Assembly: GCA_963771325.1 (NCBI GenBank)
Contig: CAVYTJ010000023.1
Span: forward strand, 11,963 to 75,962
Length of the DNA: 64,000 nt
Reading direction: 5' to 3'
Source: an uncultured delta proteobacterium
GTDB taxonomy: Bacteria; Desulfobacterota; Binatia; Binatales; Binataceae
The notes under the pieces were generated by a model. It did not search any database, had not been told where the DNA came from, and saw only the letters and a list, made by a program, of their open reading frames with translations. Below are positions 1 to 64,000 of the stretch, in pieces (the first letter of the stretch is position 1; each line of letters starts with the position of its first letter). The position numbers and the translations under genes are program-made.

Positions 1-2
1 AA

Positions 3-194
3 ATGGAGTTAGTGACGAAGATGTTCATCCGTGCCCGTGAGTCCGTGGTTCGTAACACCCGTGGCCAGACGATGACGGAATACGCCCTCATCCTGGCGGC
101 CATCGCGGTCGTGGTGTACGGCACCTACAAGGCGCTGGGCAACAACATCGGTTCGCTCGCCAACGGCGTCGACTCTGCTCTGACCAACGCGTAA
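3..194 (+). CDS. flp: Flp/Fap family (Tad, type IVb) prepilin
   Basis: 63-aa ORF. A charged leader ends in G and is followed by QTMTEYALILAAIAVVVY, the Flp prepilin processing motif (G/xxxxEY plus hydrophobic helix). A hairpin with a T-run follows the gene. Confidence 0.85.
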   Translation: MELVTKMFIRARESVVRNTRGQTMTEYALILAAIAVVVYGTYKALGNNIGSLANGVDSALTNA

Positions 195-237
195 AGACGT
201 CTCATGATTGAGGGACCCGCGGCAAAGCAGGTCCAAA

Positions 238-269
238 AGCCCCCGGAGCCTGAATCCGGGGGCTTTTTC
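238..269 (+). terminator. Rho-independent terminator after flp
   Basis: agcccccgg / ccgggggct 9-bp stem with a 9-nt loop, followed by TTTTTCTTTC. Confidence 0.6.
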
Positions 270-698
270 TTTCTGTGTCTCACTTTGAAATCGGCAACGC
301 TGCCTTTCTCGAAGTTGTAGACGCCTGTCCTGGGCGAAACACGGAAGGGATTCTCCGCTCGAGACGAGCGCGTGCCTGATATCACAGCAGCGGTTTGCAT
401 CTTTTGGTCTCGCAGAGAACATTTAGAGCTTGTCCGACAAACACCACTGCGCCTACAATTTCGCACTTACCGCCTATGGTCCCGCGCATTTTTTTCGCAC
501 CGCAAGGCGTGGACATGCCGACAGGGCGAGCGCGCGGCCCTGTCTCCGTCCTAACCTAATTCTTGAGCAACCCCCGCTTTCCGCGACATTCTCGGAGAAA
601 CACTTAAGAGCTAATGGCGCCGCGTGTGCTGACGTGGTTTGATGGTTCATCGCTGGCCCGCCGCTTGTGCGAACGACAAGCGGGTTCTAGTTAATCAG

Positions 699-1364
699 AT
701 GCGACGACGGAACGGGATGACGATCCTTCTATGTGCAGCCTGCCTGTTCATCGGGTTGCCGCACCCCGGGCGTTCATGCGCGGATGAGACCGCTGTAATT
801 TCGTCGACGCCGGCCTCTCAAGTCGATCCGAATTCGTTCCGCCCCTCAGCCAACATCCCGGCTGCGCCCGCGCCCTATCAGGTGGAGCAAAATACCAACG
901 AAGTGGAGCCGCCGGGGCTGAAGGAATACATGGATGCGAGCGAGGAGATCTCGCTTTTCGGCATCGACTTGCGGATCGAGCGGCGCAAGGCGGAAAAGGA
1001 AATTCAGGGGCTGCTGGTCGTAGATATCGCGCCGGGAAGTCCGGGAGCCGGCGCGGGACTGCATCCTTACCGCCAGCCCACGCGCGACATTCTCAATGGG
1101 GTGGGGATGCTGGCCACGATGGCATTTCCGCCTGCGGTAGTGGTGGTGCCGATCTTTGAATCAGTTCCGCTCGGCGAGGCCTACGACTTGATAATCGGTG
1201 TCGATGGCGCTCGCGTGGCCAACTTCCTGGATTTTTACGACTGTGTGCACAATGTTCAGCCCGGCGAAATTGTCTATCTGAACGTTCTGCGCAACGGACG
1301 CCGCGTGCAGGTGCCGCTCACCATCACGACCTCCGTGCCGCCACCTCAATCCTGGGTGCGCTGA
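699..1364 (+). CDS. PDZ domain-containing exported protein
   Basis: Signal-like N-terminus MTILLCAACLFIGL. PDZ-like core GLLVVDIAPGSPGAGAGL...DLIIGVDGARV...GEIVYLNVLRNGRRVQVPL. The ORF opens at 639; an internal ATG was chosen as start. Confidence 0.65.
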   Translation: MRRRNGMTILLCAACLFIGLPHPGRSCADETAVISSTPASQVDPNSFRPSANIPAAPAPYQVEQNTNEVEPPGLKEYMDASEEISLFGIDLRIERRKAEKEIQGLLVVDIAPGSPGAGAGLHPYRQPTRDILNGVGMLATMAFPPAVVVVPIFESVPLGEAYDLIIGVDGARVANFLDFYDCVHNVQPGEIVYLNVLRNGRRVQVPLTITTSVPPPQSWVR

Positions 1365-1433
1365 CTTGAACTGAACGTCAGGAGACTCATTTTTCGAGCC
1401 TCATCCGCGATCCGCGGCAAAAGCTCGCAGGCT

Positions 1434-1760
1434 TCAGCGCAACGCCGAGAACGCGGTCGGCGTCATGATCGTGTTGCTGATCGACGCGAGCAGCGGACCG
1501 TCCTCCTCGCTCTTGCGGCGCGCCTCGATCCATTCCGGGTCAGCCTGAAAGGACGCGAACTTCTTGTCGCGGTCCGCCAGCGAGTCCCATTGCAGGATGT
1601 AGATCAGGTCCTGGTTCGATTCTCCGATCGCTACCGTCCAGAACCCCGTCTGGCGGATGCCGTGCTTCTCGAATAGCCGCACGGTGACAGTTTCGAAGCG
1701 CTTGACCAAAGCCGGAAGCCGTCCGGGAAGGCAATGATAGACGCGTAACTCATAGATCAT
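1434..1760 (-). CDS. NIPSNAP family protein
   Basis: MIYELRVYHCLPGRL...HGIRQTGFWTVAIGESNQDLIYILQWDSLADRDKKFASFQADPEW matches the NIPSNAP pattern. Start set at the MIYEL Met. Confidence 0.8.
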   Translation of the reverse strand: MIYELRVYHCLPGRLPALVKRFETVTVRLFEKHGIRQTGFWTVAIGESNQDLIYILQWDSLADRDKKFASFQADPEWIEARRKSEEDGPLLASISNTIMTPTAFSALR

Positions 1761-1898
1761 GAGGCACTCTCCATGCGCGCTGGTTTCGCACAATTAGCCT
1801 ATGCCGAACAGCTGAGGCAAGGACCGGGAAACCGCCGGTCCATCTCACCTCGAGACTCCGGCCTGCAGCAGCCCTGACCTGCACTGTGCGCTTTCGGT

Positions 1899-2856
1899 TT
1901 AGCGCGGCATGGCGTCGAAGGTTCGGCGCAGCGTCGCAAACGCCGCCGGTTTCATGAGCATGTCGACATGATCGAGGCCGGGCACGAGTTCGACGGTGAG
2001 ATCCGGTTTCGCCAGCCGCAACAGCGGCGCATAGCGATCGGCATAGAACTGGTCATCGTTGGCGCCCGCGATGAGTGCCATCGGCTTCTTGGTGCGCTGA
2101 AGCGCGGCAAAGTAGCCATTGCTGCCGAGATTCATCGCCAACCGAAACGAATAGACGCCGGTCAGGTTCTGATTGCCGGGCGGAATGGCGAATACGATGG
2201 CATCGAGACCGTCAAACCAGTGAATGCCGATCTTGTCGAGGATGATCAGCCCAACGATGCGGGGCAGATAGGGCGTCGCCCAGCCACCGGCGTTCGGCCG
2301 CGCAAGCGGAGACGGATAGACGATGGCCGGGTCGATCACAATGTATCGATCGAAAAGATTGCCGTAGGATCCTCCCGCGATGCGGATGGTGAAGGCGCCG
2401 CCACCGGAGAAGCCGATAGGTCAGCGTCGCATGTGCATGCGCGGGTCGGATCGTCGCGACTAGATCCGCCAGATCATCGTCGAGTTGACCGATACAGTCG
2501 ATGTCGCCGCGCCTGCCGGAACTGCCGTGGCCACGCAAGTCGGGTGCGTAGACCGTCGCACCGGCCGCACGCAGCGTCTTGGCCAGCGCATTCATGACGC
2601 TGCTTTCCGTGCCCGTGCCGTGAATGAGCACCGCCACCTGTTCCCCGCCGCCGGGATGGGCGCGATACGCGATCTGTGTTCCATCCCGCGCCGTGTAACG
2701 GCTGAATGCCGGAAGATCCGTCAGATCGAGCTGCCGTGGTTGCACGGGGCGCGGCGGCGCGGCCGTGCCGAAGGCTATTGTCACCCCCAGCGTGGCGATC
2801 AGAATGCTAGCGACTATCACGATCGCGCGAGGCCAGCGCTGCAATGTTTGCAGCAT
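1899..2856 (-). pseudogene. alpha/beta hydrolase, interrupted by a 1-nt frameshift near 2418
   Basis: ORF 2212..2856 carries the N-terminal half (VAVLIHGTGTES...APDLRGHGSS). The nucleophile elbow IGFSGGGAF and the C-terminal half (ORF 1899..2339) lie in another frame. Confidence 0.7.
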
Positions 2857-2891
2857 AGACGATCGATCGCTTTACCAACTGAGAAAATTGA

Positions 2892-2968
2892 TGGTGAGCC
2901 GTCCGGGACTCGAACCCGGGACCCTCTGATTAAAAGTCAGATGCTCTACCGGCCTGAGCTAACGGCTC
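2892..2968 (-). tRNA. tRNA-Lys (anticodon UUU)
   Basis: Hand-folded cloverleaf. Acceptor GAGCCGT/ACGGCTC, D stem GCTC/GAGC, anticodon arm TCTGA-CTTTTAA-TCAGA, T arm CCGGG-TTCGAGT-CCCGG, encoded CCA. Confidence 0.9.
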
Positions 2969-3438
2969 ATCGAGAAAAACAACACTGAATCAACCACTCA
3001 GAGATCTACGCGTGAGCATTTGATTTTGACGGCAGACTCGGGGTTTAGTTCGCAGTGCCGACAGTGGTCGTGTGCCTGGGCGTTTTTGCGCCGCCCCGAC
3101 ACGATGCCACGCCCGTCTTATCGGAGCAAGGCGACGCGACCGTCACGACTCAACACTCTCGATGTCCAACCGCCTCGTCACGAGTCCCTACCGCAATTGG
3201 CGCCGCTAGGTATACACGCCGCGAATTGAGCTTCAGCAGTAGCCGGTCTTTAGCAGAAGGCATTGCGGGGTCGGCCCGCTCCATTTGGCGCTGGGGTGCA
3301 TCTATAAGCCCGAACAACTCACGACCCCACGTCAACTCCAGTGACCACCTACGTTTACTTTAAAGCTCTTGTAAAATGACCGAATTTCCTTTAATAGTCT
3401 CATAACGCCTCTATTATTCACTTTCGCGAGGGTTTGAC

Positions 3439-3798
3439 ATGACTGAAACGAAAGCGGGCGACGCCGGTTGGAACAATCATTACTGGCCCGAATCGAATCC
3501 GCGGCTTCTCCAAATCGAGACAAGTAAGAGTGTACTCCATCGACACTGCGTCCGATGCGGTCGGGATTTCGTGACAGATCTGTTGTCAGGCAAACGCTTC
3601 GCCGTTTCTGTCTCGGCAATAAGCTTTCATCGGCTTGAGGACGAGGTTACAGAACGATGGCTAAGAGAACCCTGTCACGGCACGCGTCTGCCGAGCGATG
3701 ACGCGGACCGAATCAGAAAGATCGCGGAATTTCCGGTTTCGGAAGGGTACGCGGTTCCACGGTCACCCGCTGACCTAAGGCGTGCCCGGACACGGTGA
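3439..3798 (+). CDS. hypothetical CxxC mini-protein (paralog of 30913..31353)
   Basis: 119-aa ORF in a lower-GC stretch. HCVRCGRDF...AV...EVTERWLREPC resembles YCVRCKSSF...AV...EESLRRF..GPC of the ORF beside the kdp regulator. Confidence 0.45.
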   Translation: MTETKAGDAGWNNHYWPESNPRLLQIETSKSVLHRHCVRCGRDFVTDLLSGKRFAVSVSAISFHRLEDEVTERWLREPCHGTRLPSDDADRIRKIAEFPVSEGYAVPRSPADLRRARTR

Positions 3799-4255
3799 CT
3801 TCGCAAAACACGGCCGAGGAAGTTCGAGGTACGTCGCAGACAGTTGGTGAAGCGACGGTCATAGCGGCCGACACCTAAAACCGTTTGACCCGGTGCGCCC
3901 GTGGCCATCCTCGTCCAGTGACCCAGCGACTAACTCGCCAAGCCTTTCACCGAGGCGTTAGGAGAACCAGGGGCAAAGAGACTACGTTCAACTATGAGAA
4001 GTATCAGAATTGAATCGGGCAACGGCCGCAGTATTTCCGAGGAGTTGCAAACCTCTATGAACCTGTTGGAGGCCGCGACGATCTCCTACGGGGTAAACGT
4101 GTTGGTGGCTGATGCCGATGAAGACGCCGCTACCTTGGTCCTTCATGGCGCAAGAATCCGATTTACTGCCGGGTACCCGCTTAGAGACCGCTTCGAAAAA
4201 AAACATGTTCCAAACGACTTCGCAACGAGATCGATACCTCTTTAACGTCGGAGCG

Positions 4256-5743
4256 CTAAGGCTTGCGAGCGTCGGCCGCGCGCGCGCTCGTTGACTGCGC
4301 CAGCGCCGCGCCGGCGGCGGCGCTCGAGGTCTGCGCCGGCGGGATCGTCACTCGCGATTCGAGGAACGCCACCAGGTTGTCGAGATCATCGTGGGTCAGG
4401 ATGCCCGCGAAGGACGGCATGTTGCTGCCGCCATTGGCGATTTTGATCCGCAAGTCGTTTTCGCTGAGCCGATGCGCCACGTCGGTGAGATCGGGACCGC
4501 GCATCCCGCCCTGCCCTTCGATCATGTGACAGAACTCGCATCCCTTGTCATGAAAAAGCTGCGCCCCCGTGACGATCGGAGGGCTGGTCGTGCCCACCAA
4601 GGCGGCCGACAGCGGCTGAGCGTCGAATTTCGGCGACCATGGCGCTCTCGATCCCTCGATCCAGAAGCCGATTATGCTCAGCACGATCATTAAGACGGCC
4701 GCGACCGCCCACGGCCGACGCGAGGGATGGCGCTCGCCTTTATTCCAGAGCACCGGCACCAGCAGCAGGAAAACGATCGCCGCCATCGGCGCCGCGACCA
4801 TGAACACCGACTCCATCCCGCGCGGCAGCAGCGCCAGCACGGCGTAGTACCACAGCATGTACCAGTCCGGCGCAGGATCGTTGGCGAGCAGGCTCGGGTT
4901 TGGAGGCTTGCCGAGTTCGGGCGGCCCGACGAAGAAAGCCAGCGCCGCGATAGTCACGACCACGCCGACGGCGACCACTACGTCGCGCCACGCCGCATCG
5001 GGCCAGAACGGCACCCCGCGCTCCTCGAGCAGTTTTTCATATTCGGCGCGATAGGTTTTGGGATTGACCTTTTCGCCGGGCACCGGCGGCGCCGAGATTC
5101 CGTCATGAATCACGAGGTAGAGATGAAGGGCCACGAGCGCGAAGATCATGGCCGGCAGAAAAAATACATGGAAGGCGAAGAAGCGGCTGAGCGTCGCGCC
5201 GCCGAGCGTCTTGCCGCCGAGCAGAAAGCGCGCGAGGTACGCGCCGATGAACGGCGTCCGCCCCAGCATCTCGGCCGCGAGCACCGTGGCCCACACCGCG
5301 GTCTGATCCCAGCGCAGCAGTTGCCCGGTGAACCCCATCGCGATCGTGATGAACAGCAGCATCACGCCACTGACCCAGTTGAACTCCCGCGGATACTTGT
5401 AACAGCCCATCAGGAAGACCTGGATCATGTGGATGCCGACCAGCAGGATCATCGCCGACGCGCCGAAGAAGTGCATCCCGCGCAGAAAATTTCCCAGCAC
5501 CGCCTTATAAGTGATGAATTCGAGCACGTCGTAGGCCGACCCTGACGACGCGACGTATCGCGTCGCGAGCGCGATTCCGGTCACCACCTGCATCATGAAG
5601 GCGACCAGCACCGCGCTGCCGAACACGTACCACCATCCGGTGTTGGGCGGCACCGGATGCTTCATCACGTCGTTGAAAAATTTGATCAGGCCGGTGCGCT
5701 CCTCGAACGCGTCGACAGCCTGCCAAAAGATTTTCCTGATCAC
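4256..5743 (-). CDS. cytochrome b (bc-complex) fused to a C-terminal mono-haem cytochrome c domain
   Basis: N-terminal multi-TM cytochrome b signature (WWYVFGS...GMHFFGAS...FFAFHVFFLP). C-terminal CEFCH haem-c motif followed by ...GGSNMPSF. Confidence 0.9.
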   Translation of the reverse strand: MIRKIFWQAVDAFEERTGLIKFFNDVMKHPVPPNTGWWYVFGSAVLVAFMMQVVTGIALATRYVASSGSAYDVLEFITYKAVLGNFLRGMHFFGASAMILLVGIHMIQVFLMGCYKYPREFNWVSGVMLLFITIAMGFTGQLLRWDQTAVWATVLAAEMLGRTPFIGAYLARFLLGGKTLGGATLSRFFAFHVFFLPAMIFALVALHLYLVIHDGISAPPVPGEKVNPKTYRAEYEKLLEERGVPFWPDAAWRDVVVAVGVVVTIAALAFFVGPPELGKPPNPSLLANDPAPDWYMLWYYAVLALLPRGMESVFMVAAPMAAIVFLLLVPVLWNKGERHPSRRPWAVAAVLMIVLSIIGFWIEGSRAPWSPKFDAQPLSAALVGTTSPPIVTGAQLFHDKGCEFCHMIEGQGGMRGPDLTDVAHRLSENDLRIKIANGGSNMPSFAGILTHDDLDNLVAFLESRVTIPPAQTSSAAAGAALAQSTSARAADARKP

Positions 5744-5761
5744 CGGGACTCTCCCGCGCGG

Positions 5762-6280
5762 CTATTCGATTGGCACCGCGCTGGCGAGGATTTCGACCTG
5801 TCCGTCGCGAACGCGCACTGGGTAGTTGAACAGTCGGCGCGGCGGCGGACCGGCGGCGACGTCGCCGTCGGCATAGTAAACGCCGCCATGGCAGGGACAC
5901 ATGAACAAATTGGCCTGCGCCAGCCATCGCACGGGGCATCCGAGATGCGAGCAGTTGACCGCGAACGCGACAAACCCTCCGGACTTCAGACGCCGCAGCC
6001 ACGCCGCCGTCATCGCGGTCACCCCCGCCCACGCCACCGGCGATGGGTCGAGAAACTTGACTTTGACGGTTTCGCCGGGCTTGAAGCTGTCGACCGCGCC
6101 GACCGCACGCCATACGTCTGGTTCGGGGGCGAGCAACGGGCCGAGGATGAACCCGACGACCGGGATACCGACGATCACAGCGGCGACGGTGGAGAGCGCG
6201 ATACAAAGCCGTCCCATGAAGCGGCGGCGTTCGGGGCTGAGCGCGTCGCTGCGGCCTGGCTGCGGTGTTTCACTCGCCAT
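5762..6280 (-). CDS. Rieske [2Fe-2S] protein
   Basis: CSHLGC...CPCHGG Rieske boxes. The N-terminus has RRRF (Tat-like) plus a TM helix. It lies immediately upstream of cytochrome b. Confidence 0.9.
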   Translation of the reverse strand: MASETPQPGRSDALSPERRRFMGRLCIALSTVAAVIVGIPVVGFILGPLLAPEPDVWRAVGAVDSFKPGETVKVKFLDPSPVAWAGVTAMTAAWLRRLKSGGFVAFAVNCSHLGCPVRWLAQANLFMCPCHGGVYYADGDVAAGPPPRRLFNYPVRVRDGQVEILASAVPIE

Positions 6281-6506
6281 GCAACAATTCTCCCACCCAC
6301 TTGCTAATCGACACGACCATCAGAATCAAACCGGCGGCTGAAAATACATAGGAACTGACTATTCCGAAAAGCAGGAACGTTATGCCGAGCGCGAGGAACA
6401 CCGGCGCGTAGGTCGACGGCGGGTTTTTCTCCGGCAGCGGCGTGCTCCACCCGGCTTTCTCGTCGGCGCGCGATTGCGCTCCTTCTTCCGGAGTCATCCG
6501 AATCAT
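6270..6506 (-). CDS. small two-TM membrane protein, oxidase-operon associated
   Basis: 78-aa ORF with hydrophobic segments (VFLALGITFLLFGIV, AAGLILMVVSI). It is translationally coupled, overlapping the Rieske start by 11 nt. Confidence 0.5.
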   Translation of the reverse strand: MIRMTPEEGAQSRADEKAGWSTPLPEKNPPSTYAPVFLALGITFLLFGIVSSYVFSAAGLILMVVSISKWVGELLHGE

Positions 6507-6509
6507 CTC

Positions 6510-7385
6510 CTAAAAGCCCGCCGTCGCGGGCGCGACGCCGTCCGTCTCGGCCATCCCGAACCATTGCAGAAACAGTGCGATCATCACCGCCAAGAAGACA
6601 AAGCCGCCACCTACCCACATCAGGAGCCCGCCCACCTGCTGGTCGAGCGCCGGCGTCAGGCCCCATCCCGTGCGTATCAGCGCGCCGACGTGCAGCGAGT
6701 CGTGGGGATGCAGGTATGGCGCATAGAGGCCCTCGGGAGCAAAGGTGAGCCAGATGCCGAGCAGACTGTTGGCCATCGCGCCGCCGAGCAGGTAGACCTG
6801 CGTCCACAGCGGCGAAATTCTGCACTGCGGCAGCGGCGCGAGAACCGGCCACCAGAAGATGGTCGCGGTTACCATGAAGCACAGATGCTCCGCGATGTGC
6901 ACGTATTCGTTGCCGAGCGCCGCATCGAAGAGCCGCGGAAGGTGCCATACGGCGAGCGTCGCGATTCCGAGCGTCCAGGCCAACAGTGGATTTCCCAGCA
7001 CGCGCTCGATGCGCCCGAGCGGGCGGCAATCGAGCACCAAGCGCGCGAAGCGTGGCGTGATGCCGAGCAACAGCAGCGGCGGCACCGCGAGCTCGAGCAG
7101 CAAATGCTGGAGCATGTGGGCGCTGAACAGGTATTCGTCGCCGAGCGTATCGAGCGGCGAGATGAGCGCGAACAGCATCACGGCCACGCCCGCGACGAAC
7201 CATCCTGCACGGGAAAGATTGCCCGCACGGGAAAGATTGCCCGCGCGGAAGAGGTCGCCGCGATGCGCGCTCCAGTACGCCACCAGCAGCGCCGCGCATC
7301 CGATCAGCACGGACAGGTCCGGGTCCCAAGCTCGCAGTATCTCAGCCATCTGGCTATTCGCTATATCCGCGCCGCTTCTCGGCAA
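6510..7385 (-). CDS. ctaG: cytochrome c oxidase assembly factor, CtaG (caa3-type) family
   Basis: Polytopic protein with SAHMLQHLLLELAVPPLLLLGITP, typical of Caa3_CtaG. It sits between ctaE and the Rieske gene. The true start may be the internal MAEIL (7349). Confidence 0.75.
   Translation of the reverse strand: MPRSGADIANSQMAEILRAWDPDLSVLIGCAALLVAYWSAHRGDLFRAGNLSRAGNLSRAGWFVAGVAVMLFALISPLDTLGDEYLFSAHMLQHLLLELAVPPLLLLGITPRFARLVLDCRPLGRIERVLGNPLLAWTLGIATLAVWHLPRLFDAALGNEYVHIAEHLCFMVTATIFWWPVLAPLPQCRISPLWTQVYLLGGAMANSLLGIWLTFAPEGLYAPYLHPHDSLHVGALIRTGWGLTPALDQQVGGLLMWVGGGFVFLAVMIALFLQWFGMAETDGVAPATAGF
7208..7247 (-). repeat. 18-bp in-frame tandem duplication (about 2.2 copies) inside ctaG
   Basis: cacgggaaagattgcccg occurs twice in tandem and then as a partial copy. 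It encodes RAGNLS-RAGNLS-RAG. Confidence 0.85.
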
Positions 7386-7394
7386 TTTCCACCG

Positions 7395-7967
7395 CTATGC
7401 GAGCAACGGCCATAAATAGACCACCGAGAAGATCACTACCCACACCGCGTCGACGAAATGCCAGTACATCGCGACGGACTCGAACCCAGACGGCTTGATC
7501 GCGCCAAGCCGCCCGCTCATCACGATTCCGAGTAGCGCGCCGAGCGCCACCAGGCCGATCAACACGTGCAGGCCATGAAAGCCGGTGAGGGTAAAGAACG
7601 TCGAGCCGAATAGGTTGGTGCTGATCGTGACGCTGTGCGCGAAGAGTCCCAAGTACTCGCGCGTCTGGCCGAGGAGAAAAATCGCGCCCAGCACCACGGT
7701 CAGCGCGAGCCATCGGCTGACGCCGCTCCGATCGCCCGTCCTGAAGCTGCGCGAGGCCAGATGAATCGTCGCGCTGCTCAGGAACAGGCAGATACTGAAC
7801 GCGAGCGTGCGCATCACGTTGAGGCTGTTGGCGGCACTCGGTCCGTCGGCGGGCCGCGAGTGAAAGAACGCGTACGTGATCACCAGGATCAGGAAAAACC
7901 ACGCCTCAGAGAAAAGAAACAGGCCGACTCCGACCTTGGTCTTGTCAGGCATCGTCTTCTCAGGCAT
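7395..7967 (-). CDS. ctaE: cytochrome c oxidase subunit III
   Basis: FFTLTGFHGLHVLIG...WHFVDAVWVVIF subunit III motifs; operon position. Confidence 0.9.
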   Translation of the reverse strand: MPEKTMPDKTKVGVGLFLFSEAWFFLILVITYAFFHSRPADGPSAANSLNVMRTLAFSICLFLSSATIHLASRSFRTGDRSGVSRWLALTVVLGAIFLLGQTREYLGLFAHSVTISTNLFGSTFFTLTGFHGLHVLIGLVALGALLGIVMSGRLGAIKPSGFESVAMYWHFVDAVWVVIFSVVYLWPLLA

Positions 7968-7976
7968 CGCGATCCC

Positions 7977-9656
7977 TCACCCTGCCAGTTTCGCTAACAT
8001 TTCGTCGGTGCGATCGGGATGGGCAAGGTCCCACAGCGGGCGGCGGCCGCGAATCGGCGGCACGCGGGTAAAGTTCTCGGGCGGCGGCGGCGAGGTGGTC
8101 GCCCATTCCAGAGTCCACGCATCCCATGGGTTGTTGCCCGCTATTTTTCCTGAGCGGAGCGAGATTGCGATATTGAAGATGAGAACTAGTACCGCGATGG
8201 CAAGCACGAACGCGCCAATCGTCGAGATCATGTTCATGGCTTCCCATCCCGGCAACGGGGGATAGGTGAACACCCGCCGCGGCATCCCGAACATCCCGAG
8301 CACGTGCTGGATCATGAAAGTCAGGTTGAAGCCGATGAAAGTGAGCCAGAAATTGACCTTACCCCAGCGCTCATCTAGCATCCGGCCGGTGATTTTCGGA
8401 AACCAATAATAGACGCCGGCGAACACGGCCAAGGCGGTACCGCCAAACAGCACATAGTGAAAGTGCGCGACCACGAAATAGCTGTCGGTCAACTGCCAGT
8501 CGATCGGGGCCACCGCGAAGGCAATGCCCGAAAGACCGCCGATCGTGAACATCACGATGAAGCTGACTGCGAACAGCATCGCGGTCGTAAAACGCACCCG
8601 TCCCCCGTACATAGTCGCGGTCCAGTTGAAAATTTTGATTCCGGTGGGCACCGCGATCGCCATGCTGCAGATGACGAAGAACAGATCAAAGGGATGGCCC
8701 AGCCCGACCGCGAACATGTGATGCGCCCAAACGGTGAGGCTCAGGAACGCGATCGCGAGCGTCGAGGCGGCGACGAAGTCGTAGCCGTAGATCGGTTTGC
8801 CCGAGAAGACCGGGATGACCTCCGAGATTATTCCGAAGGCGGGCAGGACCATGATGTAGACTTCGGGATGGCCGAAGGCCCAGAAGACGTGCTGCCACAA
8901 CACCGCCGAGCCGCCGGTGTCGGCACGAAAGAAATGTGCGTTGAGCAGCCGATCGGCAAGCAGCATCACCAGACCCGCATTGAGTATCGGCATCACCACG
9001 ACGATCAAGTAACCGGTTATCAGCGTCATCCAGACGAACAGCGGCAGACGCCGGATACTCATTCCGGGGGCGCGCATCGAGATGATCGTCGCCATCAGGT
9101 TGATTCCAGCGGTTAGCGTGCCCACGCCGATCCCGAGCAGCCCGAGTATCCAGTAGTTCACGCCGGGACCGTAGGAGTACGCGGTCTCACTGAGCGGTGC
9201 GTAGGCAAACCATCCTACTGCCGGCGCGCCGCCATTGATGCCGCTGGTGGCGAAGCTGAAATAGAGCATCAGTCCGCCGAAGATCTGCACCCAGAAGCTG
9301 AGCGCATTGAGCCGCGGAAAGGCCATGTCGCGCGCGCCAATCATCAGCGGCACCATGTAGGTCGCGAACCCGACCAGCAGCGGCACCACCACCAGGAAGA
9401 TCATCGTGGTGCCATGCATCGTGAAAACTTGGTTATAGACCTGCGGGCTGAGGAAGTGATTATTGGGCACGGCAAGCTGAATGCGCATCAGCAGCGCGAG
9501 CACGCCGCCAACCAGGAAAAAAACGAACGCGCCCAGCAGGTACATGATCCCGAGCTGCTTGTGATCGACCGAGGCGACCCAGCTGAGCCAGCCTTCGCGC
9601 GCTTCGAGCTCGAACGACTCGCCGCCAAGCGCCTCGGGAATCGCCGCGTCTTTCAT
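7977..9656 (-). CDS. ctaD: cytochrome c oxidase subunit I
   Basis: 559 aa with canonical haem-copper oxidase motifs (WFFGHPEVY-like WAFGHPEVYIMVLP, HHMF, VAHFHYV). Confidence 0.97.
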   Translation of the reverse strand: MKDAAIPEALGGESFELEAREGWLSWVASVDHKQLGIMYLLGAFVFFLVGGVLALLMRIQLAVPNNHFLSPQVYNQVFTMHGTTMIFLVVVPLLVGFATYMVPLMIGARDMAFPRLNALSFWVQIFGGLMLYFSFATSGINGGAPAVGWFAYAPLSETAYSYGPGVNYWILGLLGIGVGTLTAGINLMATIISMRAPGMSIRRLPLFVWMTLITGYLIVVVMPILNAGLVMLLADRLLNAHFFRADTGGSAVLWQHVFWAFGHPEVYIMVLPAFGIISEVIPVFSGKPIYGYDFVAASTLAIAFLSLTVWAHHMFAVGLGHPFDLFFVICSMAIAVPTGIKIFNWTATMYGGRVRFTTAMLFAVSFIVMFTIGGLSGIAFAVAPIDWQLTDSYFVVAHFHYVLFGGTALAVFAGVYYWFPKITGRMLDERWGKVNFWLTFIGFNLTFMIQHVLGMFGMPRRVFTYPPLPGWEAMNMISTIGAFVLAIAVLVLIFNIAISLRSGKIAGNNPWDAWTLEWATTSPPPPENFTRVPPIRGRRPLWDLAHPDRTDEMLAKLAG

Positions 9657-10594
9657 TTTTGCGTCTCCAGGAACGCGACCAGCGCGCGGACGTCGCCATC
9701 GCTTAGCTTGAAGTTTGGCATGTTGCTGCCGGGCTTGAAGTCATCGGGATCATGCAGCCAGGCCGCGAGGTTCTCCGGCGTGTTCTCAAGCGCGCCCGCG
9801 GCGAGCGTCCGGCGGCTCGCGACGTGCGTGAGATCCGGGCCGACGCTGCGCAGGTGGCAGTTGGTGCAGATGTTCTCGCGGTAAATCTTCGCGCCGAGTT
9901 GCTCATCCGCCGTAACGGGCTTGGGCGGAATGCCCGCCTGTTGCTTTACCCAGGCCGCGAAATCATCAGGCGAGTCCGCGATCACCATAATGCGCATCCA
10001 CGCGTGTTCGTTGCCGCAGAACTCGGCGCATGCTCCAAGGTACGTGCCGCCGTGGTCGGCCTCGATCCACAGGCGATTGGGATGGCCCGGTATGATGTCG
10101 ATCTTGCGCCCCAGTGCGGGCACCCAGAAGTCGTGGATCACGTCGGCCGAGCGAAAATCGACCAGCAACTGCTTGCCGACCGGAATGTGTATCTCGTTGG
10201 CGGTAGTTACACCGGACTTGAGATAGATGATTTCCCACCACCATTGATGGGCGACGATCCTGAGGTCCGGCTTGGCATCGGCGGTCGGTGGATCCCCGGC
10301 GCTCATGGCTCGAATCGTGAAGCCTAAGAGCACGACCAGCGACAGGATCGGCACGGCGGTCCAGATGATTTCGAGCTTTCGCGAGCCGAAACTCTGCTCC
10401 GCCTCTGGCGCTCCGGGCCGATCGCGATAGCGGATGATCGCGTATATGACGAGAAAACTGACCAGGATCAGGATCGCGGAGAGAAAAACCAGCGTGCCGA
10501 CGAAGAGATTCGAAATTGCGGCCGCTTGCGGAGAGGCCGGAGAGAGGGTGAACGCGTTAGCGGTATACGGCCCAGGCATAGCCACACCAACCAT
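9653..10594 (-). CDS. ctaC: cytochrome c oxidase subunit II with C-terminal cytochrome c domain (caa3 type)
   Basis: CuA site CAEFCGNEHAWM; C-terminal CTNCH haem-c motif and NMPNF; 4-nt overlap with ctaD. Confidence 0.95.
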   Translation of the reverse strand: MVGVAMPGPYTANAFTLSPASPQAAAISNLFVGTLVFLSAILILVSFLVIYAIIRYRDRPGAPEAEQSFGSRKLEIIWTAVPILSLVVLLGFTIRAMSAGDPPTADAKPDLRIVAHQWWWEIIYLKSGVTTANEIHIPVGKQLLVDFRSADVIHDFWVPALGRKIDIIPGHPNRLWIEADHGGTYLGACAEFCGNEHAWMRIMVIADSPDDFAAWVKQQAGIPPKPVTADEQLGAKIYRENICTNCHLRSVGPDLTHVASRRTLAAGALENTPENLAAWLHDPDDFKPGSNMPNFKLSDGDVRALVAFLETQK

Positions 10595-10842
10595 CGGCGG
10601 CGCGCGAAGCGACAGTCACGTCGCGTACAAAATACCGGCTGCGCGCAGAGCGTAACCTTCGGGCGCGGCATATTGCAAGCAAAAGTTTTCCAGAGAACCG
10701 CTCCCGGCCGATTACAATTTGATTACCGGCGATGGTGCTGGCGGGTGCAGCGCGGGCTTTGATAAACAAATAAAATCCAAACTGTGAGCGATCCGGCGCG
10801 CGCCGGACGCACAACCAAATCGATCGCGAGGACAAAAGAGTC

Positions 10843-11754
10843 ATGCTGGAAGCATCGGAACAACTCGAGCACCTGAAGCTGGCCGCCGAGGTCGCCGGGC
10901 TCGAAGTGCCGCGTTTCACTTTACCCGAGGACCACGACGTGGTGGTCAACCGGATGCGTTTCCACTACCTCGATTGGGGGACGGCGGGACGCCATCCGAT
11001 TCTTTTCCTTCACGGCGGCGGGCTCAACGCGCATACCTGGGATCTCGTATGCCTGGCGCTGCGCGGCGAGTACCACTGCGTCGCGCTCGACCAGCGCGGC
11101 CATGGCGACAGCGAATGGTCGCCGGTCGGCGACTACAGTCTGCCGAGCCAGGTGCGCGACATCGAGGACTTCATCGAAAAACTCAAGCTCAAGCGCCCGC
11201 TGGTGGTCGGCCATTCGATGGGTGGATTTGCGGCGATGGCGTACGCGGCGAAGTTCGCGCGCCGGATGGCCGGGCTGGTGCTGGTCGATATCGCGCCCGA
11301 GCTGAATCCCGCCGGCACCGCGCGCATCCGCAACTTCCTCGCTCAGGACCGCGAGCTGGACTCGGTCGACGCGTTCGTGGAGCGGGCGATGGCGTTTAAT
11401 CCGCTGCGCAATCCGGCGCTGCTGCGCCGCAGCCTGTTGCACAACCTGCGCGAGCTGCCCAACGGCAAATGGACCTGGAAGCACGACCCCAATCGCGTCC
11501 GCCCCACGCCCGAGTCGCTGCGCGCGCGCCAGACGGAGATCATGAAGGAGGTCTCCCACATCACCTGCCCGACGCTGGTGCTGCGCGGTGCGAAGAGCGA
11601 CGTGCTGACCGACGAGAGCGCGGCAAGTTTCGCGCGCGCGCTGCCCGACGGGCGTTGGCTGCGAGTCGAGGACGCGGCGCACACGGTGCAGGGCGACAAT
11701 CCGCGTGGGCTGGTCGAAGCGCTGCGTCCGTTTTTGCGCGAAATCAAACTTTAG
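10843..11754 (+). CDS. alpha/beta hydrolase
   Basis: ILFLHGGGLNAHTWD...RGHGDS...VVGHSMGG nucleophile elbow, with a late AAHTVQGDNP His motif. Confidence 0.85.
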   Translation: MLEASEQLEHLKLAAEVAGLEVPRFTLPEDHDVVVNRMRFHYLDWGTAGRHPILFLHGGGLNAHTWDLVCLALRGEYHCVALDQRGHGDSEWSPVGDYSLPSQVRDIEDFIEKLKLKRPLVVGHSMGGFAAMAYAAKFARRMAGLVLVDIAPELNPAGTARIRNFLAQDRELDSVDAFVERAMAFNPLRNPALLRRSLLHNLRELPNGKWTWKHDPNRVRPTPESLRARQTEIMKEVSHITCPTLVLRGAKSDVLTDESAASFARALPDGRWLRVEDAAHTVQGDNPRGLVEALRPFLREIKL

Positions 11755-11820
11755 ACGTGTCCGGCGCGCCGGTCACAGCGTCGGGTACCGCACAATATGA
11801 TTCGCCGGAGGGGCCAACCG

Positions 11821-12096
11821 ATGCGACAGATCAAATCGTTCGCAGTGCTGCAGACCTCGAAGGTGATGGGTGTGCTTTACTTTCTTCTCGGCCTGCTTTT
11901 CGTGGTGTTCGTCGTGGTGATAGCGCCGGCCCCAAAAGCTCACGGCCATCGAGGTTTGTTCGTCATAGCCCTCGCGCCGGTGTTTTATGGGGTTGCCGGA
12001 TTCGTTTTCACCGCCATCATCTGCTGGCTCTACAACGCCATCGCCAGGCGAATCGGCGGTATCCAATTCGAGGTGTCGGGCGAAGTGCAATCCTGA
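11821..12096 (+). CDS. small membrane protein, hypothetical
   Basis: Two hydrophobic helices (VMGVLYFLLGLLFVVFVVVI, VAGFVFTAIICWLY). Start set at the internal MRQIK. Confidence 0.5.
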   Translation: MRQIKSFAVLQTSKVMGVLYFLLGLLFVVFVVVIAPAPKAHGHRGLFVIALAPVFYGVAGFVFTAIICWLYNAIARRIGGIQFEVSGEVQS

Positions 12097-12113
12097 AATT
12101 TATGCGCGCGGGA

Positions 12114-13616
12114 TTACTGATGCGAGCGGTTGCCGGCTTCGCTCTCCGACGAAAAATGGATAGCGAATGTCGTCCCTTTACCCTTTTCAGTTTGTACTGA
12201 GATCTTGGCTCCGTTCAATTCCAGGTAGTTGCGCGTCAGAGCCAGCCCCAGTCCCGAGCCTTGAAATTGCCGACCGCTATCTGAACGCTCCTGCGAGAAC
12301 GGTTCAAACAAGTGCGGCAGGTACTCCTCGCTGATACCTATCCCGGTATCGCGAATCTCAAGGCAAAGCGTCCCGTCCGGCGCTCTATACAGCCGGCAGG
12401 TAATCGCCCCGCGAACGGTAAACTTGATCGCGTTGTCGAGCAGGTTCGAAAGGGCTTGCGTCAGACTGTATTCGTCGAACACTACGCTGGCGCCGGGTAC
12501 ATCGATTGTACATGTCAGCGCAATACCCTTGCGTTCGGCCGTGACGCGGAAATCCACCAAAAGGCTCTCCAGCAAGGGGCCGATCTCCAACCGGGTGGGT
12601 GCCAGGCTGAAGGCACCTCTCTCGATTTTGGAGATGTCCAGAATGTTGCCGATGGTGCGGAGCAGACGCGCGGAGGCACGCTGGATCCCCTCCGCGTACT
12701 CTTTCACACTTTCATCGTTCCGCGCGGCCAGGTGCTCTTCGATAAGTTCATTATAGCCCGTTATTATATTCAGCGGCGTGCGGATCTCGTGACTCACGTT
12801 CGCTATGAACGCGGACTTCAGACGCGAGGCTTCCAGGGCGGCGTCACGCGCGCGCTCGAGAAGAACTCTCTGTTCCCGAAGGCGATCGACGACCGAGGTC
12901 ACGACGGCAACCGCTAGGACCATGATGGGGACGAGGGTGATTGCTTCGGCGGCGACGAAGGAGATGCTCACGGCGTGTGAAAAGTCCGGAACCTCCGAGG
13001 AGCGCAGGAAGGTGGTCCCGGCCATCCCGGCGTAATGCAGGACGGGGTTGGCCGCCCCCAGCAATAGAACGCTGGCAGCCTTTCGCAACTTTGGCGCAGT
13101 GGCCTCATCCGGAAAGAGAAATCTTAGCTGCAGGGCCATCAGCGAGAACAGCATCGCGAGAAGCACCGAAACGGTGACTAGTGCGGGAGAATAGCGGCAC
13201 ATCCCCTCGAATCGCATCGCCGCCATGGCCGTGTAATGCAGGACCGCGATGCCGCCGCCTATGAACATGCTGCCGACCAGAGCCCGGCGTGATCGTATCT
13301 TCCACGAATTCACAAGAAACAGAGCCACCGCGGCACTGACGACGGCAGGAAGAAAAGAGAGCAACACCGTGGGCCAGTGGTACAGAACAGGCACCGGCAA
13401 GCTGAAGGCCAGCATCCCGGTGTAGTGCATCGACCACGTCCCAAGTCCGCTCGCCGTGGCGCCGCCGATTACCCACCAGAGCCACGCCTGACCGCGAGCC
13501 GCGGTTATCCGCTCGGCGAGCTCCAACGCAGCGTATGCACCCAGCATGGAGATCAGGATGGACAGCGCAACGATGCGGAAATCGTAAGAGCCGACCATGA
13601 CCGCGGCAGCGGTCAT
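12114..13616 (-). CDS. MHYT-domain sensor histidine kinase
   Basis: Three MHYT-like motifs (MHYTGM, LHYTAM, LHYAGM) in an N-terminal 6-7 TM region. This is followed by HisKA (SHEIRTPLN) and HATPase_c (DNAIKF...DTGIGI...GSGLGL). Confidence 0.85.
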   Translation of the reverse strand: MTAAAVMVGSYDFRIVALSILISMLGAYAALELAERITAARGQAWLWWVIGGATASGLGTWSMHYTGMLAFSLPVPVLYHWPTVLLSFLPAVVSAAVALFLVNSWKIRSRRALVGSMFIGGGIAVLHYTAMAAMRFEGMCRYSPALVTVSVLLAMLFSLMALQLRFLFPDEATAPKLRKAASVLLLGAANPVLHYAGMAGTTFLRSSEVPDFSHAVSISFVAAEAITLVPIMVLAVAVVTSVVDRLREQRVLLERARDAALEASRLKSAFIANVSHEIRTPLNIITGYNELIEEHLAARNDESVKEYAEGIQRASARLLRTIGNILDISKIERGAFSLAPTRLEIGPLLESLLVDFRVTAERKGIALTCTIDVPGASVVFDEYSLTQALSNLLDNAIKFTVRGAITCRLYRAPDGTLCLEIRDTGIGISEEYLPHLFEPFSQERSDSGRQFQGSGLGLALTRNYLELNGAKISVQTEKGKGTTFAIHFSSESEAGNRSHQ

Positions 13617-13839
13617 CGGGATGAACGACCCCGGGGTCGATGTAGGGGCATGCAGAGCCTCCTGACGAGACCACGGAAACAACCGGGACGGTCGACAGGA
13701 GTCTAAGCGTGGGTGCCGCCAGTGTCAAAGACGCTCGCAAGTAGGTAGGTAATGGATGATTGACCCGTCGCGCTGGAAATGTGCCGCGTCGAATTCGAGC
13801 TTTCGGGTGCAGTCCAGCCTCAACGACCGCCAGCGCTGG

Positions 13840-15066
13840 TCAATGCCGCTCGTGGCGGAGCACGCCGCGGCGCTCCAGGTCCGCGACCTGCCCCGCCGTA
13901 TAGCCCAGATAATCGCCGAGAACTTCGGCGTTGTGCTCGCCCAAAAACGGCGCTTCAAGATCGAGCGGCGCCGGGAAATCGGAGAAGCGCAACGCGAAAC
14001 CCGGCAACTCGAACTCGCCGAGTATCCGGTCGCGCACCTTGCGGATAGTGCCGCGCTCGCGCAGATGCGGATGGTTGATCGCCTCTTCAACCGAGAGCAC
14101 TGGCGCGCAGGGCACGCGATGCTCGCGCATCGCGGCGAGTGCGGTGGCGTCGCTCGGCAGCGAAGCGATCCAGCGCTCGATTTCGTCCACCAGCGCCTCG
14201 CAATTTTTCACCCGCGATTCGTTGTCGATGAAGCGCGGGTCCTGCGCCAGCTCCGGCCGGCCCATCGCGTTGCACAAAAAGCCGAAGATATGGTCCATCG
14301 GGCACATGATAATGATGTAGGCATCGCGCGCCTTGAATACTCCGACCGGCGCGAGATAGAAGTTGTGCAGCCCCGAACGCATCGGCTTGTACGCACCTTT
14401 GCTCAGACTATGTATCTGCACGCTTGCTTCGTGGTAATGGAAATAGGTATCCAGCAGCGACAGATCGAGATATTGGCCGCGGCCGCTGCGCTCGCGATAG
14501 AGCAGCGCACAGGCTATCGCACCCATCGCGTGCGCGCCGGTGCTGACGTCGCCGATCGCCGCCATCACCACGTACGGCGGACCGTCGGGCTCGCCGCCCA
14601 TGCTGGTGATGCCGGCGTAAGCGGCGCCCAAAGTATCGAAGCCGGGCTGGCTTGAGAGCGGCCCGGTCTGCCCGAAGGCCGAGACCGAGCACATGATCGC
14701 GCGCGGGTTGATCGATTTGACCGTCTCCCAGCCGAGACCCATCCGCCCGATAACGCCAGGCGCGAAGTTTTCCACCACCACGTCGACCTTGGCCACCATG
14801 GCCTTCAGGATCGCGAGGCCGTCCGGCGTTTTGGGATCGAGGCAGAGGCTTTTCTTGCCGCGGTTATGCTGAACGTAATAGCCGCTGCGTCCCTCGACCT
14901 GCATCGGCGCAAGGCGCGTCTTGTCGCCGCCCGGCGCAAGCTCGACCTTGATGACCTCGGCGCCCATCTCGGCCATCATCAGGGTGACTGTCGGCCCGGC
15001 GACGTACTGGGTAAAGTCGAGGACCTTGTAGCCGTCGAGTACTCCCAAAGGCGCATTTGTGCTCAT
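13840..15066 (-). CDS. family III (CaiB/BaiF) CoA-transferase
   Basis: LDGYKVLDFTQYVAGP...ENFAPGV...GDVSTG, typical of family III CoA-transferases. Start set at MSTNAPLG. Confidence 0.9.
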   Translation of the reverse strand: MSTNAPLGVLDGYKVLDFTQYVAGPTVTLMMAEMGAEVIKVELAPGGDKTRLAPMQVEGRSGYYVQHNRGKKSLCLDPKTPDGLAILKAMVAKVDVVVENFAPGVIGRMGLGWETVKSINPRAIMCSVSAFGQTGPLSSQPGFDTLGAAYAGITSMGGEPDGPPYVVMAAIGDVSTGAHAMGAIACALLYRERSGRGQYLDLSLLDTYFHYHEASVQIHSLSKGAYKPMRSGLHNFYLAPVGVFKARDAYIIIMCPMDHIFGFLCNAMGRPELAQDPRFIDNESRVKNCEALVDEIERWIASLPSDATALAAMREHRVPCAPVLSVEEAINHPHLRERGTIRKVRDRILGEFELPGFALRFSDFPAPLDLEAPFLGEHNAEVLGDYLGYTAGQVADLERRGVLRHERH

Positions 15067-15242
15067 CGTGGCCTCCCCGGTATAGACGCCCTGTATACCA
15101 CGGCGGAGCGCGAAATCGATCCCTCCCGACGCGAGGGGTTGCCGGGGGTGTCGGTCGGGCGCAACGTCGTGTAAAATCCCCAGAACTTTATTTGCGATGT
15201 CCGGAGCAATCTGGCGCAAGAGTCAGGGGGCAGCCACGAATC

Positions 15243-16130
15243 ATGAGCCATGGAGATGACAGCCACAAGCGAGAAACCGGTGAGTTCGGTCCCGAACAGC
15301 AGATCCATTACCGGGAGTACAAGCTGCTGCTCAAGCCGGAGCGCTTCGCCGACGAGGACGGCTTCCACAAGTTCTACAAGCATGCTCATCACGTGGCCAA
15401 GGGGATGGGCGTGCACCTGGAAAAATCCGAGAAGCACGAACCGCATATGCGCGAGGTCGTTTTCTACGACACGCCGCACTTCAAGCTCTACACCGACCGT
15501 TTCATCCTGCGTAAACGAACCTTCTTCAAAAAAGGCCACCCCGAGCCGAACTTCGAACTGACCATCCGCTACCGCAATCCCGAAGCAAAGGCCGCGGCCG
15601 CGGTCGACATGCATCCGCTGCTGCCCTGCATCTACACGATCAAGTTCAAGGAAGAGATCCTTCAGCTCAAGGACAAGCTGGCCGGGATGCGGATGCTGTA
15701 TGCCAACGGCTGCGAACTCGACACGCCCAACGTCATCCTGACCCAGCGCTTCGAGATCATCTCGCAGGTCTTTCCCGCCCTGCAAAAAGTGCGCAGCGCC
15801 AATCCCAAGGCCACGATGGGTATCGTCAACGACGTGACCGTGGACGAAACCCTGGTTCATCTGGGCGAGATGGACTTCGGCGGCAAGGCGCAATGCAAGG
15901 CCTCGGTCGCGGTATGGCGCAACCGTTCGACCGGACGCGACATGATCGCCGAGTTCGGCTACCAACTGAAATTCGAGGGCCTCGCCTCGCTGCATCGCAA
16001 GCCGCGCGAGCTGTCGGAAGAGTTCTTCAAGAATATCCAATTGGAGTGTGCCGATTGGGTCGCGATGGGCACTACCAAAACCGCGATGGTCTACGGGATG
16101 GGACGCAAGCCGGTCAATCATGATGAATGA
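15243..16130 (+). CDS. CYTH-like (triphosphate tunnel) domain protein, hypothetical
   Basis: REYKLLL (ExK-type start), VFYDTPHFKLYTDRFILRKR, FELTIRYR and IKFKEEI follow the order of CYTH beta-strand motifs. Weak, motif-only call. Confidence 0.55.
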   Translation: MSHGDDSHKRETGEFGPEQQIHYREYKLLLKPERFADEDGFHKFYKHAHHVAKGMGVHLEKSEKHEPHMREVVFYDTPHFKLYTDRFILRKRTFFKKGHPEPNFELTIRYRNPEAKAAAAVDMHPLLPCIYTIKFKEEILQLKDKLAGMRMLYANGCELDTPNVILTQRFEIISQVFPALQKVRSANPKATMGIVNDVTVDETLVHLGEMDFGGKAQCKASVAVWRNRSTGRDMIAEFGYQLKFEGLASLHRKPRELSEEFFKNIQLECADWVAMGTTKTAMVYGMGRKPVNHDE

Positions 16131-16782
16131 TGCGATCAATGACGCGAGCGCGGTGGCTGAGGCGGCGGCGGGCGCGCCAGTTTCGCTGGGAATGATTTTC
16201 CGGACCTTCCTGACCGCCGGCGCGATAAGCTTCGGCGGCGGCGTGGTCGCCTATCTCCGCGAATACACGGTTAGCGATACCAAGTGGCTCGACGACGACG
16301 CCTTCCTCGACGCGCTCGAGATAAGCCAGACGCTGCCCGGGCTCAACGCGGTCAACATGAGCGTGATCATCGGTGACAACCTGCGCGGCATCCCCGGCGC
16401 AATCGTGGCGGTGGCGGGTCTGGTGCTCCCCGGCGTGATCGTCATCATGGGCCTGGGCGCCGCCTGGCAGGAGGAGTCGCACAATCCGCAGGTTAGAGCC
16501 TTCCTGATCGGCGTAGCGGCGGCGGCGGTCGGACTGCTGAGCACGGTGACGCTGCAATTGGGACACAAGCAATTCGTCAAGCCGCTTGACCTCGCGATCA
16601 TCGTGGCGACGTTCCTCGCAGTGAGTATCCTGCACATTCCGCTTTACCTCGTGCTCCTGGTAATCGGCTCGACGGCCGTGTTGCTATACCGGCCGGGCGC
16701 CAGGCACGAGTCGGTGGAGGAACGCGCCCGCCATCTGCGCGAGCGCCTGCGCCATCGACGCTACATCAGCCTCCGGCACTGA
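16120..16782 (+). CDS. chrA: chromate transporter family protein (first half-size paralog)
   Basis: FLTAGAISFGGG...WLDDDAFLDALEISQTLPGLNAVN, characteristic of the CHR family. Overlaps the preceding gene by 11 nt. Confidence 0.85.
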   Translation: MMNDAINDASAVAEAAAGAPVSLGMIFRTFLTAGAISFGGGVVAYLREYTVSDTKWLDDDAFLDALEISQTLPGLNAVNMSVIIGDNLRGIPGAIVAVAGLVLPGVIVIMGLGAAWQEESHNPQVRAFLIGVAAAAVGLLSTVTLQLGHKQFVKPLDLAIIVATFLAVSILHIPLYLVLLVIGSTAVLLYRPGARHESVEERARHLRERLRHRRYISLRH

Positions 16783-16806
16783 GACTCAAACAGGACACGC
16801 ACAGCA

Positions 16807-17352
16807 ATGGCGAAACTGCTCAACCTGACATGGGTATTCATGCTGCTCGCAATCCTCGCGGTGGGCGGAGGCACGGCGGTGCTGCCCGAGATGGAGCACA
16901 TGACGGTCGATCAATTTCACTGGGTGACCAAAGGCCAGTTCCGCGACATCTACAGCCTCGGCCAGGTCGCGCCGGGGCCGAACATGCTGATGGTGCTGCT
17001 AATCGGCCACAAGATGGCGGGTGCGTTGGGCGCGCTCGTGGTCGGGCTGGCCTTCTTTCTGCCCGATTGCATCCTCACGCTGATGGCGAATCGGCTGTGG
17101 GTGCATTTTAAAGACTCGCCATGGCGGGCGGCGGTCCAGCATGGGATGGCGCCGGTGGCGATCGGCCTGATGCTCGCGGGCACCTACGCGATCGCGCGCC
17201 TGTCGATCTTCAACCTCACCAGCCTGCTGATCGCCGCGTCAATTTTCGGCTTGCTGCTGTGGCGGCACATCAACCCTGCCCTGCTGGTCTTGGCGGGCGG
17301 CATGACGTACGTGCTGCTGCCGCACGTGCTTCAACATCTGTTCCCGCACTGA
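16807..17352 (+). CDS. chrA: chromate transporter family protein (second half-size paralog)
   Basis: GGGTAVLPEM...VAPGPNMLMV CHR-family motifs; paired with 16120..16782. Confidence 0.85.
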   Translation: MAKLLNLTWVFMLLAILAVGGGTAVLPEMEHMTVDQFHWVTKGQFRDIYSLGQVAPGPNMLMVLLIGHKMAGALGALVVGLAFFLPDCILTLMANRLWVHFKDSPWRAAVQHGMAPVAIGLMLAGTYAIARLSIFNLTSLLIAASIFGLLLWRHINPALLVLAGGMTYVLLPHVLQHLFPH

Positions 17353-17403
17353 ACCGGCGCCGCCATTAGCGGCGGCGCGCCTGGCGCTGCGGTAGCGTTC
17401 GCG

Positions 17404-18561
17404 TCAGCCCCAAAGCCTCCGCGTGGCGATATCCGCGCCCTTGCGCAGCGCGCCAAGCTTGGCCCACACGATATCCTCGGGGACCATCTCCCACGCCGCG
17501 AACGTCCCGAAACCGCAATCGACTCCGGCGATCACGCGCGAGCGATCTCCAACCGCCTCGGCCACTCGGCAAATCCGGTCGGCCACGACCTCGGGATGCT
17601 CGACGAAGCAGGAGGTCGAATCGACGACCCCGGGAATGATCAGCATCCCGTCGGGCGGACGCAGCTTGCTCAGCACCTTGTACTCGTGCTGATGGGCGGG
17701 GTTGGCTCCTTCCAGCGCCAGCGCGCCGACGCGGGCCTGATAGATGGCAGGCAGGATGGCCTCGGCCGGGACGTCGTGCATGTGCGGCCCGTCGTAATTG
17801 CCCCAGCATACGTGCAGGCGCACGCGATCGGGCGGGATGTTGGCGACGGCGCGATTGACCGCCGCGATATGCAGTTCGACGATCTTGACGAACTCATCGA
17901 CCGATTTGTCCTGGTACAGGAACGTGCGCTCCATCGCGAGGTCGGGTGCGTCGAGTTGCAGGATATAGCCGCGGGAGTGGATGTATTCGTATTCCTTGCG
18001 AATCTCGTCGGCCACCGCCATGACGTAGCGCTCGTGGGTGTCGAAGTATCCTCCATTGAGCATCGTGGTGGCGATGATCCCGGGGGCCGCCGCGGTCATG
18101 AAACGCTCGGGAAACTTCGCCGCCGCCGACTTGTCGAACATGTCGCACTCTCTGCGCACTGCGCCGAGGTCTTCATAACTGAGCTTGCCGATCGCCTGCG
18201 GCGCGTTGAAGACCTTGGCTCCGCCGAGCATCCCGCGCTTGCGCATGACTTCGACGTACTGCGGAAATTCGCGCATGTCCCACGGCGTCGGGCGCTGGCT
18301 TTCGCCGCCGAAACCCTTCATCCGCTGCGGCACATAGGTCTGAAAGCCGACCCGCGGTTGTTCGCCATCGTTGCCGATGTCGATGCCTGCGGCGAGCTGA
18401 CGCTCGACCACGTGCGCGACGGCGGCTTCGGACTCGCGATCGAGCAGCTTTTCATCAATCGCCTCGCCGCGTTCCTGCTTGAGCAACAGTTCGGTCAGTT
18501 TCGGATTGCGCGGCAGGCTCCCGACATGGGTCGTGAGAATGCGCTTTTCGCTTTTCAACAT
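17404..18561 (-). CDS. cobalamin-independent methionine synthase (MetE C-terminal-like) family protein
   Basis: ILTTHVGSLPR...HVCWGNY...GVDCGFG zinc-ligand pattern of the MetE catalytic-domain family. Confidence 0.8.
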   Translation of the reverse strand: MLKSEKRILTTHVGSLPRNPKLTELLLKQERGEAIDEKLLDRESEAAVAHVVERQLAAGIDIGNDGEQPRVGFQTYVPQRMKGFGGESQRPTPWDMREFPQYVEVMRKRGMLGGAKVFNAPQAIGKLSYEDLGAVRRECDMFDKSAAAKFPERFMTAAAPGIIATTMLNGGYFDTHERYVMAVADEIRKEYEYIHSRGYILQLDAPDLAMERTFLYQDKSVDEFVKIVELHIAAVNRAVANIPPDRVRLHVCWGNYDGPHMHDVPAEAILPAIYQARVGALALEGANPAHQHEYKVLSKLRPPDGMLIIPGVVDSTSCFVEHPEVVADRICRVAEAVGDRSRVIAGVDCGFGTFAAWEMVPEDIVWAKLGALRKGADIATRRLWG

Positions 18562-18751
18562 GGCGAGGGTCCCCTCCGTGGTACGCGCCGGCGGGCGCGC
18601 GCGATTCGGCGCGCGAGCGGACGCGCGCCGTGGCTAAAGCCGTCCGCAGTCTACAGCAATGTTCGGGTCAAATTGCAAACGCGCGGGACGCCGGGCTCAA
18701 GCGCCGGCACAAATAGGACGCGGCGAATCGCCGAGGTAAGTGAACCGCCGG

Positions 18752-20536
18752 CTATCTGGTCGCATTGGGACCATTGATGTCCCATTCGCGCTTGAAGTTC
18801 GAGATCGGCACCAAATCGCCCTGCGGATCGACGAGCGCAAGATCGTCGGGATCCAACCGTGGAGGTTCGCTCGCGCCCGGGTCCGTTACCGACTCGAGGC
18901 CGCCCTCCGGCTTGATGAATCCGACGTGCATCTCGCTGTAGTAGACCAGCGTCGGCAGCTCCACGCCGGCGAAATAGAGCTGGCCGCCGTCGCGTAGCGC
19001 CGCGGTGGTCCGCGCCTCGAGCCCCATCGTATAGCTCGGCGTGCTGCGCAGGCGCTCGCGATGATGCGTGAGCGCGATCACGCGCCATCGCACCGGCGCA
19101 CGAACAAGTATCAGCGCCAGCGCCAGCGCGCCCAAGCCGGTCAGCGCCGCTCTCATCGGACCGCGATATTCCAGCGCACGCGCGGCCAGCGTTCCCGCCA
19201 GCAGCGCCGTCGGCACAAACGTCGGCAGGATATACCACGGCAGTTTGGTTTGCACCGCGCAGGCCGCGCCCAAGGCGACAACAAGCCACACGATCCAGAG
19301 GCTCGCCGCAGGCCAGAGCTTCGTCGCAGACCAGGCATTCGTCGCAGGATTGGTCCACCTCCAGCGGCTCGCCCCCGTCGCGAGCGCCCCTTGCACCCGT
19401 CGGTGCCGCATCACGATAGCGAACGCGCCCGCAGGCAGGATGAGCGGCCAAAGAAAATAAATCTCCTCAAAGAAGCCGCGCAGCGTGTACCATCCGGGAT
19501 GGGTCTCGTCTTCGAGATGCTGCGCGACGCGGGCGAGCGTTTCGTGATGGACGAAGCTGCTCCAGAAGAGCGGATTGTACGACGCCTCGTAGAGGTACCA
19601 GGGCGCCGCCACCGCCACCGCGCATCCGAAAATGATCGTGAGACCGGCGATACCGATCGCCTCGAAGCCCGGCAGCACGAATGCGGCCAACGGCGCGATG
19701 ATGAGCGGAATAGTACCGGCCAGCCCCTTGCTCAGGATCGCGAGACCGCTGGCCACCCCGGCCAGCGCGCAAAAGCGCCGGTCCTCGCGCGCGCGCAATA
19801 TCGCATAGAGGGCGAGGGTCAGGAAAAAAAGCAGTGGCGCGTCGGTCGCGCAGTCGCGTCCGCCGCGAGCGACGAAGAAATAAAATTGCAGCGGCGCCAG
19901 CGCAGCCAGCGTACCGGCCAGCCGTCCGGCAGCGCCCGCGCCGGTAAGATAAATCAGCAGCAGCGTCGCCAGTCCGGCGACAACCGAGGGCAGCCGTGCC
20001 GCGAACTCGCTTTCTCCGAGCACCTTGAATGAACCGATCAGCGCCCAGAACAACAGCGGCGGTTTTTTGACGTAGCCTTGTCCGTTCCAGGTGAAGTCGA
20101 GGTATTTATGGTTGGCGATCGCCTCGTGAGCCACTTCGGCGTAGGTCGCCTCGTCCCAGTCGACCAGCGGGGCCGCGGTCATCCCCGAACCAAGCGCGAG
20201 TCCGCCAAGCGCGAGGATTAGGATCAGCTCAAACCTGAACCTCAATATCCGTACCAGCGCGCCTGATGCGCTGGGGCGGCAAAGGCCTGGTGTAACGCCG
20301 TCCTCGCGCATCATACCGTTTTCATGCGCCACGCTGCCTGGACGGTCGCCCGGCGCGGTCGCGATATTGGGGGCGGCGTTTGCGCTCTTTTCCATGTTCC
20401 GGACAGGCTGCGGCGCTGGAGGCTGACCGTCATCCTCACACTCACATACGCATATCGGTGCTATTGGTTTCATCATACGGGCGCGTTTCAATCGAGGCAA
20501 TTCGGCCCGCGCGCCTGATCGTACGAAACAGGGCAA
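18752..20536 (-). CDS. GT39/ArnT-like glycosyltransferase (polytopic membrane protein)
   Basis: WDEATYAEVAHE...KPPLLFW loop motif followed by many TM helices. Start codon uncertain; the first about 90 aa are probably not translated. Confidence 0.75.
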   Translation of the reverse strand: MPCFVRSGARAELPRLKRARMMKPIAPICVCECEDDGQPPAPQPVRNMEKSANAAPNIATAPGDRPGSVAHENGMMREDGVTPGLCRPSASGALVRILRFRFELILILALGGLALGSGMTAAPLVDWDEATYAEVAHEAIANHKYLDFTWNGQGYVKKPPLLFWALIGSFKVLGESEFAARLPSVVAGLATLLLIYLTGAGAAGRLAGTLAALAPLQFYFFVARGGRDCATDAPLLFFLTLALYAILRAREDRRFCALAGVASGLAILSKGLAGTIPLIIAPLAAFVLPGFEAIGIAGLTIIFGCAVAVAAPWYLYEASYNPLFWSSFVHHETLARVAQHLEDETHPGWYTLRGFFEEIYFLWPLILPAGAFAIVMRHRRVQGALATGASRWRWTNPATNAWSATKLWPAASLWIVWLVVALGAACAVQTKLPWYILPTFVPTALLAGTLAARALEYRGPMRAALTGLGALALALILVRAPVRWRVIALTHHRERLRSTPSYTMGLEARTTAALRDGGQLYFAGVELPTLVYYSEMHVGFIKPEGGLESVTDPGASEPPRLDPDDLALVDPQGDLVPISNFKREWDINGPNATR

Positions 20537-20624
20537 GCAACGGCCCGACCTGGCAGAGAACTCGCGCGAGGCCGGGCCGTTGGTTCAAATTAACTTAAAG
20601 TTAGCGGACCAGGTTTCACGCGGC

Positions 20625-21503
20625 CTAGACTTTGGCGGCCGGCTCGACCCAATCGCGCGCGATCTGTTCCATCTTGGCGATCATGTCGCGCTCGCTGGAA
20701 GGCGGGCTGAACTCGATCAGCCCGAGTTCATCGACGCCGATGTCACGATAGCGCTTGAGGTCGTCGCGCGTGATTGGCTTGGTGTAAGGCGAAAGCGCCA
20801 TATAAATCTCCGAGCGTTTGCGCCCCGCCGCTTTGATCAACTGGTCGAGGTGCTTCATCTTGTCCGCCGCCTCGGCGGGCGAAAGGTTGAAGCCGCACCA
20901 TCCGTTGCCGTAATCCGCAACGCGCTTGAGCGCGGGGCCGCTCTCGCCGCCGAACCATATCGGCACCTCGCCGCGGACCGGCTTGGGATAGCTGCGAACG
21001 TGGTCGAACTTGTAGAACTCGCCCTTGTAGCTGCTGTGCGCGTCGCGCCACAGACAGCGCATCGCGTCGATACACTCGCGCGTGCGCTGCGCGCGCCGCT
21101 CCCACGGCACCCCGACCGCGTTGAACTCCTCCTCCAGCCATCCGACGCCGACGCCGAGCGTAAAGCGCCCGCCGCTTAGCTGATCGAGCGTCGCGACCAC
21201 CTTGGCCAACACCACCGGGTTATGCTCGGGCACCAGGCAAATCCCGGTGACCAGCTTGACGCGCGAGGTGTAGGCCGCCGCGTACGCGAGCGTGGTGAAC
21301 GGATCGGCGAAAGCCGTATCGGCCGGCAGCGGGAACTCGCCTTTCGAGTAGGGATACTTGGAGATGTGCTTGTCGAGCAGCACCACGTGCTCGGGCGCCC
21401 ATACGGTGGAAAAGTTCAGCCGTTCGGCATTCACGGCGACGGTCTTTACCAGGTCGGGCCGCGACAGATGGCCGATTCCGACGGCGAAAAAGCCTATCTT
21501 CAT
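20625..21503 (-). CDS. LLM-class (luciferase-like) F420-dependent oxidoreductase
   Basis: MKIGFFAVGIG...FSTVWAPEHVV...GGRFTLGVGVGW, typical of luciferase-like monooxygenase-family F420 enzymes. Confidence 0.85.
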   Translation of the reverse strand: MKIGFFAVGIGHLSRPDLVKTVAVNAERLNFSTVWAPEHVVLLDKHISKYPYSKGEFPLPADTAFADPFTTLAYAAAYTSRVKLVTGICLVPEHNPVVLAKVVATLDQLSGGRFTLGVGVGWLEEEFNAVGVPWERRAQRTRECIDAMRCLWRDAHSSYKGEFYKFDHVRSYPKPVRGEVPIWFGGESGPALKRVADYGNGWCGFNLSPAEAADKMKHLDQLIKAAGRKRSEIYMALSPYTKPITRDDLKRYRDIGVDELGLIEFSPPSSERDMIAKMEQIARDWVEPAAKV

Positions 21504-21687
21504 AATTCTCTCCTTTGAAAAGACCTCTTGTCTTGCGCAAAAGGGATTGTCCTTTGAAACGCGCTTGCTCCCTCATAGCACAGAGCGGCATTTTGTACCC
21601 GTCGCCGTTTGTAATTCGTCCAGTTGACAATACTTGCGCCATGGACAATCAAGCGCTCATGCCCTGGGCGGGGCCTGCGCGCGCCCG

Positions 21688-22068
21688 CTACCGTATCAGC
21701 ACGAGATAGGCGGCCAACCCCAATCCCAGGCACGCGAGAGTAAGGGCGACGGCAATCGCGGAGGCCGAGGGCTGGCCGAGCTTATCTCCGCGGTTGAGCC
21801 TGCCGACGAGGCGGACGTAATTTATCGACGCGGCGACATTGACCACTACTCCGAGCAGCAGCAGCCCGGTCCCCATCCACAACGAAGCGCCGGTGGACTC
21901 CAACCGCAAATTATGGGTGGTCATCGCGATCACGCGCAGGAACATCAGGCCAAACTGCGCAACCACGAAGCCGAATCCCATCAAGGCAAGGCCCGTTCGG
22001 ATCCAGGCGAGAAAGGTCCGCTCGGCGGCCAAATAGTCACTCGGAGAAGCGATTCCTCCTTCCGCCAT
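21688..22068 (-). CDS. DUF202 (YidH-like) membrane protein
   Basis: YLAAERTFLAWIRTGLALMGFGF signature plus three TM helices. Confidence 0.8.
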   Translation of the reverse strand: MAEGGIASPSDYLAAERTFLAWIRTGLALMGFGFVVAQFGLMFLRVIAMTTHNLRLESTGASLWMGTGLLLLGVVVNVAASINYVRLVGRLNRGDKLGQPSASAIAVALTLACLGLGLAAYLVLIR

Positions 22069-22105
22069 CGCCCGCCCTCTTGCGCACCCGTTCGCGAATA
22101 GTCAA

Positions 22106-24268
22106 TTAGTCTCCTACTGCTTCGATTTCGACCAGGTTGTCGGAGAACGTCGGCGCGTTGCCGAGATCGGCGAGCACGGACGAATTCGCGGCGTTGACCG
22201 TGCTGTTGGAGCGGCTGAACTTGCGCCAATATCCCAGGGGCGCGACCACCACGCCCGGCCGCACGGCGTCGCTCACATGCGCCAGTGCCTTGAACGAGCC
22301 GCGGTCGTTGAAGACTCGCACTACTCGCGCCTCCGCGATACCGCGCCGAGCGGCGTCCTCGGGATGAAGCGTCACGCCCGGCTCGCCCGCGATTCGGCGC
22401 TGATGCGGCATGTTCGCGTAGCATGAATTCAGAAAGGCGTGAGACTTGGGCGAGATGATATTCAGCGGATAGCGCGCCGCCAGCGCAGGGTTGGTTTGGG
22501 CCGACTCCCGCGGCGCAATATAGCTCGGGACCGGATCGACCGCGGGGCCTGGCTCGAATCGGGTCGACCCCTGGCGAAAAAGCGGCAGCACGAAATTCCC
22601 CCGCGCGGCCATCGACGAGACGAACTCGGTCTTTCCCGACGCGGTCGGGAACCTGCCCTCGGCGTGCGGAGCAAACGTATCCGGCGTACCGACTTTAAGC
22701 CGCGCGTATCCGTCGCGCTTGAGCACGCCGAGGTCGACGCCGCTTAGCGCGGGCGCGGCCCAGTCGATAATCGCGAGCACCGTTTCCTCGTCGGTGCGCT
22801 TGAAGCATGCGTCGTCAAAGCCCATCCGCGCCGCCAGCCGCCGGAACATCTCGGTGTTCGGGACAGCCTCGCCGAGCGGCGAGATCGCCGGCATGTTGAG
22901 CGTGAGATACAAATGTCCCCAGGAGAACATCAGGTCGAACTGCTCGAGCTGAGTCGTCGCGGGCAGGACGATATCGGCAAATTCGGCGGTGTCGGTGATG
23001 AACTGTTCGCTCACGACCGTGAACAGATCCTCGCGCGAGAGGCCGGCGACGATTCGATCCTGATCGGGCGCCACTACCATCGGGTTCGAGTTGTAGACGA
23101 ACAGCGCCTGTATAGGCGGCGCCAGATCGATTCCGCCGGTCAGCGCCGCGCCCAGGTGATACTGGTTGATGTGGCGCGTGCCGGGCCGGATGAAGTCCGG
23201 GCGCATCAGTACCTCGTATTTCACCGGGAAGGCGAAGTTCGGCATGAAGACCAGGCCGCCGCCGGGCTTGCGCCACGCGCCCACCAGCGCGGGCAGGCAT
23301 GAGATGGCGCGTACGCATTGGCCGCCGCCGGCCTGGCGCTCGATCCCGACGCCGAAGCGAATCGCGGCGGGCTGCGTGCGCGCGTATTCGCGCGCGAGTT
23401 GCACGATATCCGCGGCGGGAATCCCGGTGATGCTGGAAACCCGCTCGGGTGGATATTCCCGCGCGCGCTCCTTCAGCTCCGGGTAACCGACTGTGTATTT
23501 TTCTATATAGTCATTGTCGGTCAGGTTCTCATTGATGATTACGTTGATCATTCCCAGCGCCAGCGCGCCGTCGGTGCCGGGCCGGATCGGGATATGCCAG
23601 TCGGCCTCCTGAGCCGTGCGATTGCGCATCGGGTCGATCACCACCACCTTCGCGCCGCGGCGCCGAGCCTCCGCGATAATCGGCCACAGGTGAAGGTTGG
23701 TGCTGATTACGTTGCAGGCCCAGATGACGATGTAGCGGGAGTGAACGAGGCTCTCGGGGTCGGTACCCGGGGTGGGGCCAACCGTCATCATATATCCGGT
23801 GATAGCGCCGGAGGCGCAGAAGGTTCGCTCACTTATCGACGCCCCGAGCCGGTTGAAGAACGCGTCGCCGACGTTGAGGCCGTTGAGCAGGCCCTCGGTG
23901 CCGAGATAGCTGTAGGGCAGGATCGCCTGCGGGCCGTGCTCGGCGATGATTGCTTTGAAGCGGCTCGCGATCTCGTCCAGCGCGGCGTCCCATCCAATCC
24001 GCTCGAAGTTGCCGCTCCCCTTGGCGCCAACGCGCCGCAGCGGATACAGTACGCGCTCGGGGCTGTAGACGCGCTCGACGTAGTCGTTGACCTTGACGCA
24101 GAGCGCGCCGCGGGTGAACGGATGCTCGGGGTCGCCACGCACTTCGAGGGCACGGCCGTCCACGACCGTAACCAGCATCGCGCAGGTATCGGGACAGTCG
24201 TGCGGACAGGCTCCGCGGACTATCGTTTTTACGGAGTCCGTTCTGGCGGCGGCATGCGTTCGAGGCAT
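22106..24268 (-). CDS. molybdopterin-dependent oxidoreductase (MopB superfamily)
   Basis: N-terminal 4Fe-4S motif CPHDCPDTC...C. About 720 aa with MopB-like core and a C-terminal beta-barrel (VTLHPEDAARRGI). Confidence 0.9.
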   Translation of the reverse strand: MPRTHAAARTDSVKTIVRGACPHDCPDTCAMLVTVVDGRALEVRGDPEHPFTRGALCVKVNDYVERVYSPERVLYPLRRVGAKGSGNFERIGWDAALDEIASRFKAIIAEHGPQAILPYSYLGTEGLLNGLNVGDAFFNRLGASISERTFCASGAITGYMMTVGPTPGTDPESLVHSRYIVIWACNVISTNLHLWPIIAEARRRGAKVVVIDPMRNRTAQEADWHIPIRPGTDGALALGMINVIINENLTDNDYIEKYTVGYPELKERAREYPPERVSSITGIPAADIVQLAREYARTQPAAIRFGVGIERQAGGGQCVRAISCLPALVGAWRKPGGGLVFMPNFAFPVKYEVLMRPDFIRPGTRHINQYHLGAALTGGIDLAPPIQALFVYNSNPMVVAPDQDRIVAGLSREDLFTVVSEQFITDTAEFADIVLPATTQLEQFDLMFSWGHLYLTLNMPAISPLGEAVPNTEMFRRLAARMGFDDACFKRTDEETVLAIIDWAAPALSGVDLGVLKRDGYARLKVGTPDTFAPHAEGRFPTASGKTEFVSSMAARGNFVLPLFRQGSTRFEPGPAVDPVPSYIAPRESAQTNPALAARYPLNIISPKSHAFLNSCYANMPHQRRIAGEPGVTLHPEDAARRGIAEARVVRVFNDRGSFKALAHVSDAVRPGVVVAPLGYWRKFSRSNSTVNAANSSVLADLGNAPTFSDNLVEIEAVGD

Positions 24269-24383
24269 CGTGGATGACTCCTTTTGGGCTCGTCCCGGCC
24301 GGCTTGGGAAGACGCGTCAGGACTCGCAGAAGCCATAATCGGCTGGCCTTATCGTCCTTGCAAGGACTGGGATACGTGCGAGA

Positions 24384-24650
24384 ATGCCAAAGAGCCGGCC
24401 TATGAGCACTTCAAAACGTCCGTCCGCCGTCCGCAAATCGAAAACTTCCACGAACCCTGATCGGTCGAAAGCTCCACTGCTCAGATGTCCCGCGTGCCAC
24501 TCGGACCGCGTGCGTCCCATCGTCTATGGATTACCGGGCGAAGAACTGATACAGGAAGCGTCGCGCGAGCGCGTAGTGCTCGGCGGCTGCACGATCATCG
24601 AGGACGATCCTCGGCTGGCCTGTCTGAATTGCGATCATCGATGGAGCTAG
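24384..24650 (+). CDS. small zinc-ribbon protein, hypothetical
   Basis: 88 aa with paired CPAC...CLNC; basic disordered N-terminus. Confidence 0.5.
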   Translation: MPKSRPMSTSKRPSAVRKSKTSTNPDRSKAPLLRCPACHSDRVRPIVYGLPGEELIQEASRERVVLGGCTIIEDDPRLACLNCDHRWS

Positions 24651-24707
24651 CCCAACCGATGCGCGGCTGAGCAGGTTTCAGCAAGCCGGCCGCTGAACTT
24701 TGCTTTG

Positions 24708-24739
24708 AAACAATTACTGCAACAGCGGCACAATTGTTT
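24708..24739 (+). promoter_or_regulatory. inverted repeat AAACAATT-N16-AATTGTTT (possible enhancer/UAS)
   Basis: Perfect 8-bp arms located about 75-110 nt upstream of the -24 element at 24815. Confidence 0.35.
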
Positions 24740-24814
24740 GCAATATGTCGGTAATTGGCGAAGTTTCGTGATACAAGAGACTATAGAAAACCTGTGGCCA
24801 TTAAAGACGGCATT

Positions 24815-24830
24815 TGGCATAGCTGTTGCC
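24815..24830 (+). promoter_or_regulatory. sigma-54-type -24/-12 promoter
   Basis: TGGCAT-AGCTG-TTGCC matches the TGGCAC-N5-TTGC consensus with correct GG-to-GC spacing. It lies about 60 nt upstream of the ATG at 24890, in an AT-richer spacer. Confidence 0.5.
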
Positions 24831-24889
24831 TTAGGAAAGTACCGCCGAGCGCGAGCGCATCGAAATAGCGACAGTTTTAGGAAAGCCGG

Positions 24890-25357
24890 ATGAAAATATT
24901 CCACATCGCAGCATGGCTGGCCCTCACCGCAACGTTCATTGCTAGCAGCGCGCAAGCGCAGGTGCTCAACGGCAAATACGGCGGAGAGGGCGAAGGCACC
25001 GACGTCAACGGGGCGGTGCTACATCAGGTTACTAAATGGACGTTCAAACAGGGGAAGCTCGTCGCGTTCGAGGAGATAATCAGCTTCGCAAATTCCGTTG
25101 GCGTTTCGGCCTGCGATTTTGTTCCCAGTACGCCCGCGCCCTACCCGTACTCGACCGGCGCTCCAGCCAGCGACCCTATCATCATGATCGGATTCGGCTG
25201 TCCCAACCCGTCGACCAATGAGCGCCCCGAGGCGTTGGTCATCATTCCCGAGCGCAGCGCCACGCAATTTTCCTACCTGGAGTACAGCGTATTTTCCGCG
25301 CAGGCGTTCGACGTAGACCCATCAGCCCATTTCTCCGGCCACGCCTTAAGCCGGTAG
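24890..25357 (+). CDS. secreted hypothetical protein
   Basis: Clear signal peptide MKIFHIAAWLALTATFIASSAQA/Q. AGGAAAG Shine-Dalgarno-like sequence upstream. No recognisable family. Confidence 0.6.
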   Translation: MKIFHIAAWLALTATFIASSAQAQVLNGKYGGEGEGTDVNGAVLHQVTKWTFKQGKLVAFEEIISFANSVGVSACDFVPSTPAPYPYSTGAPASDPIIMIGFGCPNPSTNERPEALVIIPERSATQFSYLEYSVFSAQAFDVDPSAHFSGHALSR

Positions 25358-25400
25358 TTTGCGCCAAAAAACAAGACTCTGCGGTCAGTCTCGCGAGCGT

Positions 25401-25478
25401 TGGCGTCCCCGACGGGATTTGAACCCGTGTTACCGACGTGAAAGGCCGGTGTCCTAGGCCGAGCTAGACGACGGGGAC
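25401..25478 (-). tRNA. tRNA-Glu (anticodon UUC)
   Basis: Hand fold. Acceptor GTCCCCG/CGGGGAC, anticodon arm CCGGC-CTTTCAC-GTCGG, T arm ACGGG-TTCAAAT-CCCGT, encoded GCCA end. Close to the E. coli tRNA-Glu layout. Confidence 0.9.
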
Positions 25479-25601
25479 TGTAAACCTGGGCTGAGGCGGC
25501 GCGCCTCGCGTGCGCGACCGTCCGCCGAAGCTATCAGAGCCGCAAGAAACGGAGCAAGTAGCTCTTAGCCAGTGATGGCGGAAGGCGCTTGGGCCGCTAA
25601 G

Positions 25602-26447
25602 TTAGCTCTCGAAGTGCGCCTGGCCGAGGATCTCGTTCACCGAGCGTTTGCCGCCCTTCTCGAGCATCCCGTCCAGTTCGCGGTCGATACGGCCGAGCGC
25701 GCCCGCGCCTTCCTTCATCAGCGCCGATCCGACGCCGACCGCCTTGGCGCCGGTGAGATGCGCGACATACGCGTCGCGTCCGGTGTTGACTCCGCCCACC
25801 GCCACGACGTCGTACGCGCCGCCGCCAAGCCGCCAGAACGCATGCGCCTGCGAGAGCGGACGCGCGGCGCCCTTGATCCGGCCCGTGGCGATATCGATCT
25901 CAAGGTCCTTGGGCAGGTCGTTGGCGCATACCGCTACGCCGACGCCGGTCTCCTTCAGCAGTTCGGCGATCGCCCCGGCCTCGAGCGCACCCGGTTTGGG
26001 CGGCAGCTTGACGGCGAGCGCAGCGGCGATCTCGCCGCGCACCCGCCCGATCAGCGCGTTGAGCCGTTCGCGAGAGGCGAACGGCGCGACCGAGTTCATC
26101 ACGTAGTCATCGGCGAGGTTGAGTTCGACGATTTTTACCCCCGCGCGGTCGAGGATGCTCGCGACCTTGACGATCTCGTCCTCCGTGTTGCCGACCACGC
26201 TGGCGATGATCATCTTGTTGCGCGGCACGAGTTCGCGCGCGATCGCGGCGAAATGTTCGACGCCACGGTTCTTCAAATTCTCCGGCGCTTCGAGCCCCGC
26301 GATATTGCACGACTTGAACACCAGGGCGCCCTGATGCCGCGCGCTCAGTTCGTAGATTTCGCCGCGCTCGGCCGAGTGCGGCCCCGACGCGTTCATGACC
26401 GAAGAGCTCAGTTCCACGCCGCCAAGACGAATCGCCGTCCGTTCCAT
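25602..26447 (-). CDS. dihydroorotate dehydrogenase-like TIM-barrel protein (divergent)
   Basis: Class-1 DHOD-like N-terminus (VMNASGP) and C-terminal FMN-phosphate loop (VGGVNTGRDA...GAKAVGVGSAL). The usual catalytic-loop region reads ELNLADDYV. Confidence 0.7.
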   Translation of the reverse strand: MERTAIRLGGVELSSSVMNASGPHSAERGEIYELSARHQGALVFKSCNIAGLEAPENLKNRGVEHFAAIARELVPRNKMIIASVVGNTEDEIVKVASILDRAGVKIVELNLADDYVMNSVAPFASRERLNALIGRVRGEIAAALAVKLPPKPGALEAGAIAELLKETGVGVAVCANDLPKDLEIDIATGRIKGAARPLSQAHAFWRLGGGAYDVVAVGGVNTGRDAYVAHLTGAKAVGVGSALMKEGAGALGRIDRELDGMLEKGGKRSVNEILGQAHFES

Positions 26448-26635
26448 TTCCTAACTCTCCAAAGGCTGCTTCGACCTCCTTCCTACAGCGCGCATGCGCC
26501 ACGGGCAAGCCGAACGATACGCTCCCGCGCGGCGCCCACGGGGCGCAGTTGTGGCGGCGCGGCGGAGCGGCTAAGTTTTCCACAGGTGGGCGTTTGACTC
26601 CGCGCATAAAAAGCCGGCGCCAGCCGAAAGCCCTG

Positions 26636-27160
26636 ATGAAACCGGTCACCATCCGCAAAGCCAACTTCGATCGGATCGTCGCGCAGGCCGAGCGCGAATT
26701 CCCCTTCGAGTGCTGCGGTTTCATTATCGGCAGCGACGCCGAGCCCGCGCGGCCCCCTGTGGTCGCCCGGCCAGGAATCGAGGGCGCCGGCGCGATCGAG
26801 GAAGTCCGCCCGATAACCAATATCCAGAATCTCAAGCACGCCGAAGATCCGATTGCCTTTGCGCGCGACGCGCGCACGGCCTTCCTGATGGAGCCGCGCG
26901 AGCATCTGGCGGTGATGAATGAAATCGACCGCCGCCGCCTCAACCTCAGCGCCGTCTATCATTCGCATCCCGACCACGACGCATACTTCTCGGCGACCGA
27001 CCGCGCTCAGGCCTGCTCGTTCGACCCGGGCGAACCCGACTATCCCGACACGGTCTATATCGTGATTTCGGTGCGCGCAGGAAAGTTCGCGCGGGCCGCG
27101 GCCTTCCGATGGGACTCCGCGAGCAAAGATTTCGCCGAGGCGGAATTGGTAACTATTTAA
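26636..27160 (+). CDS. JAB/MPN (Mov34, JAMM) metalloprotease
   Basis: E-CCGF...HSHPDHDAYFSATD is the JAMM motif (E...HxHx7Sx2D). Start set at MKPVTIRK. Confidence 0.85.
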   Translation: MKPVTIRKANFDRIVAQAEREFPFECCGFIIGSDAEPARPPVVARPGIEGAGAIEEVRPITNIQNLKHAEDPIAFARDARTAFLMEPREHLAVMNEIDRRRLNLSAVYHSHPDHDAYFSATDRAQACSFDPGEPDYPDTVYIVISVRAGKFARAAAFRWDSASKDFAEAELVTI

Positions 27161-28470
27161 GACCCGGGCAGGGTCTCGCGCGAGGCGGCCTCAAGCGTCA
27201 TCCCGCGCGTCTCGTCGATAAAAATCGCGTACAGCAGCGCGCCCGGCAATCCGAACAGCGCGAGATAGCCAACCACGACGGAGAGTCCGCCGAGCGGACC
27301 CGCGAGCAGCGCGACGGAGCTATGCGCGGCGAGCGCGCCGAGCGAGTTGGTGATCGAGATCCATCCGATAATCGTCCCGCGCAGCGCCGTGGGAAAAAGT
27401 TCGGTCACCGCCGAGTTGGCCGCGACCGTCAGCCCATTGACCATCACCATGCGCCACGCAAATCCGGCGCCCAGCCATAGCGCGGGCGACGCGAAATGCG
27501 CCGGCGGGCCCCAGTAGTACCAGAGCGCGCCCATCGCGGCGAGCGGCCACATCACGGACACCGTCCGCACCCGTCCGAAATATTCGCTCGACCACGCACC
27601 GCACCCAAAGCCGGCGAGACCGATACCGCCGCCGGCCAGGATGAGCATGCTGGTGATGGCCGGCGACAGATGCACCACCGTGACCGCGTGGAAATATGAC
27701 CAACTGTCCGTGGCGGTGGCCGCGGTCGCGCCGAACAGCGAGCAGATGAGTATCACCACGGAGCGGCGGCGATACGCCGGATTGAAGACCGCGTAAAAAC
27801 TGGTTCCCGCCGCAACCCCAGCCGCCGCCGCGCGCTCCCATCGACGGCTCTCCGGCACCAGGCGCAGCATCGTCGGCCAGAGCGCAATCCCGAGCGCCGA
27901 AATCCCGAACAGCAGCCGCCAACTATAGGTGCTGCGCGCCAACAGCGGCATCACCAGGATGCAAAGCCCGGCGCCGAGTGAGCCCGCCAGCGCGGCGTAG
28001 CTCTGGCCCTTGGCGCGATCGTCGACCGCCAACTCCTCGGCCAGCATCACGATTCCGCTCGCGATCGTCGCGCCCAGGAACGCGAACATGAAGATCGACG
28101 AGACGATAAGCCATCCGACGTGCGGCGCGAGCGCCGCGCCGAGCGCGCTCAGCGGCGTTCCGAGCATCGACCACAGCACCACGCGCCGACGCCCGACCCG
28201 GTCCACCATCCGCGACAGCGCCAGCGCGCCGAACGCGCTTAGCGATACCCACGCAAAGGTCCTCGCGATCCCGGATTGGTCGAGGCCGAAGCTCCTGGCG
28301 ATCCACGGCGCGCCGGTGCCCAGGATCGCAATCGTGAAGCCCTGGTAGAGCATCAACGCGACGACGCATCGGATGACGCGCCGGCTGCGCGCCGCGGCGT
28401 CCGCCTCTGAGAGCGGCGATACGCCCGGCGGCAATTGAGCTTCGTCCATGGGCGCGGCGATATCAGGCAC
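27157..28470 (-). CDS. MFS transporter
   Basis: About 12 predicted TM helices; the MVDRVGRRR loop 2-3 motif is typical of MFS. Confidence 0.85.
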   Translation of the reverse strand: MPDIAAPMDEAQLPPGVSPLSEADAAARSRRVIRCVVALMLYQGFTIAILGTGAPWIARSFGLDQSGIARTFAWVSLSAFGALALSRMVDRVGRRRVVLWSMLGTPLSALGAALAPHVGWLIVSSIFMFAFLGATIASGIVMLAEELAVDDRAKGQSYAALAGSLGAGLCILVMPLLARSTYSWRLLFGISALGIALWPTMLRLVPESRRWERAAAAGVAAGTSFYAVFNPAYRRRSVVILICSLFGATAATATDSWSYFHAVTVVHLSPAITSMLILAGGGIGLAGFGCGAWSSEYFGRVRTVSVMWPLAAMGALWYYWGPPAHFASPALWLGAGFAWRMVMVNGLTVAANSAVTELFPTALRGTIIGWISITNSLGALAAHSSVALLAGPLGGLSVVVGYLALFGLPGALLYAIFIDETRGMTLEAASRETLPGS

Positions 28471-28930
28471 GCGCGGGCGCCTCGCCGGCTGGTGTGAGCT
28501 CGAACACGGGGTAACGCTCGGCGATCGGCGCGAACTCGGAGGCGGGAGATCCCCGCGGAATTGGAAAGTAGCGCTGCACGGTCAGTGCGAAGCGGTCGAG
28601 ATAAGCCTTGAGCAACTCCGGGCGCTCGGCGGGACCAACCTCGCGCACCGCAAAGTCGTCGGACTGGTGGCCCTTGCGCAACGTGACGCGGCCCGCCGCG
28701 CGAGCATTGCGCACCCAGTTAGTGCCGCCGCGCGGCGCGACCAGGTAACGGCGCCCTCCCGCCTCGAGCAAATCGATAGGCGTCGAAAAAATCCGGCCGC
28801 TTTTGCGCCCCCTGACTTCGACCACGTAGTTGTGCCCCAGGCCGACGCCGAAGCCGATCGCGATCGCGAACAGGCGATTGAAGATGCGTTCGGTCAGGGA
28901 CGGCTTAACGAAATGCTGCGCCTGCGCCAT
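28463..28930 (-). CDS. deazaflavin (F420)-dependent nitroreductase (DDN-like) family protein
   Basis: VEVRGRKSGRIFSTP...YLVAPRGGTNWVRNARAAG, typical of the DDN/PNPOx-like split-barrel family. Confidence 0.8.
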   Translation of the reverse strand: MAQAQHFVKPSLTERIFNRLFAIAIGFGVGLGHNYVVEVRGRKSGRIFSTPIDLLEAGGRRYLVAPRGGTNWVRNARAAGRVTLRKGHQSDDFAVREVGPAERPELLKAYLDRFALTVQRYFPIPRGSPASEFAPIAERYPVFELTPAGEAPARA

Positions 28931-29274
28931 CGAAGACGGCCCTCCCCGGGGGATCGGAGACCGCAAAGGAGCGTTCATTCGTTAGCAGTGGGAGGCGAGG
29001 CTTGCAAACAAATCGCGCCGGCCGCCGCTATGCTCGCGGCTGTCTATGCGGCTCTCGGCAAAGCGATCGTTTGAGAAGACCCTCCGATGCTGCGGCAGAT
29101 CCGCGGCGCGGATTCAATCCGCGAGCCCGGCGAGCAGCTTGATCTTTTCCTTGCTCAGGTGGACCCAAGTCCAAAATTATTTGCGCCTTATACTCTAGGG
29201 GGTATAGTATGAGGGTTACGATGCGCTGATCGAACCCGCCGGCAAGCTGTGCCGCTGACACCTGGCTGACCGAT

Positions 29275-29333
29275 ATTGCACAATTGCCGAAATTGTCAGA
29301 ATTGTCGAAATTGCAAAATTGTGGAGATTGCCC
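29275..29333 (+). repeat. array of about 7 degenerate 9-bp AATTG(Y)C-type repeats abutting the mgtC start
   Basis: attgcac aattgccga aattgtcag aattgtcga aattgcaa aattgtggag attgccc|ATG. Also visible as NCRNCQNCRNC in ORF 29276..29878. Confidence 0.85.
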
Positions 29334-30032
29334 ATGACTCTGACAGAATTCATCGTGCGGCTGATGTTGGCGCAGCTTCTGGGCGCCGCGATCGGAGTCG
29401 AGCGGCAGTGGCACCAGCGGATGGCGGGGCTCAGGACCAACGCCCTGGTCGCGACCGGCGCCGCGCTGTTCGTGATGCTCGGAAGCATGATCGCGGGGGA
29501 ATCCAGCCCCACTCGCGTCGTTTCTTACGTGGTGTCGGGGATCGGATTCATCGGCGGCGGCGTTATTTTGCGCGAGGGCTTCACGGTTCGAGGACTCAAC
29601 ACCGCGGCTACCCTGTGGTGCGCCGCGGCGGTCGGATGCCTGGCCGGATGGGGATTTCTGCCGCAGGCGTCCGTCGCCGCCCTGTCGATCATCGCCGCCA
29701 ATGTCGTACTGCGGCCCGTGGCGATGAGGATAAATCGCCAGCCCCTGCAAAACACCGAGGTGGAGACTCACTATACCTGCTCGGTGGTATGCCGCGGCGA
29801 GGACGAAGCACACGTCCGCACCTTGCTCCTGTACGGCGTGAACAACGCCGCCATGAGGCTCCAGGCACTCGACAGTGAGGACCAGGACGGCAGCAACAAG
29901 GTCCAGGTCCAGGCCAACCTGATCATGGCGGATCGCAACGACACGCTGCTCGAGCAAGTGATAAGCCGGTTGAGCCTGGAACCCGGCGTGAGCGCGGTGA
30001 GCTGGAAAGTCGTCGGCAACGGCACCGCGTAG
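29334..30032 (+). CDS. mgtC: MgtC/SapB family protein
   Basis: LGAAIGVERQWHQRMAGLRTNALVATGAALFVM is the MgtC N-terminal signature. The C-terminal half is an ACT-like soluble domain. Confidence 0.9.
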   Translation: MTLTEFIVRLMLAQLLGAAIGVERQWHQRMAGLRTNALVATGAALFVMLGSMIAGESSPTRVVSYVVSGIGFIGGGVILREGFTVRGLNTAATLWCAAAVGCLAGWGFLPQASVAALSIIAANVVLRPVAMRINRQPLQNTEVETHYTCSVVCRGEDEAHVRTLLLYGVNNAAMRLQALDSEDQDGSNKVQVQANLIMADRNDTLLEQVISRLSLEPGVSAVSWKVVGNGTA

Positions 30033-30100
30033 TATTGGATCATGGTTCGGGCCAGACGATTATTCTGATATTGCTTGTCGTGGTCCGCGCGGAGTCAACC

Positions 30101-30862
30101 ATGAGCCCGACCGCAATCAGCCTGATCGTGTTCCTATGCGTCTTTGGCGGCGCGATGCTCGGGATGTTCCTGCGGGTCGTTCTGCCGGCGCATCATCTGA
30201 ACGCGGATTCCAGGGATGTGGTAAAGGCCGGGATCGGGCTGGTCGCGACGATGGCGGCGCTCGTGCTGGCGCTGCTGATCGCCTCGGCGAAGAGCTCGCA
30301 TGACACGCAGAGCACCGAGATCGTGCAGATGTCGGCCGACTTCATTCAGCTCGACCGCGTGCTGGCCCACTATGGTCCCGAAACCGAAGATGCGCGCGCT
30401 CAGCTCCGCGCCGTCCTCGCTCGCGGAATTGGTCAGACGTGGGTGGGCGGCAAATACCAGTCCGCGAAGCTGGACTCCTCAGAGATAAAAGCTAGCGCGG
30501 ACAGCTTCCTCGAAAAAATCGAACAACTACGACCGGGCAACGATCTTCAGCGGTCGCTTCGCGATCAGGCGATGCAAATCATGGCGGATTTGGGCCGCAC
30601 GCGCTCGCTGCTGATGGAGCAGACGAGCGGCTCGATTCCGATACCGTTCCTGGTCGTGCTGGTTTTCTGGCTGGTGATCATCTTCGTTGGCTTTGGCCTG
30701 TTCGCGCCCGCCAACCCAACTGTGGTCTCCGTTTTGCTCGTGTGCGCGCTGTCGGCCGCCGGCGCAATTTTCCTCATCGTGGAACTGGATCGGCCGCTCG
30801 AAGGGCTGATCCAGATTTCCGACGCGCCGCTGCGCAACGCGCTCGCGCATCTGGGGCAGTAG
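30101..30862 (+). CDS. membrane protein, DUF4239-like (tentative)
   Basis: Two N-terminal and two C-terminal TM helices flank a helical soluble region. The family name comes from architecture only. Confidence 0.55.
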   Translation: MSPTAISLIVFLCVFGGAMLGMFLRVVLPAHHLNADSRDVVKAGIGLVATMAALVLALLIASAKSSHDTQSTEIVQMSADFIQLDRVLAHYGPETEDARAQLRAVLARGIGQTWVGGKYQSAKLDSSEIKASADSFLEKIEQLRPGNDLQRSLRDQAMQIMADLGRTRSLLMEQTSGSIPIPFLVVLVFWLVIIFVGFGLFAPANPTVVSVLLVCALSAAGAIFLIVELDRPLEGLIQISDAPLRNALAHLGQ

Positions 30863-30912
30863 CCTAAACTCGCGCGGCCAATGCTCGAGATCCGGGCGCG
30901 CCGAGCGGCCGG

Positions 30913-31353
30913 CTACCTGCCGAAATTTTCTCGCATGCGGGTAAGCAGGCGGAGCGAAGGCCGCGGCCGGGAAGCCCAGGCAGGTATCTGGATTGGAGCC
31001 ACAGGAGCCACACTGCCGGGCTGATCGCGTCTGCTGTGCGATGGCGGACGTAAAGCCTCGGCACGAGCCATCGCCGCCGATATGAACGCTTCGAGCACCG
31101 GGCACGGGCCTTCGCCGAAGGTATTGAATCGCCGGAGACTTTCTTCGCCGCTTATCGGAACTTGATCTTCGTCGAGGACCGCGACCTTGCTCCCGCAGAC
31201 CAGGAAGCTGGATTTGCATCGGACGCAATAGTAAAGGCGCGCCGCGCGCCCGAACAGATCGCTGTGACGCTGCGGTCCGATCACGAAGTCGTGCCTGAGC
31301 CGCGTCGTCGTAAACCCGTCCTGCAAGCTCGTGCTTTTGCGCCAGAAGTTCAT
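30913..31353 (-). CDS. hypothetical CxxC mini-protein (paralog of 3439..3798)
   Basis: Start set at the ATG just downstream of the predicted -12 element, because the upstream part of ORF 30913..31491 lies in the duplicated non-coding module. Carries the YYCVRCKSSF...GPCP motif. Confidence 0.5.
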   Translation of the reverse strand: MNFWRKSTSLQDGFTTTRLRHDFVIGPQRHSDLFGRAARLYYCVRCKSSFLVCGSKVAVLDEDQVPISGEESLRRFNTFGEGPCPVLEAFISAAMARAEALRPPSHSRRDQPGSVAPVAPIQIPAWASRPRPSLRLLTRMRENFGR

Positions 31354-31360
31354 GATATGG

Positions 31361-31485
31361 CCTAAGCGCAAGTTCCATACCGTGGAGAGATCTTTCAAAA
31401 TCGCAAGCAAAACAGGACGTTTCCGCGCACTATTCATACCCACCTTGCTGCAAAAGGAACGATGCACTGCATTTTGAAATCCCGC
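31361..31485 (-). promoter_or_regulatory. copy 1 of duplicated ~120-bp enhancer-promoter module
   Basis: Aligns without gaps to 37942..38067 (90 of 120 positions identical by hand count). Strongest block: CTGCTGCAAAAGGA.CGA.GCA....ATTTTGAAAT. Confidence 0.7.
31366..31383 (-). promoter_or_regulatory. sigma-54-like -24/-12 element (copy 1)
   Basis: Minus strand acGGTATGGAACTTGCgc, with GG-to-GC spacing as in TGGCAC-N5-TTGC. Conserved in copy 2. Confidence 0.45.
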
Positions 31486-31529
31486 TCCCAACGACCGCTT
31501 TGGTGCTGCATGCGGCGATAGCTAGGGGG

Positions 31530-32582
31530 TCACTTGATGCCCCAGCGCTTTCGTTTGCGCCAGAGCGTAGACACGTTTATCCCAAGGATCGCGGCGGCCT
31601 CATCGAGGGTGCGGCTCTCCGCGAGCACGCGCAGGATGTACTCGCGCTCGCGCTCCTTGAGCCGTGCTCCATTCCCGTTCGAGATGCACACCCCGGACGC
31701 AGCCTTACGAACGGAGTCGGGCAGATCGTCAGGCGCGATCGTGTTCGTGTGCGCCAAGGTCATTGCGCATTCCAGGGCGTTGCGAAGCTCACGGATGTTT
31801 CCAGGCCATCGATAGGCGACGAGCGCCTCAGCCGCGTCCGCAGAGAGAGTAAACGGTCTGCCAGCACTTCTCGAGCGGGCTTGCCTGAGCATCCATTGCG
31901 CAAGCGGAAGGATGTCCTGAATTCTCTCGCGCAAGGGCGGGAGCCTAAAGGTAATTACGTTGAGGCGATAGTAGAGGTCCTCGCGAAAGCGTCCCGCCGC
32001 GACTTCGTCCTCCAGGTTGCGGCTCGTGGCTGCGATCATCCGAACATCCACCCCGATCGCCCGATCGCCGCCGGTCGGTTCGAAACTGCGTTCCTGAACG
32101 AAGCGAAGAAATTGTGCCTGGAGAGCAGGTGTGAGCTCGGCGATCTCGTCGAAAAACACCGTTGCGCCCCGAGCCACCTCGAAGCGGCCGGGCCGATCGT
32201 CCACTGCGCTGGAAGAGGCCCCGCGCACGTGACCGAAGAGCTCACTCTCCAGTCCCTGGTCCGCCACAGTCGTGCAATTGACTACTACGAACGGCCGCTC
32301 GCGCCGAGGGCCCCATCGATGAATCTGTATTGCGAGAACGTCCTTGCCCGTACCGCTTTCTCCCGTGAGCAGTACAGTTGCGTCGCCTGCCGCGGCCCGC
32401 GCCGCGGTCTCCAGAAGCTCGCTCATTTCGGGATTGCGCGATTCGAGAAGCGGCAGGTCCTCGGCCGGCTCCTTCGCAAGCCGCGGCCATACCGTTTCGA
32501 CGCTGTACGATTTTCGAATCTCCATGACTTCGCAAGACTTAGTAAGACTTCGTACTTTCGAAGAAGACCCTGGAGACACCAC
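31530..32582 (-). CDS. sigma-54-interacting-type AAA+ transcriptional activator with a short N-terminus and degenerate GAFTGA
   Basis: Walker A GESGTGKDVLA, Walker B VFFDEI, REDLYYRLNV, WPGNIRELRN, and a C-terminal Fis-type HTH (AAAILGINVSTLWRKRKRWGI). The GAFTGA position reads GASSSA. Only about 60 aa precede the AAA+ core. Confidence 0.85.
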   Translation of the reverse strand: MVSPGSSSKVRSLTKSCEVMEIRKSYSVETVWPRLAKEPAEDLPLLESRNPEMSELLETAARAAAGDATVLLTGESGTGKDVLAIQIHRWGPRRERPFVVVNCTTVADQGLESELFGHVRGASSSAVDDRPGRFEVARGATVFFDEIAELTPALQAQFLRFVQERSFEPTGGDRAIGVDVRMIAATSRNLEDEVAAGRFREDLYYRLNVITFRLPPLRERIQDILPLAQWMLRQARSRSAGRPFTLSADAAEALVAYRWPGNIRELRNALECAMTLAHTNTIAPDDLPDSVRKAASGVCISNGNGARLKEREREYILRVLAESRTLDEAAAILGINVSTLWRKRKRWGIK

Positions 32583-32602
32583 TCGATGTTCGTCGGCGGC
32601 AA

Positions 32603-33622
32603 CTAGCCTGTTGGGGCCCCATAGCGCTTGCGCAATTCGAGGTTGACCCGCAGAACGTTGACCATCCTCTCGCCGAATAGTCCGTTCATCGGCGCATACG
32701 CATCAGTCTGGATGATTGCGTTGATCTCACTGCGGACCTGGGCCGGGTCACGCTTCAGCTCCGTTGCCCACTTCGATGCCACACGGTCAAGCTGATATTG
32801 CGCATTGTCCATCGTGATATCGGGATCCAGACCGGAGCCCGAAGTGGTCACCATGTCGCCGGGAACATTTGCCAGATCGGCATCGGGATGGTCTTGGCGC
32901 CACATATCGAAAAAGATCGACTGTATATCCGAGCCACTAGCTACCGGTGCGATAGAGGTTTGAGTCTTACCGTTTGGCAGTTGCGTCGTGACCTGCGAGG
33001 GGAACTTGCCCGGATTGTCCTTGGAGAAGTTTTCGAAGAACACAACGGCCAGGTCCGAGGCCTGCGGCTGCGGAGTACCCGGATTCTGCTTTATCCAATC
33101 CGTCACTACCGCCTTGTGGCTCTTGGCCCATGCATTGACATATTGGGCGTGCGACGGGTCGGCGCTCACCCAACTTTGCGCGAGCTCGTTATGGTTGTCG
33201 GCCCATTGCGCGACGATATTCGCCTTGCCCTGGTAGCGATCCCGTTGAAACCACGCCTCCACATCGGGCGCGGCCAACTGGCCGGCTTTGGCACCGCTTT
33301 TATACTTGACGATCGGACCCAACATCCGCGCCACGCGATCGCGGAGCAGGTAGTTTGACGCGGCGAGCGTCGATGAGGCGGATGCGGACGCGTCGTATGA
33401 CGCCGCCGAAGGCCGCGGCCAAAAGTATTCATCCTTGGTGAATGGCTGCGCAATCAGCAGCGAGCCGACCTGTTTGCCGTCCGGTCCGGTAACCATGCTC
33501 CCGTTGGCGGTAAACGGAAAGAAAGTCTGTCCAATCGCCCATACCGCCAAAGGATAGATCAGGCAGCAGACGACCACCGACGAGCCCAACAACCAGAGAC
33601 TCTTTGTTATGTAAGTTCGCAT
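32603..33622 (-). CDS. kdpC: K+-transporting ATPase subunit C, long form
   Basis: N-terminal TM helix plus YPLAVWAIGQTFFPFTANGS...GSLLIAQPF...YFWPRPSA, and C-terminal TSGSGLDPDIT...VNVLRVNLEL KdpC motifs. A large insert separates them. Confidence 0.85.
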   Translation of the reverse strand: MRTYITKSLWLLGSSVVVCCLIYPLAVWAIGQTFFPFTANGSMVTGPDGKQVGSLLIAQPFTKDEYFWPRPSAASYDASASASSTLAASNYLLRDRVARMLGPIVKYKSGAKAGQLAAPDVEAWFQRDRYQGKANIVAQWADNHNELAQSWVSADPSHAQYVNAWAKSHKAVVTDWIKQNPGTPQPQASDLAVVFFENFSKDNPGKFPSQVTTQLPNGKTQTSIAPVASGSDIQSIFFDMWRQDHPDADLANVPGDMVTTSGSGLDPDITMDNAQYQLDRVASKWATELKRDPAQVRSEINAIIQTDAYAPMNGLFGERMVNVLRVNLELRKRYGAPTG

Positions 33623-33650
33623 CGCTTGTTGTCCTCTAAAAAACCGATCG

Positions 33651-35822
33651 TCACGCAACCATGTGCATCGCGGTCAGAACGACGTCGATGAGCTTTATTC
33701 CAATGAAAGGAAGAACTACGCCGCCGAGGCCCCAGACCAGAAGGTTCTTGCGCAGTAGCGCATCGGCGCCGAGCGGCCGGTACCTGACCCCTTTAAGCGC
33801 GACCGGAATCAAAGCCGGAATGATGAGCGCGTTGAAGATTACCGCCGACAGTATTGCGGAGGTCGGCGAATGCAGATTCATCACGTCCATCGCCTTGAGC
33901 CACGGCAGAGTGCCGGCAAAGAGCGCGGGGACGATCGCGAAATACTTGGCGACGTCGTTGGCCACGGAAAATGTCGTCAGCGCGCCGCGCGTCATCAATA
34001 GCTGTTTGCCGATCTCGACGACCTCGATAAGCTTGGTCGGGTCGGAATCGAGGTCGACCATGTTGCCGGCTTCCTTCGCCGCCTGCGTCCCCGAATTCAT
34101 CGCCAGACCCACGTCGGCCTGGGCAAGCGCCGGCGCGTCATTGGTGCCGTCACCCATCATCGCGACCAGTTTGCCCTCGCCCTGTTCCTTGCGGATGTAC
34201 GCGAGCTTGGATTCGGGCGTGGCCTGCGCGACAAAGTCGTCGACGCCGGCCTGCTTGGCGATCGTCGCCGCAGTCAGCGGATTGTCGCCGGTGATCATCA
34301 CGGTTCTGAGACCCATCATGCGCAGCCGCTCGAAGCGCTCGCTCATTCCGACCTTCAAAATGTCTTCGAGGACGACGACGCCGGCGATCTTGGAATTCTC
34401 CGCCACCACCAGTGGCGTCGCGCCTTTCGAGGCAACCGCGTCGACCACCTGCTCGAGACCGCCCGGAATCTCGCCATTGCTCTGCCGGATGAAAGCGATA
34501 ACCGCATCCGGCGCACCTTTGCGGATGCGTCTCCCGTCGGGAAAATCCACCCCGCTCATCCTGGTCTGCGCACTGAACGCGATGACCTGTACGTCGCTCG
34601 GCGCGCTCAACTCCCTGCCGCCGACTCCCACCGCCTGCGCCGCGATGACGATACTTTTGCCCTCGGGCGTCTCGTCGGCGACCGAAGCGAGCGCGGCAAG
34701 CGCCGCCAGCTTGAGTTGCGAGTAGAGGCCCACCGGTTTGAAGTCGGTGGCGTGGCGATTGCCCACGGTGATCGTGCCCGTTTTGTCGAGCAGTACGGTA
34801 TCGATATCCCCAGCCGTCTCAACCGCCTTGCCGCTCTTCGCGATGATGTTGGCCTGGAGCGCGCGATCCATGCCTGCGATTCCGATTGCGGCGAGCAACG
34901 CTCCGATCGTGGTCGGAATCAGACAGACCAGCAGCGCGACCAGGGTCGGGACGTCCGTGCCGAGGCTTTTCACGGGCTCTGAGAGCCCCAGGTAGCTCAT
35001 CATGTACTGTTCGGCGTTCCAGGCCATCGGCCATATCGGCAGGACAACGATCAGGAAGGCCAGGGTCAGGCCGGACAGCACCAAGGTCAGCGCGATCTCG
35101 TTTGGGGTCTTTTGGCGAACGGCGCCTTCGACGAGCGCGATCATGCGATCGAGGAAGCTCTGCCCCGGAAGTGCGGTAATCTTCACCACGATGCGATCGG
35201 AGATGACCCTTGTTCCGCCGGTGACTCCGGAGCGATCGCCGCCGGCCTCGCGAATAACCGGCGCCGATTCGCCGGTGATTGCCGATTCGTCAACCGACGC
35301 GATCCCGTCGACTATTTCTCCGTCGCTCGGGATGATCTGTCCCGCCGTAACCACGACGCGGTCGCCCGGCCTGAGCTCGGTCGAAGGTACCTCTTCGATC
35401 GTATCGCCCTTTTTGAGGCGGTAGGCGGGAGTCTCGCTGCGGGTCTTACGCAGCGATTCGGCCTGGGCCTTGCCGCGTGCCTCGGCCAGCGCCGTCGCGA
35501 AGTTGGCAAAGAGCACCGTGAGAAATAGCCAGAAATCTAGCGCGATGAAGTAGGTAATCGGCACCTGGCTTGCGGCCGTGCTGACCGCCGCCTGAATAAT
35601 GAACAGCAGCGTGAGCACCGCGCCGATCTCCACCACGAACATCACCGGATTGCTCCACTGGATATCCGGACGGAGCATCACGAACGACTGTATCAACGAT
35701 TCACGCACCAGTTCCGGTTCAAATAGCCTGCGGCTCTTTACCCGCCGCGGCGGACGCGGATGCTCCGGCGCCTGAATCGTGCGTACTGGTTGTGCGGCTG
35801 CTCCCATTTTCGCGCCCTCCAA
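33651..35822 (-). CDS. kdpB: K+-transporting P-type ATPase subunit B
   Basis: DKTGTIT phosphorylation motif, [16 protein letters not shown], and a KdpB-like N-terminus ([11 protein letters not shown]...[11 protein letters not shown]). Confidence 0.95.
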
Positions 35823-35876
35823 ATATTTCGACCCATGGAACCGAACTTCCCTTCCTGGCTTTGGCCAACGATACGG

Positions 35877-37694
35877 CTATCCGCCGAAAGGAATCGGCCC
35901 CAAATGCTCGGCCAGCGGTCCCAGTGCGGCCACCGGCAGGAATAACAACGCGCCGACGATTACGATCGTGCCGAACAGTAGACAGCCGAAGGTGAAGGTA
36001 TCGTCGCGCAAGGTTCCCAGTCCGAACGGAGTTTTCTTTTTCATGCCGAGAAACGCCGCCATCGCGATCGGCGCCACGATCGGCAGATAGCGCCCGAACA
36101 GGATGACCAGGCCGCCGCCGATGTCCCATGGAACCGCTTCGGGCGATGGACTGGGATTGTTGTTCAGGCCATAGCTCACACCCAGGCCGTCGAAAGCGGA
36201 GCCGTTGTTAGCCGACGATGACGAGAACTGGTAAACGATCTCCGACAGTCCGTGCGCGGCCGGGTTGTTCTCCGCCTTGATTCCCCAGTTGGTCGCCGCA
36301 TAAAGGCCCGACGGTTCCAGAATTAGAAATGGATGGACCAGCAGCGCGATCATCGCGAGCGTCATCTCGCGCCCGCCGATTTTCCTGCCCAGGTATTCGG
36401 GCGTGCGCCCCACCATCTGTCCTGCCAGGAAGATGCCGATGATCAGGAACAGCAGCAGGTTGATCATGCCGACGCCCTTGCCGCCGTAGATGCAGTTCAG
36501 CCACATCCCCACGAACGGCGACAGCCCTGCGATTGGGTTCAGGCTGTCATGCTCGCAGTTGATGGCCCCGCAGGTCACATCAACCGTGGCCGCGGCGAAA
36601 GTCGCAGCCGCGGAGGTCCCGAAGCGCAACTCCTTGCCCTCGAGGTTGCCGAGATGCTGATCGACCGGCAATCCGGCCACGGCCGGCAGGGTTATCACGC
36701 GCTTGCCGCCGGGCGCGGTAGCGCTCGCGATCTCGAAAGTTCGGCTCTGCGGATGAGCGGTCAGGCCCGGGTTCGGTTTGAGCGTGTCGAAGTAAATCGC
36801 CCACACGACAGTGCCGATCAACAACAGCAGCATCACCGAGAATATGACCATCGCGTGGCGGAACCGCCCGAGCATCCGGCCGAACATCAGCACCAGCGCC
36901 ATCGGAAACAGCATCATGCAAAAAGTTTCGAAGAAGTTCGTGGCCGCGCTGGGGTTTTCGAACGGATGCGCCGAGTTCATGCCGAAAAAGCCGCCGCCGT
37001 TAGTGCCCATCATTTTCATCGGGACGAAGGCGGCCAGCGGTCCAATCACGATAGTCTGTTGTTTCGGCTGACCGTTGTCCGCCGTTCCCATCGCTGCCGG
37101 TTCGAGGGTCGAGACCTGGTAGTCGTTCTGGTAGGTCATCGGCATGCCCTGCGCCAGGAACACCAGGCTGATCACGAAAGCCGCGGGCAGGAACATGTAA
37201 ACGACTACGCGCCACATATCGACAAAGAAGTTGCCGAGCGCCAAGTCGCCGCGAAGCGCGCGGATGATTGCCGCAAGCGCACACAACCCGACCGAGGCGG
37301 AAAGAAAAAAGTTCGCTATGCAGAAGAAAATCTGGCTGAAATTCGAGAACGCCACGTCGCCGGAGTAGTGCTGCATGTTGGTGTTGGTGATGAACGAGAT
37401 CACGGTATGGAACACCGTGGTCGGCGCCAGCATGCCGAGACCCCGCGGATTCAGCGGCATCCGCGGTTGCAGCGACAGCACGATATAGCCGTAAACGAAG
37501 AGCACGATGTTGAAGGCAAGCAGCGCGACCGTGTACTGCTTCCAGTTCTGCGGGCCGCTATCCAGGCGTTTCTCGAACCATCGCAGCACTCCCGGCGCCC
37601 GGTACTTGCCGTCCATGATCTTCGCCATGTAGCGGCTCAGTGGAACGGCAATGATGATCGTAAAAACAATTATGGAAATAGGCAGAAGCCACAT
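35877..37694 (-). CDS. kdpA: K+-transporting ATPase subunit A
   Basis: 605-aa polytopic protein with KdpA selectivity-filter-like repeats (NTNMQHYSG, GTNGGGFF, SSSANNGSAF). Confidence 0.95.
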   Translation of the reverse strand: MWLLPISIIVFTIIIAVPLSRYMAKIMDGKYRAPGVLRWFEKRLDSGPQNWKQYTVALLAFNIVLFVYGYIVLSLQPRMPLNPRGLGMLAPTTVFHTVISFITNTNMQHYSGDVAFSNFSQIFFCIANFFLSASVGLCALAAIIRALRGDLALGNFFVDMWRVVVYMFLPAAFVISLVFLAQGMPMTYQNDYQVSTLEPAAMGTADNGQPKQQTIVIGPLAAFVPMKMMGTNGGGFFGMNSAHPFENPSAATNFFETFCMMLFPMALVLMFGRMLGRFRHAMVIFSVMLLLLIGTVVWAIYFDTLKPNPGLTAHPQSRTFEIASATAPGGKRVITLPAVAGLPVDQHLGNLEGKELRFGTSAAATFAAATVDVTCGAINCEHDSLNPIAGLSPFVGMWLNCIYGGKGVGMINLLLFLIIGIFLAGQMVGRTPEYLGRKIGGREMTLAMIALLVHPFLILEPSGLYAATNWGIKAENNPAAHGLSEIVYQFSSSSANNGSAFDGLGVSYGLNNNPSPSPEAVPWDIGGGLVILFGRYLPIVAPIAMAAFLGMKKKTPFGLGTLRDDTFTFGCLLFGTIVIVGALLFLPVAALGPLAEHLGPIPFGG

Positions 37695-37731
37695 GGTTTA
37701 ATATCCTCTTCGATTGGCGCTGGATTTGTGG

Positions 37732-37812
37732 CTAGAACCACTCCGGCCGAATCATCGCGGTCACCAGGTAGACGAACGCCAAAGCCGTGACGATGGCTGT
37801 GAAATAGATCAC
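37732..37812 (-). CDS. kdpF: K+-transporting ATPase subunit F (26 aa, GTG start)
   Basis: VIYFTAIVTALAFVYLVTAMIRPEWF: a single TM helix ending in the KdpF-type YL...A(L/M)xRPExF motif. GGAGGG lies 5 nt upstream. Below the ORF-track size cut-off. Confidence 0.75.
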   Translation of the reverse strand: MIYFTAIVTALAFVYLVTAMIRPEWF

Positions 37813-37822
37813 GACACCCTCC

Positions 37823-37918
37823 CTAGATCTTCTCGCACGCGAGTAAGAACGCGTAGCAAAGTCCGAGGCCGGCCAGACCGAGCAGGAACGTGGCTGGGAG
37901 CCAAATTGCAAGGTTCAT
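37823..37918 (-). CDS. 31-aa hydrophobic peptide, first ORF of the kdp transcript (hypothetical)
   Basis: ATG preceded by GGAGGAAACGAG. MNLAIWLPATFLLGLAGLGLCYAFLLACEKI forms a single TM helix. It ends 10 nt before kdpF. Confidence 0.4.
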   Translation of the reverse strand: MNLAIWLPATFLLGLAGLGLCYAFLLACEKI

Positions 37919-37941
37919 CTCGTTTCCTCCGCAATGGCAAG

Positions 37942-38067
37942 CCTAAACGCAAATTCCGTACCGCGAGGAAATCCTTCGAGATCGCAGACAAATCGGAACG
38001 ACTTCGCGAATCGTTCATGCGAACCCTGCTGCAAAAGGACCGACGCATTTCATTTTGAAATGCCCGC
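37942..38067 (-). promoter_or_regulatory. copy 2 of duplicated ~120-bp enhancer-promoter module
   Basis: Gap-free alignment to 31361..31485. Contains the perfect palindrome GCATTTCA-TTT-TGAAATGC (38045..38063) about 85-100 nt upstream of the -24 GG. Confidence 0.7.
37947..37964 (-). promoter_or_regulatory. sigma-54-like -24/-12 element upstream of the kdp operon (copy 2)
   Basis: Minus strand gcGGTACGGAATTTGCgt, with the same spacing as copy 1. It lies about 30 nt upstream of the first kdp-operon ATG. Confidence 0.5.
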
Positions 38068-38111
38068 GGATGATTGGGCCGAATGATTGGAGAGGATTGG
38101 AGCGTTTGACA

Positions 38112-38125
38112 AATGAACGTTCATT
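38112..38125 (+). promoter_or_regulatory. 14-bp perfect palindrome AATGAACGTTCATT (candidate TetR operator)
   Basis: Immediately follows a TTGACA hexamer (38106..38111), about 130 nt upstream of the tetR ATG. Confidence 0.45.
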
Positions 38126-38253
38126 CATTAGCGGTGATAGAGGAGCACTAGCGGACAAATCGCCTCGGGGCGCCGCGCTTTCGCCCGGCGCCGCGGCGGG
38201 ACGCCAACCTGACAACCTCTCCCCAAACTTCGCTCTCCAGGGGGATCGCAACG

Positions 38254-38895
38254 ATGGCCGAACCGCTCAGAAACCAGAACCAGGACGAGACGCTCGTGCG
38301 CGCGCGGCGCCAGCAAATCTTCGCCGCCGCTTGCCGGGTGCTCAAACACAAGTCGTTTCACGAGGCCACGGTAAAGGAGATCGCGCTGGAGGCAAGATTG
38401 GCCGCCGGCTCGATCTACGTCTACTTGCAGAGCAAGGACGACATCCTGCTCTTGCTGGCCGAATCGATGGTCGCGGAGCTGGCCGAGATGCTGCCGCAGA
38501 TCCGCGGCAAGAGCCGTGGCGAGCCGCGGCGCGAGCTGCTGGAGCTCATGCGCGCGGCGATCGACGTAATCGACCGCTACCGGGAGGCGTTTTGCGTGCT
38601 CAACCAGGAGGTGCGCTACTTGGCGCGCCGCCCCGAGTACCGCGTCGCGCTCAAACAGATCGTGGGCCGTTACACCTCGACAGTCGAGAACGTGCTCGAA
38701 CGCGGACGCAAGATGGGCGTGATTTTCTACGACGATCTGCGAAGCGTGGTCCAGGCGGTCCACATGCTGTGCTCGGGCTGGGCGATGGGCGCCGACTACC
38801 TGGGCAAGACCGACAAGGAAACTTACTGGCGGCAGGTCGCGGCGCTGGTAGAAGGCCGTTTCTTCGACGCTGGCAGGCGCGGCGCGGAAATCTGA
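38254..38895 (+). CDS. TetR/AcrR family transcriptional regulator
   Basis: N-terminal HTH RRQQIFAAACRVLKHKSFHEATVKEIALEARLAAGSIYVYLQSKDDIL. Confidence 0.9.
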   Translation: MAEPLRNQNQDETLVRARRQQIFAAACRVLKHKSFHEATVKEIALEARLAAGSIYVYLQSKDDILLLLAESMVAELAEMLPQIRGKSRGEPRRELLELMRAAIDVIDRYREAFCVLNQEVRYLARRPEYRVALKQIVGRYTSTVENVLERGRKMGVIFYDDLRSVVQAVHMLCSGWAMGADYLGKTDKETYWRQVAALVEGRFFDAGRRGAEI

Positions 38896-38898
38896 AAG

Positions 38899-39534
38899 GT
38901 GGTGCGGCTGAACATGGAAATTTACGACCGGCGCACACTCGAGGGCGTCTACAGCGTCCGGCAAAGCGCCGGCTTCATCATGAATTACCGCTACGCCGAA
39001 GAGCGGATGATGCGAATGATGGCCGGATGGATCGCGCTTACGCCGGAAATTCCGGTCAAGCTCGAGATGGCGCGCCAGGTCTACGAGTGCGCGCTGCACG
39101 CCGACGCGCTGGGCAAACGTCTGGGCGAGTTGCGCTCGCAGGCCCAGGTCTCGCGTCCGCCCAACGAGGCGTTCGTCACGTTCATGAACGCGATCGAGGA
39201 CAAGGAGCAGTGGGAGGACACGGTCGAGCGGATGGCCGGGATTTACCGCGTGCTCAAGCCGCACCTGGTGGCCCACTACAGCGCCCACGTCACCGCGGCC
39301 AACCCGGTCTACGAGCCGCCGACGCTCAGGATCCTCGCCCACCTGGTCGACGACGAAAAACGCCACATCGAGCGCGGCCTGGTTCTGCTCGACAACCTGC
39401 TCGACACGCCGGAGAAGCATCGCCGCGCCGCGAGTTGGCAAGCGCAACTTGACGAATTGCTCGCGGCCTCGGGCGGCGTCACCGGGATGGAACGCGATCG
39501 CGAGGAGCCGCTGCGGCTCGGGCGCAGCCGATAA
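38899..39534 (+). CDS. ferritin-like four-helix-bundle protein, hypothetical
   Basis: Helical protein with carboxylate/His motifs spaced as in di-iron bundles (YAEERMMRMMAGW, YECALHAD, VDDEKRHIERG). Lies 3 nt after tetR. Fold assignment is an inference. Confidence 0.55.
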   Translation: MVRLNMEIYDRRTLEGVYSVRQSAGFIMNYRYAEERMMRMMAGWIALTPEIPVKLEMARQVYECALHADALGKRLGELRSQAQVSRPPNEAFVTFMNAIEDKEQWEDTVERMAGIYRVLKPHLVAHYSAHVTAANPVYEPPTLRILAHLVDDEKRHIERGLVLLDNLLDTPEKHRRAASWQAQLDELLAASGGVTGMERDREEPLRLGRSR

Positions 39535-39563
39535 CGCTCACGAATGAAGCGCACGAAAAGCAG

Positions 39564-39968
39564 ATGAAGCCGCAAGTCAAAGTTCCGGAGCTTGCCGAAG
39601 CGATCGCTGCGCACGCGCGCGCAGTGCTCGCGGGTGACTCGGGCGCGGCCGAAGGCCACGTCGCACCGGCCGCCCTGGAAGCCTATCGCCGCGCGATGAA
39701 CGAGGCGATGCGCCAGGGGCCGTTCGATCGTCACGCGGCGCCGGGGCTGGCGCGCCTGGGCTCGCAGTACATCTCCAAGGTGCGTTTCGCGGGCGCGCGC
39801 GGCGGCGCGCTGATGCAGATCCGATGGACGCGCGACGGCGAGCGCCGCTGGCTAATCGCAGAAGCCGAGTATTTTCCACCCGGGCGCACGCCATGGACCG
39901 GAGTGGGACGCCCGCGTCCGGCGGCGTGGCCGGCGGCGAGCCCGAGGGTTGAAGGCGATGACGCGTGA
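39564..39968 (+). CDS. hypothetical protein B1 (paralog of 39984..40370)
   Basis: Shares ...RH....A..G..Y..K.R..GAR......Q.R.......W.I.EA.....GRT.WT with the next ORF. Confidence 0.55.
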   Translation: MKPQVKVPELAEAIAAHARAVLAGDSGAAEGHVAPAALEAYRRAMNEAMRQGPFDRHAAPGLARLGSQYISKVRFAGARGGALMQIRWTRDGERRWLIAEAEYFPPGRTPWTGVGRPRPAAWPAASPRVEGDDA

Positions 39969-39983
39969 CCGAGGAAATTTCTA

Positions 39984-40370
39984 ATGCCCGATCTCGGAGA
40001 TCGATCCAGCGTGATGGGGCCGCAGCCAATCGCGAAGCGTTTCGTGGTTCCGCCGGCGATGCTCGCGGCGGCCGATCATATTCTCGACCTGCTCGCGCAA
40101 GGCCGGCGCGCGGAACTCGAAACGCTCGTGGTCGCCAAGGCGGCGGGCGAGTTGCGCGAATTAATCGACGCGATCGCGCCCGGCGCGTACCAGCGGCACG
40201 AAATTATCGCGCACGCAAAGGCCGCCAACCACTATTTCGTCAAGGCGCGGCTTTACGGCGCGCGCGCCGCGCCCTTCACGCTCCAGCTTCGGCTGGGCGA
40301 GCGCGAGGGGCACTGGGTTATCTGGGAGGCGGTCAATCTCGCGGGCGGCCGCACCGCCTGGACCCGCTGA
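39984..40370 (+). CDS. hypothetical protein B2 (paralog of 39564..39968)
   Basis: YQRHEIIAHAKAANHYFVKARLYGARAAPFTLQLRLGEREGHWVIWEAVNLAGGRTAWT aligns to B1. Start uncertain. Confidence 0.55.
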   Translation: MPDLGDRSSVMGPQPIAKRFVVPPAMLAAADHILDLLAQGRRAELETLVVAKAAGELRELIDAIAPGAYQRHEIIAHAKAANHYFVKARLYGARAAPFTLQLRLGEREGHWVIWEAVNLAGGRTAWTR

Positions 40371-40431
40371 CAACGCGGTATCGGATTCGCAGTACTCGAT
40401 TCGACAGGATATTTCGAGAGGATATGCCGTC

Positions 40432-41232
40432 ATGCAGAAAATGATCGCGGTAGACCGGCTCGCGCGTCCCGACGAACACATCCTGGTCCCGGTCGAGCGC
40501 ATCCGCGAGGCACGGATCGACCAGGGACTACAGGCCAACAACGTGATGCCCTTCGAGGAGGACTTCCTCAAGGGGCGGCTGCATGGAATTGCCACCGGCG
40601 AGATGCAGGCGATGGAGGCGGCCGGGCGCACGCTGTTCGATTTTCCCGACGCGCCGTGGGATTTCCAGCTCGACATGGCGCGCCAGGTGTGGGACGAATC
40701 GCGCCACGCCGAGATTTTCGCCAAGCTGCTCGAGTACGTCGGCTCCTATATCGGTGAATTTCCCGAAAGCGAAATCCTGTGGTCGTGCACCCAGGTCGAC
40801 GACCCGGCCTGCCGCGTGGCCGGAATCAACCGCGGCCTGGAGGGACTCGCCTGCGACGTGTTCGAGCAGATCATCCGGATGGGACAGAAGATGGGCGACC
40901 CGATTATCGAGCGCGCCGTCGACTACGTACTGGCCGACGAAATCACGCACGTGCGGATGGGCTCGAAGTGGATGCGCAAGCTGACCGAGGGCGACCCGGA
41001 GCGGCTGCAACGCGCCCAACAATTCCAGGACAATATCGACGCGCTGTTCAATTTCGACGGCTTCCGCACCTCCAAGGAGGAAGCGCCGCAGGTGCCGCTG
41101 ATGCTGGGCAGCCAGCAGATTGATTTCGACGCGACGCTGACCATTTCGCGCGAGACGCGCCTGCTGGCCGGCTTCACCGACGAAGAGATCGATCGCCTGA
41201 TGAAGGCCGCCGCGCGCAGTTCCGCCTACTGA
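40432..41232 (+). CDS. DUF455-type ferritin-like (putative di-iron) protein, copy 1
   Basis: Four motifs in DUF455 order: GEMQAMEAAGR, WDESRHAEIF, NRGLEGLACDVF, ADEITHVRMGSKWM. Confidence 0.75.
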   Translation: MQKMIAVDRLARPDEHILVPVERIREARIDQGLQANNVMPFEEDFLKGRLHGIATGEMQAMEAAGRTLFDFPDAPWDFQLDMARQVWDESRHAEIFAKLLEYVGSYIGEFPESEILWSCTQVDDPACRVAGINRGLEGLACDVFEQIIRMGQKMGDPIIERAVDYVLADEITHVRMGSKWMRKLTEGDPERLQRAQQFQDNIDALFNFDGFRTSKEEAPQVPLMLGSQQIDFDATLTISRETRLLAGFTDEEIDRLMKAAARSSAY

Positions 41233-41289
41233 ACGCTGGCGGCAGGCACGAGACTTGGAATATCGAACCAGGGAAAGGACTCGACCGCG

Positions 41290-42054
41290 ATGCAGAAAAT
41301 GATTCCCGCCGATCGCCTCGCCCGCCCCGACAACTTCGTCCTGCTGCGCGCGCGCAAGATGCGCGAAATTCGCGAGGAGCAGGGCCTCGACGATCGCGTG
41401 CTGCCTTTCGACGAGGAAGCGCTGCGGGTGCGCCTGCACGGCATCTTTGCCGGCGAGTTGCAGGCGATGGAGGCCGCGGGACGCACGCTGTTCGACTTTC
41501 CCGACGCGCCGTGGGAGTTCCAGCTCGACATGGCGCGCCAGGTCTGGGACGAGTCGCGGCATAGCGAAATTTTCATGCGCCTGCTGCAGTACATGGGCGC
41601 CGAGCCGGGCGACTATCCTGAAACCGAAATCCTGTGGCGTTGCACCCAGGCCGACGATCCCGCGGCCCGCGTGGCCGGGATCAACCGCGGCCTGGAGGGA
41701 CTCGCCTGCGACGTCTTCGACCAGTTAATCCGGATCGCGCAGAAAAACGGCGACGAGATTATCGAGCGCGCCGTCGACTACGTGCTGGCCGACGAGATCA
41801 CTCACGTGCGGATGGGCTCGAAGTGGATGCGCAAGCTGACCGAGGGCGACCCCGAGCGGCTAAGGCGCGCGCAAGAGTTCCAGGACAGCGTCGACGACCT
41901 GTTCAATGCGCGCGGCGCGCGCAAGGCGATCGACGATGTCGGGGCAAACTCGCAGACCATCACGATCGCGCGCGAGGCGCGCCTGCTGGCCGGCTTCACG
42001 GAAGAGGAAATCGACCGCCTGATCGCGGCCGCTCGCGCGAGCGCCGCTTACTGA
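41290..42054 (+). CDS. DUF455-type ferritin-like (putative di-iron) protein, copy 2
   Basis: Tandem paralog of 40432..41232 with the same four motifs. Both start MQKMI..DRLARPD. Confidence 0.75.
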   Translation: MQKMIPADRLARPDNFVLLRARKMREIREEQGLDDRVLPFDEEALRVRLHGIFAGELQAMEAAGRTLFDFPDAPWEFQLDMARQVWDESRHSEIFMRLLQYMGAEPGDYPETEILWRCTQADDPAARVAGINRGLEGLACDVFDQLIRIAQKNGDEIIERAVDYVLADEITHVRMGSKWMRKLTEGDPERLRRAQEFQDSVDDLFNARGARKAIDDVGANSQTITIAREARLLAGFTEEEIDRLIAAARASAAY

Positions 42055-42124
42055 CGCACCTGTTGCGTTCGCGATCCGGATGCCGCGGTGGAAAGCGCCG
42101 CGCCAATCGCGATACAAACCCATC

Positions 42125-43276
42125 ATGGCGGCGATCAATCATGCGCGTCTAAAACAACTGTTCCTGGAAATCGTCCAGATCGACTCGCTCTCGCGCCGCG
42201 AACGCGACGTCGCGCTCCGGCTCGTGCGCGAACTGGAAAGCGCGGGCCTTCGATGCCGCTTCGACGGCGCCGCCGAAAAAGTCCACGGCAACTGCGGCAA
42301 CCTGATCGGCCAGCTCGACGCCACCCGCGAGGGCGTGGCGCCACTGCTTTTGTGCGCGCACATGGACACCGTCGTTCCGGGCGAAGGCGTGAAGCCCGTG
42401 GTCGACGGCGACATCATCCGCACCGACGGCACCACCGTGCTTGGCGGTGACGACAAATCGGGATGCGCGATTATCTGCGAGGTGCTTCATCAACTGCGCG
42501 AGCAAAACGTCGCGCACGGACCGATCGACGTCGTATTCACCGTGTGCGAAGAAATTGGCCTGCAGGGCGCGCGCAACCTCGACCTCGGCCTGCTGCGCGC
42601 GCGCGAGGGGCTGGTCTTCGACAGCGACTCGCCCGGCTACCTGTTCGTGCGCGCGGCCGGCGCGCAGGGCCTGCGTTTCACCGTGCGCGGGCTCGAAGCG
42701 CATGCCGGAATGGCGCCGGAGCGCGGGCTTTCAGCGATCAAGATCGCGGCCGAGGCGATCGCCGCGATGCGCCTGGGACGAATCGACGACGAGACCACCG
42801 CCAACCTCGGCACGATCCAGGGCGGCCGCGCGGGCAACATCGTGCCCAACGAGGTCGTGGTGCGGGGCGAGGCGCGCTCGAACGATCCGCTCAAGCTGAC
42901 CGCGCAAGTCGAACATATGATCGGATGCTTCAAGGATGCGGTGGCCCGCTCCGCGGTCACGGTGGACGGCAAAGTGGTGCAGGCAGAGCTGGAATACCGC
43001 AGCGTGCCCTCCTACGGCGCGATGAACGTGCCGGAGGACGCGCCGATCGTGCGCAAGGTGATCGAGGCCGCGCGGCGGCTGGGCCGCGAGGTCACCCCGC
43101 ATGCGACCGGCGGCGGATGCGACGCCAACATCTTCAATCAGCGCGGACTGGTGGTCGCCAACCTGGGCACCGGCATGCGCGACATCCATACGGTGCGCGA
43201 GTGGCTCGACGTGCGCGACATGACCGCGACCGCCGAAGTGACGCTCGAGTTGATCAAGCTGCACGCCGGCGCGTAG
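42125..43276 (+). CDS. M20/M25/M40 family metallopeptidase (PepT-like)
   Basis: LLCAHMDTV...GGDDKSG...TVCEEIGLQGA...ANLGTIQGG...GGGCDANIF, typical of M20 peptidases. Start set at MAAINH. Confidence 0.85.
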   Translation: MAAINHARLKQLFLEIVQIDSLSRRERDVALRLVRELESAGLRCRFDGAAEKVHGNCGNLIGQLDATREGVAPLLLCAHMDTVVPGEGVKPVVDGDIIRTDGTTVLGGDDKSGCAIICEVLHQLREQNVAHGPIDVVFTVCEEIGLQGARNLDLGLLRAREGLVFDSDSPGYLFVRAAGAQGLRFTVRGLEAHAGMAPERGLSAIKIAAEAIAAMRLGRIDDETTANLGTIQGGRAGNIVPNEVVVRGEARSNDPLKLTAQVEHMIGCFKDAVARSAVTVDGKVVQAELEYRSVPSYGAMNVPEDAPIVRKVIEAARRLGREVTPHATGGGCDANIFNQRGLVVANLGTGMRDIHTVREWLDVRDMTATAEVTLELIKLHAGA

Positions 43277-43301
43277 CTGCGCGCCCGACGCGGCCGAATC
43301 C

Positions 43302-43346
43302 GTGGGCGCAGGTCCCGCGCGCGTAACGCGCGGGACCTGCGCCCAC
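43302..43346. terminator. perfect 20-bp-stem hairpin (bidirectional terminator candidate)
   Basis: gtgggcgcaggtcccgcgcg-cgtaa-cgcgcgggacctgcgcccac, between the convergent M20 peptidase and ftsZ genes. Confidence 0.6.
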
Positions 43347-43407
43347 GAAGCCGCGCCCGAAGGGAACGACCGCTGCGCCCGCTTTGGCGGGCGCGGCGGC
43401 CGTTGTT

Positions 43408-43456
43408 GGTTCGCGGGCTTTGCCGCGCGCGTCGCGCGCGGCAAAGCCCGCGAACC
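43408..43456. repeat. perfect 23-bp-arm palindrome
   Basis: ggttcgcgggctttgccgcgcgc-gtc-gcgcgcggcaaagcccgcgaacc. Confidence 0.85.
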
Positions 43457-43468
43457 GGGCCGAACAGA

Positions 43469-43510
43469 GAAGCGGATACGTGCCCCGCGCGCGGGTCGCG
43501 CATCCGCTTC
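43469..43510. repeat. imperfect GC-rich hairpin
   Basis: gaagcggat...atccgcttc outer 9-bp stem with a partly paired GC-rich interior. Confidence 0.6.
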
Positions 43511-43528
43511 GTTTCGTTGCGGAGCAGA

Positions 43529-43558
43529 CGCCGGCGCGCCCGCGCGGGCGCGCCGGCG
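43529..43558. repeat. perfect 28-30-nt GC palindrome
   Basis: gccggcgcgccc-gcgc-gggcgcgccggc. Confidence 0.85.
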
Positions 43559-43593
43559 CCGCTCTCGCGGCTCCCCCGTCCTCGCCTTCCCGG

Positions 43594-44871
43594 CTACTCC
43601 AGGTGCTTGCGCAGGAAGGTCGGGATATCGAGCTTGTCGTCCTGCTCGCCTAGTTCGCTCGGCTCGGATCGCTCCAGCGCATGAGGATCAGCGCCGCGCC
43701 GCTTGAAGGCCGGGATGTCGAGCCCGTCATCGACGATCATCCCCATGCGGCGCACCGGCTTGCCGCCGAACATGCGCTGCTGCGGCGGCGGAGGCGGCAG
43801 CGTCGGTGCCGTGGGCTGCACGGTTGCGGGATCGACAGGCCGCGTGGCGGCCGCCTGGATCGGCGCCGTGATGGGCGCGCCCGAGGACGAATAACGCGGG
43901 TTGTAGCGCGTCGCCAGATCGCCGAAGCCGGTCGCAATTACCGTGATCCGAATCTCGTCGGCCAGCCGCTCGTCGATCACCGCGCCGAAGATGATGTTGG
44001 CGTCCTCGTGCGCCTCTTCCTGGATCAGGCTCGCCGCTTCCGTCACTTCATAGAGCGACATGTCGGTGCCGCCCGTGACGTTGATCAGGAGCCCGCGCGC
44101 GCCCTTGATTGAGACGTCCTCCAGCAGCGGGCTCGAGATTGCGCGTTGCGCCGCCTCGACCGCGCGGTTTTCGCCGGTCGCGCTCGCCGCACCCATCATC
44201 GCGAGGCCCATCTCGGCCATGATCGAGCGCACGTCGGCGAAGTCCAGGTTGATCAGTCCATGGACGGTGACCAGCTCCGAGATGCCGCGCACGGCCTGGA
44301 GCAGGACGTCGTCGGCCTTCTGGAAGGCCTCGCGCAGCGACGTGGTGCGGCTCGCGATCGAGAGCAGGCGCTGGTTGGGAATCGTGATCAGCGTGTCGAC
44401 CGCGTCCTTCAGCTCGCGCAACCCCTCGTCGGCCTGCGACATCCGGCGGCTGCCCTCGAACTGAAACGGCTTGGTGACCACGCCGACCGTCAAGGCCCCA
44501 GTCTCGCGCGCGATGCGCGCAAGGACCGGCGCCGAGCCGGTGCCCGTGCCGCCGCCCATCCCGGCGGTGACGAACACCATCTCGGCGTCTTTCAGCACCT
44601 CGCGCAGCCGCTCCTCGTCCTCGAGCGCGGCCTTGCGCCCGATCTCGGGATTGCCGCCGGTGCCGCGCCCGCGCGTCAGCACCGAACCGATCTGCATGCG
44701 CATCGGCGCGGTGTTATTGGCCAGCGCCTGGCTGTCGGTGTTGACGGCGATGAAGTCGACACCGTGCAACCCCTGCTTGATCATATGGCTGACCGCGTTG
44801 CCGCCGCATCCGCCCGCTCCGATGACTTTTATCCGCGCCCCCGGATCCGGGGTATCCACTAACTCGATCAT
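43594..44871 (-). CDS. ftsZ: cell division GTPase FtsZ
   Basis: GGGTGTG tubulin signature, NTDSQAL, C-terminal DIPAFKRR...DIPTFLRK peptide. Confidence 0.97.
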
Positions 44872-44941
44872 GACTCAGCCTCCTCCACCATTGCGCGGCA
44901 CTCAGCGGTTCGCTGAAAGCCTGTTTGCCATCCCCATCGCT

Positions 44942-46165
44942 CTAGAAGAAATCTCTCATCCAATCCGAAACGAGCAAGCGCAGCCGTCCCAGCCGCCCTC
45001 CCCGCATCGTTCCATTACTGGTCACACCGGTCGCGCCCGCCGCATGCAGCAATAGTCCCGCCGCGGTCGTGTACGCGGGCTTCATCAGTTCCTCGGGCAT
45101 GCCCTTCAAATTGATCGGCAGGCCACGGCGCACCGGCAGCGAAAATATCCGTTCGGCCAATTCCTGCGTGCCCTCGAGCAGCGACGAGCCGCCGACCAGC
45201 ACCAGGCCCGAGGCGAGACTGTCGGCGACGCCCGAGCGCATCACCTCGCGCTGCGCCATCGCAAAGATCTCCTCCATGCGCGGCTCGATGATCTCGCCGA
45301 GAATCCGGCGCGCGATCACTCGCGGCTGACGGCCACCAACTCCGGGCACCTGCACGGTCTGATCGCGTCCGACGATGGAATTGGTCGCCACGCCATAGCT
45401 GAGCTTCAGCCGCTCGGCCTCGTTAAGCGGCGTGCGCAAGCCCGCGGCGACGTCACTCGTCAAATGATTGCCGCCGAGCGGCAGCACCGCGGTATGCATC
45501 GCCGCGCCGCCGTGAAACACCACGATGTCGGTGGTGCCGCCGCCGATGTCGAGCAGCGCCACGCCCAGCTCGCGCTCTTCGGGAAACAACGCCGCGTCGG
45601 CCGAGGCGAGCGGCTCAAAGACAATCTCCAGCGGCGTGATGTTGGCGCGCTCGCAGCACTTGGTCAGGTTCTGGCCGTAGCTCTGCGCCGCGGTGACGAT
45701 ATGGATGCGCGCCTCCAGGCGAACTCCGGCCATCCCGACCGGATCGCGCACGCCCTCCTGGTCGTCGACCGCGAACTGCTGCGGCAGGATGTGCAGGACC
45801 TGGCGGTCGAGCGGAATTGCGACCGCCCGGGCCGCGTCGATCACGCGCTCGACGTCGCGCGCGCTGACCTCGCCGCCGCGCACCGCGACGATACCGTGGC
45901 TGTTGAGCCCGCGCACGTGCGCGCCGGCCTCACCCACCACCGCCGCGCCCACCCGCACGCCCGAGGTTTTCTCGGCCTCGGTCACGGCGGCGCGAATCGC
46001 GTCGACCGTGGCCTCGATATTCACGACCACGCCCTTGCGCAGGCCCGTGCAGGGCGCCACGCCAAAGCCGAGCACGGTCGCGCCGCCGCCCTCGGGCAGC
46101 GACTCGGCGACGAGCGCGCAAACCTTGCTCGTTCCGACGTCCAATGCGGTCAGCACGTTTCTCAT
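44942..46165 (-). CDS. ftsA: cell division protein FtsA
   Basis: Actin-like ATPase motifs (ALDVGTSKV, DIGGGTTD); dcw position. Confidence 0.95.
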   Translation of the reverse strand: MRNVLTALDVGTSKVCALVAESLPEGGGATVLGFGVAPCTGLRKGVVVNIEATVDAIRAAVTEAEKTSGVRVGAAVVGEAGAHVRGLNSHGIVAVRGGEVSARDVERVIDAARAVAIPLDRQVLHILPQQFAVDDQEGVRDPVGMAGVRLEARIHIVTAAQSYGQNLTKCCERANITPLEIVFEPLASADAALFPEERELGVALLDIGGGTTDIVVFHGGAAMHTAVLPLGGNHLTSDVAAGLRTPLNEAERLKLSYGVATNSIVGRDQTVQVPGVGGRQPRVIARRILGEIIEPRMEEIFAMAQREVMRSGVADSLASGLVLVGGSSLLEGTQELAERIFSLPVRRGLPINLKGMPEELMKPAYTTAAGLLLHAAGATGVTSNGTMRGGRLGRLRLLVSDWMRDFF

Positions 46166-46941
46166 CTCCGCCCGCCCCCACTGGCGCGTAGGCCGCGGCC
46201 GGCGCGAGTCCGTTCGGCGACGCGGCGCACCGCGCCCGAGCCCGGCATGGCGGCCAACGGCGCCGCCGCGCGCAGCCGCATCACCGCCTGCCCCGGCGTG
46301 GTCATGTCGACCATCGCGATCCGCTGCTCATGCCCGCGCCATTGGCCGAGCACTTCAGTCGCGCGCTTGAGTTGCGCCGGCGCGTCGTCGAGGTCAACTC
46401 GCAACTCGGTGTGCGAGCGATCGAAAAAAAGCGACACCGTACCGTCGCCGTCCAGGCGCATCTCGGAGACCAGCCCCGAGAGCGCGACTTCGGCGCGCAC
46501 CAGCGCGGCCGCGTAGCGTACGAGATCCGACGCGCCCGCCGTTTGCACCGCCGCACCGCTTAGAATCGGCAGATCGCCCGCGCGCGCCGCCTCGACCGGC
46601 CCGCGCAATTCACCCTCGGCAAAGAGCGCATAGAAACCGTCGTGGCGCTCGACCAGCGCGACCGCGTCGCCCTGCGCCGGGCGTACGAGCGGCGCGAGCA
46701 TCGCGCTCTCGGTCGTGCGATCGCGCCATCCGGCAAACGTTCCGGCCGCTTCGGCCCAATACAAGGAGAGCGTCACGCGCGCGCGCGCGGCGAGCGCGCG
46801 GCCCGCCTGGCTGAGCCCGGTCACCATCCCGAGAACGAAGAACGCGCACAGCACGAGGCCCAGCGCCTTGCTCGACCAGCCCCAAGAATTCCTGGCCGCC
46901 GCCGCGCTCTTGCTTCGCTTCGCTACCGCCCGCTTCGCCAC
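46162..46941 (-). CDS. ftsQ: FtsQ-type cell division protein
   Basis: Basic N-terminus, one TM helix, and a periplasmic POTRA/FtsQ-like region. ATGA overlap with ftsA. Assignment rests mostly on position. Confidence 0.7.
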   Translation of the reverse strand: MAKRAVAKRSKSAAAARNSWGWSSKALGLVLCAFFVLGMVTGLSQAGRALAARARVTLSLYWAEAAGTFAGWRDRTTESAMLAPLVRPAQGDAVALVERHDGFYALFAEGELRGPVEAARAGDLPILSGAAVQTAGASDLVRYAAALVRAEVALSGLVSEMRLDGDGTVSLFFDRSHTELRVDLDDAPAQLKRATEVLGQWRGHEQRIAMVDMTTPGQAVMRLRAAAPLAAMPGSGAVRRVAERTRAGRGLRASGGGRR

Positions 46942-47009
46942 TGCCGCCCCACGTCTCCCGCAATCAACCCAACCCGCCGATCACTACTCGCGTGTCACAA
47001 CTCACCTAT

Positions 47010-47912
47010 TCACCAATCGCCGATCATGCGTACCTCGGCTTCCAGAGCCACTCCGCTCTGTTCCTGAACCCGGCTCCGCGCGAGCTCGATCAACCCCCGC
47101 ACGTCTTCGGCGCGCGCCCCGCCCAGGTTGACGATAAAATTCGCGTGCTCGGTCGAAAACGCCGCCGCCCCCATCCGCGCGCCCTTGAGCCCTGCGCTCT
47201 CGAGCAGCCGGCCGGCAAAGTTGCCGGGCGGGTTCTTGAAAATCGAACCCGCGTTGGGCAGCCCGCGCGGCTGGCACGCGGCCCGCTTGGCCTTGAGCTC
47301 CGCGACCCTCGCGCTTAACTGCTCGCGATCGCCGTGCTCCAGCTCGAAATCCACCCGCGTGATCACGAAGCGCGGCGGAAGCTCCGTGCGGCGATAGGAA
47401 AACTTGACCTCGGCACCGCTCAGCGCGAGCGCCTGCCCCTGCTCGTTGACTCCGTGCACCAGCCTGACCACCCGTGCGATTTCGCCGCCGAACGCGCCCG
47501 CGTTCATCACCAGCCCGCCGCCGACGCTACCCGGGATGCCTTCGCCGAACTCGAGGCCCTTAAGCCCGCGCTCGATCGCGTCGTGGACCAGCGTGCCGAA
47601 CTGCGCGGCCGCTCCCGCGCGCACCTGCATGCCGTCGAATTCCAGGTGCGTGAAACCCTCGCCCAGGCGAACGACGAGCCCGCGCACGCCGCGATCGCTG
47701 ACCAGCAGATTGGTGCCCGCGCCGAGACAGAATGCCGGGGCGCGCTCGCACCACGCCGCCGCCATCGCGGCGCGCAACTCGTCCTCGCTCTCGACCTCGA
47801 GCAGGACGTCGGCGGGGCCACCGATCCGAAACGAGGTAAGCTCGGCGAGCGGCGCGCCGGCGCGAAGCCGCGCGCCAAAGCGGGCGCGTAATTCCTGCTC
47901 AAGCCGGTTCAT
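47010..47912 (-). CDS. murB: UDP-N-acetylenolpyruvoylglucosamine reductase
   Basis: TSFRIGGPAD...GAGTNLLVSD...GIPGSVGG...AGSIFKNP motifs. Start set at MNRLEQEL. Confidence 0.9.
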   Translation of the reverse strand: MNRLEQELRARFGARLRAGAPLAELTSFRIGGPADVLLEVESEDELRAAMAAAWCERAPAFCLGAGTNLLVSDRGVRGLVVRLGEGFTHLEFDGMQVRAGAAAQFGTLVHDAIERGLKGLEFGEGIPGSVGGGLVMNAGAFGGEIARVVRLVHGVNEQGQALALSGAEVKFSYRRTELPPRFVITRVDFELEHGDREQLSARVAELKAKRAACQPRGLPNAGSIFKNPPGNFAGRLLESAGLKGARMGAAAFSTEHANFIVNLGGARAEDVRGLIELARSRVQEQSGVALEAEVRMIGDW

Positions 47913-49383
47913 GGGTCTTGGTCGCGTAGCCGAGATTTTGCAGCACGGCTTCGCCGAGTTGATAGACATCGCCGGCGCCCAGGGTCACGAGCAGATCGCC
48001 CGCCATCGTGTCGGCGGCAATCCGCGCCACCGGATCCGGCTCGTCGCCCAGATAACGCACTTCAAGATGGCCACGCGCGCGCAGCGCCTCGTAGAGCCGA
48101 CGCGCCGAGACCTCGGCCAGCGGCTCCTCGCCCGCCGAATAAACGTCGCACAGATAAAGCACGTCGGCGTCGTCGAAGGCACCCAGAAATTCGTCGAACA
48201 GATCGCGCAGCCGGGTGTAGCGATGGGGCTGGAAGACCACCACGACGCGCCGCTTGAACGCCGCGCGCGCCGCGCCCAGGGTCGCGCGAACTTCCGCGGG
48301 ATGATGCGCGTAGTCGTCGAGCACGATCCGGCCCGCCGCTTCGCCCTTGATCTCGAAACGCCGGCTGATGCCCGAAAACACCGCGAGCGCGCGCGCCGCG
48401 ACTTCGAACTCGACCCCCACCGCGAGCGCGACGCCCACTGCCGCGAGCGCATTGAGCGCGACGTGGCGCCCCGGCGTCGGCACCTCGACCGCGCCTAACT
48501 CGCGGCCGGCGCGAATCACCGTGAAGCGCGTCGAGAGGCCGTCGATCACGATATTCACGGCGCGCAACTCGGCGTCGTGCGCGACGCCGTAAGTCAGCAC
48601 GGGCTTGCGCACCGACGCCAGCAGTCCGCGCACGTTGATGCTGTCGATACCGAGCACGGCCAGGCCGTAAAACGGCACGCGGTTGATGAAGTTGAGATAA
48701 GCCTCGCGCACCCGCTCCATCGTGCCGTAATGGTCGAGATGCTCGGGATCGATATTGGTCACGACCGCGATCGTCGGGAGCAGCAACAGGAAGGAGGCGT
48801 CGCTCTCGTCGGCCTCGGCCACCATGTACTCGCCGCCGCCCAGGCGCACGTTGGTGCCGCGCGCGCGCAGGTTGCCGCCAACCGCCACGGTCGGATCGAG
48901 CCCGGCTTCCTCCAGGATGAGTCCGACGAGCGAGGTGGTCGTGGTCTTGCCGTGCGTGCCGGCGACGGCTACGCCCAGGCGCACCATGCGCAACAACTCG
49001 CCGAGCATCTCGGCGCGCGCGATGACTGGAATCTGCAGCGCGCGGGCACGCGCGACTTCGGGATTGGAAAATTTCACCGCCGATGAAATCACCACGGCGT
49101 CCAAACGCCGCGTGATGTGATCAGCGAGGTGTTCGCCAATATGTTCAGCAACATTTTCAGCCACATGTTCAGCAACATGTTCAGGATGATGGCCCTGGAA
49201 GATTTGCACGCCCAGTGCGGCGAGCCGCTCGGTGGTGGGGCCAAGATGCTGATCGCATCCGCTCACCGCGAAGCCGAGCCTGAGCGACAACTCCGCGATG
49301 CCGCTCATGCCGGCGCCGCCGACGCCGATGAAATGCAACCGGCGCTGACGGCTGAGCAATCCCCTGGCGAGAGCTTCACTCAT
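47899..49383 (-). CDS. murC: UDP-N-acetylmuramate--L-alanine ligase
   Basis: HFIGVGGAGMSG, GTHGKTTT, DDYAHHP motifs. ATGA overlap with the murG stop. Confidence 0.93.
   Translation of the reverse strand: MSEALARGLLSRQRRLHFIGVGGAGMSGIAELSLRLGFAVSGCDQHLGPTTERLAALGVQIFQGHHPEHVAEHVAENVAEHIGEHLADHITRRLDAVVISSAVKFSNPEVARARALQIPVIARAEMLGELLRMVRLGVAVAGTHGKTTTTSLVGLILEEAGLDPTVAVGGNLRARGTNVRLGGGEYMVAEADESDASFLLLLPTIAVVTNIDPEHLDHYGTMERVREAYLNFINRVPFYGLAVLGIDSINVRGLLASVRKPVLTYGVAHDAELRAVNIVIDGLSTRFTVIRAGRELGAVEVPTPGRHVALNALAAVGVALAVGVEFEVAARALAVFSGISRRFEIKGEAAGRIVLDDYAHHPAEVRATLGAARAAFKRRVVVVFQPHRYTRLRDLFDEFLGAFDDADVLYLCDVYSAGEEPLAEVSARRLYEALRARGHLEVRYLGDEPDPVARIAADTMAGDLLVTLGAGDVYQLGEAVLQNLGYATKTHEPA
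49129..49188 (-). repeat. 12-nt x 5 in-frame tandem repeat inside murC
   Basis: Plus strand gtgttcgccaat atgttcagcaac attttcagccac atgttcagcaac atgttcaggatg. It encodes HPEH-VAEH-VAEN-VAEH-IGEH-LADH in MurC. Confidence 0.9.
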
Positions 49384-50465
49384 GCTCCAGCGCGCTCCCC
49401 CGAGCCAAGCTCGAAACATAGCTTTGCGATCATGCGGGCCGCGTCGGGCTTCGCAGCGGTGCGCGCCTGCGCAGCCATCCGCACCAGCCGCGCCGGATCG
49501 GCGATAAGTTCGCGCAGCGTCGCGGCGAGATTTTCTCCTAACCGCTCGTCGTCGGCGACAATCACGGCTGCGCCGCGCCGCTCGAGGACCCGGGCATTGA
49601 GTTCCTGCTGGCGGTCGCGATGGAACGGATAGGGAACGAAAATGGCGGGGCGTCCGGCGAGCGCGACTTCCGAAACGGTCATCGCACCCGAGCGCGCCAC
49701 GAGCAGGTCGGCACGCGCAAGTGCGGTCGCCATATCATCGATAAACGGCACCACATGCGCCGGGCAACCGAGCGCCGCGTACCCACCCTTCACCAGCTGC
49801 ACGTCCGCCTCCCCTGTCTGGTGGACCAGAGTTATTTTTATAACAGTTTCTCGCAAATTTCTCAAGGCGTTAATTACGCCTTCGTTGAGACGATGCGCGC
49901 CCGTCGAGCCGCCTAAAACAAGGATTTGTAATGGATGGTGGAGTTTCAGAGGCGATGCTTCGACATTAAAGCGCACTGGATTGCCACTTACCACAATCTT
50001 AGGCGAATTAAAGAGTGCCACTGACTCGTCAAAGCCGACACAGACCTTCTTGGCGAAGCGCCAGAGCATCCGGTTCGACAACCCCGGCCGCGTGTTCTCT
50101 TCCATCAGAACCAGCGGCGTTCGCGCCATGGTCGCCGCCATCGCCATCGGCGCCGACGCGTAGCCCCCCGCGCCCAGGACCAGGTCGGCGCCGAACGAGC
50201 GCAGCAATCCGCGCGCCCGCCCAAGCGCCGCGACGAACTCGCCCATCGCGCGCAACCGCTCGATCGGGCTATGGCCGCGCAGCCCGTGGACCTCGAACAA
50301 TTCGTAGCGCAAACCGCTACGCGGCATCCATCGCGCCTCCAGCCCCGCCGTGGTGCCGACGAACAGTACTTCGGTCTCAGGCCGCTCGCGCATCATCGCC
50401 TCGCCCACCGCGACCGCGGGAAAGAGATGTCCGCCGGTGCCACCGCCCGCGATTATCACTTTCAT
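49380..50465 (-). CDS. murG: undecaprenyldiphospho-muramoylpentapeptide beta-N-acetylglucosaminyltransferase
   Basis: MKVIIAGGGTGGHLFPA...LVLGGSTGA...LVARSGAMTVSE motifs. ATGA overlap with the ftsW stop. Confidence 0.93.
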   Translation of the reverse strand: MKVIIAGGGTGGHLFPAVAVGEAMMRERPETEVLFVGTTAGLEARWMPRSGLRYELFEVHGLRGHSPIERLRAMGEFVAALGRARGLLRSFGADLVLGAGGYASAPMAMAATMARTPLVLMEENTRPGLSNRMLWRFAKKVCVGFDESVALFNSPKIVVSGNPVRFNVEASPLKLHHPLQILVLGGSTGAHRLNEGVINALRNLRETVIKITLVHQTGEADVQLVKGGYAALGCPAHVVPFIDDMATALARADLLVARSGAMTVSEVALAGRPAIFVPYPFHRDRQQELNARVLERRGAAVIVADDERLGENLAATLRELIADPARLVRMAAQARTAAKPDAARMIAKLCFELGSGERAGA

Positions 50466-51610
50466 CGCACCGCCGGCCTGCGCGCCAGGGCGAGCAGCGT
50501 CCCCAGCGCGGCCATCGCCATCACCATCGCGGTCCCGCCGTAACTCAGAAAGGGCAGCGGCAGGCCCTTGGTCGGCACGAGCCCGATCACGACCGCCATG
50601 TTGACCAGCGCCTGCAACGTGAGCAGCGCGGTCAGGCCGACGGCGAGCAGACTCGCGAACGGGTCGGGCTCCGCGTGCGCGACCCGCATCCCGCGAACCA
50701 GGATCGTGCCGAACAAAATCAGGACCGCAACCGCGCCGAGCAAGCCGAACTCCTCGCCGACCACGGCGAAGACGAAGTCGGTGTGGGCTTGCGGGAGATA
50801 AAACATCTTCTGCCGCCCGGCGCCGAGCCCGACGCCCCATCCGCCGCCCGCGCCGAGCGCGATGAAGGACTGGATGAGCTGGAAGCCCGCGCCGCGGGCA
50901 GTTTGCCACGGGTCGAGAAAGGCGCTCAGTCGGCGCATCCTGTAGGGTTTTGCTACAGCCTGCAGAGCGAGCACGGCCAGCGCGCCGCCACCCGCGGCGC
51001 CCAGATGCTTCAGCCGGGCGCCGGCCGCAAACAGCATCGCGAACAGCAGCATCACGACCAATACCGTGTTGCCGAAATCGGGCTGCTTCAGGATCAGCAG
51101 CGCGAGCGGGCCGACCGCGATGAACGCGGGCAGCGGACCGCTCGCAAACGCGTTCATCCGTTCCTGGCGGCGGCTCAAAAAGTCAGCCAGGAAAAAGACC
51201 ATTGCGAACTTGGCCAGCTCCGAAGGTTCCGCGAGCAGTGGCCCGAGCCGAAGCCAGCGGCGCGCCCCGCCGCGCATCACGCCGAGCCCGGGAATCCACA
51301 ACGCCACCAGCATCACCAGCGCCACCACCATCAGCGGCACCACCAGCCGGCGCAATCCGCGCAGCGAGAGCTGCGATAGCAGCGCCAGCACGACCAGTCC
51401 GGCCGCGATATGGCAGAGCTGAAGCTTGAAGAAATGAAACGCGTCACCGGTCTTCTCGAGCCCGAGAAAATAGGTGGTGTTGAGCACCATCAGCAGGCCC
51501 AGCACCGCCAGCACCGCCGCCGGCAGATACAGCCAGGGGTCGAACTGGGGCCGGGCGATCGATTCAAAGCGCCCGAACCAGCTCCTGAAATATTCGCCCG
51601 CGCTCCGCAT
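50462..51610 (-). CDS. ftsW: SEDS-family cell division protein FtsW
   Basis: QPSELAKF...TDFVFAVVGEEFG...PTKGLPLPFLSYGGT motifs. The chosen start (MRSAGEY) overlaps the murD 3' end. Confidence 0.88.
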   Translation of the reverse strand: MRSAGEYFRSWFGRFESIARPQFDPWLYLPAAVLAVLGLLMVLNTTYFLGLEKTGDAFHFFKLQLCHIAAGLVVLALLSQLSLRGLRRLVVPLMVVALVMLVALWIPGLGVMRGGARRWLRLGPLLAEPSELAKFAMVFFLADFLSRRQERMNAFASGPLPAFIAVGPLALLILKQPDFGNTVLVVMLLFAMLFAAGARLKHLGAAGGGALAVLALQAVAKPYRMRRLSAFLDPWQTARGAGFQLIQSFIALGAGGGWGVGLGAGRQKMFYLPQAHTDFVFAVVGEEFGLLGAVAVLILFGTILVRGMRVAHAEPDPFASLLAVGLTALLTLQALVNMAVVIGLVPTKGLPLPFLSYGGTAMVMAMAALGTLLALARRPAVR

Positions 51611-52922
51611 AGTTCCTGAATTGATCGAAACTCGAGCAGGCGGGCGAGAGCAGCACGGTGTCGCCGCGGCGCGCGGCCGCGGCCGCGCGGCGTACCGCCT
51701 CGTCCAGCGTCTGCACGAGTTCGATTTCGGTTGCACCCTTTAGCGCCGCGCGCATCGTGTCGCGCGCCGCACCGATTAGAATCAGCAGCCGCACCTTCTC
51801 GCCGAGCGGCTCGCGCAGCGGCGCGTAATCGCCGCCCTTGTCCACCCCGCCGGCGATCAGGATGACCGGCGCGCGCACCGCCGCGAGCGCCTCGACCACC
51901 GCGGCCACGTTGGTTCCCTTGGAGTCGTCGATATAAGTGACGCCGCCACGCTCGGCGACGAATTCCATGCGATGCGGCAGGCCGGCGAAATCCGCCAGCG
52001 CCGCCTCGATCGTGCGCGGTTCGATACCACTTACCAGCGCCGCGGCGGCCGCCGCCATCGCATTGGCGATATTGTGGCGGCCCACGAGCCGCATGCGCTT
52101 GAGACTGATGCGGCCGTGGCGGGTGCGAATGTCGAAAATCAGATCGCTGCCGTCGTAGCCGATCGCGGGCGTGGTCTCGGCCGGCCCCAGGCCGAAGCTC
52201 ATCACCTGCGCGGAAATTTTGGTGCGCAAAAACCACACTCGCGGATCGTCGCGATTCAGAATCGCCCAGTCGTAGCGGTCTTGCATGCGGAACAAGCGCG
52301 CCTTGGCGCCGCCGTACTCGTCGAGGTCCTTGTAGCGATCGAGATGGTCCTCGGCGAGATTGAGATGTACCGCGACGTGCGGCTTGAAGCGCTCGGTGCG
52401 CTCGAGCTGGTAGCTCGAAACCTCGGCCACCACCACGTCGAATTCTTCTCCGGCCGCCTCGGCCAGGGGCGTGCCCAGGTTGCCGCCGGCGAAGACGCGG
52501 CGCCCCGCGGCCTTGAAAATTTCGCCGATGAGCGTCGTCACGGTGCTCTTGCCGTTGGTGCCGGTGACCGCGACGATCGGCGCTTCAACGAAGCGGCTCC
52601 CGAGTTCCAACTCGCCAATCACCGGGATTTGCCGGCGGTCGGCTTCCGTGAGCAGGCGCGAAGTGGGCGCAACGCCGGGACTCGTGACCACCAGGTCGAC
52701 GCCGTCAAGCCAGGCCGGGTCTTCGGCGCCGAGATGGATCTCGCCCGACGGCGTCGAGGCGCCGCCCGCTCCACCACCGGCCTCGGCGTGAGAGTCAGCG
52801 CCAAAATCGGCGCGCAGATCGGTCATCACCAGGCGCGCACCGTGCGCCGCCAGCAGGCGCGCGGCCGCGAGTCCGCTTACGCCGAGTCCGATCACCATCA
52901 CGCGTTTGCCCGCAAGCTCCAT
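51564..52922 (-). CDS. murD: UDP-N-acetylmuramoylalanine--D-glutamate ligase
   Basis: VMVIGLGVSG, GTNGKSTV, DDSKGTN motifs. This is only the C-terminal 452 aa of the 857-aa ORF 51564..54137. Confidence 0.92.
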   Translation of the reverse strand: MELAGKRVMVIGLGVSGLAAARLLAAHGARLVMTDLRADFGADSHAEAGGGAGGASTPSGEIHLGAEDPAWLDGVDLVVTSPGVAPTSRLLTEADRRQIPVIGELELGSRFVEAPIVAVTGTNGKSTVTTLIGEIFKAAGRRVFAGGNLGTPLAEAAGEEFDVVVAEVSSYQLERTERFKPHVAVHLNLAEDHLDRYKDLDEYGGAKARLFRMQDRYDWAILNRDDPRVWFLRTKISAQVMSFGLGPAETTPAIGYDGSDLIFDIRTRHGRISLKRMRLVGRHNIANAMAAAAAALVSGIEPRTIEAALADFAGLPHRMEFVAERGGVTYIDDSKGTNVAAVVEALAAVRAPVILIAGGVDKGGDYAPLREPLGEKVRLLILIGAARDTMRAALKGATEIELVQTLDEAVRRAAAAARRGDTVLLSPACSSFDQFRNYAERGRIFQELVRAL

Positions 52923-52972
52923 CGAATAGAGTCCATCGAATAAAGTAGGACGTGTCCCTTGCGCCCGTCTCC

Positions 52973-54052
52973 TCAACGCAACTTGAGCGTGCTGAGCGCG
53001 ACCAGCCCGCAGATGATCGAAATTATCCAGAACCGCACGACCACCTGGGTCTCCGGCCATCCGCCAAGTTCGAAGTGATGATGCAGCGGCGCCATCCGGA
53101 AAATCCGCCGATGCGTCGCCTTGTAGTAGTAACGCTGAAGGATAACCGAACCGGCCTCGATGACGAAGATGCCGCCCGCGATCGGCAGCACCAGTTCCTG
53201 CTTGGCGAGCACCGCGACGATACCCAGCGCGCCGCCCAGTCCGAGCGCGCCGACGTCGCCCATCATCATCGAAGCCGGGTAGGCGTTGTACCACAAAAAA
53301 CCCAGCGACGCGGCGATCAGCGAGGCGCAGAAGATCGCGAGTTCGCCCGCGCCCACCACGTGCGGGATACCGAGGTAGGTGGAAAAATTCAGATTGCCGG
53401 CGACGTAAGTGAAGGTCCAGTAGCAGAACGCGACCGTCATCACCGGCCCGATCGCGAGGCCGTCGAGCCCGTCGGTCACGTTGACCGCGTTGGAACACGC
53501 CACCATCACGAACATCGCGAACAGCACGTAAAGCCATCGCGGCAGGCTCGGATGCACGTTCTTGAAGAACGGGATCGTGAGCGTGGTGTCGAAACGCAGC
53601 ACGACGAACAGCACAAAGGACGCGAGGAAGGCGCAGACGAACTGCCAAAACAGTTTCTGCGGACCACTGAGACCCTGGCCCTTGCCGCGGCGCAGTTTCA
53701 ACAGGTCGTCGGTGAAGCCGATCGCGCCGAAGGCCACGGTAACCAGGATCGCCAGCCATACGTACGGATTGGCGGGATTGGCGAACAGGATGGTGGCGAC
53801 AAGCGCGGTGCTGAGGATGAGCAGCCCGCCCATCGTGGGCGTGCCGGCCTTTTTCTGATGGCTTTGCGGAACTTCGGCGCGGATGGTCTGGCCGATATGC
53901 GCCGCGCGAAAACGTTGGATCAGCCTCGGACCCGCCGCCAGAGCCAACGCCAGCGCGGCGAGCCCCGCCAGCACCGAGCGGAAAGTCTCGTAGCGTAGGA
54001 CATTGAAGCCCACGTAGTGCGCGTGCAGCGGGTACAGGAGAACGTACAGCAT
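52973..54052 (-). CDS. mraY: phospho-N-acetylmuramoyl-pentapeptide transferase
   Basis: KAGTPTMGG, NAVNVTDGLDGLA, MGDVGALGLG, HHHFE motifs. Start set at MLYVLLYPL. Confidence 0.95.
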   Translation of the reverse strand: MLYVLLYPLHAHYVGFNVLRYETFRSVLAGLAALALALAAGPRLIQRFRAAHIGQTIRAEVPQSHQKKAGTPTMGGLLILSTALVATILFANPANPYVWLAILVTVAFGAIGFTDDLLKLRRGKGQGLSGPQKLFWQFVCAFLASFVLFVVLRFDTTLTIPFFKNVHPSLPRWLYVLFAMFVMVACSNAVNVTDGLDGLAIGPVMTVAFCYWTFTYVAGNLNFSTYLGIPHVVGAGELAIFCASLIAASLGFLWYNAYPASMMMGDVGALGLGGALGIVAVLAKQELVLPIAGGIFVIEAGSVILQRYYYKATHRRIFRMAPLHHHFELGGWPETQVVVRFWIISIICGLVALSTLKLR

Positions 54053-54360
54053 CGGGAAAACCCGTGTTCGAGTCTGCGGGCGGCGGCTGCTGCGGCGCAA
54101 GACGCGCCCCGACATGCACCCCAACATCCATCAACATGCACCGATCGATAGCCGCGGCCCCACTGGGCGCGCAGGCCGAGCGGCCTTAGGCCGCCCGGCC
54201 GCGAACGCCTGACCCCGTCGCGTCGGTACTGATCGCGCACCATCCTTCGCAGCCTGGAATCCTGAGGCAAGCCTTCGATCGGCCACCCAACCACCCGTCC
54301 ACCACCTCCGACCGAAGGCCTCCCTCAGGACGCCACCCGCAACCCCCGCCCTCCTCCGCG

Positions 54361-55893
54361 CTACGCACCGCTTGCGTGCGCGCGCTCGGCCACGAGCGCG
54401 CGCACCACTGCACGGTCATCAAAATCGAGCCGCCGCCCTGCGACGAGCTGATAGTCTTCATGTCCTTTGCCCGCGATCAGCACGATGTCGCCGGGCGCCG
54501 CCACGTCTATTCCAAGCGCGATCGCTGCGCGCCGATCGGGTTCGACCAGGTAACCCGGCGCGTCGCCCGCCTTCTGCGGCGCGATCCGGCTGAGGCCCGC
54601 GGCGCTCAGGCCGGCCTCGACCTCCGCGATAATCGCCAGCGGATCTTCGCTGCGCGGATTGTCGGAGGTGAGAATCGCGAGGTCCGCCATCCGCCCCGCG
54701 ATCCCGCCCATCAGCGGGCGCTTGCCGCGATCGCGATCGCCGCCGCAACCGAAGACGCACACGATGCGCCGCGGCTTGAGCCCGCGCAGCGCCCGCAGCA
54801 CGGCCTCGAGCGCGTCGGGCTTGTGCGCGTAGTCGACCAGCACGGTCACGCCGGGCGGACCGGGCACCGCCTCCAATCTGCCGGGGGCCCCTGGGCATCG
54901 CCGCAACCCTTCCGCGACCACATCCGTTTCGATGCCCAGGGCCACCGACACAGCGGAGGCGCCTAAAATATTGAGCAGATTGATCTCGCCGAGCAGCGGC
55001 GAGCGCACTTCGATCCGCTTGTCGAAGGCCGCGACCGAGGCGCGGAGGCCGTCGGTGCCGGCGGTGTAGCTCACCGGATGAACGTCGAGCTCAGGGTCAA
55101 GGCCAAAACTCACCTTGTGGCCCTTGACCGCGTCGAGCACGCGGCGGCCGAAGGGGTCGTCGCCGCGCACCACCGCGACCGCGTCGGGCCAGGTGCTTTT
55201 CGGCAGCAGCTCGCTGAACAGCCGCAGCTTGGCCGCGAAGTATTTCTCCTGCGTGCCGTGATAGTCGAGATGGTCGCGGCCGAGATTGGTGAAGACGCAG
55301 GCGCGAAAGCTGAGCGCGTCGACGCGCTCCTCGGCGAGACCGATCGATGAAATTTCGGCCGCCACGCGCCGCACACCGGCGCGCTCCATTTCGGCGAGCG
55401 CGGACTCGAAGTCGAGCGACTCGGGCGTGGTCAGGCCGCTATAAATTTTACGCGGGCCGACGAAGATTCCGATCGTGCCGATAACTCCCGGCGGCGCGCC
55501 GGCGGCCTCGAAGATCGACGCGAGCATATAAGTGGTCGTGGTCTTGCCGCTGGTGCCGGTCACGCCCACCAACTCGAGCCGGCGGCTCGGCGCGTCGAAA
55601 AAACGCGAGGCGGCCGCGCCCATCAGCCGGCGCGGCCGCTCGCACTCGACAACAGTTGCCGCGGGGCGCGCGGCCTCACCACCATCCCACCCCTTCATCA
55701 CCACCACGCGCGCCCCGCGGTTCAATGCATCGTCAATGTTGGCGCGGGCCTGTTCGCGATCCCGCGCCAGTGAGAAAAACAGATCGCCCGGCTTTACTCG
55801 TCGCGAGTCGTAGCTGAGCCCCGCAACTTCCACGCCCACGTCGCCGTGAACGCGCAACTCGGGCTCCCCCGCGATCAATTCGGCGAGCTTCAT
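54361..55893 (-). CDS. murE: UDP-N-acetylmuramoyl-L-alanyl-D-glutamate--2,6-diaminopimelate ligase
   Basis: GVTGTSGKTTT, GCGGDRDRGKRP and the DNPR (meso-DAP specificity) motif. Confidence 0.93.
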   Translation of the reverse strand: MKLAELIAGEPELRVHGDVGVEVAGLSYDSRRVKPGDLFFSLARDREQARANIDDALNRGARVVVMKGWDGGEAARPAATVVECERPRRLMGAAASRFFDAPSRRLELVGVTGTSGKTTTTYMLASIFEAAGAPPGVIGTIGIFVGPRKIYSGLTTPESLDFESALAEMERAGVRRVAAEISSIGLAEERVDALSFRACVFTNLGRDHLDYHGTQEKYFAAKLRLFSELLPKSTWPDAVAVVRGDDPFGRRVLDAVKGHKVSFGLDPELDVHPVSYTAGTDGLRASVAAFDKRIEVRSPLLGEINLLNILGASAVSVALGIETDVVAEGLRRCPGAPGRLEAVPGPPGVTVLVDYAHKPDALEAVLRALRGLKPRRIVCVFGCGGDRDRGKRPLMGGIAGRMADLAILTSDNPRSEDPLAIIAEVEAGLSAAGLSRIAPQKAGDAPGYLVEPDRRAAIALGIDVAAPGDIVLIAGKGHEDYQLVAGRRLDFDDRAVVRALVAERAHASGA

Positions 55894-58025
55894 CGTTTGT
55901 GGCCGCGATGAACATGGCGCGGCGCCGGCGCAGGGGGGCGCGCCGACGCCGCTTGTATGCCATGCGTTGAGTCTGTCCCCAAAGAAGCTTCCGCCACGCG
56001 CGCGTCCGCGAGCACCGGCGCGAGGCGCAAGGTCACGCTTCCGGCACCCGCCGCCGCATCGGGGGCGGGCCGCTGCGCGATCACGTAACCGTCGCCTTCG
56101 ACCTCAAGGTTGAGATGGCGCCGGGCGGCCAGCGCAAAGGCGCGCCGCAGGCTGAGTCCGCTGAAATCCGGAATCCGATCGTCGCCGGTTAGCGCCGCGG
56201 CCGTCGCGTCATCGCCGCTGAGTTCCGAGCCCGGCGGGGCGTCAGGTGATTGGTCAATTGAAGCCTCGCGTGAAGCCTCGCGCGAATCGCCGCCCGCCGT
56301 AGGCACGGCCGGCAACAGGCTCGCCGTGTCGTAGTGTGGTGTATTCGAGGCCACGTTCAGATCGCTCAGCGCACCCGAAGCGATTTCGCTGAAGACCGGT
56401 GCGGCCGTCAGCCCGCCGAAGTGCCCGTGCGCGACGTCGTACAGCACGACCAGGATCACCAGGCGCGGATCGTCGGCGGGCAAAAAGCCGACGAACGAGG
56501 CCACCAGCCGGCTCTGGTAGTAAGCGCCGGTGGTGGGATTCACCATCTGCGCGGTGCCGGTCTTGCCGGCCACCACAAAATCGCTGACGCGCGCAAGGCG
56601 CCCGGTGCCGTCGGGGCCGTTGACCACGCCCTGCAACAGCCGATTCATGGTATGCGCGATCGCGGGCGAGATGACGCGATGGAGCGCCTCGGGCGTATGC
56701 GTCAGCAGCGGCCGGCCCGCGGCGTCGTAGGCGGCCTTGACCACGTAGGGACGCACCAGGTATCCGCCGTTGGCGATCGCCGCATAGGCGACCGCGAGCT
56801 GAATCGGCGTGACTCCCACGCCCTGGCCGAAGCCATGATTGGCGAGATCGATCTCGCGCCACGACGCGGGCTTGCGCAGGATACCGCCCGCCTCGCCCGG
56901 CAAATCGATCCCGGTGCGACCGCCAAGGCCGAACGCGCGCAGCCCGTTGTAGAAGCGGTCGGGCCCGAGCTTGAGCGCGATCTTGGAAGCGCCGATGTTC
57001 GAGGAGACCTCGATTATCCCGCCGAGATCGAGCCATCCGTGCGGACTGTCATCGTGGATCACGCGACGCGCCACCGTATACGCGCCGTTTTCGCAGTAGA
57101 TGCGCTGGTTCGGCGTGATTGCGCCGTCCTGCAGCGCGATCGAGGCGAGCAGACCCTTCATCGTCGAGCCCGGCTCGAAGGCGTCCTGCACCGCGGTGTC
57201 GTGCAGGCGCTCGCCGAGGCTTGCGCCGTCGGCCGCGATATTCGCCAGCGCCAGCACCTGGCCGCTGAACGGATCGAGCACCACGGCCGCGCCGCGCCGC
57301 GCGCCGCTCGCGCGCACTTCGGCGGCCAGGTCGTTTTCGGCCAGCGCCTGGATCCGCGCGTCGAGCGTCAACACCAGGCGCGCGCCGGCCTCGGGAGTCT
57401 TGAGCGCAAGCGGACTGTCGAAGATCGGATGGCCGAGCGCGTCATGATAGAAGCGCAACACCACCGGCTCGCCGCGGATCAGCCGATCGTATTGCAATTC
57501 GAGGCCGGAGAGACCCTGGCCATCCATCCCCGCCAACCCCACCACCGGCGCAGCCAGGGTGCTCTCCGGATAGAACCTTTTGTATTCGCTGAGCGCGCCC
57601 ACTCCGTCGAGGCTCAGCGCTTCGGCCGATTGTGACTGGGCGATCGGCAGATGGCGCCGCAGCCATACGAACGGCGCTCCGTGATGAAGCTTCGCCTCCA
57701 ATTCGGAGGGCGTGATTGCGAGCGCGGCGGCCAGCGACGCGCGCTGCTCGGGCGTGGCGGCGGCGAGCAGTTGCGCAGGCCGCGCATAGATCGATCGGGT
57801 CTCGGCTGAGAGCGCGAGCGGCTCGCCGTTGCGATCCGCGAGCGGCCCGCGCGGCGCCGCCAGCGCGATCTCGCCCATATGCTCGGTGCGCGCGAGCGAA
57901 GTCAGGCGCGGCCCGTCGAACACCACCAGCGCGGCGAGCCTGAGCGCGATGAGCACGAACAGCGCGGCCAGCACGATAGTCAGCGCGCCGATACGGCCGC
58001 GGCGCTTTTTGAACTGCTCGTTCAC
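55890..58025 (-). CDS. ftsI: penicillin-binding protein 3-type transpeptidase
   Basis: N-terminal TM helix (IGALTIVLAALFVLIAL), then SxxK STMK, SSN and KTGTA motifs. The GTG start forms a GTGA overlap with the ftsL stop. Confidence 0.9.
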   Translation of the reverse strand: MNEQFKKRRGRIGALTIVLAALFVLIALRLAALVVFDGPRLTSLARTEHMGEIALAAPRGPLADRNGEPLALSAETRSIYARPAQLLAAATPEQRASLAAALAITPSELEAKLHHGAPFVWLRRHLPIAQSQSAEALSLDGVGALSEYKRFYPESTLAAPVVGLAGMDGQGLSGLELQYDRLIRGEPVVLRFYHDALGHPIFDSPLALKTPEAGARLVLTLDARIQALAENDLAAEVRASGARRGAAVVLDPFSGQVLALANIAADGASLGERLHDTAVQDAFEPGSTMKGLLASIALQDGAITPNQRIYCENGAYTVARRVIHDDSPHGWLDLGGIIEVSSNIGASKIALKLGPDRFYNGLRAFGLGGRTGIDLPGEAGGILRKPASWREIDLANHGFGQGVGVTPIQLAVAYAAIANGGYLVRPYVVKAAYDAAGRPLLTHTPEALHRVISPAIAHTMNRLLQGVVNGPDGTGRLARVSDFVVAGKTGTAQMVNPTTGAYYQSRLVASFVGFLPADDPRLVILVVLYDVAHGHFGGLTAAPVFSEIASGALSDLNVASNTPHYDTASLLPAVPTAGGDSREASREASIDQSPDAPPGSELSGDDATAAALTGDDRIPDFSGLSLRRAFALAARRHLNLEVEGDGYVIAQRPAPDAAAGAGSVTLRLAPVLADARVAEASLGTDSTHGIQAASARPPAPAPRHVHRGHKR

Positions 58026-58312
58026 GGCAGCGTCACCACCTGACCAGGCGCGGGCGGACCAAGGTTGAATTTCGGCGCCAGCGCGCGCAGGCGCTCGCGC
58101 GAGGCGACTTCGGCCACGCCCAGGCGCAGGTTGCGGTTGTCCTCTTCGAGCTTGAGATTGCCGCTGCGCAGCGTCGAGAGCCGATAGCCCTCCTGCGTGA
58201 CCTCCAGGCGAACCATCAGCGTGGCAAATCCCAATGCGATAACGCCCACTGCCAGAATCGCCTGCAGCAAGCGCGACGGCGGGCGCGACGGCTTGACCCG
58301 CGCGCGGCTCAT
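58022..58312 (-). CDS. ftsL: FtsL-like cell division protein
   Basis: 96 aa with a basic N-terminus, one TM helix and a coiled-coil-like region (LKLEEDNRNLRLGVAEV). Overlaps the rsmH stop and the ftsI start. Confidence 0.7.
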   Translation of the reverse strand: MSRARVKPSRPPSRLLQAILAVGVIALGFATLMVRLEVTQEGYRLSTLRSGNLKLEEDNRNLRLGVAEVASRERLRALAPKFNLGPPAPGQVVTLP

Positions 58313-59232
58313 CGCGGCCCCCGTTCGATAGCGCGCAGGCGCGCGCTGCGCGCACGCGGATTGTACGCGCATTCGGATGCTTGAGGACGAAGCGCCTTGC
58401 GCGTCAGCGCCACGAAGCCGCCTTCCTGCGCGAGCGCGCGGAAGCGATGCTTGACCGGGCGATCCTCCAGCGAGTGGTAAGCGATGATCGCGAGACGGCC
58501 GCCCGCGTTGAGGCATCCCGGAGCGCGCTCGAGCAGTGCCGCCAGGCTCTCGATCTCGTGGTTGACCGCGATGCGCAATGCCTGAAAAGTGCGGGTCGCC
58601 GGATGAATCGCGCCGCGATGGCGCGTGCCGGCCGCGCGTTCGATAACCGCGCGCAACTCCGCAGTGGTGGTCAACGGACGGCGGCGGCGGGCCTCCACGA
58701 TTGCCCGCGCGATCCGCCGCGCGGCGCGTTCCTCACCGAACTCGCGGATGATCCGTTCGAGTTCGTCCTCCCCTTCCTCATTGAGCAAATCGTAGGCGCT
58801 CAACGGCGCCGCCGGATCCATCCGCATGTCGAGCGGGCCGTCATTTCTGAAACTGAAACCGCGCGCCGGATCGTCGAGCGCAAAAGTGCTCATGCCCAAA
58901 TCGGCCAGAATCGCGTCGGGCGCGCCCAGCGCGGCTTCGGCGATCGCGCGATCGATCTCGGCGAAGTCGCCCTGACGCAGCACCAGGCGCGATCCGAAAC
59001 GGCTAAGGCGCTCGGCGGCGGCCTTAAGCGCGTGCGGGTCGCGATCCAGCCCAAGCAGCGTCGCGCCGCTGTGCTCCAGCAGGCTTTCGGCGTGTCCGCC
59101 GGTGCCTAGCGTGGCGTCGACGACGAGGCGCCGCTCGCCCTCGCACAGCAGAGCGCGCACCTCGCCCGGCATCACCGGTAGATGCGGCCGATCCGCTCCC
59201 GCATTCGATTCCGCTGCCAGCGCCATCACCAC
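58309..59232 (-). CDS. rsmH: 16S rRNA (cytosine1402-N4)-methyltransferase
   Basis: HLPVM..EV...DATLGTGGH...DLGMS...FSF...GPLDMRM...AIIAYHSLEDR motifs. Confidence 0.95.
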   Translation of the reverse strand: MVMALAAESNAGADRPHLPVMPGEVRALLCEGERRLVVDATLGTGGHAESLLEHSGATLLGLDRDPHALKAAAERLSRFGSRLVLRQGDFAEIDRAIAEAALGAPDAILADLGMSTFALDDPARGFSFRNDGPLDMRMDPAAPLSAYDLLNEEGEDELERIIREFGEERAARRIARAIVEARRRRPLTTTAELRAVIERAAGTRHRGAIHPATRTFQALRIAVNHEIESLAALLERAPGCLNAGGRLAIIAYHSLEDRPVKHRFRALAQEGGFVALTRKALRPQASECAYNPRARSARLRAIERGPR

Positions 59233-59682
59233 CTACAAATTGAGCTTCGCGACGAATTCCGGATCCGCCATCTGCTCCGCGGCCGCCTCGACGATTCGTT
59301 GCAGCACGGCCTTGTCCCAAAGCTGAAAATTGTCAATTAATGCATTAAAGGTGACGTCGCGGTCGAAACGGGCATACTCGCGAAGCTTGGGCGGAATCAG
59401 TATCCTGCCCTGGCGATCGACTTGAACTTCATGCGCGCCGCCGATCAAAAACATCTGCAAAGTTTGAGTCGCAGGGTCGAGGCTTCCACGCTCTCTGATT
59501 TTGCCAATCAACTTGGTCCATTCGCCTGGAGGATAGAGCGCAAGACAACGCTCCTTGTGTTGAGTCCAGTTGGTGATGACCAGGCTTTCATGACCATCGC
59601 GCTCCAGCACCTCGCGGAAGCGGGACGGGATACTGACTCGTCCCTTTTCGTCGATCGCATGGTCGAATCGTCCGCTGAACAC
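59233..59682 (-). CDS. mraZ: transcriptional regulator MraZ
   Basis: (V)FSGRFDHAIDEKGRVSIPSRFR and a second SpoVT/AbrB-like repeat QVDRQGRILIPPKLR. A GTG start was chosen to give the canonical N-terminus. Confidence 0.9.
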   Translation of the reverse strand: MFSGRFDHAIDEKGRVSIPSRFREVLERDGHESLVITNWTQHKERCLALYPPGEWTKLIGKIRERGSLDPATQTLQMFLIGGAHEVQVDRQGRILIPPKLREYARFDRDVTFNALIDNFQLWDKAVLQRIVEAAAEQMADPEFVAKLNL

Positions 59683-59700
59683 CGCAACGCCCCCTATCCC

Positions 59701-59725
59701 CCCACAACATCCCACTCAATCCCAC
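59701..59725 (-). promoter_or_regulatory. three GTGGG direct repeats at 10-bp phasing (MraZ box array)
   Basis: Plus-strand CCCAC at 59701, 59711 and 59721. Minus strand: GGTGGGattgaGTGGGatgttGTGGGggg. A TTGACT hexamer lies just upstream (59729..59734). Confidence 0.6.
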
Positions 59726-59910
59726 CATAGTCAAGTCGATTTGATTAGTGCGCAGTGGCGAAATTCGAAGTTATGGCGCTGAAGTAGCTAAAACGAAAGA
59801 AAAGCGAAACTCAGTCCGTTCTTGACATCGCGGCCTTCTATCCAAAACAATCGTGCGCAATCGTTTTCTGACAATCGCCGGTCCCCGGGACATCTCGGAT
59901 TCTGAGCAAG

Positions 59911-60732
59911 GTGGTGGAGATGACTGAGAAGAAGTGTGTATCGCGCTCTGCGCTATGGGCATCCGCGCTCGCGGGTACGTTCGCGCTGGTGGCTGCCGGC
60001 GTGGCGCTTGCCGTGAGCACTCGGGCGGCGGCTGAGGTCGCGGCCGCGGCTGATACGGCGGCGCCCTCTGTTGCGGCCAAGTCCGAGAGAGCCGATTCGG
60101 CAAGCACCAATTCCGCTGGAGTAAAGACCTGGGATTTCGACCACGACCGTGGCTACTCGAAACCGCAGGATTGGATTGCGGTCGCGGGCGATTGGCGGGT
60201 GGTTATCGATCGGGACGCACCGAGCGAGCCGAATACTCTGGGCTTGCCGGGCTATGGCCTGCCGCACACAGGACAGGTGAAAATCTGGTTTAGTTCTTTT
60301 TTCAACACTGATTATCTAGTGGCTATTCCGAAGGACACCACTGAATATGGCGACTTCAGCTACGAGGCCGCCTTCAAGGCATGGGGTGGCGCCTGGGGTA
60401 GCTATGCAGGCCTTGTCTTCCGTTACACCGATCCGCAGAGCTACTACGTACTTGCGGCGACCTGCCCCAAGGACACCCTGGCGCTGTACCGGATGAGCGG
60501 CGGACAGTTGAATATGATCAAGGAAGTTCCGGCGACGCTGGAGCGCGGACGATGGTACACGTTCAAGGTTGACGCGCGCGGCGGCCATTTCATCGCCTAT
60601 CTCGACGGCAAGCAGATGTTCGCGGCCGACGACGGCTCGATCGCCAAGGGGCGCATCGGAGTGTGGTCGCAGAACGATTCAAGGGTGAGTTTCGACAATA
60701 TCAAGTTGACGCCCGCGGCATCCGGTTCGTAG
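59911..60732 (+). CDS. secreted concanavalin-A-like/LamG (DUF1080-like) domain protein
   Basis: Signal/anchor ALWASALAGTFALVAAGVALA. C-terminal jelly-roll pattern GDWRVV...YGDFSYEAAFK...GLVFRY...WYTFKVDARGGHFIAYLDGK...GRIGVWSQN...FDNIKL. Confidence 0.6.
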   Translation: MVEMTEKKCVSRSALWASALAGTFALVAAGVALAVSTRAAAEVAAAADTAAPSVAAKSERADSASTNSAGVKTWDFDHDRGYSKPQDWIAVAGDWRVVIDRDAPSEPNTLGLPGYGLPHTGQVKIWFSSFFNTDYLVAIPKDTTEYGDFSYEAAFKAWGGAWGSYAGLVFRYTDPQSYYVLAATCPKDTLALYRMSGGQLNMIKEVPATLERGRWYTFKVDARGGHFIAYLDGKQMFAADDGSIAKGRIGVWSQNDSRVSFDNIKLTPAASGS

Positions 60733-60775
60733 CCGCTTGCGCCCCCGCAAGCCGCTGCCATAGGGTGGGGAATCG

Positions 60776-61039
60776 ATGGTGGATTCGGTTCAGGAGCAGG
60801 CCCGCGTTTCGCAGGAGCCGCACGTGCCCGAAGCTCTGGGCGTGAGCGGATTTCTCGGCACGGTGCTGTACGGGGTCGGCGTGAGTCTGGGACTCGCGCT
60901 GTTGTGGTTCATGGAGGTCGTGCGCAACATTTTCTTCCGCGCGCTCGATCGGCTTAACGTCAAGCCACGCCGGGGCCGCGCCAGCGCATTTCCTCCCGGG
61001 CAGCCGCGCAAGCATCCCGAGTCGCCCCCCTCAAGTTAG
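60776..61039 (+). CDS. small membrane protein, hypothetical
   Basis: 87-aa ORF with one strong TM segment (GFLGTVLYGVGVSLGLALLWF). No other support. Confidence 0.3.
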   Translation: MVDSVQEQARVSQEPHVPEALGVSGFLGTVLYGVGVSLGLALLWFMEVVRNIFFRALDRLNVKPRRGRASAFPPGQPRKHPESPPSS

Positions 61040-61118
61040 GCCCGACCGCGCCATCCGCGGCCAGTCTTGCGTATCAATCGCGGTCGAAACTCGCAGCTTA
61101 CTCCGCGCTCGAAGCATC

Positions 61119-63605
61119 TTACTCGGATCGCGGTTTGATCGTCCGCGCGGTTCGTTTGCCGTTGCCGTCAGCGTCGCGGCGTGGGCGCAGAAATGGCTCG
61201 ACCACCTCCTGCGCCGCGGCTTCCGTATCATCTCGCGCGTCATCTTGTCGCATCTCATCTTGCACCTCGTCGAGCAGTCGTCCGAGGTAACGCGCGAGAT
61301 TGTCGTCGAGCACGCGCACCAGCGCGCCGGTATGGGCGGCCTGGGTGATCTTGAGAAAGCCGTCCAGCCGATGACCGCGGTCGTGCTGGCGAATCAGACG
61401 CGCAATCGCGTCGTGCGAAAGCGCGGCCAGCTTGGTCTTGAGCGCGCGCCGCATCTCCTCGAAGACCTCGCCCAGCGCGGAAGCGGGCAGCGCCGTGCCC
61501 AGCACAAATCCGCATCGCGGACAGCGCGGTACGAGATCCAGCGTGATCGGCGCGTCGGCCGCGCATCGCACGATCTGACGTCCCAATTCTTCGACTCGCA
61601 TTCCGAGCGCCTCGCCGGCGGGAGCGCCCAGCGCGGCGATCGAGTTAAGCCTGCCCAGCGCGCCGAAATGCTCCCGCGCGTCGGCGAGCTCGATCGCTAC
61701 ACGCTCGCTCCGACGCCGCCAGCGTTCATGCGCGGCCTGATAGATCTGGATATAGTTCCACTTGAATTTCTGAAAGCGTATCTGGAGCGTCTCGATGCTC
61801 CGAGAATCCCAGCGCGGCATCGCGGCTTCGAGCGCGGCGAGCAGGAGCTGGCACTCGACCTGCGCCGCCGCCACCGCCTTGTCCACGGCCGGGGCATCGC
61901 CCACGAACTCTCCCGCACTAACTCCCGCAAGATCGGGCATCAACTCGGTCGCGCGCAGATAGTCGCGCATCTCGCGCAGCCGCGGCGCCGCCACGGCCGC
62001 CGTCGCCAACCCCTCGTATGCGGCAACGACGCGCTCCACGCGTGCCCGCGATTGGGTCTCGGCCGCCTGCTCGACCAGCGCACCCGCACCGGCCTCGGCG
62101 AGAGCGATAAAATCCTCCACCGCTTGCCGATACTCCGGCTTGAGCTCGGTGCGCAGCTCGCGATGCGCCGTGTCCAGTATCGTGCCGACACGATGCGCCG
62201 CTTCCACCGCCCGCGCCATCGCATCGCCCGCGCGCCTGAGCCTGGTCCGCAACTCGGGCAGTTCGGCCGCCTCACCCAGCGTCGAGTCGAAACGCCGCAG
62301 GAGCGGGAGCGCGTTGTTGAAGGCCGCGACTTCGGGCGCTCCGGCGGCACGCGGATTGAACCGCGCTCCGAGCGCGTCGAAAGCAATCACGCCGCCGGTG
62401 CGTGCGGCGAGCGCGTCCAGCATCGTGGCGATTGCGCCAACGGCCGCAGCGAAGGAGCCGTGGCGCTGGTAGTGCTCGCGCATACGCGTGCGCAATTCGC
62501 CGGGCGAAAGCGCGTGCGCGCTGCCGCTCAGCGACTCCAGCAACAGCGCGTCGACGATCCCGCGCGCGCGCCCACGTTCTTCCATCGCGTCGGCGGCGCG
62601 ATACGCAATCCTAAGCGCCGCGCGCCCGCCCTCCCCCAGCCGTTCGTCCACCCGCCTCGCCACCGCCGCGGCGTCCATCAACTCGACCGGCAGAAGCGGA
62701 CGCACACGGCTGTCGACGGTATTTTCTTGCCAGGCCGCCAGCGCCGCGCTCACAAGTTTACCCATCGCTGCCACAGTCGACGGCTCGCCGGCCAGGGCCC
62801 GTAGCGTTTCGATCGATCGCGGATCGAACGGGAAGATCGCGCGCGGCTCGAAACCGCCCCCAGAGCCGCCAATGTCGGCGCCGGCATACCATGCCGCGGC
62901 GCCGGCCTCGTCCACGACGCGGCGCGTCCGCGCGAGCGCGGCGAGCATCCGTTCCGCCCCGTCGGCCGGAGCGGTTTCGAGCGCCACGGCGCCGGCCGGC
63001 GCTCTGCTGCGCGCCGCAACGTACACGTTGAACGCGACCTGGCGGCCGCGCGCGGCCACGCGCGCGAGTTCCGCGAAGTAGTCGCCCCAGGCCGACGCGT
63101 CGGCCGCGCCGAAATCTATCGCGACGCTGATAGCGCGGATCCCGACGCGATGGGCCTGCTCGAATGCGACGCCCAGCGCCTCGCCGCCGTGCAACCGGCG
63201 CCACAGCATCGCGCCCGCGTCGCCGACGCCGATCTCGCGCGCGAGCAAATCGAACATCCGTTGCTCGAGATCGTACGCGCCCGCGCCGCCCTCGAGTCCG
63301 AGCCTGACGATCGCACGCCGTCCCTGGGCCGTGCCCGCGCGCTCCTCCAGCGCCATCACGTAGTTCAAAAAATGGGTTTTGCCTGCGCCGGATGGTCCTC
63401 CAATCCAGAAAACCGCGCCGGCGCCCGAGGCAAGGCTCGCGCTGATTGCGGCCCATGCGCGACTTGCGGCTTCGGTAAGCAGGTAAAATTCGACGGTGCC
63501 CGCGCCCGGCACGGATTCGAGCGCGGCTCGATCCGCCACTGGCGGTCCGAATTCGATCAAGCCGCCGCTTTCTATTTGCTGCCGAGCGCGCTCATGCACC
63601 GCCAT
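61119..63605 (-). CDS. large orphan P-loop NTPase (BrxC/PglY/DUF499-like organisation, tentative) with C-terminal Cys cluster
   Basis: Walker A GGPSGAGKTHFLNYV, candidate Walker B ISVAIDFG, FPFDPRSIETL motif, a long helical region, then C-x14-CPRCGF. Confidence 0.8.
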   Translation of the reverse strand: MAVHERARQQIESGGLIEFGPPVADRAALESVPGAGTVEFYLLTEAASRAWAAISASLASGAGAVFWIGGPSGAGKTHFLNYVMALEERAGTAQGRRAIVRLGLEGGAGAYDLEQRMFDLLAREIGVGDAGAMLWRRLHGGEALGVAFEQAHRVGIRAISVAIDFGAADASAWGDYFAELARVAARGRQVAFNVYVAARSRAPAGAVALETAPADGAERMLAALARTRRVVDEAGAAAWYAGADIGGSGGGFEPRAIFPFDPRSIETLRALAGEPSTVAAMGKLVSAALAAWQENTVDSRVRPLLPVELMDAAAVARRVDERLGEGGRAALRIAYRAADAMEERGRARGIVDALLLESLSGSAHALSPGELRTRMREHYQRHGSFAAAVGAIATMLDALAARTGGVIAFDALGARFNPRAAGAPEVAAFNNALPLLRRFDSTLGEAAELPELRTRLRRAGDAMARAVEAAHRVGTILDTAHRELRTELKPEYRQAVEDFIALAEAGAGALVEQAAETQSRARVERVVAAYEGLATAAVAAPRLREMRDYLRATELMPDLAGVSAGEFVGDAPAVDKAVAAAQVECQLLLAALEAAMPRWDSRSIETLQIRFQKFKWNYIQIYQAAHERWRRRSERVAIELADAREHFGALGRLNSIAALGAPAGEALGMRVEELGRQIVRCAADAPITLDLVPRCPRCGFVLGTALPASALGEVFEEMRRALKTKLAALSHDAIARLIRQHDRGHRLDGFLKITQAAHTGALVRVLDDNLARYLGRLLDEVQDEMRQDDARDDTEAAAQEVVEPFLRPRRDADGNGKRTARTIKPRSE

Positions 63606-63696
63606 GAAGCAGTTCTAACATGGCGGCCCGAGCCGTTCGCTCGCGGCCCGAATGACGGAGGTCAGGATTCACGCGCGTGTGGCTCGCGTGTCCGTC

Positions 63697-63735
63697 TTAT
63701 GCACGGGGCTTATGCATGGGGCGTATGCACCGAAC
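63697..63735 (-). repeat. three tandem 13-bp direct repeats upstream of the ATPase gene
   Basis: ttatgcacggggc ttatgcatggggc gtatgcaccgaac, lying 90-130 nt upstream of the start codon at 63605. Confidence 0.8.
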
Positions 63736-63747
63736 GCTTCGCGCCGC

Positions 63748-64000
63748 TTAGACCACGCCGTCGCCGCGCAGGCGCTCGAGTTCGGCGGCGTCGATTCCGA
63801 GGCTCGCCAGCACTTCGGCGGTATGCTCGCCCAGCACCGGCGGACGCATCCGCGGACGCTCGAGCTCCGGCGACTCCGACAGTTTGATCGGCGATCCGGC
63901 GACCTTGATCGCGCCGCGAGTCGGGAATTCGCTGTCGAGCAGCATCCCGCGGCGCGCCACTTCGGGATCGGCGGTCAATTCTTCCACCGTGCGTACCGGA
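63748..64000 (-). CDS. family III CoA-transferase, C-terminal part (gene runs off the window)
   Basis: ...GSPIKLSESPELERPRMRPPVLGEHTAEVLASLGIDAAELERLRGDGVV, typical CaiB/BaiF C-terminus. The reading frame is open to the window edge. Confidence 0.75.
   Translation of the reverse strand, partial: PVRTVEELTADPEVARRGMLLDSEFPTRGAIKVAGSPIKLSESPELERPRMRPPVLGEHTAEVLASLGIDAAELERLRGDGVV

Follow-up and report, generated by a model that had tools for sequence, protein, structure and literature searches.

The window, that is, the whole 64-kb stretch of DNA that was analysed, carries on its minus strand a kdp operon that ends in a gene for a receiver-less bEBP, followed by a gene for a small CxxC protein, and one non-coding module lies in two copies upstream of these units. 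Judged by sequence, the host organism is a member of Candidatus Binataceae; its closest relatives are MAGs labelled Binataceae or 'delta proteobacterium', and its bEBP is 88% identical to that of L007 and 99% identical to the NCBI Binataceae protein P0098. The genes of the locus and their relics are as follows.

30913..31353, minus strand: CxxC gene, 146 aa, with conserved H21, C43, C46 and C84 and an Arg-rich tail; putative target of module copy 1
30916..31010 (approximate), minus strand: degenerate remains of the 31-aa peptide ORF, lying in the +1 frame at the 3' end of the CxxC gene
31530..32525, minus strand: receiver-less bEBP, 331 aa from the ATG (the ORF runs on to a GTG at 32582), with Sigma54_activat, AAA_lid and a Fis-type HTH
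32603..33658, minus strand: kdpC, long form, 351 aa with an insert of ~115 aa; Pfam KdpC matches in two stretches
33651..35822, minus strand: kdpB, start codon uncertain
35877..37694, minus strand: kdpA, 90% identical to KdpA of L083 and L084
37732..37812, minus strand: kdpF, weak TIGR02115 match
37823..37918, minus strand: gene for a 31-aa hydrophobic peptide (MNLAIWLPATFLLGLAGLGLCYAFLLACEKI), the first gene past module copy 2, kept before kdpF in relatives
38112..38125: TetR operator-like palindrome AATGAACGTTCATT, absent from copy 1
38254..38895, plus strand: TetR-family gene, divergent from copy 2, which with its palindrome marks the resident flank

Read along the minus strand past copy 2, the order is the 31-aa peptide gene, kdpF, kdpA, kdpB, kdpC and the bEBP gene. 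Copy 1 starts 46 nt past the bEBP stop codon and stops 7 nt before the CxxC ATG, and a Bestrophin-like gene converges on the CxxC ORF from the other side.

A sequence-only reading of this DNA had proposed that a non-coding module of ~120 bp occurs twice, in a gap-free alignment with 90 of 120 positions identical by hand count. The proposal was borne out, with coordinates shifted by 1-2 nt: the copies at 31360..31484 and 37941..38065 share 93 of 125 positions (74%) without gaps, at an offset of 6581. Each copy lies directly upstream of a minus-strand gene, as had been claimed, copy 2 before the 31-aa peptide gene and the kdp operon and copy 1 before the CxxC ORF. The alignment is far better than that of shuffled controls, since 5000 dinucleotide-preserving shuffles of one copy gave a mean of 32.8 identities (sd 5.0, maximum 51; z≈12). 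An all-offset scan of the window, with background maxima of ~68-80, returned a single better 125-nt match (114/125 at an offset of 855), and that pair is coding, formed by two tandem DUF455 paralogues; the module pair is the strongest non-coding repeat in the 64 kb. A 35-nt degenerate pattern of the distal block occurs exactly twice in the window, once in each module copy, and the 15-mer GGTAYGGAAYTTGCG (minus strand) has exact matches only at 31367..31381 and 37948..37962. Among the blocks that the earlier reading had quoted as shared, TGCTGCAAAAGGA, ATTTTGAAAT and GGTAYGGAAYTTGCG are present as given, whereas the first C of CTGCTGCAAAAGGA is a T in copy 1. A second, weaker homology block (30875..31000 versus 37777..37902, offset 6902, 76/125) implies that the duplicated unit once reached into the first gene or genes.

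Both copies have the same internal order, the elements of which are listed here.

31360..31484, minus strand: module copy 1 (putative UAS and sigma-54 promoter), in the gap from the bEBP stop codon to the CxxC gene
31466..31480, unstranded: putative UAS palindrome of copy 1, reading ATTTCA-AAA-TGCAGT along the gene, with one arm at 4/6 and the centre near -117
31446..31455 (copy 2: 38027..38036), minus strand: second conserved block TTTTGCAGCA, on the promoter side of the UAS, 19 bp from its centre
31394..31404 (copy 2: 37975..37985), minus strand: proximal conserved block GCGATTTTGAA, near -45
31368..31381, minus strand: putative sigma-54 promoter of copy 1, GGTATGGAACTTGC, with -24 GG and -12 GC
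37941..38065, minus strand: module copy 2 (putative UAS and sigma-54 promoter), upstream of the kdp operon
38047..38061, unstranded: putative UAS palindrome of copy 2, a perfect ATTTCA-AAA-TGAAAT, with the inverted repeat at 38045-38052 / 38056-38063 and the centre near -117
37949..37962, minus strand: putative sigma-54 promoter of copy 2, GGTACGGAATTTGC, -24/-12 element

On the minus strand, the module runs from a 15-bp palindrome through TTTTGCAGCA, a variable stretch of ~40 nt and GATTTG...GCGATYTYGAA to the promoter cGGTAYGGAAYTTGCg. The palindromes of the two copies share the 15-bp consensus ATTKCA-WWW-TGMAAT, and the corresponding pattern ATTKCAWWWTGMAAT, with up to two mismatches allowed, is found in the 64 kb only in the two modules, against 0.35 expected occurrences. 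The copy 1 site reads CTGCATTTTGAAATCC; on the plus strand, 38047..38061 of copy 2 reads ATTTCATTTTGAAAT, and the plus-strand sequence of copy 2 set against the Syntrophobacter core, with 15/15 identity, is GCATTTCATTTTGAAATGC. In an alignment of 14 modules the TTTTGCAGCA block, a possible second (half) site, is nearly invariant and its TTTTGCA is invariant. The GCGATTTTGAA block is a candidate for either a UAS-like half site or the target of a bending protein, and inspection by eye found no convincing IHF match (WATCAANNNNTTR) between UAS and promoter. The promoter shared by both copies, GGTAYGGAAYTTGC, has the form GG-N10-GC with TTGC, and GG and GC are exactly 10 nt apart in both. TTGC is kept in 14/14 aligned modules and GG in 13/14, the promoter of L085 being out of register in the alignment. 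It departs from TGGCAC-N5-TTGCW at -26 (C), -22 (T) and -10 (G), and its sequence score taken alone is no better than that of chance GG-N10-GC matches in a window of 64% G+C. With the start placed canonically 12 nt past the -12 C, copy 1 is predicted to start near 31356, which would put the CxxC ATG at 31353 at about +4 and leave a leader of ~3 nt. Copy 2 is predicted to start near 37937, with a leader of ~19 nt that includes a GGAGG Shine-Dalgarno sequence before the ATG at 37918.

The search for further copies in relatives that the sequence-only reading had proposed was productive. A module with palindrome, TTTTGCA and -24/-12 element precedes the CxxC gene in 17 other Binataceae loci with readable upstream DNA (L068, L070, L071 and L073-L087; L069 duplicates L068, L072 duplicates L071, and L088, cut at a contig end, was left out). 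In these CxxC-linked modules, the start codon stands 14-15 nt past -12. Spacing was measured in 18 modules, namely the two of the window and those of the 17 loci other than L086. From the centre of the palindrome to the -24 GG it is 90-96 nt in 16 of them and 102-103 nt in L081 and L082. The longer distance amounts to one helical turn more, so helical phase is kept, as expected for a looping enhancer, and all values fall within the ~80-150 bp upstream, phase-dependent, at which a UAS is placed. The orthologous modules of the window and L007 are 88% identical and the paralogous modules 74%, while the synonymous divergence of neighbour genes (dS 0.16-0.33) predicts, roughly, ~75-85% identity. 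The unit of module and CxxC gene is conserved across Binataceae and often lies far from any kdp or bEBP gene; in three cases (L003/L076, L004/L080 and L002/L085) an orphan module-CxxC locus occurs in a MAG that has a kdp two-component operon on another contig. Further Binataceae loci carry pairs of palindrome and sigma-54 promoter before kdp operons, mostly at similar spacing, and similar pairs precede kinase-regulator operons in L095 and L097 and CxxC-like genes sited after a receiver-type bEBP in L094 and L098. More distant kdp loci have differently spelled sigma-54 promoters (TGGTCYGACAATTGCC, TGGCACGCGCAGTGCT and others) at the same position. From this distribution, the module is best seen as a standard cis-element of a Kdp/sigma-54 regulon in Binataceae.

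The CxxC ORF has the motif layout CxxC...C...CP over 146 aa. Its homologues form 97 clusters, mostly full-length and down to 44% identity, and its dN/dS against L007 is 0.24; by these measures it is a real gene under purifying selection. The family has no Pfam or NCBIfam match. The AlphaFold2 model is poor (mean pLDDT 58, with only residues ~20-70 reaching ~80), and no fold match for it was found in the PDB, the best hit (NrdR, E = 0.5, TM 0.17) being meaningless. The gene contexts support the CxxC protein as an additional, conserved and uncharacterised member of the putative regulon.

Comparison of gene orders bears on how the two copies arose. L070, L083 and L084 have the complete arrangement of module, CxxC gene, kdpF, kdpA, kdpB, long kdpC and receiver-less bEBP, and in all three the 31-aa peptide ORF lies in the +1 frame within the last ~33 codons of the CxxC gene. 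Six other loci (L075, L078, L079, L081, L082 and L085) show an 'empty' site, with TetR and module-CxxC and no kdp cassette; in two of them, L075 and L085, the Bestrophin-like gene is likewise still there at the other end. In the window and L007 the order is TetR, module 2, peptide gene, kdpFABC, bEBP, module 1, CxxC and Bestrophin. L007 keeps an internally deleted CxxC remnant (MKRWSKRAGRCPVLETF...) on the kdp side, the window has lost that remnant completely, apparently between two TGCCAT repeats, and the peptide frame has decayed on the copy 1 side of the window. From the CxxC deletion on one side and the peptide decay on the other, it follows that the modules are direct repeats flanking the kdp-bEBP cassette. 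By gene order, then, a 'module + CxxC + peptide' unit stands as an old direct repeat on either side of a kdpFABC-bEBP cassette, and the copies are not a locally evolved pair; the CxxC gene would later have been deleted from the kdp-side copy, and the peptide gene would have decayed in the other. The duplication is older than the split between the window and L007. The kdp-side module is 45-47% identical to the modules of L083 and L084, no closer than copy 1 is, which fits insertion of the cassette as well as its loss from the 'empty' sites.

The closest described counterpart is DVU3334 of Desulfovibrio vulgaris Hildenborough, a sigma-54-dependent response regulator that 'regulates its own operon', kdpFABC being its target by DAP-chip (Rajeev et al. 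2011, Genome Biol 12:R99, PMC3333781). In D. vulgaris the kinase comes as two proteins, KdpD-sensor/Usp and HisKA, and Table S9 of the same paper lists sites before kdpF or its orthologues in DvH (CGTTACATTTTGTAACGG, at -149), DvMF (GATTACAAAATGAAATAT) and Syntrophobacter (CGTTTCATTTTGAAATGT) (PMC3333781). The 15-mer of copy 2, TTTCATTTTGAAATG, is identical in 15/15 positions to the Syntrophobacter Sfum_2621 site (Table S9, PMC3333781), and the DvH and DvMF sites fit the palindrome pattern of the window modules. The window shares with the DVU3334 system a regulator palindrome upstream of the kdp operon, the motif RTTWCA-WWW-TGWAAY standing 150-250 bp before kdpF, and an NtrC-family regulator with a Fis-type HTH at the end of the kdp operon, which in D. 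vulgaris targets that operon. In the window this regulator follows directly after kdpC (Sigma54_activat 6.8e-57, AAA_lid_14, HTH_8). The receiver domain, the KdpD-N/Usp protein and the histidine kinase of the D. vulgaris system are absent from the window and present in the relatives L001-L004 and L089-L092. L001-L004 have the D. vulgaris layout with its split sensor, namely kdpFABC, a KdpD-N/Usp protein (388 aa), a HAMP-PAS-HisKA kinase (594 aa) and a REC-Sigma54_activat-HTH_8 regulator (443 aa). Upstream of these genes the relatives also carry UAS-like palindromes paired with sigma-54 promoters, among them TGCATTTTGAAATGC with TGGCACGCGCAGTGCT in L012 and GTGCAAATTGAAAC with CGGCACGCGAGATGCT in L001. 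Receiver-less and receiver-type proteins hardly differ in their HTH, recognition helix TLWRKRKR included, which makes transfer of the DVU3334 binding motif reasonable. The system belongs to the known DVU3334-type sigma-54/NtrC scheme of Kdp control in a variant form, and it differs from that of D. vulgaris in its receiver-less regulator without a KdpD or kinase neighbour, its degenerate GAFTGA loop, its doubled enhancer-promoter module and its extra target, the CxxC gene, which is module-linked across Binataceae. The host also belongs to another phylum (Binatota).

Other known systems resemble the locus in part. PspF of E. coli is a receiver-less bEBP (AAA+ and HTH) that serves the pspA and pspG sigma-54 promoters, each with its upstream sites, and is controlled by a partner protein and not by phosphorylation. 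By analogy, the window bEBP is also receiver-less and has two putative sigma-54 promoters with their own upstream sites; however, the locus has no PspA-like partner, the products under putative control are a K+ pump and a Cys protein, and the regulator is encoded within the very operon that it would regulate. The window bEBP reaches no NCBIfam equivalog threshold (pspF, 207 bits against a cutoff of 443). At the NtrC/glnAp2 and DctD/NtrC1 enhancers a palindromic site lies ~100-140 bp from the sigma-54 promoter, with face-of-helix dependence. The window modules are alike in having a palindromic upstream site before a -24/-12 promoter at phased spacing, but the site sequence and the signal are different. 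DctD and NtrC1 also carry a long coiled-coil-like linker, as do the receiver-type Binataceae proteins, whereas the window bEBP has neither receiver nor linker. E. coli KdpE is an OmpR-family winged-helix activator that acts on a sigma-70 promoter with AT-rich direct repeats (PMC3264566). As in the KdpD/KdpE system, the kdp operon of the window has a dedicated transcriptional regulator whose gene lies downstream of kdpC; the window differs in its -24/-12-type promoter, its palindrome near -117 and its AAA+ regulator. Nearly all knowledge of kdp regulation concerns this KdpD/KdpE, sigma-70 paradigm. The sigma-54/NtrC-type scheme, so far documented only by DAP-chip in Desulfovibrio, appears to be standard in the uncultured soil phylum Binatota. 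Our analysis defines a putative enhancer for it (ATTKCA-WWW-TGMAAT, at about -117) together with phasing and a candidate regulon, and reveals a large family of receiver-less Kdp bEBPs; the motif could be used for annotating kdp regulons in metagenomes.

Very probably, each copy of the module is a complete enhancer-dependent promoter unit of a Kdp sigma-54 regulon. A dimer or hexamer of a Kdp-type bEBP (Fis-type HTH, helix TLWRKRKR) would bind ATTKCA-WWW-TGMAAT near -117, and the TTTTGCAGCA block 19 bp away probably assists. Looping of the DNA would then allow the ATPase to reach RNA polymerase-sigma54 held at GGTAYGGAAYTTGC, and ATP hydrolysis would open the promoter. The copy 2 transcript would cover the 31-aa peptide gene, kdpF, kdpA, kdpB, kdpC and the bEBP gene, which would place the regulator under its own control. 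Copy 1 would give a nearly leaderless mRNA for the CxxC protein, and because the module is shared, both units would respond to the same regulator. The enhancer-plus-promoter geometry that the sequence-only reading had suggested is supported by the DVU3334-type palindrome, the -24/-12 promoter and the spacing of 90-96 nt or one turn more. Its idea of a small regulon wired by one shared cis-module holds in that the module stands at the starts of both kdp and CxxC units; it needs amending in that the role of the local activator gene is doubtful (GASSSA), the CxxC unit often lies far from kdp, and the two copies look like old direct repeats.

Which protein activates the modules is the point at which readings diverge. 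An AAA+ gene does lie between the copies, as had been noted, and bears a Fis-type HTH, but its product is receiver-less, starting ~30 aa before the AAA+ core, and may not be the activating protein. Walker A (GESGTGK), Walker B (FFDEIAE), the arginine fingers (RFREDLYYRLNV) and sensor II (PGNIRELRN) are all intact. The sigma-54-contact loop, by contrast, reads GASSSA in place of the functional GAFTGA, both in the window bEBP and in P0098, which comes from an independent MAG. The corresponding loop of PspF touches sigma-54 region I through its Phe and Thr; in loop variants ATPase activity survives, whereas binding to sigma-54 and formation of the open complex are lost (PMC3467059). The local bEBP may bind the enhancer but not activate. 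One alternative takes this further: the local protein cannot contact sigma-54 and would act as an autoregulated competitor or poison subunit at the shared palindrome, while a receiver-type paralogue elsewhere, controlled by KdpD and kinase, activates both modules, so that the circuit would have negative feedback. The loop is degenerate across the closest clade (GAFSSA, EAFSSA, GAFSGA, GSFPSA, ESVNGV) with the rest of the protein under purifying selection (dN/dS 0.29, HTH part 0.24, against 0.03-0.17 for neighbours), a value by which the gene is not a pseudogene. Receiver-less and receiver-type Kdp bEBPs are encoded side by side in L070, L088, L094 and L098, and in L088 neither Walker B nor GAFTGA survives in the receiver-less copy, whose receiver-type neighbour is intact; the orphan module-CxxC loci, too, must be served in trans. 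Against this alternative, no KdpD, kinase or second bEBP, of receiver type or otherwise, was found within the 64-kb window. The canonical loop, present in 26/26 receiver-type relatives, is also kept as GAFTGA or GSFTGA in 65/94 receiver-less ones, and the receiver-less family as a whole would therefore consist of activators. Moreover, the Phe codon TTT of L007 is TCT in the window bEBP; such a single recent T-to-C change means that F-to-S could be a slightly deleterious, lineage-specific mutation and not an adapted function. We regard the competitor reading as a serious contender that falls somewhat short of an even chance. Within the enhancer-promoter reading of the modules, two versions are kept, one in which the local bEBP is a weak or constitutive PspF-like autoactivator and one in which its role stops at enhancer binding and activation falls to a receiver-type paralogue encoded elsewhere. 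Because the local loop reads GASSSA, a receiver-containing paralogue as activator, with the local protein only binding or modulating, is held to be about as likely.

The remaining alternatives deny the modules this function. Copy 1 could be a recombination or duplication remnant, left by insertion or rearrangement of the kdp cassette and without regulatory role, with the CxxC ORF silent or expressed by read-through. The copies do form direct repeats around the cassette, relatives have the 'empty' site, the copy 1 palindrome has a weaker arm (4/6), and no terminator was found between the bEBP gene and copy 1, so that the CxxC gene could also be expressed by read-through. This is nonetheless very unlikely, and the idea of a dead scar is largely refuted by conservation: modules of the copy 1 type, with unchanged motifs and spacing, are kept before CxxC in many genomes whose corresponding site lacks a kdp cassette, the 88% identity to L007 is above that of synonymous sites, and the CxxC ORF has the low dN/dS and the 97-cluster family described above. 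An equally small probability attaches to a sigma-70 promoter region, working with a GAFTGA-less bEBP or as sites for the TetR neighbour. GAFTGA-less TyrR and Rhodobacter capsulatus NtrC work with sigma-70, the local bEBP lacks the canonical GAFTGA, and a weak -35/-10 match lies upstream of copy 2 (38112..38083). Within either module, though, no sigma-70-like hexamers were found, which leaves a sigma-70 promoter there unsupported; the invariant GG and TTGC stand at exact -24/-12 spacing, the TetR operator-like palindrome is missing from copy 1, and the same modules occur in genomes whose kdp bEBPs have canonical GAFTGA. Length conservation with sequence drift can also mark structured RNA, and kdp genes are under riboswitch control in some Firmicutes, so the module might be a transcribed 5' leader, a riboswitch or a small RNA. 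We rejected this as extremely unlikely: 30500..38400 has no Rfam match at E up to 1, RNAalifold on 11 modules gave -2.46 kcal/mol with an unfavourable covariation term and 0 compensatory pairs, and what is conserved is a palindrome in the DNA plus a -24/-12 element, with the start codon only 14-15 nt further on. Finally, two copies in the same orientation 6.6 kb apart might suggest a dispersed element of MITE or REP type, or, as the sequence-only reading had cautioned, a widespread repeat unrelated to gene starts. Such an origin is barely credible and was rejected on copy number and position, since there are only two copies in 64 kb, both at gene starts, with no terminal inverted repeats or target duplications as a MITE or REP would have, and in 17 other loci the module stands at a constant distance before the start codons of one gene family.

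A more speculative scheme, which we consider improbable as a whole, would combine several of these observations. The kdp operon would have swapped its KdpD-kinase-receiver input for a receiver-less bEBP with a decaying loop, now a self-induced competitor giving negative feedback against a K+-sensing receiver-type paralogue. The CxxC protein, always co-regulated, made from a nearly leaderless mRNA and encoded by a gene whose 3' end is dual-coding with the peptide ORF found before kdpF, would be a new factor acting after transcription, as partner or regulator, on either the Kdp pump or the bEBP, and the conserved 'module + CxxC' unit would serve as a homology target for gain and loss of the kdp cassette.

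In the kdp-linked loci, the CxxC gene ends in a stretch of ~33 codons that contains, in the +1 frame, the complete ORF of the 31-aa hydrophobic peptide encoded ahead of kdpF; by reading frame, this 3' end is dual coding. The sites in three related loci and their window counterparts are as follows:

L070 10001-10432, site of the CxxC/peptide dual coding
L083 1850-2275, site of the CxxC/peptide dual coding
L084 7947-8375, site of the CxxC/peptide dual coding
Window 30916-31010 and 37823-37918, counterparts of the CxxC/peptide overlap

Whichever of the two frames is not needed has decayed in the orphan loci, which carry the module and CxxC gene without a kdp cassette, and at window copy 1, while at window copy 2 the unneeded frame has been deleted.

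The module-CxxC unit adjoins luciferase-like and DUF3313 genes in one related locus (L068 9873-10435) and a conjugative type IV secretion/relaxase cluster in another (L071 9735-10294), and its occurrence in such unrelated neighbourhoods indicates that the unit has moved around genomes. Two further loci contain, inside the kdp locus and 5' of the genes for the histidine kinase and the regulator, a second pair of palindrome and predicted sigma-54 promoter, so that their two-component genes would have their own autoregulated promoter:

L095 6626-6730, second palindrome and predicted sigma-54 promoter, spacing 89 nt
L097 6368-6472, second palindrome and predicted sigma-54 promoter, spacing 89 nt

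Copy 2 alone of the two window copies has an inverted repeat with an 8-bp stem, GAACGATTCGCGAAGTCGTTC (window 37996-38016), which falls within the variable spacer of the module. The close relative L007 has it too, in its kdp-side copy; copy 1 and the other modules lack it.

The kdp operon itself is mosaic. Between the window (33651-37694) and L007 (4849-8921), KdpA and KdpB are only 52% and 64% identical, whereas identity is 88–96% for the flanking parts, namely the peptide gene, kdpF, the initial 35 residues of KdpA, KdpC and the bEBP. The window's KdpA and KdpB match their L083 and L084 counterparts at 88–90% identity. The pattern suggests that kdpAB was replaced by recombination in one lineage. 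The window KdpC (32603-33658) has 351 aa against 200 aa in L001, and its residues ~128–243 form an insert of ~115 aa that the L001 protein lacks. In the operons compared, long KdpC occurs mostly alongside receiver-less bEBPs (L070, L083, L084 and the window), and also in L096 and L100, where a receiver-less bEBP was not detected.

Codons 104–109 of the window bEBP (32207-32224) encode GASSSA in place of GAFTGA in the sigma-54-contact loop, the loss of the loop Phe corresponding to a single T-to-C change with reference to L007. Its nearest relatives also have degenerate loops; outside this clade, the loop is canonical in the receiver-less family at large and in every receiver-type paralogue.

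Beside the module, a perfect palindrome, AATGAACGTTCATT, lies ahead of a TetR gene (window 38106-38125) and overlaps a TTGACA hexamer; together these are probably the TetR operator and promoter. At two orphan loci, L075 and L082, the TetR-side palindrome comes within ~20 bp of the Kdp-type one, and TetR and the bEBP could therefore hinder each other's binding there. Three DUF455-related genes are present in the window:

38899-39534, DUF455-related gene
40432-41232, DUF455-related gene
41290-42054, DUF455-related gene

Over a shared stretch of 300 nt, the two tandem paralogues are 79% identical (offset 855; 114/125 locally). The third, distant paralogue (~25% aa identity) adjoins the TetR gene and has no match of its own to Pfam DUF455. 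The pair of TetR and first paralogue is kept in many Binataceae loci at 85–99% aa identity.
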